64,000 nucleotides of DNA from Patescibacteria group bacterium (GTDB lineage Bacteria; Patescibacteriota; Microgenomatia; Daviesbacterales; UBA10151). The stretch covers positions 136,156 through 200,155 of the forward strand of contig CALRFD010000002.1 in assembly GCA_943356485.1 (NCBI GenBank), written 5' to 3'. The translations under genes were made by a program, and so were the position numbers. Position 1 is the first letter of the stretch; each line of letters begins with the position of its first letter. Below, in pieces: positions 1-64,000 of the stretch. The notes beneath the pieces were generated by a model, which saw only the letters and a program-made list of their open reading frames with translations, was not told the origin of the DNA and made no database searches.

Positions 1-52
1 ACTAAACGGACAGTTAATTGACAAAATAAACATGATCGGCTATCCTTAGAAA

Positions 53-367
53 ATGCGTTTTGTCGAAGGAGAGACCAATAGACAGAAAGTAAAGCAGGAA
101 AGCTGGGTTGATCGCTTAAATAGATCAGCTAGCAGATGCGCTATCTTAGCTATGGGCGCAACAGCAACTGGCGGTCTTTCTCTTTTCACTATAAATTACC
201 TATTAACCGGCCAAAATAAATTAGCGTTAGTCTCAGGGTTTTGTGCCTTAACCACAGCTTTCACTATGATAGTTACTCATTCTGAGTGGACTGAAGATGA
301 GGGAAAACAAACAAGCCCGGAACTTAATTCCCAACCAAAAACTCCACAACATCTCCGTCTTTCATAA
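53..367 (+). CDS. hypothetical small membrane protein (2 predicted TM helices); last ~14 codons lie antisense to a displaced copy of the ychF 3' end
   Basis: ORF track 104 aa; hydrophobic stretches AILAMGATATGGLSLFTINYLL and LVSGFCALTTAFTMIV; no recognisable motif. Confidence 0.3.
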   Translation: MRFVEGETNRQKVKQESWVDRLNRSASRCAILAMGATATGGLSLFTINYLLTGQNKLALVSGFCALTTAFTMIVTHSEWTEDEGKQTSPELNSQPKTPQHLRLS

Positions 368-375
368 CATATTCC
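324..375. repeat. displaced copy of the ychF 3' end (left copy of ~50-bp direct repeat)
   Basis: Minus-strand reading gives [16 protein letters not shown]; 29-bp core (337-365) identical to 1522-1550. Confidence 0.8.
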
Positions 376-410
376 TTAACGACCGAACTAAACGAGAAAA
401 AACATTCGGC

Positions 411-452
411 AATATTAGGCAACTTCTGGCAATATTAGGTAATATTTGGTAA
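411..452 (+). promoter_or_regulatory. tandem direct repeats upstream of fic (GGCAATATTAGG x2 plus related GGTAATAT units)
   Basis: tcggcaatattaggcaacttctggcaatattaggtaatatttggtaatatgc directly before the fic start. Confidence 0.4.
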
Positions 453-453
453 T

Positions 454-1512
454 ATGCTATTGTCATTGCGAAGCCATGAAGTGGCTGTGGCAATCTTGAT
501 TATGACGATACCTCCAAACTACACACTGACTCCTAAAATATCTCAGCTTTTGCAGTCAATAGAAGCTAGCCGGGAAGTAATCAACTCGATCACTATTCCT
601 CCTGAAATCGAACTAAATATTCGCCGGCAATCAACCTTAAGAAGCTCACTTTTTTCTGCCAGAATCGAAGGCAATGATTTAACGCTAAACGATTTAGATT
701 CTACCCCATCAAAAAACCGAAAAAAAATTGAAGTCTTTAATATTCTAAAAGCTTTAAACTGGATCGGTGAGAAATCTCTAAAAGATATCTCACTAAAGGA
801 TATCTTTCAAATCCACGCTCTAGTTTTAAACGGTCTAATAGAAGAACCAAACTTAGGCAAATTTAGATCCAAAGTCAGTGCAATTTTTAATTCCGCCGGA
901 ATCGCAGTTTATATGCCGCCACCACCTAAGCAGGTGCAACCGTTAATCGAAAAATTGTTTAAATTCATCAATACCTCAAACGAACAATTTGTTCCAATCA
1001 AAGCCGCTATGACTCATTATACATTAGAGAAAATTCATCCATTTTTAGATGGAAACGGCAGAGTTGGTAGATTATTTTTGCAAGCAGTTTTAAAAAAAGA
1101 CGGATACGACATGAAAGGATTACTTTCCCTGGAAGAGTATCTGGATAACCACCGTAGTGCATACTACTTTGCCCTGGAAGATCCGGAAAGAGATATGACT
1201 GGATTTATTGAGTTCATGCTGGAGGCGATTGCCGAAACTGCCCAAAAAGCCAAAGAGTTGGTTCTGCAAAAATCCTTCGACTACGCTGAGGACAAGGAAA
1301 AAACAAAAATAGAAGATTATTTACTGCCCCGAAGGGCAGAAATTTTAAATATAATTAAAGAACATGGGACGGTAAGTTTTGATATGCTACACCGCAGATT
1401 TATGGCGATAAACGAACGAACGCTGCGTTACGACCTTTTGCAGCTGCAAAAAAAGGGCTTGATTAGAAAAAGAGGCGCCACAAAAGGGGTATATTATGAA
1501 GCTATTCACTAA
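454..1512 (+). CDS. fic: Fic/Doc family protein (class II Fic AMPylase architecture: N-terminal inhibitory helix, Fic core, C-terminal winged-helix)
   Basis: Canonical Fic motif HPFLDGNGRVGR (HxFx[DE]GNGRxxR); inhibitory (S/T)xxxE(G/N) motif SARIEGN near N-terminus; C-terminal wHTH-like tail (RTLRYDLLQLQKKGLIRKRGATKGVYY). Confidence 0.9.
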   Translation: MLLSLRSHEVAVAILIMTIPPNYTLTPKISQLLQSIEASREVINSITIPPEIELNIRRQSTLRSSLFSARIEGNDLTLNDLDSTPSKNRKKIEVFNILKALNWIGEKSLKDISLKDIFQIHALVLNGLIEEPNLGKFRSKVSAIFNSAGIAVYMPPPPKQVQPLIEKLFKFINTSNEQFVPIKAAMTHYTLEKIHPFLDGNGRVGRLFLQAVLKKDGYDMKGLLSLEEYLDNHRSAYYFALEDPERDMTGFIEFMLEAIAETAQKAKELVLQKSFDYAEDKEKTKIEDYLLPRRAEILNIIKEHGTVSFDMLHRRFMAINERTLRYDLLQLQKKGLIRKRGATKGVYYEAIH

Positions 1513-1560
1513 CTCCCAATTAAAAACTCCACAACATCTCCGTCTTTCATGATATATTCT
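1509..1560. repeat. right copy of ~50-bp direct repeat = authentic 3' end of ychF
   Basis: Encodes [16 protein letters not shown] of ychF; 4 mismatches over 42 bp versus left copy. Confidence 0.8.
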
Positions 1561-2615
1561 TTTCCTTCTGTCCGAACCCAACCTTTTTTCTTAGCCTCTG
1601 CTAACGATCCTGCTTCAATTAACTGATCATAGGAAACAACCTGAGCCCTGATAAAATTTTTCTCAAAATCTGTGTGGATCACTCCTGCGGCTTGCGGGGC
1701 TTTGTAACCTACTTTAAAAGTCCAGGCCCGGACTTCCTTTTTGCCTGCAGTTAGAAATGAGGCTAGACCAAGTAAGTGATAGGCTTTTTTAATCAATCTT
1801 TCCAAACCTGTCTCCTCAATTCCAAGCTCTTTTAAATATTCCACTCTTTCTTCTTCTGACAAATCCACCAATTCTTCTTCAACCTTGGCGCAAATAACGA
1901 GTGCGTTTTCCTGACCACTGTCCCCTGTAACCTGTAACCTTGATTCCTCAACGTTATATACATACAATACAGGCTTTATAGACAAAAGCGGCAAAGTTAA
2001 AATCCAGTTTTGAATTCTTTCGTCTAATCCTTCTGAAGTTTTAATTAAGGAATCTCCGATATATTTACCCTTATCCAAATCCTCCTTAATCTTTTTTAAT
2101 ATCTCTAGCTTCTTTGGATCAAGAGAATCCTTAGAAAATCTCAATTCCTTTTCTGCAAAATCCACCAACTTAGTAATAGTTTCTATATCCGCCAGGATTA
2201 GCTCTGTTTCAATAGTTTCTCTATCTGATTTTGGATTCTCAGATCCTTCCCGAATAATATTACTATCTGAAAAATCTCTTAAAACATGAATTATGGCGTC
2301 AACTTCCCTAATATGCGATAAAAATTTATTACCTAACCCTGCCCCCGTAGATGCTCCTTTAACCAATCCTGCAATATCTACAAATTCGCAAACAGCCGGC
2401 ACAATTGGAGGAAGAGAATCCATTTTCTCCTCGTCCTTTGTTAACTCGGCCAACTCCGAAAGTCGAACATCAGGAACAGCCACTACCCCTGTATTTGGTT
2501 CAATGGTCGCAAAAGGATAATTGGCAGAAAGAGCCACTCTTTTTTTCAAAAGAGCATTAAATAACGTACTTTTTCCAACATTAGGCAAACCAATAATCCC
2601 AACCTTTAAACTCAT
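1509..2615 (-). CDS. ychF: ribosome-binding ATPase YchF (Obg-family GTPase)
   Basis: N-terminus [22 protein letters not shown] (G1 P-loop), YchF-like length 368 aa, C-terminal TGS-like end MKDGDVVEF. Confidence 0.9.
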
Positions 2616-2640
2616 TTTTTATTGACCCCCTATCAATTTT

Positions 2641-2662
2641 GTGATAAAAAATTATTTATCAC
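2641..2662. promoter_or_regulatory. perfect 8-bp inverted repeat GTGATAAA-N6-TTTATCAC in ychF upstream region (candidate operator)
   Basis: gtgataaaaaattatttatcac located 26-47 bp upstream of the ychF start codon (minus strand). Confidence 0.35.
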
Positions 2663-2822
2663 TAGGGAGAAACGAACATATGACTACGTGTTATATGCAA
2701 CGCCTCCCATTTTGATGCGTTCGTTATAAAGCCATTATGCCATGTATTCAGGCCTTAAACAATGAATCACTCCATACTTCTTATCTTACTGACACCCAGA
2801 CCTCAGCAAGTCTTGCACCATT

Positions 2823-3941
2823 TTATTCTACCTCAGCTCCTGCTCCTGCATAATATTTATAAAGATTTCTCTGAATAATTTCCCTGATGACTAAGTCAGG
2901 TTTTTCCTCCTCTACTTTAGTTTTTTCAAGTCCCCAAAGAGGATCATTATGAAGTATTATGTTGTCAAAGTGGTATTTTAGAAAGTACATGGCACCCCCA
3001 ATATATTCAGGCGGAGCCCCAACGAAATAAGAGTCTGCATAAATTAGTACCTTGTTAATCTTATTTATCCTACTTAAAACACCATCTTTCAGTGTAAAAT
3101 TTACGATCGGTTCCTTAGAATTATCAGAACCATGAATTAAAGATTTTAATCTATTTAAATCGTGTGCATTTGTAATTTGTGAATTTATTGAGATGTTAAA
3201 ATCTGATAGTTGCAAACTATCAATATTTGGAAAATGATCTTTCAGTCTACTTATTATTGCCTGATAACCAATAAACGCACCGAAAGAATTCCAATGTGCA
3301 TCTTCTTTCCAATACAATGGTATATCAGTATTCTTTTTCGTATCGACAATTTGGGAGCCTAAGTACAAAACAGGAATTTCTCTTTTTTTTAAAGCGTTTA
3401 GAATTAGTGAGAGTTGAATATTCGAATTTATAAAATTTGGATATGGAAAGTATTCAGGATAAACTATCTCTTTATCCGGAACCACCACGAATAGATAAGG
3501 TATTCTTCTCCCATCCAAGTATTTTTTTTCATCTAAAAAATTGTCTCCTATCCATGATAACAACTTGTTTGATAAGGTAATGTGGTGATAATAATACTTG
3601 TAGGCTGGAGCCATAAAACGCGCTTCATTATGAAAATACCAACCATTAGCAGTTCTAATCACAGCAGCTACCGGACTTTTTTTAAATAATTCAAATTCAA
3701 TTGTAGCATCAAGAATAAGCAAAATATTTCTAAAACCAAAGTTATCATTGTAAAATTGTTCAAATTTTTTAGGAAATTCATCGATTTTCATCTTATCATT
3801 AATTACCGGAAACTGCGCCAAACGCCGCCACTCTGTATTATCTATCTTTGAAGTCATGCCTAAAAATAAGCCGATAAATGATAGACTAAGAAAAAAAATA
3901 AACACTGCAGTTAAAATTATATTGAAAAGATTTTTTTTCAT
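2823..3941 (-). CDS. DHHW/AlgJ-like SGNH-type partner of MBOAT acyltransferase (membrane-anchored, extracytoplasmic)
   Basis: N-terminal TM anchor; DxHW-like motif WKEDAHWNSFG resembling AlgJ/AlgX/DHHW family catalytic motif; immediately downstream of an MBOAT gene in the same orientation. Confidence 0.5.
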   Translation of the reverse strand: MKKNLFNIILTAVFIFFLSLSFIGLFLGMTSKIDNTEWRRLAQFPVINDKMKIDEFPKKFEQFYNDNFGFRNILLILDATIEFELFKKSPVAAVIRTANGWYFHNEARFMAPAYKYYYHHITLSNKLLSWIGDNFLDEKKYLDGRRIPYLFVVVPDKEIVYPEYFPYPNFINSNIQLSLILNALKKREIPVLYLGSQIVDTKKNTDIPLYWKEDAHWNSFGAFIGYQAIISRLKDHFPNIDSLQLSDFNISINSQITNAHDLNRLKSLIHGSDNSKEPIVNFTLKDGVLSRINKINKVLIYADSYFVGAPPEYIGGAMYFLKYHFDNIILHNDPLWGLEKTKVEEEKPDLVIREIIQRNLYKYYAGAGAEVE

Positions 3942-3945
3942 TTAC

Positions 3946-5391
3946 TTAAAATCTAAAATATAAAAAAGGATTATATGTTTTTGAAGCAACACTAATCGCT
4001 ATCAAAAAAAGCAATCCGGTTAATGCCGCCAATTTTAATAATTTAAACCTTACTTCAAAATTACTTCTAAATTTTCTAAAATAACTAGATACTGGAATTG
4101 AACAAATAACTCCTACTATCATTACTAAAATTATGTCCATCTGAAGAAAATATCCAGCAGGTTGAAAGATTATTCCTTCTTTTTTTAGTCCGAAAAGAAC
4201 CTGCAGATAGGAGAAAGCCTTGGTTAAATTCTCTGATCTGAAAAGTACCCAACCTGATATAAGGGCAAGCAAAGTATAGAGATGTTTAAAAGGAAGCCAT
4301 AAACTCTTAAATAAAACTCCGTTATTAAACCTTTCCAAACTTAAAAAAACTGCTTGTAGAATACCCCAAGCAATAAAATTCCAACTGGCTCCATGCCAAA
4401 CCCCAACTAAAATAAAGACCGTCCAAAGATTAAAATATCTTTTCAAAGCAGATACCCTACTTCCTCCCAGCGGAATATACAAATAATCCCTAAACCAACT
4501 TGATAATGTGATATGCCACCTTCTCCAAAACTCAGTAATAGAGGTTGAAATGTATGGATAATTAAAGTTTTCGGGAAAGCTAAAACCAAACATCCGGGCG
4601 AGTCCGATCGCCATATCAGAGTAACCTGAAAAGTCAAAATAGATCTGCAAGGTAAAACAAATAATTCCTACCCAGGCAACCGAAGCTCCTAAATGTTCAG
4701 TCGGGATAGAGAAAATCTCATTTACAATTGGGTTAAGTTTATCGGCAATTAATACTTTTTTAGCCAGACCAGAAATAAATCTTTCAACCCCAAATACAAA
4801 ATCATCAAAATAAATAACTCTTTTTTTAAGTTGCCCGGCAATTGAGTGATACCTGACTATTGGACCTGCTAAAAGATGCGGAAAGAATAAAAAATACAAA
4901 AGAAGACTGAAAGGATTTTTTTGAGCTTCTGCTTTTTTCCTAAAGATATCTACGTTATATGAAATCGCATGGAAGGTAAAAAATGAAATAGCCAAAGGCA
5001 GCCATATTTTAGGAACCGAAAGATTAAAATCATAACCGGGAACTGTGGTAAGATTTCGGATCAGGAAAGTAAAAAAGGTATTAAAATTTTGTATCAAAAA
5101 AACCCAATATTTATAATAAATCAAAAAGCCCAAATTTAGCAGAATTGAAAGAAATAAAATTTTTTTTGCTATTGATTTTTTCTTCAAGTATTTTTGGATC
5201 AACAACCCAAGAAAAAAGTTAAAAGCTACAGCAACCAGTAAGAAAGTAATGAAATCTGGTTCGCCCCAAAAGTAAAATACCAAACTGGCAATTATTAAAC
5301 TTAAGTTAGGGAATTTTCTGCCTATTGTAAAGTAAAAAAGTAGTAAAATCGGCAAAAAAAGAAAGAGGAAAACCGGAGAGCTGAACAACAT
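3946..5391 (-). CDS. membrane-bound O-acyltransferase (MBOAT; AlgI/DltB/PatA-like)
   Basis: Multi-pass membrane protein with MBOAT hallmark WRRWHITLSSWFRDYLYIPLGGSR and conserved His (WHGASWNF). Confidence 0.85.
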   Translation of the reverse strand: MLFSSPVFLFLFLPILLLFYFTIGRKFPNLSLIIASLVFYFWGEPDFITFLLVAVAFNFFLGLLIQKYLKKKSIAKKILFLSILLNLGFLIYYKYWVFLIQNFNTFFTFLIRNLTTVPGYDFNLSVPKIWLPLAISFFTFHAISYNVDIFRKKAEAQKNPFSLLLYFLFFPHLLAGPIVRYHSIAGQLKKRVIYFDDFVFGVERFISGLAKKVLIADKLNPIVNEIFSIPTEHLGASVAWVGIICFTLQIYFDFSGYSDMAIGLARMFGFSFPENFNYPYISTSITEFWRRWHITLSSWFRDYLYIPLGGSRVSALKRYFNLWTVFILVGVWHGASWNFIAWGILQAVFLSLERFNNGVLFKSLWLPFKHLYTLLALISGWVLFRSENLTKAFSYLQVLFGLKKEGIIFQPAGYFLQMDIILVMIVGVICSIPVSSYFRKFRSNFEVRFKLLKLAALTGLLFLIAISVASKTYNPFLYFRF

Positions 5392-5463
5392 TCTTTATAT
5401 ATTAGCAAGGCACTGTTTAAATGACAACCAAATGCACGTTCACCTGAGGGGTCTACTGCGCCC

Positions 5464-5479
5464 TGCCTGCAGGCAGGCA
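5464..5479. promoter_or_regulatory. GC-rich 16-bp perfect palindrome CCTGCCTGCAGGCAGG in divergent intergenic region
   Basis: Self-complementary 16-mer in a ~33% GC background between the MBOAT operon start and the 5600 gene. Confidence 0.35.
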
Positions 5480-5495
5480 AGCAAGCAGGTTGGCA

Positions 5496-5523
5496 CCTAG
5501 GGATTTTTGAATATTTTGAGGTT
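5496..5523. repeat. left copy of ~25-bp imperfect direct repeat CACCTAGGGATTTTT(G/A)A(A/C)ATTTTTGA
   Basis: gcacctagggatttttgaatattttgag versus gacacctagggatttttaacatttttgatg at 6349-6378. Confidence 0.5.
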
Positions 5524-5599
5524 AGGTGTCTACTGACAAATTGAAGCCACCGGCATATCTTCAAATTTGACAAATTAAACCAGGTATACAATACTTAAA

Positions 5600-6313
5600 T
5601 TGGTGAACAAAAATAAGTTTCTGACTAATGCTATAAAAGTTTTCCGGGGGTGGCCGCTGCCCATTAAAATTATTATCTCTGTAGTTGCAGTTTTTGCAAT
5701 TTTGCAACAAGTCTCCCGCTTCAATTACTATAGACTTCAGCAAAATACAAAAAATAACACTACTCCCCATAAACAAACTGTTGATATAATCAAAGTTCCA
5801 GCCGCAGTTAAGGCTTTCTTAAGTGATGAAAATTTACAAAAAATGGATGAGGCCGGCATGAATATCTACACCGGAAATCACCCTCCAAAGATTGAAGGAA
5901 TTTATACTTTTAAAAATCTGGTAGTTAAATATGATCCCAATGGATATAAATTCCCCATTGTCACCTACAACTATACATTCAAAGATCAAAAAGATGACAA
6001 TACCGTGCTTTTCTCAAGTAAGAGTGAAGGCGGCGGCTCTAAAGGAGAATCAGATACAGGAGAAGGCAGGGGCGTGTTTATTTCCGGGGAGGGAAACTGT
6101 TTTTCCGTATATCTTGATAATGATGAAAAAGCAGGTCAGTGTGAATCTAAATCTGCAGAAATATTTTCAGCCTGCAAGGATGGAAAAGGACTGGTTGACA
6201 TGGATCAGGGAACTTTGTGGACTTATATGAGTGATAAATGTTCAAAAGAGGAATTTGTCCCGGCTGGATATATAAGGATATTTTCCCATAAAAGTTTAGC
6301 TCCCCGCCAATAA
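5600..6313 (+). CDS. hypothetical membrane-anchored secreted protein (TTG start per ORF track)
   Basis: N-terminal TM helix IIISVVAVFAILQQV, Gly/Ser-rich middle, several Cys; flanked by a ~25-bp imperfect direct repeat. Confidence 0.35.
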   Translation: MVNKNKFLTNAIKVFRGWPLPIKIIISVVAVFAILQQVSRFNYYRLQQNTKNNTTPHKQTVDIIKVPAAVKAFLSDENLQKMDEAGMNIYTGNHPPKIEGIYTFKNLVVKYDPNGYKFPIVTYNYTFKDQKDDNTVLFSSKSEGGGSKGESDTGEGRGVFISGEGNCFSVYLDNDEKAGQCESKSAEIFSACKDGKGLVDMDQGTLWTYMSDKCSKEEFVPAGYIRIFSHKSLAPRQ

Positions 6314-6348
6314 AAAATGAAAGTACACCTCCGATGTGTATTAGCTAG

Positions 6349-6378
6349 GACACCTAGGGATTTTTAACATTTTTGATG
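6349..6378. repeat. right copy of ~25-bp imperfect direct repeat flanking the 5600-6313 gene
   Basis: Same as above. Confidence 0.5.
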
Positions 6379-6419
6379 CTAGATTACAGGCAAATCTCAG
6401 GACTTCTGGAAAATATTGT

Positions 6420-6812
6420 CTATACTCTTTCTTTTAGTTCTATTTCTTCTTTTTTCAAATCAAACTTAATGATAAATTTATCGAAAAAGCCTTTCTGACC
6501 TGCTATGCCAAAAGCTTGATTGCTCAATTTCATAAATCCAACATCTGTCTGATATTCAATTCCTCCGACTTTTATACTTACTTTGTGCAGATAATAATAT
6601 TGAGGAATTCCTGTTACTCCTATAACTTCCTGCCTTATTCCTTTTACAATGTTTATACCCAAAATTATCGCTATATCTTCATCAAATATACAAATATCTG
6701 CCCCTGAATCAACTAAAACTTCATAAGGAACGCTTAAGGAGTTACAAGAAACCTCAATTTGAATTACAGAACGAAAAGTACCTGAATCATACTTTTTATA
6801 TTTGAATTTCAT
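6420..6812 (-). CDS. retropepsin-like (clan AA) aspartic protease
   Basis: Catalytic D-S-G-A motif in VLVDSGADICIFDEDIA; ~130 aa size typical of single-domain bacterial/archaeal retropepsin-like proteases. Confidence 0.6.
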   Translation of the reverse strand: MKFKYKKYDSGTFRSVIQIEVSCNSLSVPYEVLVDSGADICIFDEDIAIILGINIVKGIRQEVIGVTGIPQYYYLHKVSIKVGGIEYQTDVGFMKLSNQAFGIAGQKGFFDKFIIKFDLKKEEIELKERV

Positions 6813-7007
6813 TTACAAAGAGCCGATAAAAGTTGACAATTTAGAAGGCATTTTGGTAAGAATTGGTTTTTCAAAACCTTTTTTTAAAGCTTGATCCCAA
6901 GCTTCTTTACCTGTTTTACCACTTGATATAACTGTTTTTTCATCGCTCTGCAGAGCCACCCAAAGCCCTTTGTATTTTTTATAGATATGTGTCCAGTCAA
7001 TTGCCAT
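6813..7007 (-). CDS. small protein translationally coupled upstream of the retropepsin-like protease (DUF5678-like?)
   Basis: 64-aa ORF abutting the start of the protease gene on the same strand; no motif recognised. Confidence 0.35.
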   Translation of the reverse strand: MAIDWTHIYKKYKGLWVALQSDEKTVISSGKTGKEAWDQALKKGFEKPILTKMPSKLSTFIGSL

Positions 7008-7050
7008 ATGTACAATATTATATCACTTATTTTCAAGCAAATTTTAGGAA

Positions 7051-8418
7051 TTACTTCTTTTTTCCTGGTTTTTTTGCAGAAAATTTTCTTTTCAGGAAAA
7101 ATGCCACCCCACCGGAAATTATTGCTAATACCAAACTAACCACAGTAATCTTTGTAACTGAAAGTTTTTGGGCGATTGTCACTGCTCCTGGCTTGTTACC
7201 ATTCGGAGTAATTGAGGTTACCTTTCCATCATTGGTTTTCACTTCTACCTTACCTTCATAAACAGCTACTGTAGTTTGATTTTTATTCTTGTCGTAAGAA
7301 ACCAAATAGTGGGTTTGTACAGAAAGGATTGTTCCGTTTGGTGTTTTGATACCATCATATGAACTATCGGAAATACCGGTGAGTTTTTTAACAACCTCTA
7401 CTTCCCCCATTTCCAAAAACGGCAAGTCATTCTCGTCTTTTCCCGGGATTTTAAGCACTGCTTGATTACTTGAACCAGGCCGTACTTCGTAAAAATTCTG
7501 GTTATTTTTGTCAGTCAACCGCATACGTTCTATTACTTGTATAGTCTTGCCTTGTTCTATACTTTCATGAGGGATATATCCCGGCAAAAAATCCCACGGT
7601 TTTCCTTCGCTATCTGTAGCAATTGAGGGCTCGGGAACTACCATCGGTATTTCTTTTGCCCCAGTTAAAAATTCCCCGGATTCTACCAGATTATTAATAT
7701 TAAAATTTTTACGAATATCCAGGATGGCCTGAATATTACGCCAGATTTCAATCGGGTTAACTTTAAAAAGATTAATTTGATCGGTTTTACTACTGGAATT
7801 ATTTCCGGAAGTAGCTGCTGCTTTATTTGTCTTCTGCTGGGAAACTACTGGAGAAGAACCTGATCTTGATGATGAACCTGTGTTAAAGAGTTTTACATCA
7901 TCCGCTGTTGCTGAAGAGGTGCATGAATTGTAGTCAAAATCAAAAATATAATCAGGCGGAACTTTACCTGTCCGGCGAATCCCTTCATCTATGGAGGCAG
8001 AACACCAAGCACCACCGTTTTGAGATTGCCATGAGAGATCCGGACAATTTTGGGCAGCGCCAAGCATAGAAAGTTTTTTCCACTCATCACAAGTTAAATG
8101 CCCAGGTGTTTGAGGTTCCAGCATCCATGTTTTCCTGTCAACACCCAGACATGCATCCAGTGTATCTTGTGCCTGAATACATTTATCTACAGAATCGTTG
8201 CAAGCTTTATCACAAACAGGGTTTTTATTATTACCCTGACATTCATTGCATACTGTTACGTCTTTTTCACAAGTAGAGACCCAATCCTTATACTTCTGCC
8301 TGCAATCAGCAGACTGGGCATAAGCGTTTGAAAAATTTGCCAAAAGCAGAAAGGCAAAAAAAGTTACTAAAATTCTGGGCATTAACTTAAATTTAGCTGA
8401 AAAAATTTGACAAGTCAA
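7051..8418 (-). CDS. cysteine-rich secreted protein with C-terminal TM anchor and basic tail
   Basis: N-terminal signal peptide (FFAFLLLANFSNAYA), ~20 Cys in first 150 aa, Ser-rich linker, C-terminal TM (ITVVSLVLAIISGGVAFFL) followed by KRKFSAKKPGKKK. Confidence 0.45.
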   Translation of the reverse strand: MTCQIFSAKFKLMPRILVTFFAFLLLANFSNAYAQSADCRQKYKDWVSTCEKDVTVCNECQGNNKNPVCDKACNDSVDKCIQAQDTLDACLGVDRKTWMLEPQTPGHLTCDEWKKLSMLGAAQNCPDLSWQSQNGGAWCSASIDEGIRRTGKVPPDYIFDFDYNSCTSSATADDVKLFNTGSSSRSGSSPVVSQQKTNKAAATSGNNSSSKTDQINLFKVNPIEIWRNIQAILDIRKNFNINNLVESGEFLTGAKEIPMVVPEPSIATDSEGKPWDFLPGYIPHESIEQGKTIQVIERMRLTDKNNQNFYEVRPGSSNQAVLKIPGKDENDLPFLEMGEVEVVKKLTGISDSSYDGIKTPNGTILSVQTHYLVSYDKNKNQTTVAVYEGKVEVKTNDGKVTSITPNGNKPGAVTIAQKLSVTKITVVSLVLAIISGGVAFFLKRKFSAKKPGKKK

Positions 8419-8442
8419 GAAATTTAATTTAATGTAAAATTA

Positions 8443-9189
8443 ATGCCCACTTCACAAAAGTTCAGTGTAAACAATCAAAGAGGAGTCATACCTCTTATTG
8501 TAATTTTTATGGCCCTGGTGGTAATTGGTGGAGGTGCGGGTGTCATAGGTGTTAAAAGCGGATTATTAAAACTGGTTGAGGCTCCTTCTAATCCGGGATC
8601 TCCAATTGGACCATATGATCGTTTACCTCCTAAAAATACATCCGCACCTACCCCTCAACCTAATAATAAAGTTTCTTTTAACGGAGATATTCCCAAACCC
8701 TCCCTTAGCCCGCAAATTGCCCAGAAAAAAATAGATAGTAGGTGGCAAGCCTATACCAGCTCTAAATTTGGTTACTCTGTTTCCTATCCATCAGACTGGC
8801 AGCTGCTGGATGGCAATACTGATACTTCCCGCCAAATCATGGTTAAAGATAATATAAACTTAGGTTACGTTGATATTCAGGCATTTTTTGATAAAACTCT
8901 TGGAGAAGCGGGGAAATTACAAGAAGCCATTAATACCCTGGAGCAAAAATTTAGAAGTGATCCAGGTTTGAAAGTTGACAAATTTAAATCATCAGTTGAG
9001 GGCAAGGTAGGCGGATATATTACCACCGGTGAACAGACTATAAACAATGAGCAATATAATTTTGAAAATAGGGGGCTTCTTGGAACTAACGGTAAAGTCT
9101 TACTTTTCCATGGTGCATATAAAAAAACAGCTCCCACAGATTATTTGCAAAAAATTGAAAAAATAATTACCAGTTTTAAAACAGATTAA
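8443..9189 (+). CDS. membrane-anchored extracytoplasmic protein, paralog family member 1
   Basis: N-terminal TM, Pro-rich linker, shared motif SSKFGYSVSYPSDWQL and GGYITTGE with the next two paralogs. Confidence 0.45.
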   Translation: MPTSQKFSVNNQRGVIPLIVIFMALVVIGGGAGVIGVKSGLLKLVEAPSNPGSPIGPYDRLPPKNTSAPTPQPNNKVSFNGDIPKPSLSPQIAQKKIDSRWQAYTSSKFGYSVSYPSDWQLLDGNTDTSRQIMVKDNINLGYVDIQAFFDKTLGEAGKLQEAINTLEQKFRSDPGLKVDKFKSSVEGKVGGYITTGEQTINNEQYNFENRGLLGTNGKVLLFHGAYKKTAPTDYLQKIEKIITSFKTD

Positions 9190-9195
9190 TTTGAA

Positions 9196-9822
9196 ATGTA
9201 TATTTACAACAAAAAACACTTAAACCAGCAAGGCGCTATTCCACCCATGATCCTGGGTGTTATTGGCATACTTGTTATCAGTGGAATTTATTTTGCCAGC
9301 CAAAAACCAAAACCGTCCCAACCTCCCCCTGCTACAGTAAAAACCCAAACCACACCCACACCTGCTCCTGCATGGGAAACATATAAAGACAGTAAATATA
9401 ACTACGAGATAAAATATCCTAAAGACTGGGCTGTAGAAAACTTACCATCCAAAGACAGCAGTTCGATCAGGTTAGCAGATAACCAAAAAACAGCATTTGT
9501 TTTAATTGACTCAATTATTGGTCCCAGTTTAGAAAAAACAGGCGAAAAGGAAAAAGTAATTGACCTTCTGGAAGGAAAACTGAAAACAAATACTCATCTA
9601 AAGATTAACTCGTTCGCCCGGTCTAATGAAACCGGTATAGGCGGATATCTAGCAACAGGTGAAGAAACATATGACAGCAAAACTGTGCTTTTTGAAGAAA
9701 GGTTTATAGTCGCTAAAAACGGCAGGGGGTTACGTATGCATAGTATCTATGCCTCAGATTCAGCAAAAATCAATAAGCCTATTACACAAGAGATCATGGG
9801 AAGTTATAAATCAATTAAGTAA
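9196..9822 (+). CDS. membrane-anchored extracytoplasmic protein, paralog family member 2
   Basis: N-terminal TM, Pro/Thr linker, motif DSKYNYEIKYPKDWAV and GGYLATGE. Confidence 0.45.
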   Translation: MYIYNKKHLNQQGAIPPMILGVIGILVISGIYFASQKPKPSQPPPATVKTQTTPTPAPAWETYKDSKYNYEIKYPKDWAVENLPSKDSSSIRLADNQKTAFVLIDSIIGPSLEKTGEKEKVIDLLEGKLKTNTHLKINSFARSNETGIGGYLATGEETYDSKTVLFEERFIVAKNGRGLRMHSIYASDSAKINKPITQEIMGSYKSIK

Positions 9823-9837
9823 GGAGGTGAATAAAAA

Positions 9838-10092
9838 ATGGGAACAATATTAACCTGGGTTTTTAACTTTTTTCTGGGAGTCTTTGGCACAGCCCTTTTG
9901 GCATCCCAAATCTCAACCGGCAGGTCTATTGGTATGGTTGATGGTAACTTGGATATTCATTTAGGTTTACAAAATCTGGGACTGTTGCTTTTTGTAGTAT
10001 TTTTAGTTGTCTACTTTTGGGGAGCAAAAAAAACCTTAGGGAAAACAGTTGGCGGGTTATTAACTGATAAGATACTGGGAAAGAAAAAGTAA
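9838..10092 (+). CDS. small integral membrane protein
   Basis: 84 aa, two hydrophobic helices, RBS-like aaggagg 8 bp upstream. Confidence 0.35.
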   Translation: MGTILTWVFNFFLGVFGTALLASQISTGRSIGMVDGNLDIHLGLQNLGLLLFVVFLVVYFWGAKKTLGKTVGGLLTDKILGKKK

Positions 10093-10095
10093 TGC

Positions 10096-10785
10096 TTGAC
10101 AACTAATTTAATATGGAGGAATATTATATTAATGCCTAAATCTACTGCTCAACAGGGTATTATTGATCCTAAAATAATTATTGGTGGTGTGATAGCTTTA
10201 GTGGTTATCTTTTTTATTGCCACTGGCAGTTTTAAATTTAGCGCATCAATTAAAAAGCCAGATCAAACTGCTTCCTCAAATGCTACCCAAGAGAGTAGAC
10301 AAACAGAACCAGCACCACAAGCTAAACCAAAAGCTTACCAGAGTGAAAAATATGCATTTAATTTGGAGTACCCTGCAAGCTGGAGTCTAAAAGAAAATCC
10401 CAGTGCCGCATTTGTAGCGGGGTTCTTTTCGCCTGAAGAATCCAACAGCGACGGCTATAGGGAAAATTTACTGGTTAGAGTAGCTGATATTTCAAAGCAA
10501 CCTAAAATGACACTTCAGGAGGCAGCTGACCTTTGGGAAAACGATACAAAGAAAGAAGAGGGCAGCAACTTTAATGTAACAGAGCGAAAATCTTCCAGCC
10601 TGGCAGGAGAAAGCGCTAAAGACATAATATTTGATATCAAGACCAAAGAAGTTGATGGACACGGCATGATTAGAATTATTTTGAAAAATAACAAAGCCTA
10701 TATTTTCCAATTTAATGCCCTGAAAACAACCTATGATAGATACTTATCCGATATAGAAACGATACTTGCTTCTGTTAAATTCTAA
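10096..10785 (+). CDS. membrane-anchored extracytoplasmic protein, paralog family member 3
   Basis: N-terminal TM, Pro/Ala linker, motif SEKYAFNLEYPASWSL. Confidence 0.45.
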   Translation: MTTNLIWRNIILMPKSTAQQGIIDPKIIIGGVIALVVIFFIATGSFKFSASIKKPDQTASSNATQESRQTEPAPQAKPKAYQSEKYAFNLEYPASWSLKENPSAAFVAGFFSPEESNSDGYRENLLVRVADISKQPKMTLQEAADLWENDTKKEEGSNFNVTERKSSSLAGESAKDIIFDIKTKEVDGHGMIRIILKNNKAYIFQFNALKTTYDRYLSDIETILASVKF

Positions 10786-10788
10786 GCT

Positions 10789-11223
10789 GTGTCATATATT
10801 TTTCAAAACCCGCTGATCCTGGTCACTATTTTAACTATTCTACTCTCCCCTTTTATATTAAAACTGGCATCAAATCAAGGTAAAAAAACTAAACACAACC
10901 TAAAATCTTTCTTTATTATCATACTTTCTGCCCAAATTATTTTGGGATATATTGCTGGTGTAAAATTTTTCTTAGCTATATCTTTTTTGCAGGTTATTTT
11001 TTTGATTTCAAATAAATCATTTAATATTCTGGTAGTTATTTTAAATTTTATAAACTCTATTTTAATTTTTGTGGAAATGATTAAGTTAAGCAATAATCTA
11101 GGTTATCAGATTGTCAGCTTACCAGCTATTGCAGCAGTTTTTCTTGTATTGACCGGCAATGTATTAGGACTTGCATACATTAATAAAGATAAAAATTTAC
11201 TGAAAAAATATTTTAAAGCATGA
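10789..11223 (+). CDS. integral membrane protein (hypothetical)
   Basis: 144 aa, 4 predicted TM helices, no motif. Confidence 0.35.
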   Translation: MSYIFQNPLILVTILTILLSPFILKLASNQGKKTKHNLKSFFIIILSAQIILGYIAGVKFFLAISFLQVIFLISNKSFNILVVILNFINSILIFVEMIKLSNNLGYQIVSLPAIAAVFLVLTGNVLGLAYINKDKNLLKKYFKA

Positions 11224-11522
11224 AAATTATTATTTTAGTCTTTACAGCTTTGATAATTAGCGGATTTTTAATTTACAAAAATATACCTGAAATCGGTTTA
11301 ACCGGTATGAGTAAAAAACAAGCTATAGCAAACGTTAAAAAGCTTCCTGAAGTACAACAATATTTAAAAGATGTACCAAAGGGTAAAGTGGAGGTAGATA
11401 ATGAAGTTGAGGGTCAATACAATGTCCATGTTTATGAAGTTAAAAATGGCCATACCGCCACATTTAATTGGTATAGAGTCAGCATCAAGGATGGCAAGGC
11501 AGAACCACAGTTTACCCAATAA
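11220..11522 (+). CDS. PepSY-like domain membrane-anchored protein
   Basis: N-terminal TM then pattern KGKVEVDNEVEGQYNVHVYEVKNGH reminiscent of PepSY domains. Confidence 0.35.
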   Translation: MKIIILVFTALIISGFLIYKNIPEIGLTGMSKKQAIANVKKLPEVQQYLKDVPKGKVEVDNEVEGQYNVHVYEVKNGHTATFNWYRVSIKDGKAEPQFTQ

Positions 11523-11530
11523 AGATTCCA

Positions 11531-11896
11531 ATGCTCCAAAATTCTGAAGAAATAGTAGCGATATATAAAAAAATTATTGACCCGAAATTTAAAGATTGGG
11601 TTATTTTTAGACACGGAACCTGTGTAATTATCTACAAATCTCAGGGTGATTTAAAAAGTGAGGCAATCGAAACACTAAAAAAATATGGCGCTGTTTATCC
11701 TGGTTCATCTTCTGCAGATTTTACTGTGATGAAAGTTGACTCTGGTTGGATAGTAGCAGGAGATCAACCGGGTATTTTAAATTACGTATCAGAAAATGAA
11801 GGTAGCGGAAAAGAAGATTATGAAATCGGCTTGATCGGAAGAAATAAAAAAGAACAGGATAGTAATGAGCTAAAAATATTTTATACTAATTCCTAA
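11531..11896 (+). CDS. hypothetical protein
   Basis: 121-aa ORF in same-strand run; no motif. Confidence 0.3.
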   Translation: MLQNSEEIVAIYKKIIDPKFKDWVIFRHGTCVIIYKSQGDLKSEAIETLKKYGAVYPGSSSADFTVMKVDSGWIVAGDQPGILNYVSENEGSGKEDYEIGLIGRNKKEQDSNELKIFYTNS

Positions 11897-11938
11897 TTTA
11901 GCCTAATAGGCATTATTTATACTTTATCACTAAAAGCT

Positions 11939-12208
11939 CTATTTATGGACTTTGTTCCAAACATTAGCAAAAATATAACCTGCCCCATACCCTCCTACAA
12001 AAGTTATTACTACTAATATTCCAGCTTTCATCACATCAAAGCCAGTCACCTGATATGGGTTAGCTAACATATGTATGGAAAAAATAAAGTCCAAAAGGCT
12101 CTGGGCTAAACCTGCTGCTACTAAAACAGACCAAACAAGATGCCATCCACCCAGCAGCACACCCAAAGTTAGCGCCACTTTACTTGAGTTTAATTTCATT
12201 CTATTCAC
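11939..12208 (-). CDS. small membrane protein (hypothetical)
   Basis: 89 aa, 3 hydrophobic helices. Confidence 0.3.
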   Translation of the reverse strand: MNRMKLNSSKVALTLGVLLGGWHLVWSVLVAAGLAQSLLDFIFSIHMLANPYQVTGFDVMKAGILVVITFVGGYGAGYIFANVWNKVHK

Positions 12209-12280
12209 CTCCTCCCACTTTCAGTATACCATCTTAATCCATTCACTTCTCAAAACTTTTTTGATATAATAATTTTTATT

Positions 12281-12679
12281 ATGAAAAGCAGTCCTGTTGT
12301 CCACTTTGAAATGCCAGCCAAAGACAGAAAAAGAACTTCTGAATTTTACTCCAAAGTTTTCGGTTGGACTATGCAGCAAATGGGGTCGGAAATGGGAAAT
12401 TATTTAATAGCCCAAACAACAGACACAGATCAGCAGGGAATGGTTCAAACTAAAGGCGCCATCAATGGCGGATTTTTTGACTTTAAAGATGAAGACGGTT
12501 TCCGGGTTCCCCATGTAGTTATTTCTGTAGAAGATATAGCCAAAAGCATCGAAGATGTTAAATCCTCCGGCGGCCAGATTAGTGGAGAAATTATGGATAT
12601 TCCGGGAGTGGGAAAATATATCTCATTCAAAGATTCTGAAGATAATATTGTTGGAATGCTTCAGCCAGCCCAGATGTAA
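12281..12679 (+). CDS. VOC/glyoxalase-bleomycin resistance family protein
   Basis: ~130 aa, N-terminal VHFEMPAKDRKRTSEFYSKVFGW typical of VOC (glyoxalase I-like) fold. Confidence 0.6.
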   Translation: MKSSPVVHFEMPAKDRKRTSEFYSKVFGWTMQQMGSEMGNYLIAQTTDTDQQGMVQTKGAINGGFFDFKDEDGFRVPHVVISVEDIAKSIEDVKSSGGQISGEIMDIPGVGKYISFKDSEDNIVGMLQPAQM

Positions 12680-12804
12680 GCTATAGAAAAGGCAAATATT
12701 AGAACTTTTGAGGAATATATTCGGCATTAACCGTTAACCAAACTCTCATTATATTCTCGGCAGAATTGCAAAAAATGGCAATGGCTTTAAAATTCTTTTG
12801 AATT

Positions 12805-13053
12805 TTAAAATTTTAACAACTCAAGGGCTTTAAAAACTAAAAGTGCCGGCCAAGCTAGAGCTTTAATAATACCTACAATTGCATCCTGAAAATTAGTTAA
12901 ATGAGGAAGAAAATAAAATAACGCTCCTATTACCCCCAATCCATAAATATGTCCACTGCTGCCTCTATTCCAAGGCTTTGCATATTTCCACCATCTTTTA
13001 TCTCCATTATTGCAGTCACATTCACAATTCTTATCCATATTATTTTCTTTCAA
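12805..13053 (-). CDS. small Cys-rich membrane protein (hypothetical)
   Basis: 82 aa; CECDC N-terminal cluster then two hydrophobic helices. Confidence 0.3.
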   Translation of the reverse strand: MKENNMDKNCECDCNNGDKRWWKYAKPWNRGSSGHIYGLGVIGALFYFLPHLTNFQDAIVGIIKALAWPALLVFKALELLKF

Positions 13054-13276
13054 CTGTAATCGTACATTCAGTAACTAAAGCTGCTATCGCTCCTACCGCT
13101 GCTAAAACTGGAGCCAATACTGCTCCCACAACCCCAATAGTTAAAGGAACAACTATTATCTCTTTTCCGCCTTTATCCTTTATGGTAATTTTTCTAATAT
13201 TTCCTTCTTTTATTAACTCTTTAACTTTTTTAAGTAAGTTCTCTCCGTCAACTTTAAAAGATTCTTCTTTTGCCAT
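13040..13276 (-). CDS. DUF4342-like small protein
   Basis: 78 aa; pattern KELIKEGNIRKITIKDKGGKEIIVVPLTIGVVGAVLAPVLAAVGAIAALVTECTITVERK recalls DUF4342 family. Confidence 0.4.
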   Translation of the reverse strand: MAKEESFKVDGENLLKKVKELIKEGNIRKITIKDKGGKEIIVVPLTIGVVGAVLAPVLAAVGAIAALVTECTITVERK

Positions 13277-13338
13277 ATATTTATCTTCTCTAAATAAATT
13301 TTACACTGGGAATACTCTAAAGCGCAAGCTGTTATTGT

Positions 13339-14799
13339 TCATATTTGCGAAACCCTCTCAAGCAGATCTTCTGACCAAATATCAAAGTAATTTTCAGGTA
13401 ATATCAACGCCCTGCTTGGCTTAAGCTCGGAAATAAAATCTTCTGTGTGGGAAACAATCAGTACTGCCCCTTTGTAATCTTTTAAAACCTGTAAAATAAT
13501 ACTTTGAGACATTACATCTAAATATGTAGTCGGCTCGTCTAATATTAAAAGGTTATAATCCGAAAGCAGCAATAAGGCAATCGATAACCTGGTTTTTTCA
13601 CCTCCGGATAAAGTTCCAATCTCTTGCCCTACCTTACTGGCTGGAAATAAAAACCGAGCCAGTACCGGACGGGCAACCGCTTCAGATACACCTCCTGACT
13701 CCATCGCTGTTTGTAAAAGCGTCTTTCTAAAATCTAAATTTTCAAACTCCTGCGAATAGTAACCTACCTTTAACTGATAGTCTCTTTGTACTTCACCCGT
13801 ATCAGGGCTTAGAAGTCCCATCAATATTTTTATAAAAGTACTTTTCCCAACTCCATTAGGACCAATCAAAGCCACACATTCCCCCCGTTCTATACTTAAA
13901 TTAATACCATCTAAAACTTTTTTATCTCCGTAAGATTTTGAGATATTAACTGCCCGAAGAGGCAGACCACCAACATTAGCCGGATCAGGCAGTTTAAAAT
14001 TTATCGCCCTTACCTCAGGCGGCAAATCCGGCAATTTTTCCTTTAACCGGCTAACCCTTCTTTGCAGGATTACTCTCTGTCTTACTCCGACCTTTTTAGC
14101 GCTTTCTTCCAACCTGCTTATATTCCGCTGCTCTAAAGAAACCTGTTTTTTAAGTAATGCTTCCCTCTCCTCCCTTTGTTCTAGCGCCTCTGTATAATTT
14201 CCTTTGTATTCCTCAATCTTCCCTAAATGGGCATCTACAAATAATATCTTATCAATATGTTTATCTAAAAGTTCCAAATCATGCGAGATTAAAATCAGAG
14301 TTTTTGGATAGTTTGCTAAAAAACCCATTACCCATTTTTTGCCTTCGTAATCTAAAAAATTAGTTGGTTCATCTAAAAGTAAAATATCCGGTTCAGATAA
14401 AAGTGCCCTGGCCAATGCTAACCTGGTTTTTTGTCCTCCGCTTAAAGCAGCTGGGCTATCTTCCAAACTAATATCAGAAAGTTCAACCCCGGAAATCATC
14501 TTATGCAACTCAAAATCATGCTTTGAATGCTCAGGATTAAGATATTCCCGGATTGTATTACAGCCCTCCATAACCGGATCATGCTTCACTTCTTGTGGCA
14601 CAACTCCAACGCTTCCAATAACTTCAATTTTCCCCGCATTTGGAACTTCCATCTTGCAAAGAATTTTAAGTAAGGTACTCTTACCAGCTCCATTTGGCCC
14701 AATTAGACCAACCTTAGCATTATCCATGATTGAAAAACTAACATCATCAAAGATTAAACGCGAGCTATGTGAAAATGATAAGTTCTGTACGGAAATCAT
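13339..14799 (-). CDS. ABC-F family ATPase (tandem ABC domains, no TM; translation factor-type)
   Basis: Two Walker A (GPNGAGKST, GPNGVGKST) and two ABC signatures (LSGGQKTRLALARAL, LSGGEKTRLSIALLL) with inter-domain linker; no membrane domain. Confidence 0.9.
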   Translation of the reverse strand: MISVQNLSFSHSSRLIFDDVSFSIMDNAKVGLIGPNGAGKSTLLKILCKMEVPNAGKIEVIGSVGVVPQEVKHDPVMEGCNTIREYLNPEHSKHDFELHKMISGVELSDISLEDSPAALSGGQKTRLALARALLSEPDILLLDEPTNFLDYEGKKWVMGFLANYPKTLILISHDLELLDKHIDKILFVDAHLGKIEEYKGNYTEALEQREEREALLKKQVSLEQRNISRLEESAKKVGVRQRVILQRRVSRLKEKLPDLPPEVRAINFKLPDPANVGGLPLRAVNISKSYGDKKVLDGINLSIERGECVALIGPNGVGKSTFIKILMGLLSPDTGEVQRDYQLKVGYYSQEFENLDFRKTLLQTAMESGGVSEAVARPVLARFLFPASKVGQEIGTLSGGEKTRLSIALLLLSDYNLLILDEPTTYLDVMSQSIILQVLKDYKGAVLIVSHTEDFISELKPSRALILPENYFDIWSEDLLERVSQI

Positions 14800-14901
14800 C
14801 TCTTTATTTTAACAAGCCTGTATTGTACACCTACAAGCACCTCCTCTCCAATCCTTAAACTAACTCTTCATAAAAATAACTAACTAAAGTAGAATATTTT
14901 T

Positions 14902-15288
14902 ATGTATAACAAATTGACCTCTCAGGAAGCAGATATTATTGAAAACAAGGGTACTGAAGCTCCTTTTTCCGGAGAATATGATGATTTTTATGAAGACGGG
15001 GTCTTTATCTGCAAAAAATGCAACACTCCCCTTTTCGGATCAGAGGCTAAGTTTGACGCCGGATGCGGCTGGCCGGCATTTGATGAAGCATATCCTGATG
15101 CCCTTTTACGGATTCCTGATTCTGATGGCAAGAGGACAGAGATCCAATGTGCTAATTGTGGCGCACATTTAGGACACGAATTTGTGGGTGAGCATCTAAG
15201 TGAAAAAAATACCCGACACTGTGTTAACTCTCTGTCAATTAAATTTATTCCAAAAAGTCAAAAAATGCCGGAAGCTTTGAGTGAATGA
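14902..15288 (+). CDS. msrB: peptide-methionine (R)-S-oxide reductase MsrB
   Basis: SelR motifs CGWPAF and RTEIQCANCGAHLGHEF; two CxxC pairs. Confidence 0.9.
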   Translation: MYNKLTSQEADIIENKGTEAPFSGEYDDFYEDGVFICKKCNTPLFGSEAKFDAGCGWPAFDEAYPDALLRIPDSDGKRTEIQCANCGAHLGHEFVGEHLSEKNTRHCVNSLSIKFIPKSQKMPEALSE

Positions 15289-15298
15289 AAAATTAATT

Positions 15299-16771
15299 TT
15301 AATAATCTCTTAGCTCTGTTGAATTATCAGTATGCCTTAATTTATTTAAAGCCTTAGCCTCAATCTGTCTAATCCTCTCTCTGGTAACCCCCATTTCTTT
15401 ACCAACCTCTTCCAAAGTTCTTGATTGACCGTCTTCTAAACCAAATCTTAGCTGAAGAACTCTTCTCTCCCTGAAGGTTAATAAGGCTAGCATCTCTTCA
15501 ATCTGCTCTTTCCGATCCGTTATAGCAGTTTCTGGCTCATTCTCGCTTGGTCCGGCAACTGTATCTCCTACTTCTCTATCCTCATCTGTATCACTGGTTA
15601 CATGAGCTTCTAAAGACACCGGCTGTTGGGCATTTATCTTCATAGACAAGGCTTTCGTTACGCTTATTTCCATTTCTGCTGCAACTTCTTCTATAGTTGG
15701 CTCCCGACCATTTACCTGGGTAAGTTGACGGGTCACCTTCGTCATTTTATTTAACGCTTCTACCTGATGAACAGGCATGCGGACAACTCTTGCCTGATCA
15801 GCAATCGCCCTTGTTATAGCTTGTCTAATCCACCAGGTGGCATATGTTGAGAATTTATACCCTTTACGGTATTCAAACTTTTCCGAGGCTTTCATCAAAC
15901 CTATATTTCCCTCATCTATCATATCCAATAAATGAAGACCTCTCCCTATATGTTTTTTGGCTATACTGACTACCAAACGCAAGTTCGCTTCAGTGAGTTG
16001 ATCCTTAGATGACTTGAGCATTGCTTCTTTTTCCTGAAAATAATCATTTATTGCTGCTTCTTTTCCAAGAGCTAAAAGAGCTATATCCTGACCCATCAGC
16101 CAATTAACACCCTGACCGCCACCAACTAACCCTCTTTCTAAAACCTCACCTAAGATATTATTTGCAACAGAAACTTCAAGAAAAATCTGAGCCTGATCAT
16201 CAAATGATCTGTGTGTAAGCCCGGCAATTTTTGTGATCAAATCTGGATCCATCTCAACATTGATTATGTTTTTAACTTGAGGTGTTTCTATAATTTGACC
16301 TATGCTAAATTTATTTTCCGGAATAATTTCATTTGCCAATATCCTAAGATCTGCTTCACCTTCATTTATAATCTTGATCATTTCAGAGATTAAAGCAACT
16401 GGCTTGGATTTACTCTTATCTTCCTTCGTTAATCTTTGTTCCAAGTATGTTAAAAATTCCCCTTCTTCAATCTGTTTGGAAAATCTTCTTTCGTCTGCAG
16501 GTTTAAGCAAATCAATTTTCCCAATTTCATTAAGGTAAGCTCTAACAGGATCATCTAGTGCAATTTGTTCATCGTCCGAAAAATCAGAGAGAGCATCTAC
16601 TTCTTCATTAGCTATGAATTCCGGTTTTACTTCTTCTGAATCTATTTCTCTGCCAAAACTATATTCCTTCATAGTAGAAACCCCTCCGGTTTCCACCGGT
16701 AAAGCTTTATTTATTCCACTACCATTTCTTCTCTCGGGACTTGCCATTAAGGCCAGATTGTAAATAATCAA
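15299..16771 (-). CDS. rpoD: RNA polymerase primary sigma factor (sigma-70 / RpoD)
   Basis: Region 2 [46 protein letters not shown] and region 4 [24 protein letters not shown]. Confidence 0.9.
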
Positions 16772-16806
16772 ATTGAACTTGTCAACAAAAAGAGTCAGCT
16801 TATAAA

Positions 16807-18255
16807 TTAGAAGTCATTCCAGAGTACCTGATTTGTAACTTCGTGGTGGTATAAAATTTCAGAAGACTTAACTTTAGTCCCTAAAGCTTTAGGAGATTTA
16901 TCTGCTGCCAATTGTTTAAATGAGGAATATTTTTCCTTATTCTGTTCACCTATTATCTGAGTTATAAAATCACTGGCTTTAAAAAGTCTAATTGCATCAT
17001 AGATATTGTCAGGTAAAAATCTTGATCTTTCTCTTTTCTCTGCATCCTTTTCTGACTTCACCCCTTCTATTCCAACCTTTAAGATTGTAAATAAAACTAA
17101 GTATGGATTACTGTCAGGGGCAACTGATCGGATTTCAATCCTGGATGTTTTCTCATTTCCAATCGGAATCCTGATCATTGAACCCCTATCAATAGGTGAA
17201 ACTTTTATCTGATTAGGCGCCTCAAAGTGAGGATCAAGCCTTCTATAGCTGTTTACCGAAGAGTTTAATATTAAACAGATCTCTGAGGCATGATTTAATA
17301 ATTTGTTTATAAACTCCCAGGCTAGATCAGATAAACCGTCCTGACCTTTAGCATCATAAAAAATATTTTTATTTCCTTTGCCGATAGAAAAATTCGTATG
17401 CATACCTGATCCATTTATTCCCATTAATGGCTTTGGCAAAAAAGTTGCAGTCATACCTAGATTTCTTGCAACTTGTCTGCAAACTAATTTATAAAGTTGG
17501 ATATTATCCGATGCTCTAACTGCTTCTGAATATGAAAAATTCATTTCAAATTGGGAAGGGGCAACTTCAGGATGGTCTTTTTCATTTCTAAAACCCATTG
17601 CCCTTTGTGCCTCAGCCGCCTTATCAATAAAGATCCTTAATTTATCCATTGGCAGAGAATGATAATAACCACCAGTGGAGATTAATTTAAACCCATTATT
17701 GGTAATATAATCCTGTTCTGCATTTACTCCATCAACTAAAAATCCTTCAATTTCAGCAGAGGCAAATGCAGTTAAGCCTTTTTTCTTTTTCAAACTCTCA
17801 GAATACAATTTAAGTTGAGACCTGAAATCAGATTCATAAGGAGTTCTGTCTCTGTTTAAAACCGAAGCAAAAAAGATTACTTTTCCGCTTCCAAAAACGT
17901 CTGATGGTAGATATCTTATTGAAGTCCAATCAACATCCAACCTTAAATCAGATTCTGACTGCGCAGAAAAACCCCTGATAGATGAGCCGTCAAAAGTTAA
18001 ATTTGTCAGGGAATCCAAGAAAAACTTTTTATCATAATCAAGCATATGAAACCTACCTTCAATATCGGTAAAACAAAGAGTTACAGCTTTAATTCTTTTT
18101 TCTTTTGTTAAATATGCCCGGTACTCTTTCTCTAATTCTTTTAAATCTAGACTTTCGGATTTTTCTTTAGCTTTAAGGTTTAGCTCTTCAAGTTGATCGT
18201 AGGGTACTTCCAGAAAATTCTTAAGATAGTTATCACTTGAATTATTGTTATTCAT
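16807..18255 (-). CDS. glnA: glutamine synthetase family protein (GlnA-like)
   Basis: GS catalytic-domain signature [10 protein letters not shown] and N-terminal beta-grasp region ([13 protein letters not shown]); 482 aa. Confidence 0.75.
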
Positions 18256-18351
18256 TAATAAATTAGTATAATTTATTTAATACTAAGACTAATTTAACAA
18301 TAATTAATTTTGTTGTCAATATAGTAAATTATATTAGGTTAAAAGAATAAC

Positions 18352-18888
18352 CTACTCTTCGCTTGGAGGTGGCGGTAAGAATTCTTCCCCAGCATTACTT
18401 GTTGGCACTTCACCCGGCTTTAACCATCGTATATAGGTACAGCCTGTCGCTAATCTTTTAGCCGAATCCCAACCGGCAGTTGAACATTTCTCCATCTTTT
18501 TGCCGGAGGAAGTTGTAAATAATACTAATTTTTCCCCGCACTGAGGACAATCTATGTCAAGAGGTTCTGATGTTCCATTTATCCACTCAACATAGTCGCA
18601 ACCAGTGGCAGCTTTGGCTTCCTTATCCCAACCTCCAGTAGAACATTTCTTCATCTTTTTACCAAAACGGGTTACCTGTAGAACCAAAGGTGATCCGCAT
18701 TTAGGACATTTTTCATCCAGAGTTTGAGGCTCAGCAGACAACCATTTAACAAAATCGCAACCTTCGTTCTTTCGGGTCTCTTTATTCCAGTATCCTTTTG
18801 AACAACGCTGCAGCTTTTTACCGGTTGGAGTTTCGCTAACCTCAGAAAGAGGCGAACCACACTTGGGACAAATATCAGACGTATCCAT
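18352..18888 (-). CDS. stand-alone protein with three topoisomerase-type C4 zinc-ribbon repeats (YrdD-like)
   Basis: Three repeats CPKCGSPL..C..GC.., CPKCGSPLVLQVTRFGKKMKKCSTGGW..GC, CPQCGEKLVLFTTSSGKKMEKC..GC; resembles Topo I C-terminal zinc ribbons. Confidence 0.6.
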   Translation of the reverse strand: MDTSDICPKCGSPLSEVSETPTGKKLQRCSKGYWNKETRKNEGCDFVKWLSAEPQTLDEKCPKCGSPLVLQVTRFGKKMKKCSTGGWDKEAKAATGCDYVEWINGTSEPLDIDCPQCGEKLVLFTTSSGKKMEKCSTAGWDSAKRLATGCTYIRWLKPGEVPTSNAGEEFLPPPPSEE

Positions 18889-18955
18889 GCTTTTTAGAGT
18901 ACCATTTAACTCTTCGTGATTTCAACTATTAGTTTCAAATGGTATCATTGCTACT

Positions 18956-19855
18956 ATGTTAAAAGGTATCGATATCAGTGAATACCAACCGAACGTGGAT
19001 TTTAATGTTTTAAAATCTCAAATAGATTTTGTCATTATCCGGGCAAGTTATGGCAATGGATATGTTGATAAATCTTTTGCAACCCATAAGTTAGGTGCAA
19101 GATCAGTCAATCTTCCCTGCGGATTTTACCATTACGCATATCCTCAATATAATGACGCGGAGGCAGAAGCAGATTGGTTTTTACAAACTGTTGGTACTCC
19201 GGAAACTGGAGAGATACTCTGTCTGGATTTTGAAGAAAACTGGAGCGGAGATATTCCCGGCTGGTGCGCTAAATTTCTTGACCGGTTATCCCTAAACTTA
19301 GGTGGCTACAAAGGTCTAATTTATTTAAATCAAAATTTAATCCAACACAACGATTGGTCTAGGGTAGTTAATTCTGGATACGGATTATGGGTAGCTTCAT
19401 ACGACAGTGACCCAAATTCTGTTCACTTTAATACCCCATGGCCATCTGTATTTATTAAACAATACAGCGATGCGGGTATTGTTTCCGGAGTATCAAATAA
19501 AGTTGATGTCAATACTTTTTTCGGAGATCTTTCCAGCCTGCAAAATATCGGATTTCACTTAAGCCAACCGTTTCAATCTATTCCCGAACCAAGTCAACCT
19601 GAGACAACTTCAAATAACTCAAATATAAGTGACCAAAACCCAAACACAAATATCGAAAGGTCAACAAATCAGATATTTTTTGATAGTTTAAAAAGCAGAA
19701 AATTAATCTTAGCTCTTCTTGCCTCTCTCACCACCTTTTTAAATTCTATATTTAACTTAAATCTAACACAAAATGAACTGGTATTATTTCTATTACCTAT
19801 ACTGGCATTTATTATTGTTGAAGGTCTAGCTGATATTATGAAAAGAAGCAAATGA
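18956..19855 (+). CDS. GH25 family muramidase (lysozyme) with C-terminal membrane anchor
   Basis: N-terminus MLKGIDISEYQPNVDFNVLKSQIDFVIIRASYGNGYVDKSF matches GH25 (Cpl-1/LytC-type) catalytic start; C-terminal hydrophobic stretches. Confidence 0.8.
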   Translation: MLKGIDISEYQPNVDFNVLKSQIDFVIIRASYGNGYVDKSFATHKLGARSVNLPCGFYHYAYPQYNDAEAEADWFLQTVGTPETGEILCLDFEENWSGDIPGWCAKFLDRLSLNLGGYKGLIYLNQNLIQHNDWSRVVNSGYGLWVASYDSDPNSVHFNTPWPSVFIKQYSDAGIVSGVSNKVDVNTFFGDLSSLQNIGFHLSQPFQSIPEPSQPETTSNNSNISDQNPNTNIERSTNQIFFDSLKSRKLILALLASLTTFLNSIFNLNLTQNELVLFLLPILAFIIVEGLADIMKRSK

Positions 19856-19857
19856 TC

Positions 19858-20745
19858 TTAAAGCTTTCCTGGTATTAAAACCTCTTTAATTGAGTGATCA
19901 TCGTTTATAACAACCACCTGTTGCGTATGAATTTTATCATACGCTAGATTTTTAATCTGTATTGCCGGATGAACTGACCTCCAAAAATAGTGGACAAATT
20001 CTACAATCTGCTCATGGGTCATGCCCTCTCCTTTGGCTCTTAATATTTCCTCTGCCTGATCCCGCCATGCAAGTGAAATTTGATAATTTGGCACATACAG
20101 CACATTCATAAAATCAATTAATCCCCAAAGTGGCAAGTATTCATCTAACTTTTTATTGATATCTTTGGCAAATTGAACATGCTCTTTTGTTTCCAAAGCC
20201 GGCAAACCAGATTCAAAGATCGATTCATCTTCAACCCTTCTGGCTCCAAGCATCCAGCCGTCAAAAAGAATAAAATCCGGTTTATCAGAAATGGTTTTCC
20301 AACCTATCCTGTCTCCGTCCCCATTTTCTACGCCTTTATCATATACGGGTACTTTAATCTTTGCTCCAGCCTCCATAGATTTTAAATCTGCTAAGTTTTT
20401 TACAGCCAGTGGAATATCATGCGTAACTCCCCTACGCATATACCTAGGGTCTTTTTCTCTTAGTTCACTCAGCTCCTTATGAGTAATATAGTAGTCATCA
20501 ATGGATAGACTAATTGACGAGTAACCTAAGCTCCTTAGAAGAGATTCCATAATCTCACCTTGGGTTGTTTTACCGGCTCCTTGTATTGCGCAAATTCCTA
20601 CTACCAAGCCATGACTGCTCTTTTTTTCTTTCTTTAAATCGATCAATTCCTTGGCATATGGACGATAATATTTTTCTAAATCTTTATTTAAGTTCTCCGG
20701 GGAAATCTCCGGGCGCTTCCTTAAAAGTTCATCAAAAGTATCCAT
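19858..20745 (-). CDS. P-loop kinase of the PRK/uridine-kinase-like family (glycerate-3-kinase-like)
   Basis: Walker A VVGICAIQGAGKTTQ similar to GLYK-type kinases; 295 aa. Confidence 0.45.
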   Translation of the reverse strand: MDTFDELLRKRPEISPENLNKDLEKYYRPYAKELIDLKKEKKSSHGLVVGICAIQGAGKTTQGEIMESLLRSLGYSSISLSIDDYYITHKELSELREKDPRYMRRGVTHDIPLAVKNLADLKSMEAGAKIKVPVYDKGVENGDGDRIGWKTISDKPDFILFDGWMLGARRVEDESIFESGLPALETKEHVQFAKDINKKLDEYLPLWGLIDFMNVLYVPNYQISLAWRDQAEEILRAKGEGMTHEQIVEFVHYFWRSVHPAIQIKNLAYDKIHTQQVVVINDDHSIKEVLIPGKL

Positions 20746-20904
20746 TGACTTGATTATATCTTATAGGTGTGTTATACTGCTATCAGTTGATTTAGATTTT
20801 CAAGCTACCGAATCATTTTTTCCACACGGATCAGACTTTTAAAGTAGCTCCTTACTAATTATTTAATTAGTTTTTTCTTTTTCAATTCTTAAATTTTTAT
20901 ATTT

Positions 20905-22182
20905 ATGTACGATAACAAGCCAAAAGGCTTTCGCTCCTCCGTTAGAGGAGGAGCATCACAAAATAATAGACCCTTTAGAAAACCATTCCAAAAAAGTGGT
21001 TTTCAAACATACAAAAATAACGGTGGTTTTAACCAATCAAGAGGCGGTGGAAGCGGCAGGGGTTTACATGAAAGTAAACTTAAAGGTCAAGTTGATATCT
21101 TTATTAAAAAAGCTAGCGAATCCTCTATTGAAACCGATACTCTTTCACAAAAACTTTTCTCAGATTTCGACTTGATTACTCCTTTAAAAGAAAATATTCA
21201 AAAAAAAGGCTATACAACCCCCACTCCAATACAGGAAAAAACAATTCCGGCAATCTTGCAAGGCCGTGATTTGATTGGCCTGGCAAATACCGGAACAGGT
21301 AAAACAGCTGCTTTTTTAATTCCTATAATCAACAAGATTTGCAAGGATCGAAACCAGGCTGCTTTAATAATTACACCTACAAGAGAGCTGGCAGTACAAA
21401 TTAATGATGAATTTAAGGCTTTTGCCTGGGATTTAAGAATTTATTCAGCCCTTCTTATTGGAGGTTCAAATATGCATAGGCAACTAAATGATCTAAGACG
21501 AAATCCTAATGTGGTAATCGGTACACCTGGCAGGCTTAAAGATTTAATTCAAAGACAGATGCTTCGTTTAAACGATTTCTCAATTTTCGTACTTGATGAG
21601 GTAGATCTAATGGTAGATATCGGATTTGTTAACGATGTCAAATACTTCATGGGACTCCTGCCTCAAGTAAGACAGTCTTTATTTTTCTCTGCCACCATCT
21701 CTCCTAAAATTAGCGAGATCCTGCAAGACTTTGTGCAAAATCCGGTCACAGTCTCAGTTAAAGTGCGCGATACTGCAGAAAATGTTGACCAGGATGTAGT
21801 TAGAGTTACAAGTAGAGATAAAAAACTTGACCAACTACATGATCTTTTAATTAAAGACGGGTTTGATAAAGTTCTGATTTTCGGCAAAACAAAACATGGT
21901 ATTGAAAAATTGAACAAGGAATTGGAATTTAGAGGATTTAAAGTAGGAAGCATACACGGAAATAAAAAACAATCCCAACGCCAAAGAGTCCTGCAAAGTT
22001 TTAAAAGGGATGAAATAAATATACTTTTGGCAACAGATGTAGCATCCAGAGGCCTGGATATTCCAGATGTTAGCCATGTTATTAATTATGATCTACCACA
22101 AACTTTCGAAGATTATATCCACAGAATCGGTAGAACTGGCAGAGCCGGTAAAACCGGTACTGCATTAACATTTGTGGAATAA
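20905..22182 (+). CDS. DEAD-box ATP-dependent RNA helicase with N-terminal Gly/Arg-rich region
   Basis: Q-motif/motif I TGTGKTAAF, motif II VLDEVD (DEVD variant), SAT, motif VI HRIGRTGRAG. Confidence 0.9.
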   Translation: MYDNKPKGFRSSVRGGASQNNRPFRKPFQKSGFQTYKNNGGFNQSRGGGSGRGLHESKLKGQVDIFIKKASESSIETDTLSQKLFSDFDLITPLKENIQKKGYTTPTPIQEKTIPAILQGRDLIGLANTGTGKTAAFLIPIINKICKDRNQAALIITPTRELAVQINDEFKAFAWDLRIYSALLIGGSNMHRQLNDLRRNPNVVIGTPGRLKDLIQRQMLRLNDFSIFVLDEVDLMVDIGFVNDVKYFMGLLPQVRQSLFFSATISPKISEILQDFVQNPVTVSVKVRDTAENVDQDVVRVTSRDKKLDQLHDLLIKDGFDKVLIFGKTKHGIEKLNKELEFRGFKVGSIHGNKKQSQRQRVLQSFKRDEINILLATDVASRGLDIPDVSHVINYDLPQTFEDYIHRIGRTGRAGKTGTALTFVE

Positions 22183-22184
22183 CT

Positions 22185-23636
22185 TTAGACATACCCCGGG
22201 AAAAAATCTACTTTTATTTCTTTAACTCCCAAGCTCTCTAAAGTTTTTTCAAAAGCCTCTATCATGGAGCGGCGACCGGAGATATAAAATATTCTTTCTC
22301 TAAAATCAAGAACCTGTTGTCTTATCATCTCCTCGTCTATATAACCCGTGGTATCTGTATTCACATATATTGTTTTAATCCCTAATTTTAAAGCGGCCTG
22401 GTCAAATATATCTTGATAAACAATATCTTCAGCTGTCTTATTTGAAAAAAGCAAGACTATATCTCTTTTTTCATTTTTATCCAGTAAGTATTTAACCATA
22501 CTTCTAAATGGTGTCACTCCAATACCACCTGCTATAAAACAAAGCTTCCTACTTAAATCTTTAGGTAATGTAAATTCCCCGGACAACTGACTGGCAATTA
22601 TTTCGCTATCCTTTGGTAAATCCATGAGTGATTTTTTAAAACTACTGGGATTTGGATATAACTTAATTCCTATTCTTAAGTTGTCTTCAGTTGGGGAAGA
22701 GGCAAGAGTGAAATATCTCCTGCTTCCTCTGCTGTCAGGGTTTTTTTGCGGCAGAGTCCATTCCATATATTGCCCGGCAAGATAAGATGGTGGTTTTTCT
22801 AGTCCGAAGACAAAATCATAAATGCCAGGAGCAATTTTAATCTTCTCCTTGAGCTTAAGTAACAACCTCTCTTTTGGACTGACAAAAAAAGAGAAAATAT
22901 TACCTATCAGAATGGCTAGCTCCGGAGTCGGATAAATAGATCCCAGATGAATTTGCGGAGTAAATAATAAACCTACTATAAAACCATTCAATATCTGGAG
23001 GATTTTTGTAGGCGGTGTGGTTTGCGGTTCAGTCAACATGATAAAACTAAAAAAGAGTATTAAAGATGCAGAAGAATTAAATGAATTCCGCCCTAAAATA
23101 ACCACTAAAGAGGTTAGTAAAAAACTTAATACCAAACTAAACCTTCTGACTTTTCTAACCACTAATAACCCACCAAGTAGCACAACTGGAATCATCCAAA
23201 AACTTCCAATCCACCAACTGGCTGATTGATCGCTGACAAAAGCAATGACAACCACTGCAAAAGCAGCCGGGTTAAAAATATGTTTTCTATTTATAGCCAG
23301 GATATATTTTGATCCCATCGCTAAAACCGCTACCAGAGTAAAAAAGTAGATATCATTAATGTTCTCAATCGGATTGATTATTAAAGTTAAAATTAGTGCT
23401 GTAATATAAACGGATTCTAAATTTGTTGTAGCTTTAAATATCTTTGCAAATACCGTATTTGCTCCCCAGCAAACAGCTATTAAAAAAACTGCCGAAAAAA
23501 TTAATTCGACCGGGTTAATAGGCAACCAGCCAAATGAACTAAACCCTAAAGCCGACAGTAAAAAAAAGATCAGTACAAAAAGTACTAATCTATACATAGT
23601 TATCTGATTTAAAAAATCATCGATGTATTTAAGCAT
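22185..23636 (-). CDS. polytopic membrane protein fused to C-terminal ferredoxin-NADP reductase-like FAD/NAD(P)-binding domain
   Basis: ~7 TM N-terminal half; C-terminal RRYFTLASSP (RxY[ST] FAD motif) and CFIAGGIGVTPFRSM (GGxGxxP NAD motif). Confidence 0.6.
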   Translation of the reverse strand: MLKYIDDFLNQITMYRLVLFVLIFFLLSALGFSSFGWLPINPVELIFSAVFLIAVCWGANTVFAKIFKATTNLESVYITALILTLIINPIENINDIYFFTLVAVLAMGSKYILAINRKHIFNPAAFAVVVIAFVSDQSASWWIGSFWMIPVVLLGGLLVVRKVRRFSLVLSFLLTSLVVILGRNSFNSSASLILFFSFIMLTEPQTTPPTKILQILNGFIVGLLFTPQIHLGSIYPTPELAILIGNIFSFFVSPKERLLLKLKEKIKIAPGIYDFVFGLEKPPSYLAGQYMEWTLPQKNPDSRGSRRYFTLASSPTEDNLRIGIKLYPNPSSFKKSLMDLPKDSEIIASQLSGEFTLPKDLSRKLCFIAGGIGVTPFRSMVKYLLDKNEKRDIVLLFSNKTAEDIVYQDIFDQAALKLGIKTIYVNTDTTGYIDEEMIRQQVLDFRERIFYISGRRSMIEAFEKTLESLGVKEIKVDFFPGYV

Positions 23637-23638
23637 CT

Positions 23639-25156
23639 TTAATATCTATCCGGCTTACCCAACACCATAAATCTCCAGAAAAATGGAAAATGAAGAGTGG
23701 ATAATACAGTTGAGGGAACTATCGGACAAGTCTTGCTCTCACAAGCAATTTCAAAAGCATTATAGATATAAATTATATTAAAATAGATACCCACAATTAT
23801 TACTCCTATAATTAATCCTTTAGAAATCCTATCAAGGATATTCAAATTAAAAACTCCTCTTAAAATTGATGGTAATAAAAGTGCGCTTAAAATATTCCTA
23901 TATAAACCTGGGTGGATATTATCCCGAAAGTCATTTGCCAAAAGCATTCTGTTTCCAAGTAACATTCCAGCAACTATAAAGCTGGAAAAAAAATCAGCTT
24001 TTTTAACTAAGTATTGTAGACCCCAAGCCCCAATAATTGCTAAAAATGGATAAGAAGGAAACCTATACCAGGCAAGTAAATCATTCTCCCCTCCGGATAT
24101 CATCACCATAATAACTGTATAGACAAAAACAAAAATAACCAGTGATGATCGATCAGACAAATCCCGCAGATTTTTGAAAAATTTTGTGGTGAAGATAAAG
24201 TAGGCACTGGAAAGTAAGCAGAAAACGAACCAGCTGTCTTTAAGCAAATCTGTTTTATAAGCTGGAGTTATAAAATACCAGGCCAAACTGCCAAAGCCGA
24301 TTGGTCTGTTTGATTGGATCGCTAAAATATTTTTAAAGATCGCTGCATCCATTAAATATCCATATGCAAAATATGCAAACAAAAATGGTATGGTAGCCAA
24401 TATTAAATAAAGACTGGAATAGATGGCTGATTTAACTGCTTTGCTTTGATAATAGTGGGTGAAAACAATAAATAATACAAAAGGTAGTAACAAATACCCT
24501 GTAGGTTTAGATAATCCAGCAATACCTATTAAAATTGGTATCGGATAAATTAACCAACTTTTATCTTTTTCTAAAAAGTTAAGTAAGAGATAAAAAATAA
24601 CTGTTAATATTAAGGCTATTAGATTCTCCGGCATGGCAGACCTGGAGGCAAATACAAAAAGGGGTATTGTCCCGAAAAGTATCATCGAAAGTATACCTGT
24701 CCAATATCCGGAGATTTTTTTAGCAATTAAAAAAATCATAATTGAAGTTAAGGCAGCAAAGAAAATAACCGGAATTCTAATATAGGAGCTGGGAATCACA
24801 TCTGTTCTTACTGCATGATTAATATGAGCAAACCAACCAACAATCAAAGAAAATAAGGGTGGCTCATCAAGCCAAGGCCGATAAAGCGTCACCCAGACGT
24901 TAGGAATCCCACCTTTATATGTTACTTCTCCTGAAAAGACCTCTGCTTTCTTAGGGTAGTCTAGAGTCGACCAGGAAACAGGGATACCAGTTTCAATTAA
25001 ATATAGTCCTGACCAGGAATAAAGCATTTCATCTAAATGATTAGCTGGAGGAACTTTTTCATAGTTATGAGCCCTGATAATAAAAGTTGAGTAAAGTATT
25101 AGAAAGAAAATAAAAATCCTGAAATATTTATCTTTGAATATTTTCTTGAGGTTCAT
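23639..25156 (-). CDS. GT-C fold glycosyltransferase (ArnT/PMT-like family)
   Basis: 505-aa polytopic membrane protein; N-terminal region NYEKVPPANHLDEMLYSWSGLYLIETG typical of ArnT/PMT_2-type transferases. Confidence 0.55.
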   Translation of the reverse strand: MNLKKIFKDKYFRIFIFFLILYSTFIIRAHNYEKVPPANHLDEMLYSWSGLYLIETGIPVSWSTLDYPKKAEVFSGEVTYKGGIPNVWVTLYRPWLDEPPLFSLIVGWFAHINHAVRTDVIPSSYIRIPVIFFAALTSIMIFLIAKKISGYWTGILSMILFGTIPLFVFASRSAMPENLIALILTVIFYLLLNFLEKDKSWLIYPIPILIGIAGLSKPTGYLLLPFVLFIVFTHYYQSKAVKSAIYSSLYLILATIPFLFAYFAYGYLMDAAIFKNILAIQSNRPIGFGSLAWYFITPAYKTDLLKDSWFVFCLLSSAYFIFTTKFFKNLRDLSDRSSLVIFVFVYTVIMVMISGGENDLLAWYRFPSYPFLAIIGAWGLQYLVKKADFFSSFIVAGMLLGNRMLLANDFRDNIHPGLYRNILSALLLPSILRGVFNLNILDRISKGLIIGVIIVGIYFNIIYIYNAFEIACESKTCPIVPSTVLSTLHFPFFWRFMVLGKPDRY

Positions 25157-25185
25157 CTAAACTATTATACTAAATCTGATTTAAT

Positions 25186-26121
25186 TTAATTACCTGCAAA
25201 ATTATTTTTAGAAACCCCCATTACCGCAGTATTTCGCTTTCCCGGGAAAGTTTTTTCATCAACTAAGGTTAATAAATTTTTCCCAACTCTTCCGCCCGGT
25301 CTGATTCTATAAAGAAAATATCTATTTGTATCTGTGATAAGAGTTCCTGAAATTGTAGTAACAGCTGTTTTAAATCCAACATCTTTAACAACCTGTATTG
25401 CCTGGTTATCAAATGCCCCATAAGGATACGCAAACGATACAATTGGAATTCCTGTCTTCTCTTCCAGATATTTTTTGCTTTCCTCTATTTCAGATCTGAC
25501 TCTTTTTAAAGGCAATCCGGCCAGATAAGTATGATTCATTGTATGCGCCCCTATTTCAACCAAACCGCTTTGAACAATCTCCTTAAGCTGCCGACTTGTT
25601 AAGTTATTAGGTTTATCTAAAAAGTTAGGAACAATATAGGCAATAGCTTTGATGTTGTATTTTTTTAATATCGGGAAAACATCTGTATAAAAATCCCTAT
25701 ATCCATCATCAAAAGTTAAAATAATCGGCTTTTTAGGTAACTTTATCTTGTCATCATAGAGATCTGCTAAATCTTTTGGAGTTATAAAGACAAAGCCTGC
25801 ATCCTTCAATGTCTTTACCTCTTCCTCAAAAACAATAGGAACAATATTTAAAGACTTTCTGATAGTATCTCCTTCGTCTTTTACATACTCAACATAATGA
25901 TAAAGTAAAATAGGTACATAAAACTCTTTCGTCTGCTTTATGTTTAAAACATCTTTTTTTATCTGCTGAGGGATTTCTACAACATCAGGTACTGCGATTT
26001 TAAAATGAATAACACCATATAGCAGGCTTAAGAAAATAATTACGAAAATTATTATAAACACTAGCTTAACATTAAATAGATTTGATCTCGTTGATTTTGT
26101 TTTAGTTTTATTTTTATGCAT
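25186..26121 (-). CDS. polysaccharide deacetylase (NodB homology, CE4), membrane-anchored
   Basis: NodB motifs ILTFDDGYRDFY (TFDDG) and HTMNH; N-terminal TM. Confidence 0.8.
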   Translation of the reverse strand: MHKNKTKTKSTRSNLFNVKLVFIIIFVIIFLSLLYGVIHFKIAVPDVVEIPQQIKKDVLNIKQTKEFYVPILLYHYVEYVKDEGDTIRKSLNIVPIVFEEEVKTLKDAGFVFITPKDLADLYDDKIKLPKKPIILTFDDGYRDFYTDVFPILKKYNIKAIAYIVPNFLDKPNNLTSRQLKEIVQSGLVEIGAHTMNHTYLAGLPLKRVRSEIEESKKYLEEKTGIPIVSFAYPYGAFDNQAIQVVKDVGFKTAVTTISGTLITDTNRYFLYRIRPGGRVGKNLLTLVDEKTFPGKRNTAVMGVSKNNFAGN

Positions 26122-26136
26122 TTTTATATCTTAATT

Positions 26137-27069
26137 TTAAAAATTTTCCAATTCTACTTGTATATGCTTAACTTCAGGAACTTCTTTTTTAATTTCTTCT
26201 TTAATTTTGTGAATTAGATTTTCAATCTCGTGGGTTTTTAAATCCTCTGCTAAATTTACTTCCATGTTGACTAATAATTTCTCTGATCCAATATGCAGGG
26301 TTTTAAGATCCAGTATTTTTCTGACTTCCGGTGTATTTAATGTTATCAATCTAATTCTACCTTCAACTTCTGAGGAGGCGCTCCTGCCGACAATCAGATC
26401 CATCACCCCCATAAGTAAAATAAATGCCAAAATTCCCAAAGTTGTCCCAATTAATATTGCGCCTAATCCGTCAAATCTATAGTCATTGGTGAATTTATAA
26501 ATAATTAGTGCAATAGCTCCTAAAATAGAAGCGCTCATACCCATAAGATCTAAGATGAAGGTGGTTTTTGTTTCTATTAGCGAGGTTCTCAAAAAGATTT
26601 TAATAACCTGGTTGATATTCCTATTTCGAAGCAACCTTTTTAGACTTAGAAAAAAGGAAGCCCCATTTGTAATAGCAGTCAATACCAAAACTGCAAAAGC
26701 CAGATTAATATCATGTACTTCCTGCGGATGTCTAAATCTTTGCCAACCAAAGTAAATTGATAAGATTGAGGATATTGCAAACATCACCATACCGGAAAGC
26801 AAAGCCCAAAAATACAACTCCCTTCCATATCCAAAAGGATGATCCTTGTCCTCTTTTTGAGAAGATCTAGCCAATCCCACAAGCAGTAAACCTGAAGATA
26901 TTAAATCAGCCATCCCTTCTAAAACCTGCGATACCATAATCACAGAACCTGAAATAATGGCTACTGCCAAAGATAGGACAATGTCTAAAAAATCAACCAG
27001 AAATGATACTACCACGACTGTACTTGAGGATATTTTTTTCTTATCAGGACTTTTAATGTTGCTTAACAC
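26137..27069 (-). CDS. cation diffusion facilitator (CDF) family transporter
   Basis: 6-TM N-terminal domain plus cytoplasmic C-terminal domain; 310 aa typical. Confidence 0.65.
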   Translation of the reverse strand: MLSNIKSPDKKKISSSTVVVVSFLVDFLDIVLSLAVAIISGSVIMVSQVLEGMADLISSGLLLVGLARSSQKEDKDHPFGYGRELYFWALLSGMVMFAISSILSIYFGWQRFRHPQEVHDINLAFAVLVLTAITNGASFFLSLKRLLRNRNINQVIKIFLRTSLIETKTTFILDLMGMSASILGAIALIIYKFTNDYRFDGLGAILIGTTLGILAFILLMGVMDLIVGRSASSEVEGRIRLITLNTPEVRKILDLKTLHIGSEKLLVNMEVNLAEDLKTHEIENLIHKIKEEIKKEVPEVKHIQVELENF

Positions 27070-27090
27070 AAATATAAGTATAACAAAATT

Positions 27091-28002
27091 TTACATTGTC
27101 GCTACATCCCTGTGCTCATCGGAAAAATCCCGACAACCCATCGGACATAAAGCCTTATTATTTTCATCAGTACAATCAAGACAACAGATAAAATGCCTGT
27201 GGCAAAAATCATCACTGCAATTTATATAGTTTTCAGAAGGCTTGTCACAACTAGCACACCTGCCAATAATCTCGCGCCTTTGATCATCCATATTAAAACC
27301 CATGACTAATCTGTTATCAAAAACATACAACGATCCTTTAAAATCTTCATTCGGATACTTCTCCATATAAGTTACTATTCCGCCAAACAGCTGATAAACA
27401 TCGCTAAATCCTTCTTTTACCAAAAACCCAGAAGCTTTCTCGCATCTGACTCCACCGGTACAAACAGTTACTATTGTTTTTCCTTTTAAATGCTTTATTT
27501 TTGGTAGCAGCTTTGAGATATCTCTAAAATTCTCAATCCCTGATAGTATGGAATTTTCAAAGTACCCCACTCTTTGCTCGTAATCATTTCTCATATCAAC
27601 AATGAAAAACTCTTTTTTCCCTTTTATCCAACTATGCAACTGCTCCGCAGTAAGATATTTCCCTGTAGTTTTATTTGGATCTAAGCCGTCAACCCCGCTT
27701 GCCACAATTTCATTCCTTACTTTGATAGAAAGTTTTGGAAAGGCCTCACCTGTTCCTTCACTTAACTTTATATGAGTATCTGCAAATCTTTTGTCTTTTA
27801 AGAAAATATCCAGATATCTATTAATATCCTCTACTTTCCCTTCCAAAGTTGCATTGATTCCTTCTTTGGCAATAATCATTCTACCCTTGAGGCTTAATTT
27901 AAGACATACCTCCCTTTGCTCATCTCTTAACTTCTCCGGATTTTCGATTGTCACATATTTATAAAAAAGAATGATTTTAAATTTGCTCATAATTAAAATC
28001 AC
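27091..28002 (-). CDS. trhO: rhodanese-domain tRNA uridine(34) hydroxylase TrhO (UPF0176/YceA family)
   Basis: N-terminal FKIILFYKY...EGINATLEG, rhodanese Cys loop VTVCTGGVRCEKASGFL, C-terminal Cys-rich tail. Confidence 0.8.
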   Translation of the reverse strand: MILIMSKFKIILFYKYVTIENPEKLRDEQREVCLKLSLKGRMIIAKEGINATLEGKVEDINRYLDIFLKDKRFADTHIKLSEGTGEAFPKLSIKVRNEIVASGVDGLDPNKTTGKYLTAEQLHSWIKGKKEFFIVDMRNDYEQRVGYFENSILSGIENFRDISKLLPKIKHLKGKTIVTVCTGGVRCEKASGFLVKEGFSDVYQLFGGIVTYMEKYPNEDFKGSLYVFDNRLVMGFNMDDQRREIIGRCASCDKPSENYINCSDDFCHRHFICCLDCTDENNKALCPMGCRDFSDEHRDVATM

Positions 28003-28580
28003 CTGCCTTTTGCTATAATACTTTGAATAATCCCCCTATATTTATTGATATTGCTATCTGCGCTGGATTGTTGTTTTTTATCTTTATCGCAACTGTCTTT
28101 AAAAAAATCACATTCTTGTTGAACTCTACAGCTGCAGGTAATCCTCATCGATGACTCGGCAGAAGATTTATCAAAGACTGCTGAGTTAAACTGATTTAAG
28201 TAATACTGCAAATCATCAAAATCCTGTTGCGAGTAGCATTTATTGCTTGCAAACTCCCCCTCTCTAATATTTTTATAGATACAAGAGGCCTCCTGTTTAG
28301 GATAGGTTATAACTTGCGCAGGTATAGTAGTTTTAGTTGAAACAGGAATTGGCGTATTGGATGGAATAGCTATCGGTGTTAAGGTAGGCTTTGGAATTTC
28401 TGTTGTTAAATCATGAAAAAATTGCTTAAAGGGAGCTACAATTTTTTGTTCTACAATTTTACTTTTATAAGATAAATAAGCTGTCAAGGAAATAGAGGAA
28501 ATAAATAGTAAAGATAAAATAGTTAAAATTATACCTGCTCTTTTGGCAATATTTTTAACTGGCAAAGGAGAATCTTTCAT
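27999..28580 (-). CDS. hypothetical membrane-anchored secreted protein
   Basis: N-terminal TM; Pro/Thr-rich linker; Cys-containing C-terminal domain. Confidence 0.3.
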   Translation of the reverse strand: MKDSPLPVKNIAKRAGIILTILSLLFISSISLTAYLSYKSKIVEQKIVAPFKQFFHDLTTEIPKPTLTPIAIPSNTPIPVSTKTTIPAQVITYPKQEASCIYKNIREGEFASNKCYSQQDFDDLQYYLNQFNSAVFDKSSAESSMRITCSCRVQQECDFFKDSCDKDKKQQSSADSNINKYRGIIQSIIAKGR

Positions 28581-28586
28581 TTATTA

Positions 28587-29117
28587 TTAAGCCGCGAATA
28601 GCTCTTCTTGCGTAAATCCAAAGATCCTAGCTGCTAAAAGATTAGGGAAAGTTTGAATTGTATTATTATAATCCTGAACTGTTAGATTATACTCTTCCCT
28701 GTACTTTGCTAATACGTCCTCAGTAGAAGTCAAATCACTCCTTAGCGCCAGGTAATTTTCATTTGCTTTAAGTTGAGGATTACTTTCCACCACCATAAAT
28801 AAAGATCTCAGCGTATCTGTTAACATATTTTCGGCTTTAGCAGTTTGATGAGCACCCTTAGAAGTATCCAACGCAGATCTGGCCTCTGCTACTCCTTCAA
28901 ATGTATCTTTCTCGTGTTTTGCATAATCCTTAGTTAAATCAACTAACTTATCAATCAGATCTCCTTTTCTTTTTAACTGAACAGTAATATCAGAATAATC
29001 AGTCTTTACCTGGTTCTTTTTTTGGATAAAAGTATTATAAGCACCCCAAAAAAATACTAATAAAAGAAAAACTACAAAAGATATCGTTCCTGCTATCCAA
29101 AAAAACTCCTGTGTCAT
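28587..29117 (-). CDS. lemA: LemA family protein
   Basis: N-terminal TM then YNTFIQKKNQV...QLKRKGDLIDKLV...YAKHEKDTFEGVAEARS pattern typical of LemA. Confidence 0.75.
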   Translation of the reverse strand: MTQEFFWIAGTISFVVFLLLVFFWGAYNTFIQKKNQVKTDYSDITVQLKRKGDLIDKLVDLTKDYAKHEKDTFEGVAEARSALDTSKGAHQTAKAENMLTDTLRSLFMVVESNPQLKANENYLALRSDLTSTEDVLAKYREEYNLTVQDYNNTIQTFPNLLAARIFGFTQEELFAA

Positions 29118-29210
29118 ATAAATATAATTATCTCATCATAAACCAAGAAAATCAAACAACTCATCAAGTTAGGATAATTTCCAATCAGAAAAATAACGCT
29201 GGAAAGATCG

Positions 29211-29957
29211 CTAAAGCCTTGAAGCAAATTCTTTTATACTCCAAAAACCTGAAACTTTAATCCTTGGCATATTCATTCCTCCGCCAGTAGACTTTCCAAA
29301 CCAGGTTCCGAGTCCTCCGGCAAATCCACCAGCCCGAGCTGCAGCCTGTATTGAACTATTGGTTGTTCCATAAGGATAAGCTATGAAATTAACCGGGTAA
29401 CCCGTTTGTGCGGATAAGACATTCTTAGAGTCCTGCATCTGTTTTAAGGCATCTTTGTAACTTAAACTGGGCAGATTTACATGACCTACCGTATGCGCTT
29501 CAAAAGTTACTAAACCAGAAGCTTGAATTTCTTTTATCTGATTCCAGTTCATATAGTAACTTCCCCCTATTAAGCCGGTAGGTATAAATGAAACGCCGTG
29601 GAAGTTATATTTCCTGAGGATCGGATAAACAATTGTATAAAAATCTATATATCCATCGTCAAAGGTTAATACAACCGGCTTTGCTGGGGAGCTTACTTGT
29701 TTGTTAAAAATTCCATACAGGGTGTCCAAAGTTATAGGAGTAAAACCATTTTTGGATAAATAATCCATTTGAGAATCGAACTTATCTGGAGAAACAGACA
29801 AAGAATCCCTGGCTTTATCTTTTGGATTAGGATTATTAGCAACATAATGATACATCAAGATTGGCACATTTGTTGCTGATGCTTTTACAAAAGGGGTAGT
29901 AAAAAAACAAAACTCTAAACTTAAAGCTAGAAATATTATTAGTTTCAGGATTGGCAT
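29211..29957 (-). CDS. polysaccharide deacetylase (NodB homology, CE4), secreted
   Basis: VLTFDDGYIDFY and HTVGH motifs; signal peptide. Confidence 0.8.
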   Translation of the reverse strand: MPILKLIIFLALSLEFCFFTTPFVKASATNVPILMYHYVANNPNPKDKARDSLSVSPDKFDSQMDYLSKNGFTPITLDTLYGIFNKQVSSPAKPVVLTFDDGYIDFYTIVYPILRKYNFHGVSFIPTGLIGGSYYMNWNQIKEIQASGLVTFEAHTVGHVNLPSLSYKDALKQMQDSKNVLSAQTGYPVNFIAYPYGTTNSSIQAAARAGGFAGGLGTWFGKSTGGGMNMPRIKVSGFWSIKEFASRL

Positions 29958-30001
29958 TATTTAATCTTATTATGTCTCTTAGTTGCATGCAATAACTAGA
30001 T

Positions 30002-32449
30002 ATGAGTATAGTTATATTTATGGCTCAAAAAGGATATGCTGCTGCCTACCTGTTAATTATTTCGGCTTTCCTCGGACTATTATTTGTAGAATCAAATTCA
30101 AATCACAAACCCAATCCAACTCCTAAGGTAGTCCCTCAAGTTCAAGAAAATAAACCAAAAGTATCAACTATAACCCAGGAACAACTACAAAAATATTTAA
30201 CAGTTGAAGCCGCATTACTGGGTGTTTCTGATAACATTTCCCTTTATTTTAAAGATATAAATCAGGGTAAAGAGGTCAGCATTGAACCCACTCGTTCCTG
30301 GATACCTGCTTCTACCATTAAATCATACGTTGTTTTAGAAGCCTTCAGACAAAAAAGCTTGGGATTAATAGACTTTAACCAGACAATTACAATAAAAGCT
30401 GAAAACGTTGTGCCTACCGAACTTGAAACCGATGAATTTCCAAGACTAAGAGAAGGAACTAAAGCAACGATCAAACAACTGGTTGAGGCTATGATTATTC
30501 AATCTGATAATACTGCCTACAATACTCTTTTGGATATCCTAGATCGAAGAAACATAAATTTAGCCCTTAAGAATATCGGAATCACAGAAACCGTTATCGG
30601 AGAAAAACTTAATTTAGACGAATACCAGTTCCAAATAGATCTGCAGGTACCCGGCCGCCAACCCAATACAACTACTGTTAAAGATCTGGCAACTTATTTT
30701 GAATTATTGGTAAATAAAAAAATAGTAAACGCGGACGAGATTCTGGATATTTTTAAAAGACAAAAATTAAATAATATGATTCCTGCTTACCTTCCTCAAG
30801 ATACCGTTATTGCCCATAAAACCGGTGACTGGGCTCCAATTTACAATGACGCCGGAATAGTTTTTAAACCGTCTGAGCCTTTTGTGCTTTCAATATTCAC
30901 AAATAGCGATAACCCTAACGTTGTAGCCCAACTGGCAAAAGTTGCCTATTTTCAAACATCCTCCGCAGTAGGCAAACTACCAAGTTCAAATAACACTTCA
31001 GTCTCAAAAGCTCCATCCAGGATTTATTTAAGCGAACAACCTACTAACTCTTCAGTCCTAGCAGCTGAAACTCCAGAAAAGTTTCCTGAAATTTCAGCTT
31101 CAGATTTAGGTATTACTCAAAAGGATTTAAATGTTAATCCTCAACAGGCAAAGGATTTCCTGGGTGCAATAATTACTCCCGGTTCTCTATTTTATAATGT
31201 TAAAAAGTTCTTTGAAAATAGTTTGGTGAAAAACTCAAAAGACAACTCTTCCCTTACCCGAACCTATTTAGGGTTATCAAAAAGCAGACTTTCTGAAGCC
31301 AAAAGTCTAATTGGTTCTGGAGATTTTAAAACAGCTGATGAAGTTCTAAATGAATCTGAGAAGAATTTGGAAAAAGCAACAGAACTTGCTAAAAACGATC
31401 CAAATAAAGATCTGTTATTACTCGAGATACGAAAGGTTAATGATTTACACTACGCAATACTGGCAGAAAGAGCTCAAAATATTCCGGATAGCCAAAAAGA
31501 TCAGTTTATAAATAATGTTTACAATTTCTATCAACAAAATCATCAAAAAGTTGCTCCCATCATTAATACCTCAATTGCCGCTAATCCTACTCAGCAAAAA
31601 CCTGCTGTAGGTACAATTACAGAAATAAAAAACAACCAGGCCACTATACAGTTTGATGACGGAAGCAATAAACAAATGATCATCCCGACAGATACAAAGG
31701 TCAGAAACTTCCAGGAAGATACTTACACCTTTACAAATACCATAAAGTCGGGTGATAAAATTGCTGTTATCGGTTTAACAAATTCTGAGTCAAAAATTAT
31801 TCCGCAATTTATATTAGAAAATATCCCTAAAGAACTTCCTCAAAGACATCAAGGTACTGTCATAGAGATAAAACCAGATGAAAACACCATGAAGATTTTG
31901 GATAAAAAGGGACAGGAAGAGATTATTAAAGTGAATTTGAACACCATGATTAAGTCCAAAGATACCAGTGTCTCTTTGGAAGGTATCAAGGCAGGGTCAC
32001 AAGTGTCTATTTTTGGGACAGTTAATTCTCAGACAAGTCCAATCCCCTCATCAGCTCCTAGCTACACGCCAACTAATAATTCCCCTGCTCCAACTTCATC
32101 TGCTACTACAAATTCAATAAAGTTAATAAATAGTCCTTCCCCCTCGCCAACTTCAAGTTCAAACTCAACTAAGCCAACCAAGACCCCAATTACCACCGGT
32201 ACGCCTGCTTCTACTTCTGCTCCTGCAACTAAACAAATAAATGCCACTCAAACTGTTAACATTCAGGCAACCACTATTACAATTACTCAGAACAGTTCTG
32301 GAAAACAGGAAAAAGTCGAGACTAAACAACCGCAACCTTCAAAGTCTGAACCATCTAAAAAAGATGAGTCTAAAAAGGAAGAACCAAAAAAAGCTCCGGA
32401 ACCCCCTAAGCAGCCTGAACCAGCAAAACCAAAATCTTCTGCAAAATAG
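30002..32449 (+). CDS. class A beta-lactamase-like serine hydrolase domain fused to ~500-aa C-terminal extension with P/T/S/K-rich tail
   Basis: All three class A motifs in order: S-T-I-K (PASTIKSY), S-D-N (IQSDNTAYN), K-T-G (AHKTGDW); N-terminal TM; low-complexity PTSSATT/KKEEPKK tail. Confidence 0.7.
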   Translation: MSIVIFMAQKGYAAAYLLIISAFLGLLFVESNSNHKPNPTPKVVPQVQENKPKVSTITQEQLQKYLTVEAALLGVSDNISLYFKDINQGKEVSIEPTRSWIPASTIKSYVVLEAFRQKSLGLIDFNQTITIKAENVVPTELETDEFPRLREGTKATIKQLVEAMIIQSDNTAYNTLLDILDRRNINLALKNIGITETVIGEKLNLDEYQFQIDLQVPGRQPNTTTVKDLATYFELLVNKKIVNADEILDIFKRQKLNNMIPAYLPQDTVIAHKTGDWAPIYNDAGIVFKPSEPFVLSIFTNSDNPNVVAQLAKVAYFQTSSAVGKLPSSNNTSVSKAPSRIYLSEQPTNSSVLAAETPEKFPEISASDLGITQKDLNVNPQQAKDFLGAIITPGSLFYNVKKFFENSLVKNSKDNSSLTRTYLGLSKSRLSEAKSLIGSGDFKTADEVLNESEKNLEKATELAKNDPNKDLLLLEIRKVNDLHYAILAERAQNIPDSQKDQFINNVYNFYQQNHQKVAPIINTSIAANPTQQKPAVGTITEIKNNQATIQFDDGSNKQMIIPTDTKVRNFQEDTYTFTNTIKSGDKIAVIGLTNSESKIIPQFILENIPKELPQRHQGTVIEIKPDENTMKILDKKGQEEIIKVNLNTMIKSKDTSVSLEGIKAGSQVSIFGTVNSQTSPIPSSAPSYTPTNNSPAPTSSATTNSIKLINSPSPSPTSSSNSTKPTKTPITTGTPASTSAPATKQINATQTVNIQATTITITQNSSGKQEKVETKQPQPSKSEPSKKDESKKEEPKKAPEPPKQPEPAKPKSSAK

Positions 32450-32473
32450 CCTCATATATGATATATTTAGAAG

Positions 32474-33583
32474 ATGAAGAGCGATAAATCTATCACCTAC
32501 TCTCAAGTTGGTGATGATTACAATACTAAGGATCCTGTAAATAAACTCTCCCAGCAAGCTGCGTTAAGTACAGTAAAAAATTTAAAAGAATATGGTTTTG
32601 AAGAAGTTTTTCAAACAAGAGGTGAATCAGCATTTGTCTGGAAACAAAATGATTACTATATGGCCTCAGTTATTGAGTGTCTCGGAACTAAGAACTTAAT
32701 TGCTGATGAGTTAAGAAAAATTACAGGAAAAACATATTATGATGTAGTAGCCCATGATACTGTTGCCACTTTTATAAACGATCTCTCATCTGTAGGAGCA
32801 AAGCCATTAGTAGCACATGCTTTCTGGTCTATAGAAGATAACCTCTTCTTACAAGATGAAGAGAGAACGGCAGATTTTATTAAGGGTTGGGCTAGTGCGT
32901 TAAATTTAGCCGGAGCAACTTGGGGTGGTGGAGAAACCTCTACTTCCAAAGGAATTATACAACCTAATACAATTAATTTAGCCGGATCTTGCGTCGGCAT
33001 TATCAAATCAGAAAACCGTCTACTTATAGAAACTAAGTTAAAAAAAGGTGATAGGATACTTTTTTTAAAGAGTAATGGCGTCAATGCAAACGGAATCTCT
33101 TTAACAAGAGCTCTCGCAAAAAAACTTACGGAAGGATATGCAGAGAAACTGCCAGATGGTACTTTATATGGAGAAGCTCTTTTAACCAAATCAAATATCT
33201 ATGCTAAGCTCGTACAGGATTTACTGGATGCTAATTTGAATCTTCACTATATAACCAATATTACCGGACATGGACTAAGAAAAATTATGAGATCAAAACG
33301 GAGTTTTACTTATTTTTTAGAAAATATCTTTGAACCGCTGGAAATTTTTAAATTTATTCAAAGGAATGCCGCAATTAATGATTATGAAATTTATCAAACC
33401 TTCAACATGGGACAAGACTATGCAATTTTCCTACCAAAAGAGGATATGGAAAAAGCATTAGAAATAGTGAATGAAAATGGATTTGAAGGATTAGATGCAG
33501 GTTATATTGAAGAGGGTGAAAGACAAGTTATAATCAAGCCAAAAAATATCACCTTTAAAGGCGAAACTTTAAATCTTCGCTAA
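32474..33583 (+). CDS. PurM-like (AIR synthase-related) protein, divergent
   Basis: N-terminal ITYSQVGDDYNTKD and GTKN resemble the PurM N-domain (SYxxAGVD...GTK); 369 aa. Confidence 0.45.
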   Translation: MKSDKSITYSQVGDDYNTKDPVNKLSQQAALSTVKNLKEYGFEEVFQTRGESAFVWKQNDYYMASVIECLGTKNLIADELRKITGKTYYDVVAHDTVATFINDLSSVGAKPLVAHAFWSIEDNLFLQDEERTADFIKGWASALNLAGATWGGGETSTSKGIIQPNTINLAGSCVGIIKSENRLLIETKLKKGDRILFLKSNGVNANGISLTRALAKKLTEGYAEKLPDGTLYGEALLTKSNIYAKLVQDLLDANLNLHYITNITGHGLRKIMRSKRSFTYFLENIFEPLEIFKFIQRNAAINDYEIYQTFNMGQDYAIFLPKEDMEKALEIVNENGFEGLDAGYIEEGERQVIIKPKNITFKGETLNLR

Positions 33584-33600
33584 CCCGGATTTAATTGTGG

Positions 33601-34584
33601 TTAGTTTCTTTCTTCTTTATGTGTTTTAGGAATTAATTTTCCGGAAATAGAATCACCATTATAAATATAATTTATCGCCTCTGCTAAGAGTTTAGCCACC
33701 GAGACAACTTTAACTTTTGGCATGTTTAACATCTTTTGTCTTATGGGTACAGTATCTGTAATAAAAATTTTCTCTAGTGGAGATTGTTCCAATCTTTCCG
33801 GTGCAGGATCTGAAAATAATCCATGAGTCGCTGCTGCAGAAACACTCTTTGCCCCCTTAGACATTATCAATCTAGCAGCATTACAAATCGTCCCCGCTGT
33901 ATCGATCATATCATCCACCAATAACACGTCTTTACCCTTAACATCACCGATCATGTCTAGTGCTTCGCTAACATTGTTTTTGGATAAATCCCTCTCCTTA
34001 AAAACTATGGCAATACCCTCCGCCTCTAAAAGATCCGCGTAAAAAGTAGCCTTTGGGACTCCACCTTTATCAGGGGAAGCCACAACTAAATTATCCGATT
34101 TAAAATGTTTTTTAAGCTCAGGCAACAAAGAGTAGCTTCCATATAAATTATCCCAGGGAATCTCAACAAAACCAGGCTCCTGTTCTGCATGAATATCAAT
34201 TGTCAGAATTCTGTCTGCTCCGGAATACTCTATTAACCCTGCTATTAAAGCTGCAGAAATAGGAACTCTAGACCGGTCCTTTCGATCCTGCCTTGAGTAA
34301 CCAAAATATGGAATAATAGCGGAAACTTCAGAAGCTGAGGATCTTTTAGCAGCATCAATAATTAATAAAAGCTCCATTATGGAAGAATCAACCGGTGCAC
34401 ATGTTGGTTGAATTATGAAAACGTCTCTCTTACGAAGGTTCTCGGGAATAACTATTCTTTTCTCCCCATCTGCAAAAACGCTGACCGTCTCATCAATATT
34501 TTTTCCTAAGATTTTAGCAACACTTTGTGCTAACTTTAAATTTGCCGTTCCTGTTAAAAGTACAAATCCATTATTATTAGCCAT
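33601..34584 (-). CDS. prs: ribose-phosphate pyrophosphokinase (PRPP synthetase)
   Basis: Prs-typical N-terminus and PRPP-binding loop LVDDMIDTAGT. Confidence 0.9.
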   Translation of the reverse strand: MANNNGFVLLTGTANLKLAQSVAKILGKNIDETVSVFADGEKRIVIPENLRKRDVFIIQPTCAPVDSSIMELLLIIDAAKRSSASEVSAIIPYFGYSRQDRKDRSRVPISAALIAGLIEYSGADRILTIDIHAEQEPGFVEIPWDNLYGSYSLLPELKKHFKSDNLVVASPDKGGVPKATFYADLLEAEGIAIVFKERDLSKNNVSEALDMIGDVKGKDVLLVDDMIDTAGTICNAARLIMSKGAKSVSAAATHGLFSDPAPERLEQSPLEKIFITDTVPIRQKMLNMPKVKVVSVAKLLAEAINYIYNGDSISGKLIPKTHKEERN

Positions 34585-34610
34585 ACAGCTTGAGATTAAT
34601 TATACAGATC

Positions 34611-35588
34611 TTAAGTTTCATTTGCAAACTTTGTAAGATTTTCCTTAATTCTCTTGTTAACATTTTCACTTATATCCGGTACAAATTTTTTACCGGTGAT
34701 TTTTTCATAAATCCCCATATAAAGAGCACTCATTTTTGCTAAAAATTCTGGCGGCATCTTAGGAATTTTACCTTCTCCTTTATAGCCATGTTCTTTAAAC
34801 CAAATTCTGAGTGGTTCCTTATCATAACTTTCCGGCTCTATTCCTTTTTTAAATCTTTCTTTATAAGTTTTCTTAATCCAGTAACGGGAAGAATCCGGGG
34901 TATGTATTTCATCAATTAAAATAAGTTTACCTTTTTCATCTAATCCAAATTCGTATTTTGTATCGACCAATATTATCCCTGCTTTGTCACAAATTTTTTG
35001 TCCTCTCTCAAATAATTCTAAAGATACTTTTTTCATCTGTTTCCAAATAGCCGGAGCAACTATTTTCTTACTTAAGATTTCTTTCTCTGTTAACCTTTCG
35101 TCGTGTTGACCGAAATCTGCTTTTGTTGTTGGAGTAATTACATATTCAGGAAGTTTCTGATTTTTTTTCAACCCATCTGGAAAATTTATTCCATAAATTA
35201 CTCTCTCCCCCGTCTCATATGAACCCCAAATTGAGGTATCTGTCACACCTGTTATATAACCCCTAACTACCATTTCTATAGGAATCAGTTTACATTCTTT
35301 GACCAATAACACATTAGGATCAGGGACAGAAATTAAGTGGTTCTGGATTATATCTTTTGTTTTCTCAAACCAAAATTGCGAAATTGCAGTTAAGACCTGT
35401 CCTTTAAATGGAATAAATCCCAAAACTTTATCAAAAGCAGACTGTCTGTCTGTAGTTATAAAAAGTCGCTTTCCTTTATATATATAAATATCCCTTACTT
35501 TTCCCTGGTGTTTTTTGCCAAAGCCAGAGAGATTTACAGTTTTTAAAACATTTGGAATATTTTCAATTATCTTTTGCTTGCTGATCAT
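34611..35588 (-). CDS. purC: phosphoribosylaminoimidazole-succinocarboxamide (SAICAR) synthase, long (eukaryote/archaeal-like) form
   Basis: GKVRDIY...ITTDRQSAFD motif; 325 aa. Confidence 0.85.
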   Translation of the reverse strand: MISKQKIIENIPNVLKTVNLSGFGKKHQGKVRDIYIYKGKRLFITTDRQSAFDKVLGFIPFKGQVLTAISQFWFEKTKDIIQNHLISVPDPNVLLVKECKLIPIEMVVRGYITGVTDTSIWGSYETGERVIYGINFPDGLKKNQKLPEYVITPTTKADFGQHDERLTEKEILSKKIVAPAIWKQMKKVSLELFERGQKICDKAGIILVDTKYEFGLDEKGKLILIDEIHTPDSSRYWIKKTYKERFKKGIEPESYDKEPLRIWFKEHGYKGEGKIPKMPPEFLAKMSALYMGIYEKITGKKFVPDISENVNKRIKENLTKFANET

Positions 35589-36100
35589 TTTTTCTCAGAC
35601 AGAAATTTTTCTAACCCCAAACTATCCAATTTTAGAGCTTTTTCTTCAATGCCTAAAGCCAGTTTATTCTTATACTCTATAAGTTTTTTCTCAAGTTCTT
35701 TGTCGGAGGTTGCCAATATTTGAACAGCTAAAATTCCGGCATTTTTTGCATTCCCTATACCAACTGTTGCAACAGGAATTCCCGATGGCATCTGAACTGT
35801 TGCAAGCAGTGCGTCCAATCCTTTTAAAGAGCCACCCTCCAGAGGAATTCCTATAACAGGCAATGGAAAATGTGCAGCCACAACTCCTGCCAGATGAGCT
35901 GCCAATCCTGCCGCGCAAATTATTATTTTTATACCACTTACATGCGCATCAATTAATAATTCCTTAGTTCTATCTGGAGATCTATGCGCAGATGAAATTG
36001 TAATTTCATATTCCACTCCAAATTCTTCCAGTATTTTTCCAGCCTGCTGCATTACCGGTAAATCAGAATCTGAGGCAGAAATAACAAGTACTTTATTCAT
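35585..36100 (-). CDS. purE: 5-(carboxyamino)imidazole ribonucleotide mutase / AIR carboxylase catalytic subunit PurE
   Basis: PurE fold sequence VLVISASDSDLPVMQQA...ISSAHRSPDRT and GIPVATV. Confidence 0.9.
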   Translation of the reverse strand: MNKVLVISASDSDLPVMQQAGKILEEFGVEYEITISSAHRSPDRTKELLIDAHVSGIKIIICAAGLAAHLAGVVAAHFPLPVIGIPLEGGSLKGLDALLATVQMPSGIPVATVGIGNAKNAGILAVQILATSDKELEKKLIEYKNKLALGIEEKALKLDSLGLEKFLSEKK

Positions 36101-36104
36101 AAAT

Positions 36105-37493
36105 TTAGGCTTTTAATTTATCAATTTCTTTGACAATTGTCAAAGCCTTTTCTTTGGCGTTACCTATATGATTTTTAGCATCCAAAAGTTTTAGGATCTC
36201 TTCGCTTGTCAAATACTTCCTTATCAAAGTATTACTCTCTACTAAATCTTCCATGGGATTCGAACTACCTTGATGCATGTCTTCCCAAACTCTCATAGAA
36301 ATCTCTCTTAACTCCTCATGCATTTTTTGCCTGTCAGCACCTTTTTTAACAGATTCTACAATGATCAACTCGCTTGCGGAAAACATCCAGAAAGATGCCA
36401 GGTTTTTAGCAATAACTTGTTCATTAATCATCAATCCTTCCACAATATTAGTAGCCGAGGTTAGCATTTCATCTATGCTTAGAAATATTTCAGGTATAGC
36501 AACTCGCCTGTTCGCCGAATCATCCAAAGTCCGCTCTAATAGCATATTTGCAGCGTTGTCCCAAAAAATTCTGGAAAGATTAACAACTAATCTGGAAAGA
36601 GAACAGATCTGCTCAGCTTTAATCGGATTTCTTTTAAATGGCATCGCAGATGACCCGACCTGCTTTTCTCCAAAGGGTTCCTGCAACTCGCCAAAATTTG
36701 CAGACTGCATAATTCTTAAATCAAATGCAAACTTATTTAGCGACTGGGCAATGGAGGCAAGCAGATTACCAACTAAGAGATCTATTTTTCGTGTGATTGT
36801 TTGATTGGCAATATCCACTTCATTAATCCCTAATCTGTCCATAACCATTTCCTCCATCTCCTCTGCTTTCTCAAATCCTAAAAGACTTACATAGCTGGCA
36901 GAAGTTCCCACTGCTCCCTTCATTCCTTTTGCTTTTAAATTATTTTCCACAAATTTTAACTGTTCTAAGTCGATTAATAGATCCTGGGCATAAAAGGCAA
37001 ACCTATACCCTAGCGTAGTTGGCTCTGCTGCCTGTAAATGCGTATATCCCATACAAGTAAGGTCAGCATACTTTTCAATTTTTTTGCCAAAAGTTTTAAG
37101 CAAATTCACTAATTTAGTTTTGACAATACCTAAGGACTCGGAAATTCTAATTGTTTCAGCATTATCATTAATATCCATACTGGTGGCACCCAGATGAATT
37201 TTCCCACCTCCAATTTTCGCTTTTTCAGCAAACTCTTTTATAGCTGCTACAACATCATGTCTGGTATCTTTTTCAATTTCCCAAATTCTATCTATAGAAA
37301 TATTGTCCTGATTCTTTTCTAAATCTGCTAGTTCCTCTTTTCCCACTAATCCTTCTTTGCTTTGAGCCCTAGCCAACTCTACCCAAACCTTTCTCCAAAT
37401 TTTATATTTATTTTCTTCAGACCAAATCATACGCATTTGTTCTGACCCATATCGCCAGGAAAATACTGATGTGTAATTTTTAAAGTCTTTCAT
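36105..37493 (-). CDS. purB: adenylosuccinate lyase
   Basis: Fumarate-lyase family signature GSSAMPFKRNP; 462 aa. Confidence 0.9.
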   Translation of the reverse strand: MKDFKNYTSVFSWRYGSEQMRMIWSEENKYKIWRKVWVELARAQSKEGLVGKEELADLEKNQDNISIDRIWEIEKDTRHDVVAAIKEFAEKAKIGGGKIHLGATSMDINDNAETIRISESLGIVKTKLVNLLKTFGKKIEKYADLTCMGYTHLQAAEPTTLGYRFAFYAQDLLIDLEQLKFVENNLKAKGMKGAVGTSASYVSLLGFEKAEEMEEMVMDRLGINEVDIANQTITRKIDLLVGNLLASIAQSLNKFAFDLRIMQSANFGELQEPFGEKQVGSSAMPFKRNPIKAEQICSLSRLVVNLSRIFWDNAANMLLERTLDDSANRRVAIPEIFLSIDEMLTSATNIVEGLMINEQVIAKNLASFWMFSASELIIVESVKKGADRQKMHEELREISMRVWEDMHQGSSNPMEDLVESNTLIRKYLTSEEILKLLDAKNHIGNAKEKALTIVKEIDKLKA

Positions 37494-37494
37494 A

Positions 37495-39045
37495 TTAGTG
37501 TCTAAATGATCTCCTTTTTGAAAATACCATAGCTATACCTAATTCATCAGCCGCCTCAATAGAAAGTTTATCATTAACTGATCCGCCTTGCTGCAAAATC
37601 GCTGATATACCATATTTTGCAGCTAATCTAACACTGTCGTCAAATGGGAAAAAGCTATCACTTATTAAAATCGCACCCTTTGCTAAATTCCCAGCTTGCT
37701 CAAGTGAAATCTTGGTAGCACCAACTCTGGAAGTTTGTCCTGAACCAATTCCACGAGTCATTGGGATTTCTTTATCAATCACAATTACTGAATTCGATTT
37801 AACCGACTTTACAGCTTTTATTCCAAATTTCATTTGTTCAAGTTGTTGTTTCGTTGGTTTTAGTTTCGTTACAATTTCCCAGTCTTTAAAACTATCTTCA
37901 ATATTATCATCAAAATCCTGCAGCAGCAGTGCACCGGCAAAGTATTTTAGATCCCAGTTCTCAGTTCTTGTGTTTGGTATTTCTCCAAAGGTATAAACCC
38001 CCATGCTCTTTCTGGTATTTTTAAGTAATTCCAAGGCATCATCAGTAATTGAAGGCACCGCCACAATATCAATATTGCCCTCACTCTCTTCCTTAAACAT
38101 GGCCACTATCTTGGCAGTTTCTAAATTCATTTCCTGATTTATAACGATAACCCCTCCAAAGGCTGATACCGGGTCTGCTTTAACTGCTAAGTCCAAAGCG
38201 TCCCTGCTATCTTTTCCAGTTGCTATACCGCAAGGACTTAGATGTTTTATAACACAAGCAGCTGCTTTGCTAAATTGTCTAACAGTTTCCAACCCGGAAT
38301 ATATATCTCCAACATTTGTACCAGATAAATCCCTCCCCCAAAGTTTCCGCAATTTTGAGATGGGTGAATTTGTTTTTGGCATAACATATAAAGCACCTGC
38401 CTGGTGTGGATTTTCCCCGTATCGCAAATCATTAACTTTTCGCATTGGAAGCGTTAACTCTTTAGGGTATTCTTGCCTGCTGGCAGGCAAGTTTCTTTCT
38501 GAGAAATAGTTTCCTATTTGTGAATCGTAAAAAGATAAATGATAAAAAGCTTTTGCTGCAAGCTCTTTTCTTGTCTTTTCTCCTATCTGTCCCATCTCCA
38601 TCAATTTCCCCAATCTTTCATAATCCTCAGGATCCACAACCGCCAAAACATTTTCATTATTTTTAGCAGCAGCGCGAATCATCGTTGGCCCACCAACATC
38701 TATTGTTTCTATACCAGGATTTTGCTCAAACGGATAAAGGTTACAGACAACAATATCTATTTGAGGAATTTTTAATTCTTGCGCCTGTCTAACGTGATCA
38801 GGATTTTTTCTGTCATACAAAATTCCGGACTCTATCTGAAAAGAAATTGTTTTCATTCTGCCATCAAATGCATCCCTGGGATTTCCTGTTATTTCCTCAA
38901 TCGGGATCACTTCTATTCCTGCTTTTTTCAAAACATCATATGTTCCTCCAGTAGATATTATTTTATAACCGCAGCCAATTAAAACTTTTGCTAAATTTCC
39001 TATCCCGGTTTTATCATATACAGAAACTAATGCGAACTTTTCCAT
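37495..39045 (-). CDS. purH: bifunctional AICAR transformylase / IMP cyclohydrolase
   Basis: N-terminal MGS-like domain ALVSVYDKTGI...STGGT...DGRMKT and C-terminal AICARFT domain; 516 aa. Confidence 0.9.
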   Translation of the reverse strand: MEKFALVSVYDKTGIGNLAKVLIGCGYKIISTGGTYDVLKKAGIEVIPIEEITGNPRDAFDGRMKTISFQIESGILYDRKNPDHVRQAQELKIPQIDIVVCNLYPFEQNPGIETIDVGGPTMIRAAAKNNENVLAVVDPEDYERLGKLMEMGQIGEKTRKELAAKAFYHLSFYDSQIGNYFSERNLPASRQEYPKELTLPMRKVNDLRYGENPHQAGALYVMPKTNSPISKLRKLWGRDLSGTNVGDIYSGLETVRQFSKAAACVIKHLSPCGIATGKDSRDALDLAVKADPVSAFGGVIVINQEMNLETAKIVAMFKEESEGNIDIVAVPSITDDALELLKNTRKSMGVYTFGEIPNTRTENWDLKYFAGALLLQDFDDNIEDSFKDWEIVTKLKPTKQQLEQMKFGIKAVKSVKSNSVIVIDKEIPMTRGIGSGQTSRVGATKISLEQAGNLAKGAILISDSFFPFDDSVRLAAKYGISAILQQGGSVNDKLSIEAADELGIAMVFSKRRSFRH

Positions 39046-40134
39046 TTAAGTAATCACCTTTTCTAATTGATCTTTTTCTATTGCTTCTTTAATTTCCATC
39101 GCCACTCTTTTACCCATACTCATATTTTGTCCGTATAAATACCCGCTATAAGGAGTCGCAAAAATTCCTGGACTTCCCGGCATGCGGGGTGAAACATCAA
39201 ATACAATTATCTCTTTTTTAGGAGGGCCAGGGATAATCATAGTTTGCAATCCAAACGAGCCAATAACTCCAGGTTTATATAAATCTTGAGTTGCTTTAAC
39301 AAACCTTTCTCCCGTGGCAAATGCATCTTCAAGTAAAGACTCTAAAACTGTTACTGCAATATGACCAGCTTCTTCCCATTTCACACCTGCTCTTTTCCAA
39401 ACAAGTTCTGCATTATCTGGTTCCAGTTTACTAAATCCATCAATATTGGTTTGCCTTCTAGTATCTGTTCCTATCAACTCAAGTCTCTCATTAATCGGAT
39501 CATAAAAGAAATTAAAATTAACTTGCACCCCGGCAATAAATTCTTCAATGACTGCATTCATAAATGCTTCCTCTGTTACCTTACCCATTTTTATTGCCTC
39601 ATCACGTGTCTTATAAAATTCACTACCTGATTCAACCATGAAAAATGCTCTTTCAAACCCCCGCTCTTTTTCTAAAACTTTAACAATACAAAGTCGATCA
39701 ATATCTTTTGGATCTTTGAATTGTTTCGGATATCTGATCTGAGCTTTATCTAGTAAGTCATATTGATTAGGTTTTATTCCACGCTCTTCTGCTTTAAGTA
39801 AAAACTTATTCCCAAACATCGGCACTTTAAATTTATTTTCTATGGCATCATAGTCATTAATATATACTTCAAAAGAGCGGTGTGGAATAAATATGGCATT
39901 TCTTTTTAGAAGTTCTTCTTGTATTTCGGGTTTTAAGATATCTTTAAAATTCTCTAACTCTAAAACTTCATCAACAACCCCTAAGCTGCCATTACTTTTA
40001 TAATATTTGGAATAAGTTTTATCTCTACCTTTTTGTACAATCACCAGAGTTTTAAATCCTAAATCTTTTGCTCCACGGCATACATCTAAAGCAGAATGCG
40101 ATCCTAATACTGCGATTGTATATTGTTTATTCAT
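39046..40134 (-). CDS. purP: PurP-like ATP-grasp enzyme (archaeal-type formate-dependent FAICAR synthetase family), paralog 1
   Basis: N-terminus YTIAVLGSHSALDVCRGAKDLGFKT matches PurP family start (TLGSHSxLxIxKGAKxEGF). Confidence 0.7.
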   Translation of the reverse strand: MNKQYTIAVLGSHSALDVCRGAKDLGFKTLVIVQKGRDKTYSKYYKSNGSLGVVDEVLELENFKDILKPEIQEELLKRNAIFIPHRSFEVYINDYDAIENKFKVPMFGNKFLLKAEERGIKPNQYDLLDKAQIRYPKQFKDPKDIDRLCIVKVLEKERGFERAFFMVESGSEFYKTRDEAIKMGKVTEEAFMNAVIEEFIAGVQVNFNFFYDPINERLELIGTDTRRQTNIDGFSKLEPDNAELVWKRAGVKWEEAGHIAVTVLESLLEDAFATGERFVKATQDLYKPGVIGSFGLQTMIIPGPPKKEIIVFDVSPRMPGSPGIFATPYSGYLYGQNMSMGKRVAMEIKEAIEKDQLEKVIT

Positions 40135-41150
40135 TAATCCAAAACCTCCTTTAATTTATTAACATCAATAGCATTTTTAATTTCTCTTGCGATACGTCTT
40201 CCTGTACTCATTGGTTCATCATAAAGTAAATAAGTATATGGTGATCCGTTAATAAAACAATTCGTCCCGGCAACAATTCTGGCTGATATTTCTATAACAT
40301 AAATCTCCTCAGAAGATGTAATAATTGTTTCTAAACAAAATGGCCCAAAAAGCCCCTTAGAAGATATTAACTTTTGCGATATTTTAACAACCCGCTCAGC
40401 CATGTTTAAAGCCTCAGCCATAAGTGATTCTCTAATTGCCATCGGAATATTTGCAACAACTTCAAAAGAAGGCTCAATATTTAATCCCTTTTGGTTTTTT
40501 GCAGGGATTCTTCCAAGAGAATCAACATTTGTCTCATATCTTTTATCAACACTCATTAACTCCACTTTCTTGGTTAATGGAGAATAAAAGAAATGAAAAT
40601 AAACAGGAACTCCAATTACATATTCCTGAACCATAAACCGCGCTTCTTCAAAAGTTTTTAATTTACTGTCCAGCTCTTTTTGATTTTTTGCCACAAAATA
40701 TCCTTTTCCTCCGGCGGCTCCGAATGATTTAACAATCACCGATCTGTCTATTTTTACACCTTTTTTAAATCTCTGTGGAACTTTTACCCCTGCTTCCTCC
40801 ATCCAATTCCTTTGCATCTTTCTATCTTCTTCAAAGTCTAAAACCTGCTTGTTGCCAAAATATGGTGTTTTCATTAATTTATTCTGCTCGATACCTAAAT
40901 AAGCCACAAAAGATCCATGAGGAATTATTATTGCGTTCATTTTTTGTAGATGTTTTTCAAGTTGTGGAAAACTTTGCCAGGAGTCTATTTCTATAACTTC
41001 ATCAATAAAATTACTGTATGATTTATAAAGAGAGATTCTAGAGGGAGTACAAACAACAGCAGTTTTAAAACCTTCATCTTTAGCACCTTTAAGAATTTGC
41101 AGCGCGGAGTGGGAACCTAGAGTAACAATTGTGTAGTTTGAGTATCCCAT
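40134..41150 (-). CDS. PurP-like ATP-grasp enzyme, paralog 2
   Basis: N-terminus YTIVTLGSHSALQILKGAKDEGFKT; clear paralog of adjacent gene. Confidence 0.7.
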   Translation of the reverse strand: MGYSNYTIVTLGSHSALQILKGAKDEGFKTAVVCTPSRISLYKSYSNFIDEVIEIDSWQSFPQLEKHLQKMNAIIIPHGSFVAYLGIEQNKLMKTPYFGNKQVLDFEEDRKMQRNWMEEAGVKVPQRFKKGVKIDRSVIVKSFGAAGGKGYFVAKNQKELDSKLKTFEEARFMVQEYVIGVPVYFHFFYSPLTKKVELMSVDKRYETNVDSLGRIPAKNQKGLNIEPSFEVVANIPMAIRESLMAEALNMAERVVKISQKLISSKGLFGPFCLETIITSSEEIYVIEISARIVAGTNCFINGSPYTYLLYDEPMSTGRRIAREIKNAIDVNKLKEVLD

Positions 41151-41218
41151 AACCTATTATAACCAAAAAAAAATGAAAATTCAAATACCCTCTTGAAACT
41201 ACACTCCATACCTTGTAA

Positions 41219-42502
<1,284 letters not shown>

Positions 42503-42648
42503 ATTCCCCAAAAACCACATTGTTATAAAAACAATTAAGGCAGCCACTACTAAAAATATTAACAGAGTATTTTTCACTTGAATGTTATTATGAAAAAAAC
42601 TTCTAAGAAATATGTAGGTACTCCACCACATAATGTTATAGCCGTATA

Positions 42649-42921
42649 TTACTGAATTTGTATAATTAACTTTGAACCTAAGGCTTGTGCCAGTTTTTCT
42701 AAAAAACTTACAGATGGATTTGCATTTCCTGATTCCACTCTGGCTATAGCTGATTGCTTTGTACCGATTTTTTTAGCTAACTCTGCCTGGGTTAAACCCA
42801 TCTTAGCTCTTGCTTTAATAAGTTGGGAGATAAGCAAATATTTAGGCCTTAATCTCTCGTATTCCTTTGCAACTTCCTTATCTTCAAGCAATTCTTTTTT
42901 AAGTACATTCCAATCTTTCAT
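42649..42921 (-). CDS. higA: XRE-family HTH antitoxin (HigA-like)
   Basis: HTH MGLTQAELAKKIGTKQSAIARVESG; 90 aa; immediately downstream of Gp49/HigB-like toxin gene. Confidence 0.7.
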   Translation of the reverse strand: MKDWNVLKKELLEDKEVAKEYERLRPKYLLISQLIKARAKMGLTQAELAKKIGTKQSAIARVESGNANPSVSFLEKLAQALGSKLIIQIQ

Positions 42922-42950
42922 AATAAATAAACTATAACATATATGTTATA

Positions 42951-43292
42951 CTATTTCAAGATACTAAATCTTCTGAAAGCTATATCAATTTCTTTTTGCG
43001 GAGTTTTTTGAGCTTTCTTTTTAAAACCATGCAAAAGATAAATCTTTCTACCCAGGAACGCATAAAATATTCTAATTTCTTCTCTACCTCTTATTCTAAG
43101 CTCATAAATATCTTTTGTTAATTTTTTAGAATGCGGCATACCCAGAAGGAAACCACTTTCTTGAAGAAGTTCTATATTATTTGAAACCTTGGATATAGTT
43201 GACTTATCAAGAGATTTAATAAATTCTTCTACAAACTTTTCACCTCTGTCTGATTCAAAAACAATTACCTTCCAGAAGATTATTCCATCCAT
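42951..43292 (-). CDS. higB: type II toxin, HigB / phage Gp49-like (RelE/ParE superfamily)
   Basis: 113 aa with Gp49-like pattern ELRIRGREEIRIFYAF...LLHGFKKKAQKTPQKEIDIA; toxin-upstream-of-antitoxin order as in higBA. Confidence 0.6.
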   Translation of the reverse strand: MDGIIFWKVIVFESDRGEKFVEEFIKSLDKSTISKVSNNIELLQESGFLLGMPHSKKLTKDIYELRIRGREEIRIFYAFLGRKIYLLHGFKKKAQKTPQKEIDIAFRRFSILK

Positions 43293-43341
43293 AAACTTAT
43301 ATTACCAAAACCCTGCCAGGGAAGAATATATTAAAATATAA

Positions 43342-44865
43342 TTACTCCCACTCCATGGTAGAGGGTGGCTTATTTGTAATATCATAAACTACTCTGTTAA
43401 CCTCTTTTACTTCTGTCACAATTCTGACAGAAATTTTTCCTAAAATCTCATACGGCAACTTTGCAAAATTGGCAGACATGGCATCTTTTGCCTCAATCGC
43501 CCTAATGGCAATAGTTTCTCCGTAAAACCTGGCATCACCTTTTACCCCTGTTGTTTTAATTCCTGCAAATATTGCAAAAAATTGCCAAAGCTTTTTGTTC
43601 CAACCAGATTTTTCAATTTCTTCTCTGACGATTTTATCCGCCTTTTTCAAAATCTCAAGTTTTTCTTCAGTTACTTCTCCAATAACCCTTACAGCCAAAC
43701 CAGGCCCTGGAAAAGGCTGTCTGTTGGTAATGCTTCCTGGAAGATTGATAATTCGCCCGATTTTCCTCACTTCATCTTTGTAAAATTGCCTTAATGGTTC
43801 AACCAAAATCAGTTTCATATTTTCCGGCAAACCTCCAACATTATGGTGGGATTTAATTTTCTGGGCATGTTTACTACCTTTGGACTCTATTACATCAGGA
43901 TAAATTGTCCCTTGGACTAAAACATCAGCATTTAATTTCTTTGCTTCTTTCTCAAAAAATTCGATAAAGGTTTTTCCAATTGCCTTTCTTTTCTCTTCAG
44001 GATCTACTATACCTTTTAAGGCTTTAAGGAATTCTCTTTTTGCATCTATAATTAAAACATTCATCTTAAAATGTTTGGCAAAAACTTCCCTTAGTACATC
44101 AGTTTCCCCTTCTCTCATCAATCCAGAATCTATATATATTGATGTAAGATTTTTACCAATTGCACTATGAACTAAAAGTGCTGCAACAGACGAATCTACT
44201 CCACCTGATAATGCACAAATAGCCTTCATATCTTTTATGGAATCTTTAATATCTGAGATCATATTTTCTATAAACTCCTTATTTATTTCCGATTTTTTAA
44301 CTTTTAATCCACAAATTTTTAAAAAGTTCTCTAAAATCTGCATGCCAAATTGGGTATGAACTACCTCTGGATGGAATTGAATGGCATATAATTTTTTGTT
44401 TTCATTTGAAATAGCCGCAAAAGGCTTGGTTGAAGTTTTAGCATTTTCAATAAATCCTATGGGCAATCTAGTCACTTCATTTCCATGATTCATCCAAGCT
44501 GCTGATGTTTCTGGTAAACCTTCGAGTAACTTTGAATATTTACTTATAAAAAGAGTTGCAGGTCCAAATTCTTTTTTAACTCCTGTTTTAACCTCTCCTT
44601 TTAATAAATAACCTACCAGCTGATGTCCGTAACAAATTCCTAAAACCGGGATTCCCAGTTCAAAAATTTCTGTATCAACTATAGGGGCATTTTCGTCAAA
44701 AACATCAGCTGGCCCTCCGGATAAAATTATTCCTTTAGGCTTTATTTTTTTTATCTTTTGCAGAGATTCTTCTGGGGTAATAATTTCACACCCAACTCCT
44801 AACTCTCTTATTCTTCTTCCTATTAAATGCGTTGTTTGTGATCCAAAATCAATTAGTATAATCAT
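43342..44865 (-). CDS. guaA: GMP synthase (glutamine-hydrolysing)
   Basis: N-terminal class I GATase (GICYGHQL), ATP-PPase SGGVDSSV, C-terminal ...PPSTMEWE. Confidence 0.9.
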   Translation of the reverse strand: MIILIDFGSQTTHLIGRRIRELGVGCEIITPEESLQKIKKIKPKGIILSGGPADVFDENAPIVDTEIFELGIPVLGICYGHQLVGYLLKGEVKTGVKKEFGPATLFISKYSKLLEGLPETSAAWMNHGNEVTRLPIGFIENAKTSTKPFAAISNENKKLYAIQFHPEVVHTQFGMQILENFLKICGLKVKKSEINKEFIENMISDIKDSIKDMKAICALSGGVDSSVAALLVHSAIGKNLTSIYIDSGLMREGETDVLREVFAKHFKMNVLIIDAKREFLKALKGIVDPEEKRKAIGKTFIEFFEKEAKKLNADVLVQGTIYPDVIESKGSKHAQKIKSHHNVGGLPENMKLILVEPLRQFYKDEVRKIGRIINLPGSITNRQPFPGPGLAVRVIGEVTEEKLEILKKADKIVREEIEKSGWNKKLWQFFAIFAGIKTTGVKGDARFYGETIAIRAIEAKDAMSANFAKLPYEILGKISVRIVTEVKEVNRVVYDITNKPPSTMEWE

Positions 44866-45647
44866 GTTTTTTTAATAAATTCTACTATATTTTCGAAAAT
44901 AGGCAGTCCATCCACTTTAACTTTATCACGTCTCCAGTTTGGGTGTTGCTCCCGTCTGGTAAAACACTCCGGGTGCGGCATCATTCCTAAAATTCTTCCT
45001 GTAGGATCTGTTATCCCAACAATTGCATTTAACGTACCGCTTGGATTATCAGGGTACTTCTGAGTCGGATTACCCCCCTCGTCTACATATCTAAAAGCAA
45101 CCAGATTCTTCTCCTCTATTTGACGTAAGGCTCTAGAATCTGCAAAAAACTTACCTTCTCCATGAGCAATTGGATACATTAGGATTTTACTGCTCAAGCC
45201 TTTTAAGAATGGGGAGGCATTTTTCTCATTAGCTTTTACTCTTATCCACCTGCATTCAAAATGACCTGAATCATTATTAGTTAAAGTTGCATCCATTTCT
45301 CCGATTTTTCTAAAAGGTAGAAGGCCTGTTCTGACCAAGACTTGAAACCCATTACATATTCCAATAATTGCAGTATTTTTTCTTTCTATAAATTTTTTCA
45401 TCTGCTCCTGTAAAAATGAAGTTAACTCAATTGCTAGAATTTTTCCTGAAACAATATCATCTCCATACGCAAAACCACCGGGAAGAGCTAATATTTTATA
45501 ATTGCTCAGTTTATCAACTCCAAGTCTTAAATCATTCACGTGTACTATTTTTGCCTCTGCCCCTGCTATCTTAAATGCATACGCCATCTCCTCATCCCTA
45601 TTAGTACCATCTGCTTTTAATACAATTACCCTTGGTTTATCTTTCAT
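44862..45647 (-). CDS. purQ: phosphoribosylformylglycinamidine synthase glutaminase subunit PurQ
   Basis: GATase-like GGFAYGD and catalytic Cys context IGICNGFQVL; 261 aa. Confidence 0.85.
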   Translation of the reverse strand: MKDKPRVIVLKADGTNRDEEMAYAFKIAGAEAKIVHVNDLRLGVDKLSNYKILALPGGFAYGDDIVSGKILAIELTSFLQEQMKKFIERKNTAIIGICNGFQVLVRTGLLPFRKIGEMDATLTNNDSGHFECRWIRVKANEKNASPFLKGLSSKILMYPIAHGEGKFFADSRALRQIEEKNLVAFRYVDEGGNPTQKYPDNPSGTLNAIVGITDPTGRILGMMPHPECFTRREQHPNWRRDKVKVDGLPIFENIVEFIKKT

Positions 45648-48481
45648 GAAAATAACCTCCTCATTGGCTCTTTCCAGACTTCTTTCAATCCTTCCATATC
45701 CGCTTCAAATAATTTCCCTTCGTTTCCATTTATTTCTAACATATCTTTACTTTGTGTTTTTCCTAAAAGTTTATATGGAATATTTTTAAATAATTGTTTT
45801 GCAGTCTTTTCATTCTCTACTTCAACTATAAAAGATCCTGCTGTTTCATTGAATAATATTTTTTCAGGCTTTTGATCTATACCTAATGAAATTTTTACTC
45901 CACAATTTCCTCCAACACACATCTCAAAAATTGCAGAAAGAACTCCACCCTCAGATACATCATGACAACTTAAAATAGCACCCTTTGCTATTCCTCTATT
46001 TATTAAATCAAAAGTTTTTGGCAATGCCTTTAAATCAACTTTGGGTAAATCTCTACCTAATATTCCATTAACATCAAAATAGGTTGATCCTCCCAGAGTT
46101 TCATCCAGCTTACCAACCAATACGATAGTAGAGCCTATCTTTTTAAAATCTGATGAGATGGATTTAGTAGTATCATCAATTTTCCCCATTACCGATATAC
46201 AAACTGTTGGCGGAATCTTAATTACTTTATCATCCTTACTTTTGTAGGTTGAGGAGAGTGAATCTTTCCCGGAAATTACCGGAATTTTAAATGCCTTCAT
46301 AAAATCAACCACTGCATCAACTGACCTGTCTAGGTCCCGAAGCGTTTGATCATCCGGAAATGGAAAAATAAAATTTTCAATTAATGTAGCATTTCTAAAA
46401 TCTCCGCCAACAGCCACAAAATTAGAAAGCGCTTCTACTCCTGCCCAAAGTGAAGCCCAATAAGGATCAATTTTACCTAAGATCGGATTTAATCCATGTG
46501 AAATAACCAAGCCAAATTTTTTATTTAAAAAAGGACGGATAATTGGTGAATCATTTGGACCATCCAGATTTTTACCTGAAAAAGACTGCATGTCATTTGT
46601 TCCCCCGACTGAATGATCATACAACCTGACAATAGGCTCTTTGGATGCAACATTACCATGCGCTAATATCCGCTTAAATATTGAAACCCATTCTTTTTCA
46701 GATTTTGGGGTTTTTAAGCTCTTCATTTCAATTCTATCCTTAGATTTTTTATGTTTTATATTAAATACTTTTTTGGGCAGACCATGATACAAAAAGTCCA
46801 TATCAATATCACCTATTAATTCCTTACCAAAATAGACCTTAAGTTTTTTGCTGCCGTCAAATTTTCCAAGTACTGTTAGCTCTACACTGTATTTTTTACA
46901 AATGTCTTCCAGCGGTTTTAACTTTTTTGGATCTATTACTACAATCATTCTCTCCTGAGATTCAGAAACCCAAATTTCCCAGGGAGCCAAACCCTGATAT
47001 TTTAAAGGCACATTCTTTATATCAACAAAGAGACCTAACTCTTCTCCTATCTCTCCAATCGCTGATGAAAAACCACCGCCTCCACAATCCTGAACTGCCC
47101 TTATCAATCCGGCATCCCTCGCCTCTAAAAGCGCATCAAACATCCTTTTTTCTTCAATTGCGTTCCCGATTTGTACCGCAGAAGCATTGATATTTATTGT
47201 TTGATCACTCATTACTGCAGAGGAGAAAGTTGCTCCATGTATGCCATCTCTCCCTGTTCTTCCCCCTACACAAATTATTAAATCTTCCAATTTAGGAACT
47301 CCTTTTTTTGCATATTTTTTAGGAATAATTCCATAAGCACCTACAATAACAGAAGGTTTAGCCCTGAAGTCTTCATGAAAATGGACAGATCCATTATTGG
47401 TAGGTATACCAATCCTATTTCCATAATCTCTAACACCTGCAACTACTTTTTTTAGTAAGTACTCTGGCGGTAAACACCCGATGGGTAGTTCGCTTTCCGG
47501 CAAATCAAGCGGTGCAAGACAAAAGATATCAACAGATGCAATATTTTTTGCTCCCATACCGGTTGCGGCAATATCCCGAAATACTCCGCCGCTACCAGTC
47601 ATTGCTCCACCATATGGCTCAATTGCAGAAGGACTGTTATGTGTTTCAACTTTTCCGCAAACTCCATATCCCCCATAAAAATCCATCACTCCGGAATTAT
47701 CCGAAAAAGCTGAAACAATATTTTTACCGTGTTTATATGCTTCTTTCTTTACCTGGTTAAAAAAAGACTCTTTTTTCTTTCCATCAACTATCAAGTCGGC
47801 TTTAAAAGTCTTATGGCCTGAATGTTCACTCCAAGTTTGGGCTAAAGTTTCTAGTTCTAAATCAGTCGGGTCTCTATTAATTTTGATAAAGTAATCCTTA
47901 ATAGCCCTCATTTCATCTAGGTCTAAAAACAGCTTATCTTTGGAGATTTCCAGAAGCTTGTTATCATTCATTGACCTAACCGGAACCATCTTTGTTTCTC
48001 CAACCACTCCTGTTATTAATAGTGTCTGGGGATCTCTTTCAATTATTTGCTCAACTGTTTTGTTATAAAGGTTTAATTTGTTAACAATTTTTATTAACTC
48101 TTCTTTGTCTAACTTACCATAAAATGCATATTCATAGCTTGTATCCACAGCTAAAACTTTAATCCCTAAATCTTCAGTTGCTTTCTTAATTGAAGCAATC
48201 TCAGGATTCATTACTCCGCCCTTATAGGCAATTTCAACCACCTTGGCTTGACCAGAAGCAATCGGAGAATTAATTGTGTAGTTTTGATTAATACTTTCTG
48301 ATAATAAACGTTGTGCCAGAATTTTAGCTTGATTGACGTTGATCCCTTCAAGCCGATAGACCTTAATTGCCTGCACTTTTGTAATATTTTTTAATCCAAG
48401 TGTATTTTGCACATCCTGCAAGATACCTTCACCTTTAAGATCAGGGCCTATTTTTGTAATAACTCTTACTTTTTGTATCAT
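45644..48481 (-). CDS. purL: phosphoribosylformylglycinamidine synthase PurL (small type) with N-terminal PurS-like domain(s) fused
   Basis: PurM-like AIRS domains (SGVMDFYGGYG..., DCGGGGFSSAIGE); first ~160 aa show one or two PurS-like ferredoxin-like repeats (VRVITKIGPDLKGEG...; VVEIAYKGGVMNPEIASIK...). Confidence 0.9.
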   Translation of the reverse strand: MIQKVRVITKIGPDLKGEGILQDVQNTLGLKNITKVQAIKVYRLEGINVNQAKILAQRLLSESINQNYTINSPIASGQAKVVEIAYKGGVMNPEIASIKKATEDLGIKVLAVDTSYEYAFYGKLDKEELIKIVNKLNLYNKTVEQIIERDPQTLLITGVVGETKMVPVRSMNDNKLLEISKDKLFLDLDEMRAIKDYFIKINRDPTDLELETLAQTWSEHSGHKTFKADLIVDGKKKESFFNQVKKEAYKHGKNIVSAFSDNSGVMDFYGGYGVCGKVETHNSPSAIEPYGGAMTGSGGVFRDIAATGMGAKNIASVDIFCLAPLDLPESELPIGCLPPEYLLKKVVAGVRDYGNRIGIPTNNGSVHFHEDFRAKPSVIVGAYGIIPKKYAKKGVPKLEDLIICVGGRTGRDGIHGATFSSAVMSDQTININASAVQIGNAIEEKRMFDALLEARDAGLIRAVQDCGGGGFSSAIGEIGEELGLFVDIKNVPLKYQGLAPWEIWVSESQERMIVVIDPKKLKPLEDICKKYSVELTVLGKFDGSKKLKVYFGKELIGDIDMDFLYHGLPKKVFNIKHKKSKDRIEMKSLKTPKSEKEWVSIFKRILAHGNVASKEPIVRLYDHSVGGTNDMQSFSGKNLDGPNDSPIIRPFLNKKFGLVISHGLNPILGKIDPYWASLWAGVEALSNFVAVGGDFRNATLIENFIFPFPDDQTLRDLDRSVDAVVDFMKAFKIPVISGKDSLSSTYKSKDDKVIKIPPTVCISVMGKIDDTTKSISSDFKKIGSTIVLVGKLDETLGGSTYFDVNGILGRDLPKVDLKALPKTFDLINRGIAKGAILSCHDVSEGGVLSAIFEMCVGGNCGVKISLGIDQKPEKILFNETAGSFIVEVENEKTAKQLFKNIPYKLLGKTQSKDMLEINGNEGKLFEADMEGLKEVWKEPMRRLFS

Positions 48482-48483
48482 CT

Positions 48484-49089
48484 TTATTTACTCCTGCAAA
48501 GCTTTGCCAACACCTGTACATAAAGCTGGTTTTCTTTTACTTTAAGTCTTGAATATAAAGACTCTACTGTATCTCTAGTTTCAATTTTTTCAAAAACTCG
48601 ACCTAAAACAGGACCAAAATCAAATTCTTTAGTTAAAAAGTGGTTACTGCAACCTGCATATGTTGCATTAGTCTCTAGAAAGTTTTTCATAGCCTTATCA
48701 GTAAATTTGCCTTTATTCCATAACCCATCTGTCCCGTCTGGATTTTTAACAACACCATCCATAGTATCCGGTATTAAACCAGGATGAGTATTTAAAATCC
48801 TGTTTTGGAAGGCATTCATCACCTCATCAGTAATTATTTGTTTCCATCCACCAAGACAAACATAATCTATATTATATTTTTGCAAAAGAGTCAACAAACT
48901 TTCTTTATCTGAGTTAATCTCTATCGGAATATTGTGTTTTTTCGCCCTTTGCAATCCATAAGCATCCTCTTTATCAGAAATTACTACTGCTATAGTTGCA
49001 TTAATTTTGCCTGACTGCACCCCGTCAATAATTGCTTGTAAGTTAGTTCCAACCCCTGCATTCGAAATTAAAACTGCTAACCTCTTCAT
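48484..49089 (-). CDS. purN: phosphoribosylglycinamide formyltransferase (formyl_trans_N family)
   Basis: RLAVLISNAGVGTNLQAI and NTHPGLIP (PurN NxHPSLLP-like) motifs; position in pur operon. Confidence 0.75.
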   Translation of the reverse strand: MKRLAVLISNAGVGTNLQAIIDGVQSGKINATIAVVISDKEDAYGLQRAKKHNIPIEINSDKESLLTLLQKYNIDYVCLGGWKQIITDEVMNAFQNRILNTHPGLIPDTMDGVVKNPDGTDGLWNKGKFTDKAMKNFLETNATYAGCSNHFLTKEFDFGPVLGRVFEKIETRDTVESLYSRLKVKENQLYVQVLAKLCRSK

Positions 49090-50519
49090 GCTAAAGAAAA
49101 ATCTACCTCTTTTGCTCTTTCCCCAATATCAACTGGATACTTTCCGTTAAAACAGGACGTACAGAGTATATCTTCCGGAAGTCCTACGGCCTTAAGCATC
49201 CCCTGATAAGACAAATAATGTATTGAATCAACCCCCAACTCCTTACCTATCTCTTTGATATTTTTAACAGCTGCAATCAAATCTTTTTGATTAGGGGTAT
49301 TTATACCATAAAAATCAGGAAATTTAACAGGTGGGGAAGAAATAAGCAAGTGAATCTCCTTTGCGCCAGCCCCTCTTATCATCTTGATAATCTCTTTTGA
49401 AGTGGTACCCCGGACTATCGAATCATCCACTACAATAACTCTTTTCCCAAAAATTATATGCTTCATCGGGTTAAGTTTTTGCTGAACTATTTTATGCCTG
49501 GTATGCTCTTCAGGAGAAATAAAAGTTCTGTGGATATATCGATTTTTTATTAAACCTAAATAAAACGGAATACCAGATTTTTTTGAATAACCACTTGCAG
49601 CAGGAATTGCAGAATCCGGAACAGGGATAACCACATCAGCTTTTATCTTAACTTCTTTTGCCAACTCCACTCCAAGGTTTTGCCTTACTTGGTCAACACT
49701 CTTTCCAAGTATTATACTGTCCGGTCTCGCAAAGTAAACATACTCAAAAATATCCAGCTTCTGATTTCCCTTTTCAATCTGGATACTTTTAAGACCTTTA
49801 TCACTTATAACTACCATCTCTCCGGGCTTAACTTCCCTAATAAAAGTAGCTCCTACCACATCTAAGCCACATGTCTCTGAGGCAATGACAAAACCGCCAT
49901 TTAACTTTCCTAAACAAAGCGGCCTAATACCAAAAGAATCGCGTATTGCTACTACTTTATTTTCATCCATAACCAGCAAACAAAAAACTCCGGTAAATAA
50001 AGGGTACGCTTCTTTAATTGCTTCCTCCAAAGATTTCCCTTCTCTTACATAAAAGGCTATTGCTTTTGTTATCATCTCAGAATCATTGGCTCCTTTTATA
50101 GAAATTTTTTTAGAGGTTAGGAACTCTTTTAATTTTTTAACCGAAGGAAGATTACCATTATGTGCCAGTGCAATATATTTATTATTTTTTATTTTTTCTA
50201 GAATCGGTTGGGCGTGTAGAACGGTTGAGTCACCGGAAGTCGCATAACGGTTATGGCCTATTGCCATATGTCCTTTCAGTTTTTTTAAATCTTTTTCCTC
50301 AAAAACATGAGATACTAAACCCATTCCTTTGTGAACATAAATAGTTTTACCATCAGAAGATGCAATACCAGAAGATTCCTGACCCCTGTGTTGAAGCGCC
50401 CAAAGACCTGGATGAACCAATCTTGCTGCCTCAAATCCCTTCCCGAAAACTCCAAAAATACCACACTTTTCTTTAAAGCTGTAATTAGAATTTAAAAAAG
50501 GAAGCTTTTGGTTTCCCAT
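49086..50519 (-). CDS. purF: amidophosphoribosyltransferase
   Basis: N-terminal Ntn Cys MCGIFGVFG and PRTase domain; 477 aa. Confidence 0.9.
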   Translation of the reverse strand: MGNQKLPFLNSNYSFKEKCGIFGVFGKGFEAARLVHPGLWALQHRGQESSGIASSDGKTIYVHKGMGLVSHVFEEKDLKKLKGHMAIGHNRYATSGDSTVLHAQPILEKIKNNKYIALAHNGNLPSVKKLKEFLTSKKISIKGANDSEMITKAIAFYVREGKSLEEAIKEAYPLFTGVFCLLVMDENKVVAIRDSFGIRPLCLGKLNGGFVIASETCGLDVVGATFIREVKPGEMVVISDKGLKSIQIEKGNQKLDIFEYVYFARPDSIILGKSVDQVRQNLGVELAKEVKIKADVVIPVPDSAIPAASGYSKKSGIPFYLGLIKNRYIHRTFISPEEHTRHKIVQQKLNPMKHIIFGKRVIVVDDSIVRGTTSKEIIKMIRGAGAKEIHLLISSPPVKFPDFYGINTPNQKDLIAAVKNIKEIGKELGVDSIHYLSYQGMLKAVGLPEDILCTSCFNGKYPVDIGERAKEVDFSLA

Positions 50520-50582
50520 AGCCTAATATAACTATTTCCACTCCTAAAGTCAAGTTTCGTAAGAAAATGGTATACTAAGTCT

Positions 50583-50945
50583 ATGGATTATAAAAAGTTT
50601 CACATCCTATCATTTAAGTATGCCTTTGAAGGCATCACTGCCGCGCTAAAGGAAGAACCTAACTTGAAATTTCATTTTTTGGCCGGGTTATTGGTAATTT
50701 TAACTTCCTTAATTTTAAATATCTCAAAGATCGATTGGATAATTATTATTTTTTTAATTGGATTTGTGATTGCAGTTGAACTTACCAATACTGCAATTGA
50801 GGCTGTTGTTGACAATTTCACAGATAAAATTCATCCCGGGGCAAAACTGGCAAAAGATATCTCGGCCGGAGCAGTGTTAGTAGCTGCTTTAACTTCTACA
50901 ATTATCGGTTTAATAATTTTCCTACCATATATAAATCATGGATAA
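50583..50945 (+). CDS. dgkA: diacylglycerol kinase / undecaprenol kinase family (DgkA)
   Basis: 120 aa, 3 TM, sequence FKYAFEGITAAL...NTAIEAVVD typical of DgkA. Confidence 0.75.
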   Translation: MDYKKFHILSFKYAFEGITAALKEEPNLKFHFLAGLLVILTSLILNISKIDWIIIIFLIGFVIAVELTNTAIEAVVDNFTDKIHPGAKLAKDISAGAVLVAALTSTIIGLIIFLPYINHG

Positions 50946-51459
50946 TGTTTCACTTTTTTTCTCTATATATAATTTTAGTCATAAATCTAGAGTCTTAGAT
51001 TTTGTGATGGTATTTATTACTAATTATGTAGTTTATCTAGCTCTATTTCTATCTATTATCTTGGCTGTTAAAGGCAAAACTTCAGAAAAAAAAGCATTTC
51101 TATTAATAATTTTGACTATCCCAATTTCTATACTACTGATCATGGTTATTCATTTATTTATAAGTGAACCCAGACCATTTGTAACATTTAATTTTATACC
51201 TTTGGCGGATAATCTAGCTGATGTCTCGTTCCCGTCCCGTCATGCTACAATCATGGCAGCAATCGGTTTGCCTTATCTTTACCTAAAATCCAAATGGGCA
51301 ATTATTTTTTTAATCTCAGTTATCTTAGTTGGTTTTTCCAGAATTTATATTGGAGTACATTATCCACTAGATGTCCTAGGTGGATTTTTAGTAGGTGGGT
51401 TAGCCTTGTTTTTATCTTTGCAAATTAAAAAAATTTTAATAGCTGGCTTTCTTCGATAA
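50938..51459 (+). CDS. PAP2 family phosphatase (undecaprenyl-diphosphatase-like)
   Basis: PAP2 motifs SFPSRHAT and GVHYPLDV; overlaps dgkA stop. Confidence 0.75.
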   Translation: MDNVSLFFSIYNFSHKSRVLDFVMVFITNYVVYLALFLSIILAVKGKTSEKKAFLLIILTIPISILLIMVIHLFISEPRPFVTFNFIPLADNLADVSFPSRHATIMAAIGLPYLYLKSKWAIIFLISVILVGFSRIYIGVHYPLDVLGGFLVGGLALFLSLQIKKILIAGFLR

Positions 51460-52746
51460 TCTTTTTAAGGCCAGAATATAAGCAGCAGTTCTGATATTAA
51501 CCTTTTTCTCCAGATGAATTTCCCAAATTTTCCCAAAAGCCGACTCCATCTTCTCTTTTAACTTCTGATTTACTTTTTGAAGATCCCACTTTTCTTTATG
51601 CATATTTTGATACCATTCAAAGTAGGACACAGTTACCCCTCCTGAGTTAGCCAAAACATCCGGAATAACCATAATCCCTCTCTTATTTAAAATTTCATCT
51701 GCCTCCGCTGTTGTTGGACCATTTGCCATTTCAAAAACAATTTTTGCTTTAATTTTCTTGGCATTCTCTTTTGTGATAACGTTTTCCATAGCGGCCGGAA
51801 TTAAAATATCTACTTCCAATCCGAGCAGCTGCTCATTTGAAATATCCCCCTCTTTATACTTTCTTGCTAAATCACAAACTGAACCGATGCAATAACAACC
51901 TGCCAAAACTCCTTTTTCTAATCTGCAAACTTTGACCAGATCAATATTAAATCCTTCCCCTGATGAGTCAAATATCCCACCTTTAACATCTGAAATCGCC
52001 ACTACTTTATACCCATTTTTATGTAAAATACTGGCAAAATTTGAACCGACATTTCCAAAACCCTGTATAGCTACAGTTAAAGGCCTGCCGGCCGGCAAGG
52101 TTTTTTCTTCTCTTAATTTTTTTATTAGTTTTTCTAAAACAAAAAATCCTCCTAGTCCGGTTGCTTCTTCCCGTCCAATCGATCCACCATTTAGAATAGA
52201 TTTTCCGGTCACTACAGCTTTAATCTCCTCTTCTTTAATACTTCCCCCTTTACCCTTACCCCTTACCGCTTTTCCGTATTCATCTTCTATCCAATCCATA
52301 ATTTTGGAGTTAGTATTAACATCCGGAGCCGGAACATCAACCTCTGCACCAATATTGGGAGCCAGTTTTCTGGCGAATTGTCTGGTTAATCGTTCCAGCT
52401 CACTTTCGCTTAACTGATGCGGATCTATTTCTAATCCGCCTTTTCCACCACCAAAAGGTACATTGACAATCGCATTTTTAATCATCATCCAAAAACCTAA
52501 AGCACAAACTTCATCCATATCCACCTTTGGATGAAATCTTAAACCTCCCTTATACGGACCGAGCAGATTATTGTATTGAACCCGATAACCCTTAACTATT
52601 TCTGTTTCTCCTGAATCCTTCTTAAAAGGGATTGCTAAAGTTATAGTCCTTTCCGGCAAAGAAAGTTGATCCAATAAACTTATGTCTAGATCTACAACCT
52701 TAGCAGCTTTTCTTAATTGTGTTAGGGCTGAATCAAAAGTACTCAT
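51436..52746 (-). CDS. gdh: glutamate dehydrogenase (Glu/Leu/Phe/Val dehydrogenase family)
   Basis: GPYKGGLRFHP and VPFGGGKGG signatures; Rossmann GFGNVG. Confidence 0.9.
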   Translation of the reverse strand: MSTFDSALTQLRKAAKVVDLDISLLDQLSLPERTITLAIPFKKDSGETEIVKGYRVQYNNLLGPYKGGLRFHPKVDMDEVCALGFWMMIKNAIVNVPFGGGKGGLEIDPHQLSESELERLTRQFARKLAPNIGAEVDVPAPDVNTNSKIMDWIEDEYGKAVRGKGKGGSIKEEEIKAVVTGKSILNGGSIGREEATGLGGFFVLEKLIKKLREEKTLPAGRPLTVAIQGFGNVGSNFASILHKNGYKVVAISDVKGGIFDSSGEGFNIDLVKVCRLEKGVLAGCYCIGSVCDLARKYKEGDISNEQLLGLEVDILIPAAMENVITKENAKKIKAKIVFEMANGPTTAEADEILNKRGIMVIPDVLANSGGVTVSYFEWYQNMHKEKWDLQKVNQKLKEKMESAFGKIWEIHLEKKVNIRTAAYILALKRLSKKASY

Positions 52747-54008
52747 GCTCTTAATATTTTTACTATTTTTTTATCACTTTTTAAAGGGGCAATTATTTGT
52801 AGATTCATTTTTTCTTTTTTGAAAAGGGTGCTGGCAACTATTTGTATATCCTCTTTAGTAATTAAATCTATTTTATGCAAATATTCATCAAAGGTTTCTA
52901 TCTTTCCGTCTAAAACAAAATTTATTCCAAAATACTCAGCTAAAAAATTAGTAGATTCGGATCTGATGGCCAGTCTTCCACGAATCATTTCCTTGGCTTT
53001 TTTAAGCTCTTCTTGCCCAACTGGCTCTGTAACCATTCTATTTAATTCTGATTTTATTACCTCAAGCGCTTCTTCTATTTTTTCTAACTTAACTCCTGCA
53101 TCAACCGTAAAAGCGCCTGTATCTTTGTAAAATTCATGATCAGCCCCAATATGATAAGCAAGTCCTCTCCTTTCCCTAACTTGTAAAAAAAGCCTTGAGG
53201 ACATTCCTTCACCCAGTATTGCCCCTAAAACTCTGGTCGCGTATTTTCGTTTATCATCCCTGCCAAAACCTTCAAATCCTAAGACTATATTTGCTTGGTC
53301 GGTCTGTTTGTAAAAAATAGCCACTTTCGGTTTTTCCTGTTTTAATTTTTTATATGGTTTTGGTTTGTATTGCGACCTTTTTGGTAATCTTAAAAAATAC
53401 TGATTGATTAGTTGATCTAAATGATTAGGCAATTTCCCTGCCAAAACCAGCACCATATTTTTTGGAGCATATAAACTTTCCATGTAGGAAATTAGGTCTT
53501 CTCTCGTAATTGAATTAACTGTTTTCTCATCTCCTCCTAAATCCCAACCTAGAGGTTGATCTCCGTATTGCAGTTTTTCATACAGATCCCAAACATATCT
53601 TTGCGGCATGTCACGATACATCCTTAACTCCTCAACAATTACCCCTTTTTCCCTGGCAATTTCTTCATCTGAAAGAAGAGATTCTTTAATCATGGATGAC
53701 AATATATCTAAAGCCAGTTCAACGTGTTTGCTGGAAGATTTAATCCAATAATAAGTAAACTCCTTTGTAGTCGCTGCATTATTTACAGCTCCAATACCAT
53801 CAACGATCGTTGAGATCTGCTCTGCTGTCGGATATTTTTTGCTCCCTTTAAAAAACATGTGTTCCAAAAAGTGTGAAATACCGCTTGATTTTTTAGTTTC
53901 ATACCTTGATCCGGCTCCAACTGTTACCAAAGTAGTCAATGAATCAAGGTGGGGTATATCAACAGTAATTAAAGTCAGGCCGTTTTTTAAAGTAGAGATT
54001 TTATGCAT
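52743..54008 (-). CDS. M16 family zinc metallopeptidase (insulinase-like)
   Basis: Inverted zinc motif HFLEHMFFKGS (HxxEH). Confidence 0.85.
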   Translation of the reverse strand: MHKISTLKNGLTLITVDIPHLDSLTTLVTVGAGSRYETKKSSGISHFLEHMFFKGSKKYPTAEQISTIVDGIGAVNNAATTKEFTYYWIKSSSKHVELALDILSSMIKESLLSDEEIAREKGVIVEELRMYRDMPQRYVWDLYEKLQYGDQPLGWDLGGDEKTVNSITREDLISYMESLYAPKNMVLVLAGKLPNHLDQLINQYFLRLPKRSQYKPKPYKKLKQEKPKVAIFYKQTDQANIVLGFEGFGRDDKRKYATRVLGAILGEGMSSRLFLQVRERRGLAYHIGADHEFYKDTGAFTVDAGVKLEKIEEALEVIKSELNRMVTEPVGQEELKKAKEMIRGRLAIRSESTNFLAEYFGINFVLDGKIETFDEYLHKIDLITKEDIQIVASTLFKKEKMNLQIIAPLKSDKKIVKILRA

Positions 54009-54675
54009 CGTTTTTATTTTTTGAATCGATCAATCTTAACATTTCACCTACGGTTTGCTCAACATTGAGATTTGAGTTATCAATTGTAAATGCATCTTTG
54101 GGCACTCTTAATGGTGAGGCTTCTCTTGTCCTATCTTGGTGATCGCGATCCAGCATATCTCTTAGGATATCTTCAAACCGGATACTAGGATCAACTTGAA
54201 CTAATTGATTAAATCTTCTCTGAGCCCTGATTTCCGGAGCAGCAGTGAGGAAAAACTTATACTTTGCATCAGGATAAATCTCTGATCCAATATCCCGCCC
54301 CCCCATAACAATATGCCCTCTCTCACCTAATTTTTTCTGTATTCCTCTCATAATTTTACGAACCTCTGGAATCGCAGAGATAACCGGCACCAGTTTGGAA
54401 ATCTCCGGAGTATGCAATAAATCCGTTACGTCAATGCTTTCTAAAAACATCTTCCAGTGATCGTTAGTTTCAAACCTTATATCCAGTGTCCGGTAAACTT
54501 CTAAAATCCTATCCATATCTTGTTCTAAGATATTCTCCTGTAACATCTTCAAACAACCAGCCCGATAAATCATTCCCGTATCAATGTACTGATAGCCTAA
54601 TTTTTTAGCTAACAAAAATCCGACTGAATTTTTGCCGGATGAGGTAGGTCCATCTATAGTTACTAAATTTTCCAC
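54001..54675 (-). CDS. cmk: cytidylate kinase
   Basis: IDGPTSSGKNSV P-loop and CMK family fit; 224 aa. Confidence 0.9.
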   Translation of the reverse strand: MENLVTIDGPTSSGKNSVGFLLAKKLGYQYIDTGMIYRAGCLKMLQENILEQDMDRILEVYRTLDIRFETNDHWKMFLESIDVTDLLHTPEISKLVPVISAIPEVRKIMRGIQKKLGERGHIVMGGRDIGSEIYPDAKYKFFLTAAPEIRAQRRFNQLVQVDPSIRFEDILRDMLDRDHQDRTREASPLRVPKDAFTIDNSNLNVEQTVGEMLRLIDSKNKNDA

Positions 54676-54700
54676 GTCTTCTAGTTTATCACAAACCTTT

Positions 54701-55945
54701 CTACTTTTTAGGAGTGTAGTATTTTTTACCTCTTAGCTTTTCCGGTAGTAAATCTTCTGTGGTATATTTCCCCGCCTGCCAGTCCGCCATCGGCTTTGCC
54801 GAAGGCATGCCGGCGGGCAACGCTTGATGCGTAGCATTTGCGGGCAGGTCATAGCCTTTTCCATAACTTAAATCCTTCATCAATTTTGTCGGAGCATTTC
54901 TAATACTCATCGGTATTGGCAGATTTCCAAATTTTTTTACATGTTCCAGCGCCTTAAAATAAGCCTCATACGAAGATCTATCTTTTTTAGCCATTGCCAA
55001 ATACACCACTCCATGAGCTAAATTTATCTGACACTCAGGATACCCAATTGTCTCACAGGCTCGGAAAACTTCATTAGCTACAACTAAGGCTGTTGGTTGG
55101 GTCTGTCCAATATCTTCGGAAGCAAAAATCACCATTCTCCTTGCAATAAACAAAGGATCTTCACCGGCAGAAATCATCCTGGCTAAATAGTATAAGGCTG
55201 CATCTGGGTTTGATGCCCGCATGGATTTTATAAAAGCCGAAATAGTATTGTAGTGTTCCTCGCCGTTCTTATCGTACATTAAAGCCTTTTTTTGAAAAGC
55301 TTCTTCTATTTGAAGAACTCCGATTTCACTTTTTAACCCGGCTGCAATTTCTAAAGTGTTCAACATTACCCTACCATCACCACCGCTTAATTCCATCAAT
55401 AATCGTTTACCTTTTTTGTCTATCTTAGCTTTCAGTTCTTTTAAACCTCTTTTAATAATTTCTGATAAATCATCTTCATTCAAAGGCCGCAGTACCAAAA
55501 CTCTGGAGCGGGAAAGCAACGGCGCGATTATCTCAAACGAGGGATTTTCTGTGGTGGCACCAATCAAAATAATCTGACCAGTTTCCACCAGCGGCAAAAA
55601 AGCATCCTGTTGAGCTTTATTGAAACGATGAATTTCATCAATAAAAACAACCGGTGGTGGAAGCAAACTACTTTGCCTATTAACTCTTACTCCTTCTATA
55701 ATTTTTTTAACTTCAGCAATCCCGGTATTTACCGCGGAAAATTCCAAAAATTCAGAAGCTGTTTCTAACGCTATAATTCTGGCTATCGTTGTTTTCCCCA
55801 CTCCTGGCGGCCCCCATAAAATCATCGAGAAGATCTTTTTGCTTTTAATAGATTCAAAAAGTAACTTATCTTGCGACAATAAATGCTTTTGTCCAACATA
55901 GTCTTTTAAAAATTTTGGTCTTAATTTATCAGCCAGTGGAATCAT
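54701..55945 (-). CDS. rarA: replication-associated recombination protein A (AAA+ ATPase RarA/MgsA)
   Basis: N-terminus LADKLRPKFLKDYVGQKHLL, Walker A GPPGVGKTT, Walker B VVFIDEIHRFNK. Confidence 0.9.
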   Translation of the reverse strand: MIPLADKLRPKFLKDYVGQKHLLSQDKLLFESIKSKKIFSMILWGPPGVGKTTIARIIALETASEFLEFSAVNTGIAEVKKIIEGVRVNRQSSLLPPPVVFIDEIHRFNKAQQDAFLPLVETGQIILIGATTENPSFEIIAPLLSRSRVLVLRPLNEDDLSEIIKRGLKELKAKIDKKGKRLLMELSGGDGRVMLNTLEIAAGLKSEIGVLQIEEAFQKKALMYDKNGEEHYNTISAFIKSMRASNPDAALYYLARMISAGEDPLFIARRMVIFASEDIGQTQPTALVVANEVFRACETIGYPECQINLAHGVVYLAMAKKDRSSYEAYFKALEHVKKFGNLPIPMSIRNAPTKLMKDLSYGKGYDLPANATHQALPAGMPSAKPMADWQAGKYTTEDLLPEKLRGKKYYTPKK

Positions 55946-55955
55946 ATTAATTTAA

Positions 55956-58900
55956 CTATGTCTGTAAAAGCCTACTGATTTCATCAATCTTTTTTTGTGT
56001 TTCTTCTGAAAGACTTGCCTGTCCTTTTAAGTTTGTATCTGGTTTTCTAAACACAAATAATCGATCAAGCGAAGCACTACCTCCAGCATCTTCTGTATAG
56101 GCTCCTGCATCGCACATAAAATACATCTTTAACAGTTCAAAGAATTGGCTAACTGGAATTCCCGATTCTTGCGCTGCATCCCTGATGCTTTCTGCTGCGT
56201 CCTCACCAGTAAGATGTCCTTGTAAATATTCTCCCAGATAGTCCTGATTTGCAATCGCCACCATAACTTCCATCTCTTGTGGTTTGAAACCAACACCTTG
56301 AATTATTCCTGGTAAAAATTTCATTGTATATTCATGTTGCTGCGATGTTGTTTTGGCAATTTGAACAGAAAGAGGTTTGCCTAAATCATGTAAGGATAGC
56401 ATCATTCTAAAGCCTTCCTGTGAAATAAGCGGTGATTTCCATCTATCAGCAAAATATTTTTCATATTGTCCCATCGCCATTAAGGTATGTTGATCGAGGG
56501 TGTAACCTTCCCAAACTCCAACCGAGCTTTCGTATAAGTGTTGCATAAATGGAGATTTCTTTAAAGTTTGTATCAACTCTGATGGGGTAAAGTCTTTCTT
56601 ATCTAAAATATTTCTGACCTCTTCATTCTTAACTTTATACTCTTCATACATTTCAGGAGTAAAAATTATCTTTCCTTCCACATTAACAACTGGAATATAA
56701 AATCCATTTTGGGCAATAGTAAAATATATTCTTTGCATTTCAGCTTCATTACTAGTTAAAGAATCCTTAGCAATCATTACATCGATTTCTGTCGAGGCAA
56801 TACCGGTTCTAATACCATAATGGTTTGAACTAGCTACTCCGGAGAAAAATAATTCATATTTATTACTACTATAGTGTGGACTTTGCTCCTCTCTCGAATT
56901 TTGAAACTGTCCCCGATCTCGAAAAACAAGTAATAACTCTCCATATATAGAAGATTTTGAATTTGCGATAACGGTCTTTAAATCTTGTCCTTCCTGATCA
57001 ACCATAATTCTGGTGACATCAGTATCAAAAGGAGTATGATCTGAGTCTGCTGAAGCTCCTAAATATTCTTTCGCTAAAGATCCATTAAGCAGAATATTTT
57101 CCAGAAACTCTGTATTTATTCCTTTCAATAAATCACCTTCATGAATTACTATACTTTTGGCTTCTTCCAAAGCTTCTTTCGCGTATTGAATGTTTCTGCT
57201 ACCTCCCACCTTCTTCACTAATGCCATTTGTTCCAATGCCTCCTGAATTGTTCTAAACCCCAAGGGTCTTAGAAACATAGAAGATACTCTCTCAAGCAAT
57301 CTTTGATTACCATCTATCCCTAAATTTCGTTTAAGCTCAATAACACGCTCTTGTACCTCTAAGCCAATTGTTGGTTGCGCGTTTTTTCTTCTTCCAAATT
57401 GAGAATTAGCATACAAAACATCCATTCTGTTTAAAAATCTGATAGCCTGTTCCCTCTTACTGGAGTTCTCTTTTCCTTCTAAGACTCCTGCTCCATGTTG
57501 TTCAACCTCATCTATAACTTGCTGGCTCGATTGTAAGGTTTGTAAGAAGTTTAAAAGTGAGGGATTGCCTGAATCTATTGCTACTTTTAATAAATCTCTA
57601 TAAATAATTGCATATCTTCTGGAATTATCTGCATTTACTAAAATAGGACTTAATATGTTCTTTTTACCATCTATTTTTTCTTGAAACTTAGCAGGATGAT
57701 GTAGTATTTCAAAAACACGATAGACTTTTCCTACATAAGGCAAGTTATTTTTTTCAAATACTTCTATAATCCTATCCAGATAATATTTCGGATTTTCTGT
57801 TTGCCAAAGTTGTTGGACGATTTCGGTTTCAAGTCTTTTTATTTCCGCTGAAGAAGAGTTTTTAATCCTAACTGTTGCTTCTCCCGCAACCCGATACTTT
57901 TCGGCTTGAGCTAAGGGGATATCCGGAAAATTTGGATACTCTTGTATCACCCTTCGTCTTAAATCATCCGGAAGGTCTTGCCAGGTTATAAAAACTGATC
58001 GTTCATTGCTATTATACTGAGAGAGAACCTCCTCGCTTAGAAGTTTTGTGAGCAATTGATAATCCTGTGTTCTTATAACAGCATCGATCAGTATTCTTGA
58101 TGGTCTACGATCATAACCAAAACCTGTAAATAAACTCTTATAATCTCCATGTAAACAAATATCAACTAAACTATCACTTAGGCTTTCTGTATGAGCAAAG
58201 CGCTTGATATCATTAGCCATTCGATATCTATCCATAATTTCGGGTTTTATATCAGGAAAATCTATCTCTTCGGCACACTTTATTCGTAGTTGATCATCTA
58301 GATAGCCCCATTCCCTCAAGGCCTTGGGACTATCACCTTCAAAAGAATTCCATATGTCAGGACGTAAAACCAGGAATAATCCACGAGGTTTTTTTTGTTC
58401 AATAAGCAGTTTGGCAAATTGAGCATTGGGTTTATTATCAGTAAAAAGTAGGTCAACATCACCCTTATACTGTCCCAACGGCTCATAAACCTCCATCAGT
58501 TCCCAATATGAACGTCCGGAAAGCTCTTTTAAGAAAAAATCGCTCGACGATAAAATATTCGAAAGCTTTAGAACGCGATCGATATATTCAGAATTTATTA
58601 TATTTTGATGATTCTTATCGTATGCAGAAGCTGCTATACTATCTTGTAAACCTTCTGGAAGATTAATAATCGCTTTAAGCCACTCTCCTTTTTTGTCTTC
58701 TGGAATTCTACTGAATACATAGAAATTCTTAAGGGACATATAATTAACCTTTTTAATCCAATCTGCATTCTTAAAGTTTTCCAAATCCAGGGGAACACCA
58801 TATTTCTTAAGAAGAGTAATTGTATCTATATAGGGAACTAGCGTACTTAACCAATCTAGTTCAAGATATCTATCTTCTATACTTTCAATTATTCTTTTCG

Positions 58901-60590
58901 GAATATTTGGATCGATTAAGTCGAAAAGCTCACGGGCTTTAAATAACTGAATCAATAGAGGTTCTTTTCTACTGCCATCAAATATATCATTTTCATATTG
59001 GAAGAAATTTTGGGGCTGAATCAAAATACCTTTACCTTTTAATTCGTCTATAAAAACCTGAAATTCTGGACTTACTAATATCTCTCTTCTGTACTGAGTC
59101 CTTTGCAAGTTTTTTAATTCGTCAGGATATACCAAGGTTTTTAACACTTCAAGCTTACTATCATTCATGTATTTATCAGAGCCATATTTTCCATCCAGTG
59201 AAGAAAATATCAAATTATTAATAGTTACTAGCTCTTTTCTGGCTGGATATAACTCAGCTACAAGGCTTGCTGGAACATTTACTCCAGCCATTTTCCGTAA
59301 TACTTTGGCAAAGGCTTGTTTTTCTTTATCAAACAGCACAGTCCTAACAGCAGGCTTTGCTAAAAATTGCAGTAGATTTTGATTAAGTTGTCTTTGTTTA
59401 GGAACTTCAGATGCTTCATAAGACCTACGGGTTTCAAAAATTGATCCCTCTATTGTCACTCCGGAATTGATTAAGATAGTAAGAGGTGAAAGCAGCTTAT
59501 CCTGCTCTAGCGCATTTAAAGAATCAAATACAGAAAAACCTTGTTCCAAACTAGGAATCACACCTGCTTCCATCCCTACTGCCAGAAACTCAAGTTTGTC
59601 CGGATTATTAATCAACTCATAATAGGCAGGCAGCTCGGCTACCTTAACCCTCCTCCCTAGTGACCTTGCCAAAACTCCAGCTTTTTCAAAAAATTCTGGA
59701 GTATAGATAGAAATGTCTACTTCTTTTGCGACTGCACTTAATTCATCTATCTGCGTTTTTTCACCGTTCCACTGACGCAACTCCCAATTCTCATGCGGAA
59801 GCGAGTCCATTCCTCTAATTAAGGGCAACACCTGCTCTAGGTTTGGATCTTGTAATAGCTCTATAAATTTGGTCGCCTCAGAAGAAGAGCTTTTTAACTG
59901 ATATGATTCTAGAAAATAAGAATTAAATCTCTTCTGTGGCTCAAGTGCTTTAAAAAGCGGTATCGCATCAACTCCTGTTTCCAATAGTTTTTTTATAACA
60001 GGAATGTTGTCTACCCCTACATTAAAGACTGAATCCTTTAACATATGAAACTTTATCTTTCCTTTTTCAAAAGAAGAGCCAAAATAACCTCTAAAACCTT
60101 TTGTTCGCCATTCTTGAATAATTCTATTTTTTTCCTCATAGGAGATACCTGCATTATATGATTTATCAAGTGAGGTAGTTTTTATAAAGGTAGTTTCAAA
60201 ATATTCAACCAGACTGTTAAATCCTTCAATATCTTTAACTCCCTTAAATCTCGCTAAAACTTCTAAACCCTTATGGCGGATTTTATCCAGGCCAGTAAAC
60301 GTCCGCGTTCTTTCAGCCTCGGGAGTAACAGAATAATTTTCCGGGTTTATATGTTTACTAAAAACCTCGAAGTGATCCTGAGGCATTTCCTGGTGGATTT
60401 CGATCAAAGCTTTTTGATATTCTACCTCTGGATCTAATAAGCTTACCTTAACAATCTTTTCTGATGGCTTTATTAACACATCATTAGATGTTGCAGCTTC
60501 TGGATGTAAAGCCTCAGGAGCTTTTTCCAAAGCCTTATCTTCTTCCGGGATTATTCCTGCTTGTTGGTCTGGTGATGACAGTCCTGGCAT
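55956..60590 (-). CDS. giant (1544 aa) orphan cytoplasmic protein with C-terminal HD-superfamily phosphohydrolase-like motif; N-terminal ~1300 aa unassigned
   Basis: Uninterrupted 4.6-kb ORF; near C-terminus H...HD...H...D order: LDQHTLMAM, LSLHDLGKP (HDxGK), QQHEYT, QDY/CDAG; no signal peptide or TM. Confidence 0.6.
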   Translation of the reverse strand: MPGLSSPDQQAGIIPEEDKALEKAPEALHPEAATSNDVLIKPSEKIVKVSLLDPEVEYQKALIEIHQEMPQDHFEVFSKHINPENYSVTPEAERTRTFTGLDKIRHKGLEVLARFKGVKDIEGFNSLVEYFETTFIKTTSLDKSYNAGISYEEKNRIIQEWRTKGFRGYFGSSFEKGKIKFHMLKDSVFNVGVDNIPVIKKLLETGVDAIPLFKALEPQKRFNSYFLESYQLKSSSSEATKFIELLQDPNLEQVLPLIRGMDSLPHENWELRQWNGEKTQIDELSAVAKEVDISIYTPEFFEKAGVLARSLGRRVKVAELPAYYELINNPDKLEFLAVGMEAGVIPSLEQGFSVFDSLNALEQDKLLSPLTILINSGVTIEGSIFETRRSYEASEVPKQRQLNQNLLQFLAKPAVRTVLFDKEKQAFAKVLRKMAGVNVPASLVAELYPARKELVTINNLIFSSLDGKYGSDKYMNDSKLEVLKTLVYPDELKNLQRTQYRREILVSPEFQVFIDELKGKGILIQPQNFFQYENDIFDGSRKEPLLIQLFKARELFDLIDPNIPKRIIESIEDRYLELDWLSTLVPYIDTITLLKKYGVPLDLENFKNADWIKKVNYMSLKNFYVFSRIPEDKKGEWLKAIINLPEGLQDSIAASAYDKNHQNIINSEYIDRVLKLSNILSSSDFFLKELSGRSYWELMEVYEPLGQYKGDVDLLFTDNKPNAQFAKLLIEQKKPRGLFLVLRPDIWNSFEGDSPKALREWGYLDDQLRIKCAEEIDFPDIKPEIMDRYRMANDIKRFAHTESLSDSLVDICLHGDYKSLFTGFGYDRRPSRILIDAVIRTQDYQLLTKLLSEEVLSQYNSNERSVFITWQDLPDDLRRRVIQEYPNFPDIPLAQAEKYRVAGEATVRIKNSSSAEIKRLETEIVQQLWQTENPKYYLDRIIEVFEKNNLPYVGKVYRVFEILHHPAKFQEKIDGKKNILSPILVNADNSRRYAIIYRDLLKVAIDSGNPSLLNFLQTLQSSQQVIDEVEQHGAGVLEGKENSSKREQAIRFLNRMDVLYANSQFGRRKNAQPTIGLEVQERVIELKRNLGIDGNQRLLERVSSMFLRPLGFRTIQEALEQMALVKKVGGSRNIQYAKEALEEAKSIVIHEGDLLKGINTEFLENILLNGSLAKEYLGASADSDHTPFDTDVTRIMVDQEGQDLKTVIANSKSSIYGELLLVFRDRGQFQNSREEQSPHYSSNKYELFFSGVASSNHYGIRTGIASTEIDVMIAKDSLTSNEAEMQRIYFTIAQNGFYIPVVNVEGKIIFTPEMYEEYKVKNEEVRNILDKKDFTPSELIQTLKKSPFMQHLYESSVGVWEGYTLDQHTLMAMGQYEKYFADRWKSPLISQEGFRMMLSLHDLGKPLSVQIAKTTSQQHEYTMKFLPGIIQGVGFKPQEMEVMVAIANQDYLGEYLQGHLTGEDAAESIRDAAQESGIPVSQFFELLKMYFMCDAGAYTEDAGGSASLDRLFVFRKPDTNLKGQASLSEETQKKIDEISRLLQT

Positions 60591-60639
60591 AGTTTTATTT
60601 TGACTGGTATGCTCTTATTTCAAGTTTAGCACAGAACTT

Positions 60640-62019
60640 TCAGGTTTTAATATGGGATCCTTGCGGAGTATCTTCAACTTCATATCCTAATTTTTTAATC
60701 TCTTTTCTTAATTTATCCGACTGCTCAAAGTTTCCTTTTTTTCTGGATTCCTCCCTTTTTTCAACTAATTTCATAACTTCTTCCGGTATTTCTATTTGTT
60801 TCCCTATATATTGATCCAATCCTAATCCCAGGATTTTATCCATCTTTAAAATTGTGGCTGATTTACTAGCTGTTGGATAACTTGCATGTATCATCTCCCA
60901 AAGTTGTCCAACAGCTTGTGGTATATTTAAGTCACTGTTGGCAGCCTCAACAAACTTCTGCCAAAATTGGTCTATAACCTCCTTAGGTTGTTCCCAAGCT
61001 CTAATCTCTTCTCTTAAATTATTTAAAGCATTCTGAGCGGCCTGCAAAGATTGCCAGGTAAAATTTATCTTATCCCGATAATGGGCGGTTAAAAACAGGT
61101 ACCTTAAAGCCAGAGGCTCAAACCCTTTGTCAATAATTTCCTCAATACGGTAGAAATTCTTTTTCGATTTACTCATCTTCTCCCCGTCAACCTGCAGAAA
61201 ATTATGATGCACCCAAAATCTAACAAATGTTTTTCCGCTTGCCCCCTCTGACTGAGCAATTTCATTTGTATGATGAACTGGAATATGGTCAATCCCTCCT
61301 GTATGAATATCCAGGCTATCCCCCAAATACTCCATACTCATGGCTGAACATTCTATGTGCCACCCGGGAAACCCTTCACCCCAGGGAGATGACCACTTCA
61401 TTGAATGGTCAGCAAAATGACCTACAGTGAAAAACCAAAGAGCAAAGTCTTGCGGGTTTTTCTTCTGTTTATCTACCACTACCTCAGCTCTTGCTCCAAT
61501 TTGTTTTTCTTCCAGTCTTTGCCCGGATAGCTTTGTATAGTCAGGAAATTTTGAGATATCAAAATAAATCGCCTCCGGAGTTTGATAGATAAAACCGTTT
61601 TTTTCCAATCTTTGTATCAACTTAATCTGTTCCTTTATATGATCTGTCGCCTTAGCAACTACACTTGGCCGCTCAATATTAACTGCCTCTGTAGATTTCC
61701 AGAAATAATCTTCATAAAATTTAGCTACCTCCCAAACCGTTCTTCCGGATTCTCTTGCCCCTTTTTCCATCTTATCTTCTCCCGAGTCTTCATCAGAAAC
61801 TAAGTGACCGACATCAGTAATATTCATCACATGTTTAACTTCATATTCATCCATTTCCAAAACCCTTCTTAAAATATCATCTCCTATATATTTCCTAAGA
61901 TGTCCAATATGTGTATAGTCATAAACCGTCGGGCCGCAAGCATACATTCCCACTTTAGGTGGATTTAGCGGTATAAAGTTTTCAATCTTACGCGATAAAG
62001 TATTATAAAGTCTTAACAT
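60640..62019 (-). CDS. cysS: cysteinyl-tRNA synthetase
   Basis: N-terminus LYNTLSRKIENF...MYACGPTVYDYTHIGHLR (HIGH) and KMSKS. Confidence 0.9.
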   Translation of the reverse strand: MLRLYNTLSRKIENFIPLNPPKVGMYACGPTVYDYTHIGHLRKYIGDDILRRVLEMDEYEVKHVMNITDVGHLVSDEDSGEDKMEKGARESGRTVWEVAKFYEDYFWKSTEAVNIERPSVVAKATDHIKEQIKLIQRLEKNGFIYQTPEAIYFDISKFPDYTKLSGQRLEEKQIGARAEVVVDKQKKNPQDFALWFFTVGHFADHSMKWSSPWGEGFPGWHIECSAMSMEYLGDSLDIHTGGIDHIPVHHTNEIAQSEGASGKTFVRFWVHHNFLQVDGEKMSKSKKNFYRIEEIIDKGFEPLALRYLFLTAHYRDKINFTWQSLQAAQNALNNLREEIRAWEQPKEVIDQFWQKFVEAANSDLNIPQAVGQLWEMIHASYPTASKSATILKMDKILGLGLDQYIGKQIEIPEEVMKLVEKREESRKKGNFEQSDKLRKEIKKLGYEVEDTPQGSHIKT

Positions 62020-62498
62020 TATCCTCCCATTCCTCCTTTTTTCTCATGTTTACCAACAAATGCCAAAGCCGGATTTTCTTTAACAGCTGTCTGCTGCATT
62101 TGCATCTGTTTTTTCTGCTGCTGCTCCTGCACTTGAGCATGAATTCTTTCCTTTTCTTTTTGCTCATTCTCCGCTCTTACCTTATTTTGTTCTGTCTCTA
62201 GATTTTTAAACCATTGCCTGGTATAGGCAAGTTTTTGTTGTGTCTCAACCTGCTCTTTTTGAGCATTCTGTTGCTGTTGTTGAATTTGCTGGGGAGTGAG
62301 TTGAGAAGATGCCGCAGTTTGAGCCCCTTGTTCTGCTGCCTGCATTCCAGATTCTATAACATCTCCTGCTACTTCTTTTACAACCTCTACCGCCTCCCCT
62401 GTTATTTGTCCTATTGCGCCCATTACAGAATTAGCCATGACTGTATTATAAATAACCAAGTATCTAAGTAACAAGTAACAAACAAGTTCAAATATCAA
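62019..62498 (-). CDS. Gln-rich coiled-coil hypothetical protein (true start possibly internal Met)
   Basis: 159-aa ORF, QQIQQQQQNAQKEQ low-complexity, C-terminal KKGGMGG. Confidence 0.4.
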   Translation of the reverse strand: MIFELVCYLLLRYLVIYNTVMANSVMGAIGQITGEAVEVVKEVAGDVIESGMQAAEQGAQTAASSQLTPQQIQQQQQNAQKEQVETQQKLAYTRQWFKNLETEQNKVRAENEQKEKERIHAQVQEQQQKKQMQMQQTAVKENPALAFVGKHEKKGGMGG

Positions 62499-62561
62499 AT
62501 TTTTAAATGTTTAAAATTTGGTTATCGTTTGGAATACTTGGAATCTTGTATCTTGGAAAGC

Positions 62562-63158
62562 TTAATATTCATTTCTTCCTTCCAGCGCCCTGGACAAAGT
62601 TGTTTGGTCTGCGTATTCTATATCTGAGCCAACCGGTAAACCTCTTGCTATCCGCGTTATCTTAATACCTAGTGGTGAAATAAGTCTTTGGATATACATC
62701 GCAGTTGCTTCCCCTTCCATTGTTGGATTAGTTGCAAGTATTATTTCTTTTACTCTTTCATCTTTAAGCCTTGGCAGTATCTCTCTTATATGCAACTCAT
62801 CCGGTCCAATATTTTCCAGCGGGGAAATAACCCCATGTAAAACATGGTATAGCGCCTTAAAATTGGCCTTTTCTAAAGCTAAAACATCAAGGGGATTTTC
62901 TACCACCATAATTATGGATTGATCGCGTACGGGATCTGTACAGATATTACAGGAATCCGATTCCCCAATATTAAAACAGGTTGAGCAGATAATGATTTTT
63001 TCTTTCATTTCTACTGCTGCATCAGCTAGTTTTTTCGATTCCTCAATTGGGGCATGCAGTAGATAAAAGGTTAACCGCTCAGCTGTTTTGGGACCAATTC
63101 CGGGCAATCTTTCAAAAGCCTCTATTAAATTTTGGATTGGTTTTGGGACGGTTGCCAT
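62562..63158 (-). CDS. recR: recombination protein RecR
   Basis: N-terminus LIEAFERLPGIGPKTAERL (HhH), C4 zinc finger CSTCFNIGESDSCNIC, Toprim domain. Confidence 0.9.
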   Translation of the reverse strand: MATVPKPIQNLIEAFERLPGIGPKTAERLTFYLLHAPIEESKKLADAAVEMKEKIIICSTCFNIGESDSCNICTDPVRDQSIIMVVENPLDVLALEKANFKALYHVLHGVISPLENIGPDELHIREILPRLKDERVKEIILATNPTMEGEATAMYIQRLISPLGIKITRIARGLPVGSDIEYADQTTLSRALEGRNEY

Positions 63159-63189
63159 GATTAGTGGATTTTAGCATCTAAGCTTCCCT

Positions 63190-63203
63190 TTGTCATTCTG
63201 AAC
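63190..63203. repeat. left inverted repeat (GTCATTCTGA) flanking the GIY-YIG gene, followed by hairpin TCTCAC-GGAT-GTGAGA
   Basis: gtcattctga at left; tcaggatgac (reverse complement gtcatcctga) at 63555-63564. Confidence 0.45.
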
Positions 63204-63245
63204 GATCAGTGAAGAATCTCTCACGGATGTGAGATACTTCTAATT

Positions 63246-63521
63246 ATGCCCTACTATGTATATATCCTGACAAATAAATCTAATACACTTTATGTAGGTG
63301 TAACTAATAATATAGATCGCAGAATACATGAACACTCAACAAAAACAAATCACTTTACAAGCAAATACAATATAAATAAATTAATCTACTATCAAGAATT
63401 TAATCAGGTTTTGGATGCAATAAATGCTGAAAAGAAGATTAAAGGCTGGACAAGAAAAAAGAAAATACAACTAATAAAATCGATTAACCCTGAATTTAAG
63501 AATCTTTTAGATGGAATCTGA
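63246..63521 (+). CDS. GIY-YIG nuclease superfamily small protein (UPF0213/YhbQ-like)
   Basis: YYVYILTNKSNTLYVGVTNNIDRRIHEH (GIY...YIG...R...H) in 91 aa. Confidence 0.8.
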   Translation: MPYYVYILTNKSNTLYVGVTNNIDRRIHEHSTKTNHFTSKYNINKLIYYQEFNQVLDAINAEKKIKGWTRKKKIQLIKSINPEFKNLLDGI

Positions 63522-63552
63522 CATAAAGTCAGAGATCCTTCGTCCGCCTCTG

Positions 63553-63566
63553 GTGGACTCAGGATG
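63553..63566. repeat. right inverted repeat (TCAGGATGAC) flanking the GIY-YIG gene
   Basis: 9/10 match to reverse complement of left repeat. Confidence 0.45.
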
Positions 63567-63579
63567 ACTCCTTCGCTCG

Positions 63580-63885
63580 TCACATCCCCGGGATGCCCAT
63601 ACCACCCATCATTGGTTTCATCTCATCTGCTGCAACTTTTTGGGATTGTTTTAATGCTTCATTAACAGCTTCTGTAATTTTTCCAAAATCGCCGTCCCCA
63701 GAGATGGAAACTACTTTTTGATCTGCGGTCATTACAACTGTAACCCCTTTATGCTCCACAGTAATCTTGATTCCACCTAACTTTTTTTGAATTTCCATTG
63801 CCTGGTCTCGCATCTTCTTAAGATCACCCAGCTGTTTTAGATTGTCCATGAAACCCATAACAGTATTATACAAAAATTGGGTCAA
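63580..63885 (-). CDS. ybaB: nucleoid-associated protein YbaB/EbfC
   Basis: ~100 aa, C-terminal MMGGMGIPGM tail typical of YbaB; adjacent to recR. Confidence 0.85.
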   Translation of the reverse strand: MTQFLYNTVMGFMDNLKQLGDLKKMRDQAMEIQKKLGGIKITVEHKGVTVVMTADQKVVSISGDGDFGKITEAVNEALKQSQKVAADEMKPMMGGMGIPGM

Positions 63886-64000
63886 TAAACAATAGCTATA
63901 AAATTAAGATTAATTACTTGAATTTAACTGTTTTATTAAGTTTCTTTTTGTAGATGCGAGGCGCCTACTCACATTTCTAATATGCATCTGCCTATCATCC

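Follow-up and report, generated by a model that had tools for sequence, protein, structure and literature searches.

How did a single Fic gene come to lie between two copies of the end of ychF, and does this arrangement record its insertion into that end? The question arises from a 64-kb stretch of Microgenomates DNA (hereinafter, the window) and bears on a subject with a thin record, since the mobile elements of the CPR, with their tiny genomes and few recognisable integrases, and the routes by which these bacteria gain defence genes are poorly known.

The duplicated ychF end and the Fic unit

The presumed target, ychF (1509–2615, minus strand; 368 aa), was identified from its translation and Pfam domains (PF06071 and PF01926); it ends in the lineage-typical C-terminus EFLIGS*, that is, the target open reading frame is reconstituted and intact. 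The stop codons of Fic (1510–1512) and ychF (1509–1511) overlap, so that the two open reading frames share 4 nt, which are the terminal 4 nt of the functional ychF tail (1509–1562, minus strand). The final 17 codons of ychF and its stop recur, on the same strand, as a displaced, non-functional copy at 324–377, the pseudo-tail, evident both as a repeat and in translation: read from the minus strand, 324–374 mirrors 1509–1559, the latter being the true ychF end. A repeat search delineated one direct-repeat family, 325–377 versus 1510–1562, with 47 of 53 nt identical (89%) and a start-to-start spacing of 1185 nt. Within it lies an exact 29-nt core, AAAAACTCCACAACATCTCCGTCTTTCAT, a putative segment of crossover or identity that a core search located in the window at 337–365 and, within the working tail, at 1522–1550 only; 100 dinucleotide shuffles gave 0 matches with 3 mismatches permitted. 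Permissive alignment further suggests that homology might extend past the pseudo-tail to ~394, through ~17 nt of weak similarity across a 4-nt frame-breaking indel. Positions 300–1600 are base-for-base identical in Logan ERR5863124 and ENA ERZ27280321, and the duplication of the ychF 3′ end reported in the initial annotation, its exact core included, is real in all three independent assemblies.

All six mismatches between the copies lie outside the central 29 nt, in the 24 nt of flanks. With 6–7 differences placed at random, a run of at least 29 matches has a probability of 0.02–0.04, and the contrast between core and flanks, its boundaries picked post hoc, gives a Fisher p of 0.006, both being statistics on very few sites of a 53-nt repeat. 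Eight relatives depart from the core at 4–6 synonymous sites; the two window copies are identical there. The pseudo-tail is separated from the working tail by the exchange of one stop codon for another, one silent change and three conservative changes. It matches its own ychF at 47 of 54 positions, and the ychF tails of sister genomes match one another at 44–48 of 54. Being no nearer to its own gene than sister tails are to each other, the pseudo-tail seems to derive from another ychF allele that was functional until recently, rather than to be a decayed local copy. The core is identical, the arms have diverged, the stop is kept and the target frame is intact, a combination that supports the view that the anatomy of the duplication is att-like.

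Between the tail copies there is the Fic gene with its upstream region and nothing else, i.e., exactly a Fic transcription unit, without an integrase, in agreement with the initial annotation. The gene (502–1512, plus strand; 336 aa), recognised by translation, Pfam, homologues and PADLOC, starts at ATG 502 and not at 454, because its homologues begin at residue 17. Its product carries a PF02661 domain (E 4e-22) followed by a C-terminal wHTH, and matches the PADLOC profile PDLC03963 SoFic (E 5.5e-57; residues 23–330 on profile positions 33–349 of 361). The earlier description of the protein holds: the active-site motif HxFx(D/E)GNGRxxR is complete, in the form HPFLDGNGRVGR, and N-terminal to the Fic core the inhibitory helix motif (S/T)xxxE(G/N) appears as S-ARI-E-G in ...LFSARIEGNDL.... 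Judged by these motifs and matches, the cargo would be a self-inhibited, class II Fic AMPylase that belongs to the anti-phage SoFic type and has a predicted role in defence. Composition and GC content of the segment are not atypical.

Upstream of Fic, the element at 397–460 (plus strand) contains three direct repeats of GGYAATATTAGGY (408–420, 428–440 and 448–460) with a period of 20 nt. Its conservation at the nucleotide level in L098, L106, L090, L105, L109 and L110 marks it as a probable promoter/operator that would travel with Fic, and the gene is probably autoregulated through its wHTH and these regularly spaced repeats. A consensus promoter and terminator scan yielded nothing above shuffle expectation. 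The one feature noted is a weak hairpin (473–491), downstream of the operator and ahead of the Fic start.

The ychF end in relatives and in other phyla

The order ychF followed by rpsF-ssb-rpsR is the ancestral synteny, and the gap between ychF and rpsF is a variable recombination hotspot, the contents of which differ in every relative. In the window, this gap also holds orf104 (53–367, plus strand), an orphan open reading frame of two-TM appearance located between the pseudo-tail and rpsF, which lies beyond the left window edge; its final 14 codons are the pseudo-tail read antisense. An empty site, with ychF lacking Fic downstream, had been proposed as a check on insertion. Fic is indeed missing from the nearest relatives by YchF (86–89% identity; L100, L101 and L104), but there the gap holds other genes, and no isogenic empty site was present among the relatives’ ychF loci compared; homologues of orf104, sought for a ychF-orf104 empty site, amounted to orf104 itself among 5.8 billion proteins.

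At least 10 related genomes have Fic next to the end of ychF, usually with the identical 4-nt stop overlap, and hence Fic is not a one-off arrival; most of these genomes (L102, L106, L107, L109 and L114) have no pseudo-tail, which suggests that most turnover of Fic may proceed by ordinary double-crossover exchange. The portrayal of Fic as a sporadic newcomer must accordingly be abandoned, and the circumstance named beforehand as speaking against insertion, namely, lineage-wide conservation of Fic at this site, holds in part, given these 10 or more genomes. The stop-proximal arm GGGAG[TC]TAG is common to the window, L102, L107 and L109, four of the ychF genes with the 4-nt Fic overlap, and is absent from Fic-less genes and from those without such abutment of Fic and ychF; the arm of L110 differs. 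As a post hoc association, this provides weak support for an att-type scar. Over 10 genomes, pairwise identities of Fic and YchF show no correlation (r = −0.09, Mantel p 0.70), as exemplified by the window and L102 (YchF 85%, Fic 68%) and by L105 and L107 (Fic 83%, YchF 68%), and these comparisons show that the history of Fic differs from that of its flanks. Fic homologues that are ~63% identical in other Microgenomates have unrelated surroundings that lack a ychF tail, and the tail is absent beside the more distant homologues L084–L091.

A second lineage (L110–L113), with a Fic merely 65% identical, displays the same order of pseudo-tail, ~45-nt spacer, operator, Fic, 4-nt stop overlap and ychF. 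The pseudo-tail ends ~63–66 nt from the stop in this lineage and ~73 nt in the window. In L111 it is in frame and reads as a good YchF C-terminus, and it agrees with the resident tail at 38 of 54 positions, showing that it has not been refreshed from that tail. The sole difference between L110 and L111 is a patch within the pseudo-tail, evidence that non-reciprocal events occur there; since the patch shows no specificity for adenines, a DGR-like origin was rejected.

Outside this clade, the ychF end is occupied by recognisable elements. In the actinobacterial loci L035, L065 and L020, PF00589 integrases abut the ychF stop, and in L035, where the first element gene is convergent with ychF, a tail repeat 3.6 kb away closes the element. 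Pipolins with large serine recombinases have been reported to use ychF, also in Actinobacteria (PMC11551731). Together, these cases support the view that integrases do target the ychF 3′ end elsewhere among bacteria. A pneumococcal prophage site, considered as a precedent for a ychF attB, was discarded, the literature placing it upstream of ychF and not in the 3′ end. Segments bounded by tail repeats and devoid of an integrase were found as well, with AbiEi/AbiEii (L010, Paceibacterota), DUF5677 (L058, Microbacterium) and NERD plus NYN proteins (L022) as contents. The searchable signature, that is, the final 20–70 nt of ychF recurring in frame, downstream and in direct orientation, is present in ~1/9 of genomes from several phyla (80 species-level loci sampled).

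A recombinase was sought more widely than between the repeats, where Fic is the only gene. The initial annotation pointed to the region beyond the left window edge, and precomputed Pfam assignments show neither an integrase nor another recombinase in the ~6.7 kb on that side of the same contig. A crude tblastn screen of the 64-kb window with XerD, lambda Int and Hin as queries revealed no recombinase, its lone weak match proving to be a GH25 lysozyme. Among the ~25 CPR ychF loci examined there was no ICE or IME at ychF, the integrase-bearing elements being seen in Actinobacteria only. A tRNA or tmRNA target was rejected, as no such gene is found in L002, L110, L010, L058 or L035; the target is a protein-coding gene. 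Neither the Fic protein nor a degenerate ychF-tail pattern matched IMG/VR viral contigs, and the actinobacterial YchF tail retrieved from GenBank phages whole ychF genes only, which are uninformative because the records are probably host-contaminated.

Origin of the second tail

The site-specific insertion signature perceived in the initial annotation gains from the anatomy, the incongruent history of Fic, the second lineage and the integrases at ychF elsewhere, but neither a recombinase nor a circular form of the unit has come to light. On balance, we lean towards reading 325–377 as an att-type scar, left by a single crossover in the ychF tail that brought in a Fic unit with its own mimic of this tail. 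The incoming DNA, most simply a circle of ~1.2 kb, would have comprised a ychF 3′-end mimic of ~65–75 nt, with its stop overlapping that of Fic, the Fic gene, and the operator/promoter repeats. One reciprocal crossover, presumably inside the conserved final ~30 nt of ychF, would have resulted in a Campbell-type insertion, such that the working ychF end now combines the host 5′ part, the core and the 3′ arm of the element, and the old host end, joined to the 5′ arm of the element, became the pseudo-tail beyond Fic, beside the former downstream host DNA (orf104 and rpsF). With the recombinase outside the unit, the enzyme would have acted in trans or since been lost, or else host homologous recombination would have operated on the short identity. 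Tyrosine-integrase elements appear to act likewise at the same site in Actinobacteria.

A much older event could leave a similar picture. Following one ancient integration, Fic would be a vertical resident of the gap since the clade ancestor, not recently mobile, and the pseudo-tail, as the original scar, would have stayed recognisable in a few lineages because the working tail, at a distance of 1.1 kb, occasionally converted it, the other lineages having lost it by deletion. Such a history accommodates the finding that Fic borders the ychF end in 10 or more genomes, the 4-nt overlap being identical in most of them, and the likeness of the pseudo-tail/operator junction in both lineages that have one; the exact core could itself be a conversion tract, given the non-reciprocal events attested by the L110/L111 patch. 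We nevertheless consider this history unlikely. It sits poorly with the incongruence between Fic and YchF and with the lack of Fic in the closest ychF relatives, and a neutral scar of 55–70 nt, as old as proteins with 65–75% divergence, should be unrecognisable, yet the copies in L111 and in the window are in frame with conservative changes, and that of L111, at 38/54, has not been refreshed as the scenario would have it.

Processes that are not site-specific, or do not involve Fic, fare worse. Replacement of the gap allele by a relative’s DNA, through recombination that was homologous at one end, in ychF, and illegitimate at the other, ~70 nt before the stop of the recipient ychF (homology-facilitated illegitimate recombination), would duplicate the tail by accident; it yields the exact structure without a recombinase, in a gap that is a hotspot with contents varying in every relative. 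Still, junctions so formed should vary, whereas the pseudo-tails of two lineages end within ~10 nt of one ychF position and ~45 nt from the operator; furthermore, the working ychF tail agrees best with the allele of its host clade (L102, 88%) and less well with the Fic-donor clade (80–83%), so that no long donor tract enters ychF, and an exact core with diverged arms is not what this process predicts. We rate it as quite improbable. Even less credible, in our view, is a local duplication unrelated to Fic, be it replication slippage or a tandem duplication of tail and Fic after which the second Fic was lost, despite the fact that both copies carry an exact 29-mer unseen in relatives: two steps are required, the changes concentrate in the arms and are conservative and in frame with the stop kept, which is unlike random decay, and the same anatomy is found in a further lineage, whose pseudo-tail sequence is very different, and also, in other phyla, with different cargo and with integrases. 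Finally, the source is a metagenome-assembled genome, in which a chimeric join via a short repeat could be suspected; this concern is effectively refuted by the identity of 300–1600 in two further independent assemblies, from which it follows that the structure is no assembly artefact, and by the differences between the copies, which speak against a collapsed repeat.

Relation to known mobile elements

If the Fic unit did insert by a crossover in the ychF tail, its closest parallels are the CIMEs, integrase-less, att-flanked derivatives of ICEs and IMEs described from streptococci, where fda, rpsI, rpmG and rplL harbour them at their 3′ ends (PMC7563491). As in CIMEs, direct repeats of a housekeeping-gene 3′ end flank accessory cargo, the target frame is intact and recombination and transfer genes are lacking; the reported sizes of CIMEs, moreover, reach down to 1.2 kb (PMC7563491), comparable to the unit in the window. 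Unlike CIMEs, the unit resides in Microgenomates and targets ychF. Its att-type sites are kept without recombination or transfer genes, as the definition of a CIME has it, but no ICE or IME using the same att site, from which it might have decayed or beside which it might stand in tandem, and no cognate integrase was seen in the genome or clade. That two lineages with Fic alleles 65% identical possess the same minimal single-gene unit is easier to reconcile with a self-mobile unit than with decay occurring twice in parallel; on the other hand, Fic may be old at the locus, with just two lineages retaining or regenerating the scar. On the crossover reading, the unit would count among the integrase-less, att-flanked islets.

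Xer-dependent IMEX or pdif modules and integron cassettes are units of ~1 kb with one or two genes, sites of ~30 nt, toxin, defence or resistance cargo and no recombinase of their own. The window unit resembles them in being small, recombinase-less and bounded by short sites; by contrast, its core, on inspection, has no dif-like dyad, and its sites are direct repeats of coding sequence. An attC-like hairpin was rejected, as the folding energies of the tail regions, 0 to −3 kcal/mol, do not surpass those of shuffles (z +0.3 to +1.1). The tyrosine-integrase elements and large serine recombinase pipolins at ychF share the target gene, L035 even the same end, with its integrase in the position beside ychF that Fic occupies in the window, but they encode their own recombinase and the window unit does not.

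A broader generalisation is conceivable, although we regard it as doubtful: the ~1.2-kb unit of tail mimic, operator and one defence gene could be a recombinase-less mobile cassette that circularises and re-inserts at the ychF 3′ end by means of a trans-acting recombinase or host recombination, and one of a cross-phylum set of single-cargo “gene-tail cassettes” from which defence islets arise downstream of ychF (with SoFic in the window and L110, and with AbiE or DUF5677 elsewhere). Functionally, such cassettes would be analogous to integron cassettes and pdif modules, except that they would attach at the coding end of a gene that is universal. If the crossover reading is right, the conserved ychF end would serve as a landing pad for single defence or toxin genes, in units too small for a recombinase of their own and gained in a manner that spares the essential-operon neighbourhood ychF-rpsF-ssb-rpsR; if the duplicated tail is instead an ancient scar, it is an ordinary relic.

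As for the cargo, the window Fic matches SoFic, FICD and PDB 4rgl, with the Fic motif, the N-terminal inhibitory helix motif and the C-terminal domain all as in these class II Fic proteins. SoFic has been reported to cause abortive infection through AMPylation (PMC12249575). A small antitoxin gene, AS1, has been reported downstream of Sofic in Escherichia coli; in the window, the Fic stop abuts ychF and hence leaves no room for one.

The duplicated ychF end and the enclosed Fic gene

The initial annotation described a second copy of the end of ychF beyond a convergent Fic gene whose stop overlaps that of ychF, and both features are borne out. The duplication constitutes the single repeat family found (325-377 and 1510-1562; 53 nt, 47 identities, spacing 1185 nt), and its exactly shared 29-nt core has no occurrence in the 64-kb window beyond these two and none in 100 shuffles. 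Translated from the minus strand, each copy yields 16 residues, those of the second copy (the working tail) being the true C-terminus of YchF (368 aa, domains PF01926 and PF06071), whereas the first copy is referred to here as the pseudo-tail. The ORF enclosed by the copies overlaps ychF by 4 nt; its product is a Fic protein (PF02661) carrying a winged helix at the C-terminus. Although the longest Fic ORF begins at 454, the real start is the ATG at 502, given that all homologues begin at residue 17 and given the position of the conserved operator. This operator-like element of ~60 nt, upstream of Fic, contains three direct repeats, GGYAATATTAGGY (408-420, 428-440 and 448-460; 20-nt period), probably an operator recognised by the wHTH at the C-terminus of Fic. 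The element accompanies Fic throughout, conserved as nucleotide sequence: it precedes the Fic homologues of six loci of other genomes (L098, L106, L090, L105, L109 and L110), including L090, where Fic lies outside the ychF-rpsF gap. Operator and Fic start are 44 nt farther apart than in other lineages, and this additional stretch holds a weak hairpin (473-491).

The active loop HPFLDGNGRVGR and the inhibitory S-xxx-E-G motif are present, as originally noted. The closest matches of this Fic are PDB 4rgl, FICD and SoFic, and the PADLOC SoFic profile covers it nearly end to end (E 5.5e-57). SoFic has been reported to cause abortive infection driven by AMPylation (PMC12249575); from the similarity, the window Fic may act like SoFic.

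Within the core, 8 relatives differ from the window ychF at 4-6 synonymous positions, at all of which the pseudo-tail is identical to the window ychF, whereas in the 24 nt flanking the core the two copies differ at 6 positions. Placing 6-7 differences at random yields a match run of at least 29 in only 2-4% of cases, a statistic that, like the others on the tail copies, is based on ~55 nt. The changes comprise a stop-to-stop, one silent and three conservative replacements. Of 54 nt compared, the pseudo-tail shares 47 with its own ychF and 45, 44 and 43 with the tails of L102, L107 and L101, respectively, and the functional tails of these genomes share 44-48 with one another. Thus, the pseudo-tail has the look of a terminus from a different ychF allele that functioned until recently and was linked to the resident allele inside the identity segment; the two copies look like an attL/attR pattern. 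That the terminal ~12 nt of ychF move together with Fic is also supported, weakly and post hoc: the arm nearest the stop in the working tail, GGGAGTTAG, is common to the ychF genes of L102, L107 and L109, all with the 4-nt Fic overlap, differs in L110 and is absent from Fic-less ychF genes; the pseudo-tail stop is TAA, as in the Fic-less L100 and L101.

The ychF-rpsF gap and the separate history of Fic

The best hits point to a Daviesbacteria-like member of the Microgenomates (CPR) as the host. The synteny ychF→rpsF-ssb-rpsR is old, being common to Bacillus and many Patescibacteria, so that the Fic unit interrupts a conserved neighbourhood. The same contig in another assembly reaches ~6.7 kb beyond the left edge of the window, the leftward order being orf104 (an orphan), rpsF, ssb, rpsR, 2 genes without a Pfam match, a CtpB-like protease, an HtrA-like protease and a methyltransferase; the recombinase that the initial annotation suggested seeking there was not found in these ~6.7 kb. 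A crude screen of the window itself gave no recombinase either. The 104-aa product of orf104 (53-367, plus strand) has a two-TM appearance and no homologue but itself among 5.8 billion proteins. Its final 14 codons run antisense through the pseudo-tail; hence, if orf104 is a real gene, its C-terminus was created by the scar. Directly upstream of ychF lies an ordinary pair encoding an AlgX-like SGNH protein and an MBOAT (AlgI-like) O-acyltransferase (2823-5391, minus strand).

Gap content is variable within the clade. The closest YchF relatives, L100 (89%), L104 (87%) and L101 (86%), lack Fic, but their gaps hold other, mutually different genes. Further turnover shows in L105, where insertion of a HisKA kinase and a Big_13 protein, with no tail copy, separates Fic from ychF (2362-5042), and in a 297-aa acyltransferase-like gene between Fic and rpsF in L102 (8169-9062) and L105 (373-1266; 70% identical). 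In L102/L103, a genome also carrying Fic at the ychF end, ychF has an IS1595-family transposase (2342-3268) 2.7 kb upstream; we draw no link to the Fic unit.

Universal conservation of Fic at this locus, which the initial annotation set against its insertion proposal, is approached in part. A Fic gene convergent to ychF occurs in L102/103, L107/108, L109, L110-113, L106, L114/115, L092 and L105; the stops mostly overlap by the same 4 nt, but the overlap is longer in L106 and L114/115, and in L105 two genes separate Fic from ychF. Yet, as judged from pairwise identities, Fic has a history apart from that of YchF: over 10 genomes (4 of the 10 pairings being putative), the two are uncorrelated (r = -0.09, Mantel p = 0.70), the window and L102 sharing 85% in YchF and 68% in Fic, and L105 and L107 68% and 83%, respectively. 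The window Fic groups with L105, L106, L107, L109 and L098 (74-87%), unlike the window ychF and rpsF, which group with L100-L102. The working tail is likewise nearest to the host-clade allele of L102 (88% over 82 nt, versus 80-83% for the Fic-donor clade), placing the exchange boundary at the very end of ychF.

The ychF tail in a second lineage and as an attachment site elsewhere

In an independent second lineage, L110-L113 (YchF 77% and Fic 65% identical to those of the window), the Fic operator is closely preceded by another ychF tail in L110, L112 and L113, and by a different allele of it in L111. Order and spacing are as in the window (~45 nt from the tail Met codon to the first repeat), and ychF homology of the pseudo-tail ends ~63-66 nt before the stop, compared with ~73 nt in the window. 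L110 and L111 show 0 differences over ~8.9 kb, including identical working tails, save 18 within the ~55-nt pseudo-tail upstream of Fic (L110 4893-4950), with no adenine specificity; either a patch was replaced here non-reciprocally or the population is polymorphic, in both cases precisely at the scar.

More broadly, extra ychF-tail copies (19-140 nt) occur in 10 of 80 species-level ychF loci; every copy of at least 19 nt is downstream and in direct orientation, and in 6 of the 10 loci copies reach the stop codon or come within a few nt of it. In three actinobacterial genomes, a convergent tyrosine integrase gene (PF00589, minus strand) directly follows the ychF stop (L035 7112-8368, L065 7204-7836, L020 7204-7668), and in L035 a 19-nt tail repeat (10662-10680) closes a 3.6-kb element. 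Pipolins with large serine recombinases have also been reported at ychF (PMC11551731). In other phyla, integrase-less segments between tail copies encode AbiEi/AbiEii in a member of Paceibacterota (L010 2266-3606, 1.3 kb), a DUF5677 protein in Microbacterium (L058 7075-8393 and 8394-9863, 1.3 kb), and an ECF sigma factor, then NERD and NYN, followed by a 140-nt partial ychF, in Naasia (L022 7072-9573 and 9574-12891).

Origin of the Fic unit

The initial annotation proposed a site-specific insertion duplicating the ychF tail. We somewhat favour an att-type scar, in which a single crossover within the ychF tail would have added a Fic unit bearing its own ychF-tail mimic, the recombinase being absent; it could have acted in trans or since been lost, or host recombination could have been used. 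Host-type genes persist between the pseudo-tail and rpsF (orf104 in the window; 266-aa and 307-aa genes in the second lineage), as such an addition predicts, whereas double-crossover replacement would remove them. One ancient integration with scars maintained by conversion is considerably less probable: the L111 pseudo-tail, only 38 of 54 nt identical to the resident tail, translates as a good 21-residue YchF end, and this preserved coding character is contrary to a very old neutral scar. Homology-facilitated illegitimate recombination appears unlikely, given that similar distal pseudo-tail boundaries in two lineages argue against accident, and local duplication is more doubtful still, the pseudo-tail not resembling a decaying local copy. 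An assembly artefact is hardly credible; positions 300-1600 are identical in 2 other independent assemblies.

The nearest known category to the favoured att-type scar is the CIME, integrase-less and att-flanked at the 3' ends of housekeeping genes (PMC7563491). CIMEs, however, are defined by derivation from an ICE or IME, of which no sign was seen for the window Fic unit. Finding the same minimal unit again, with divergent Fic alleles, gives a hint of an entity resembling a cassette.
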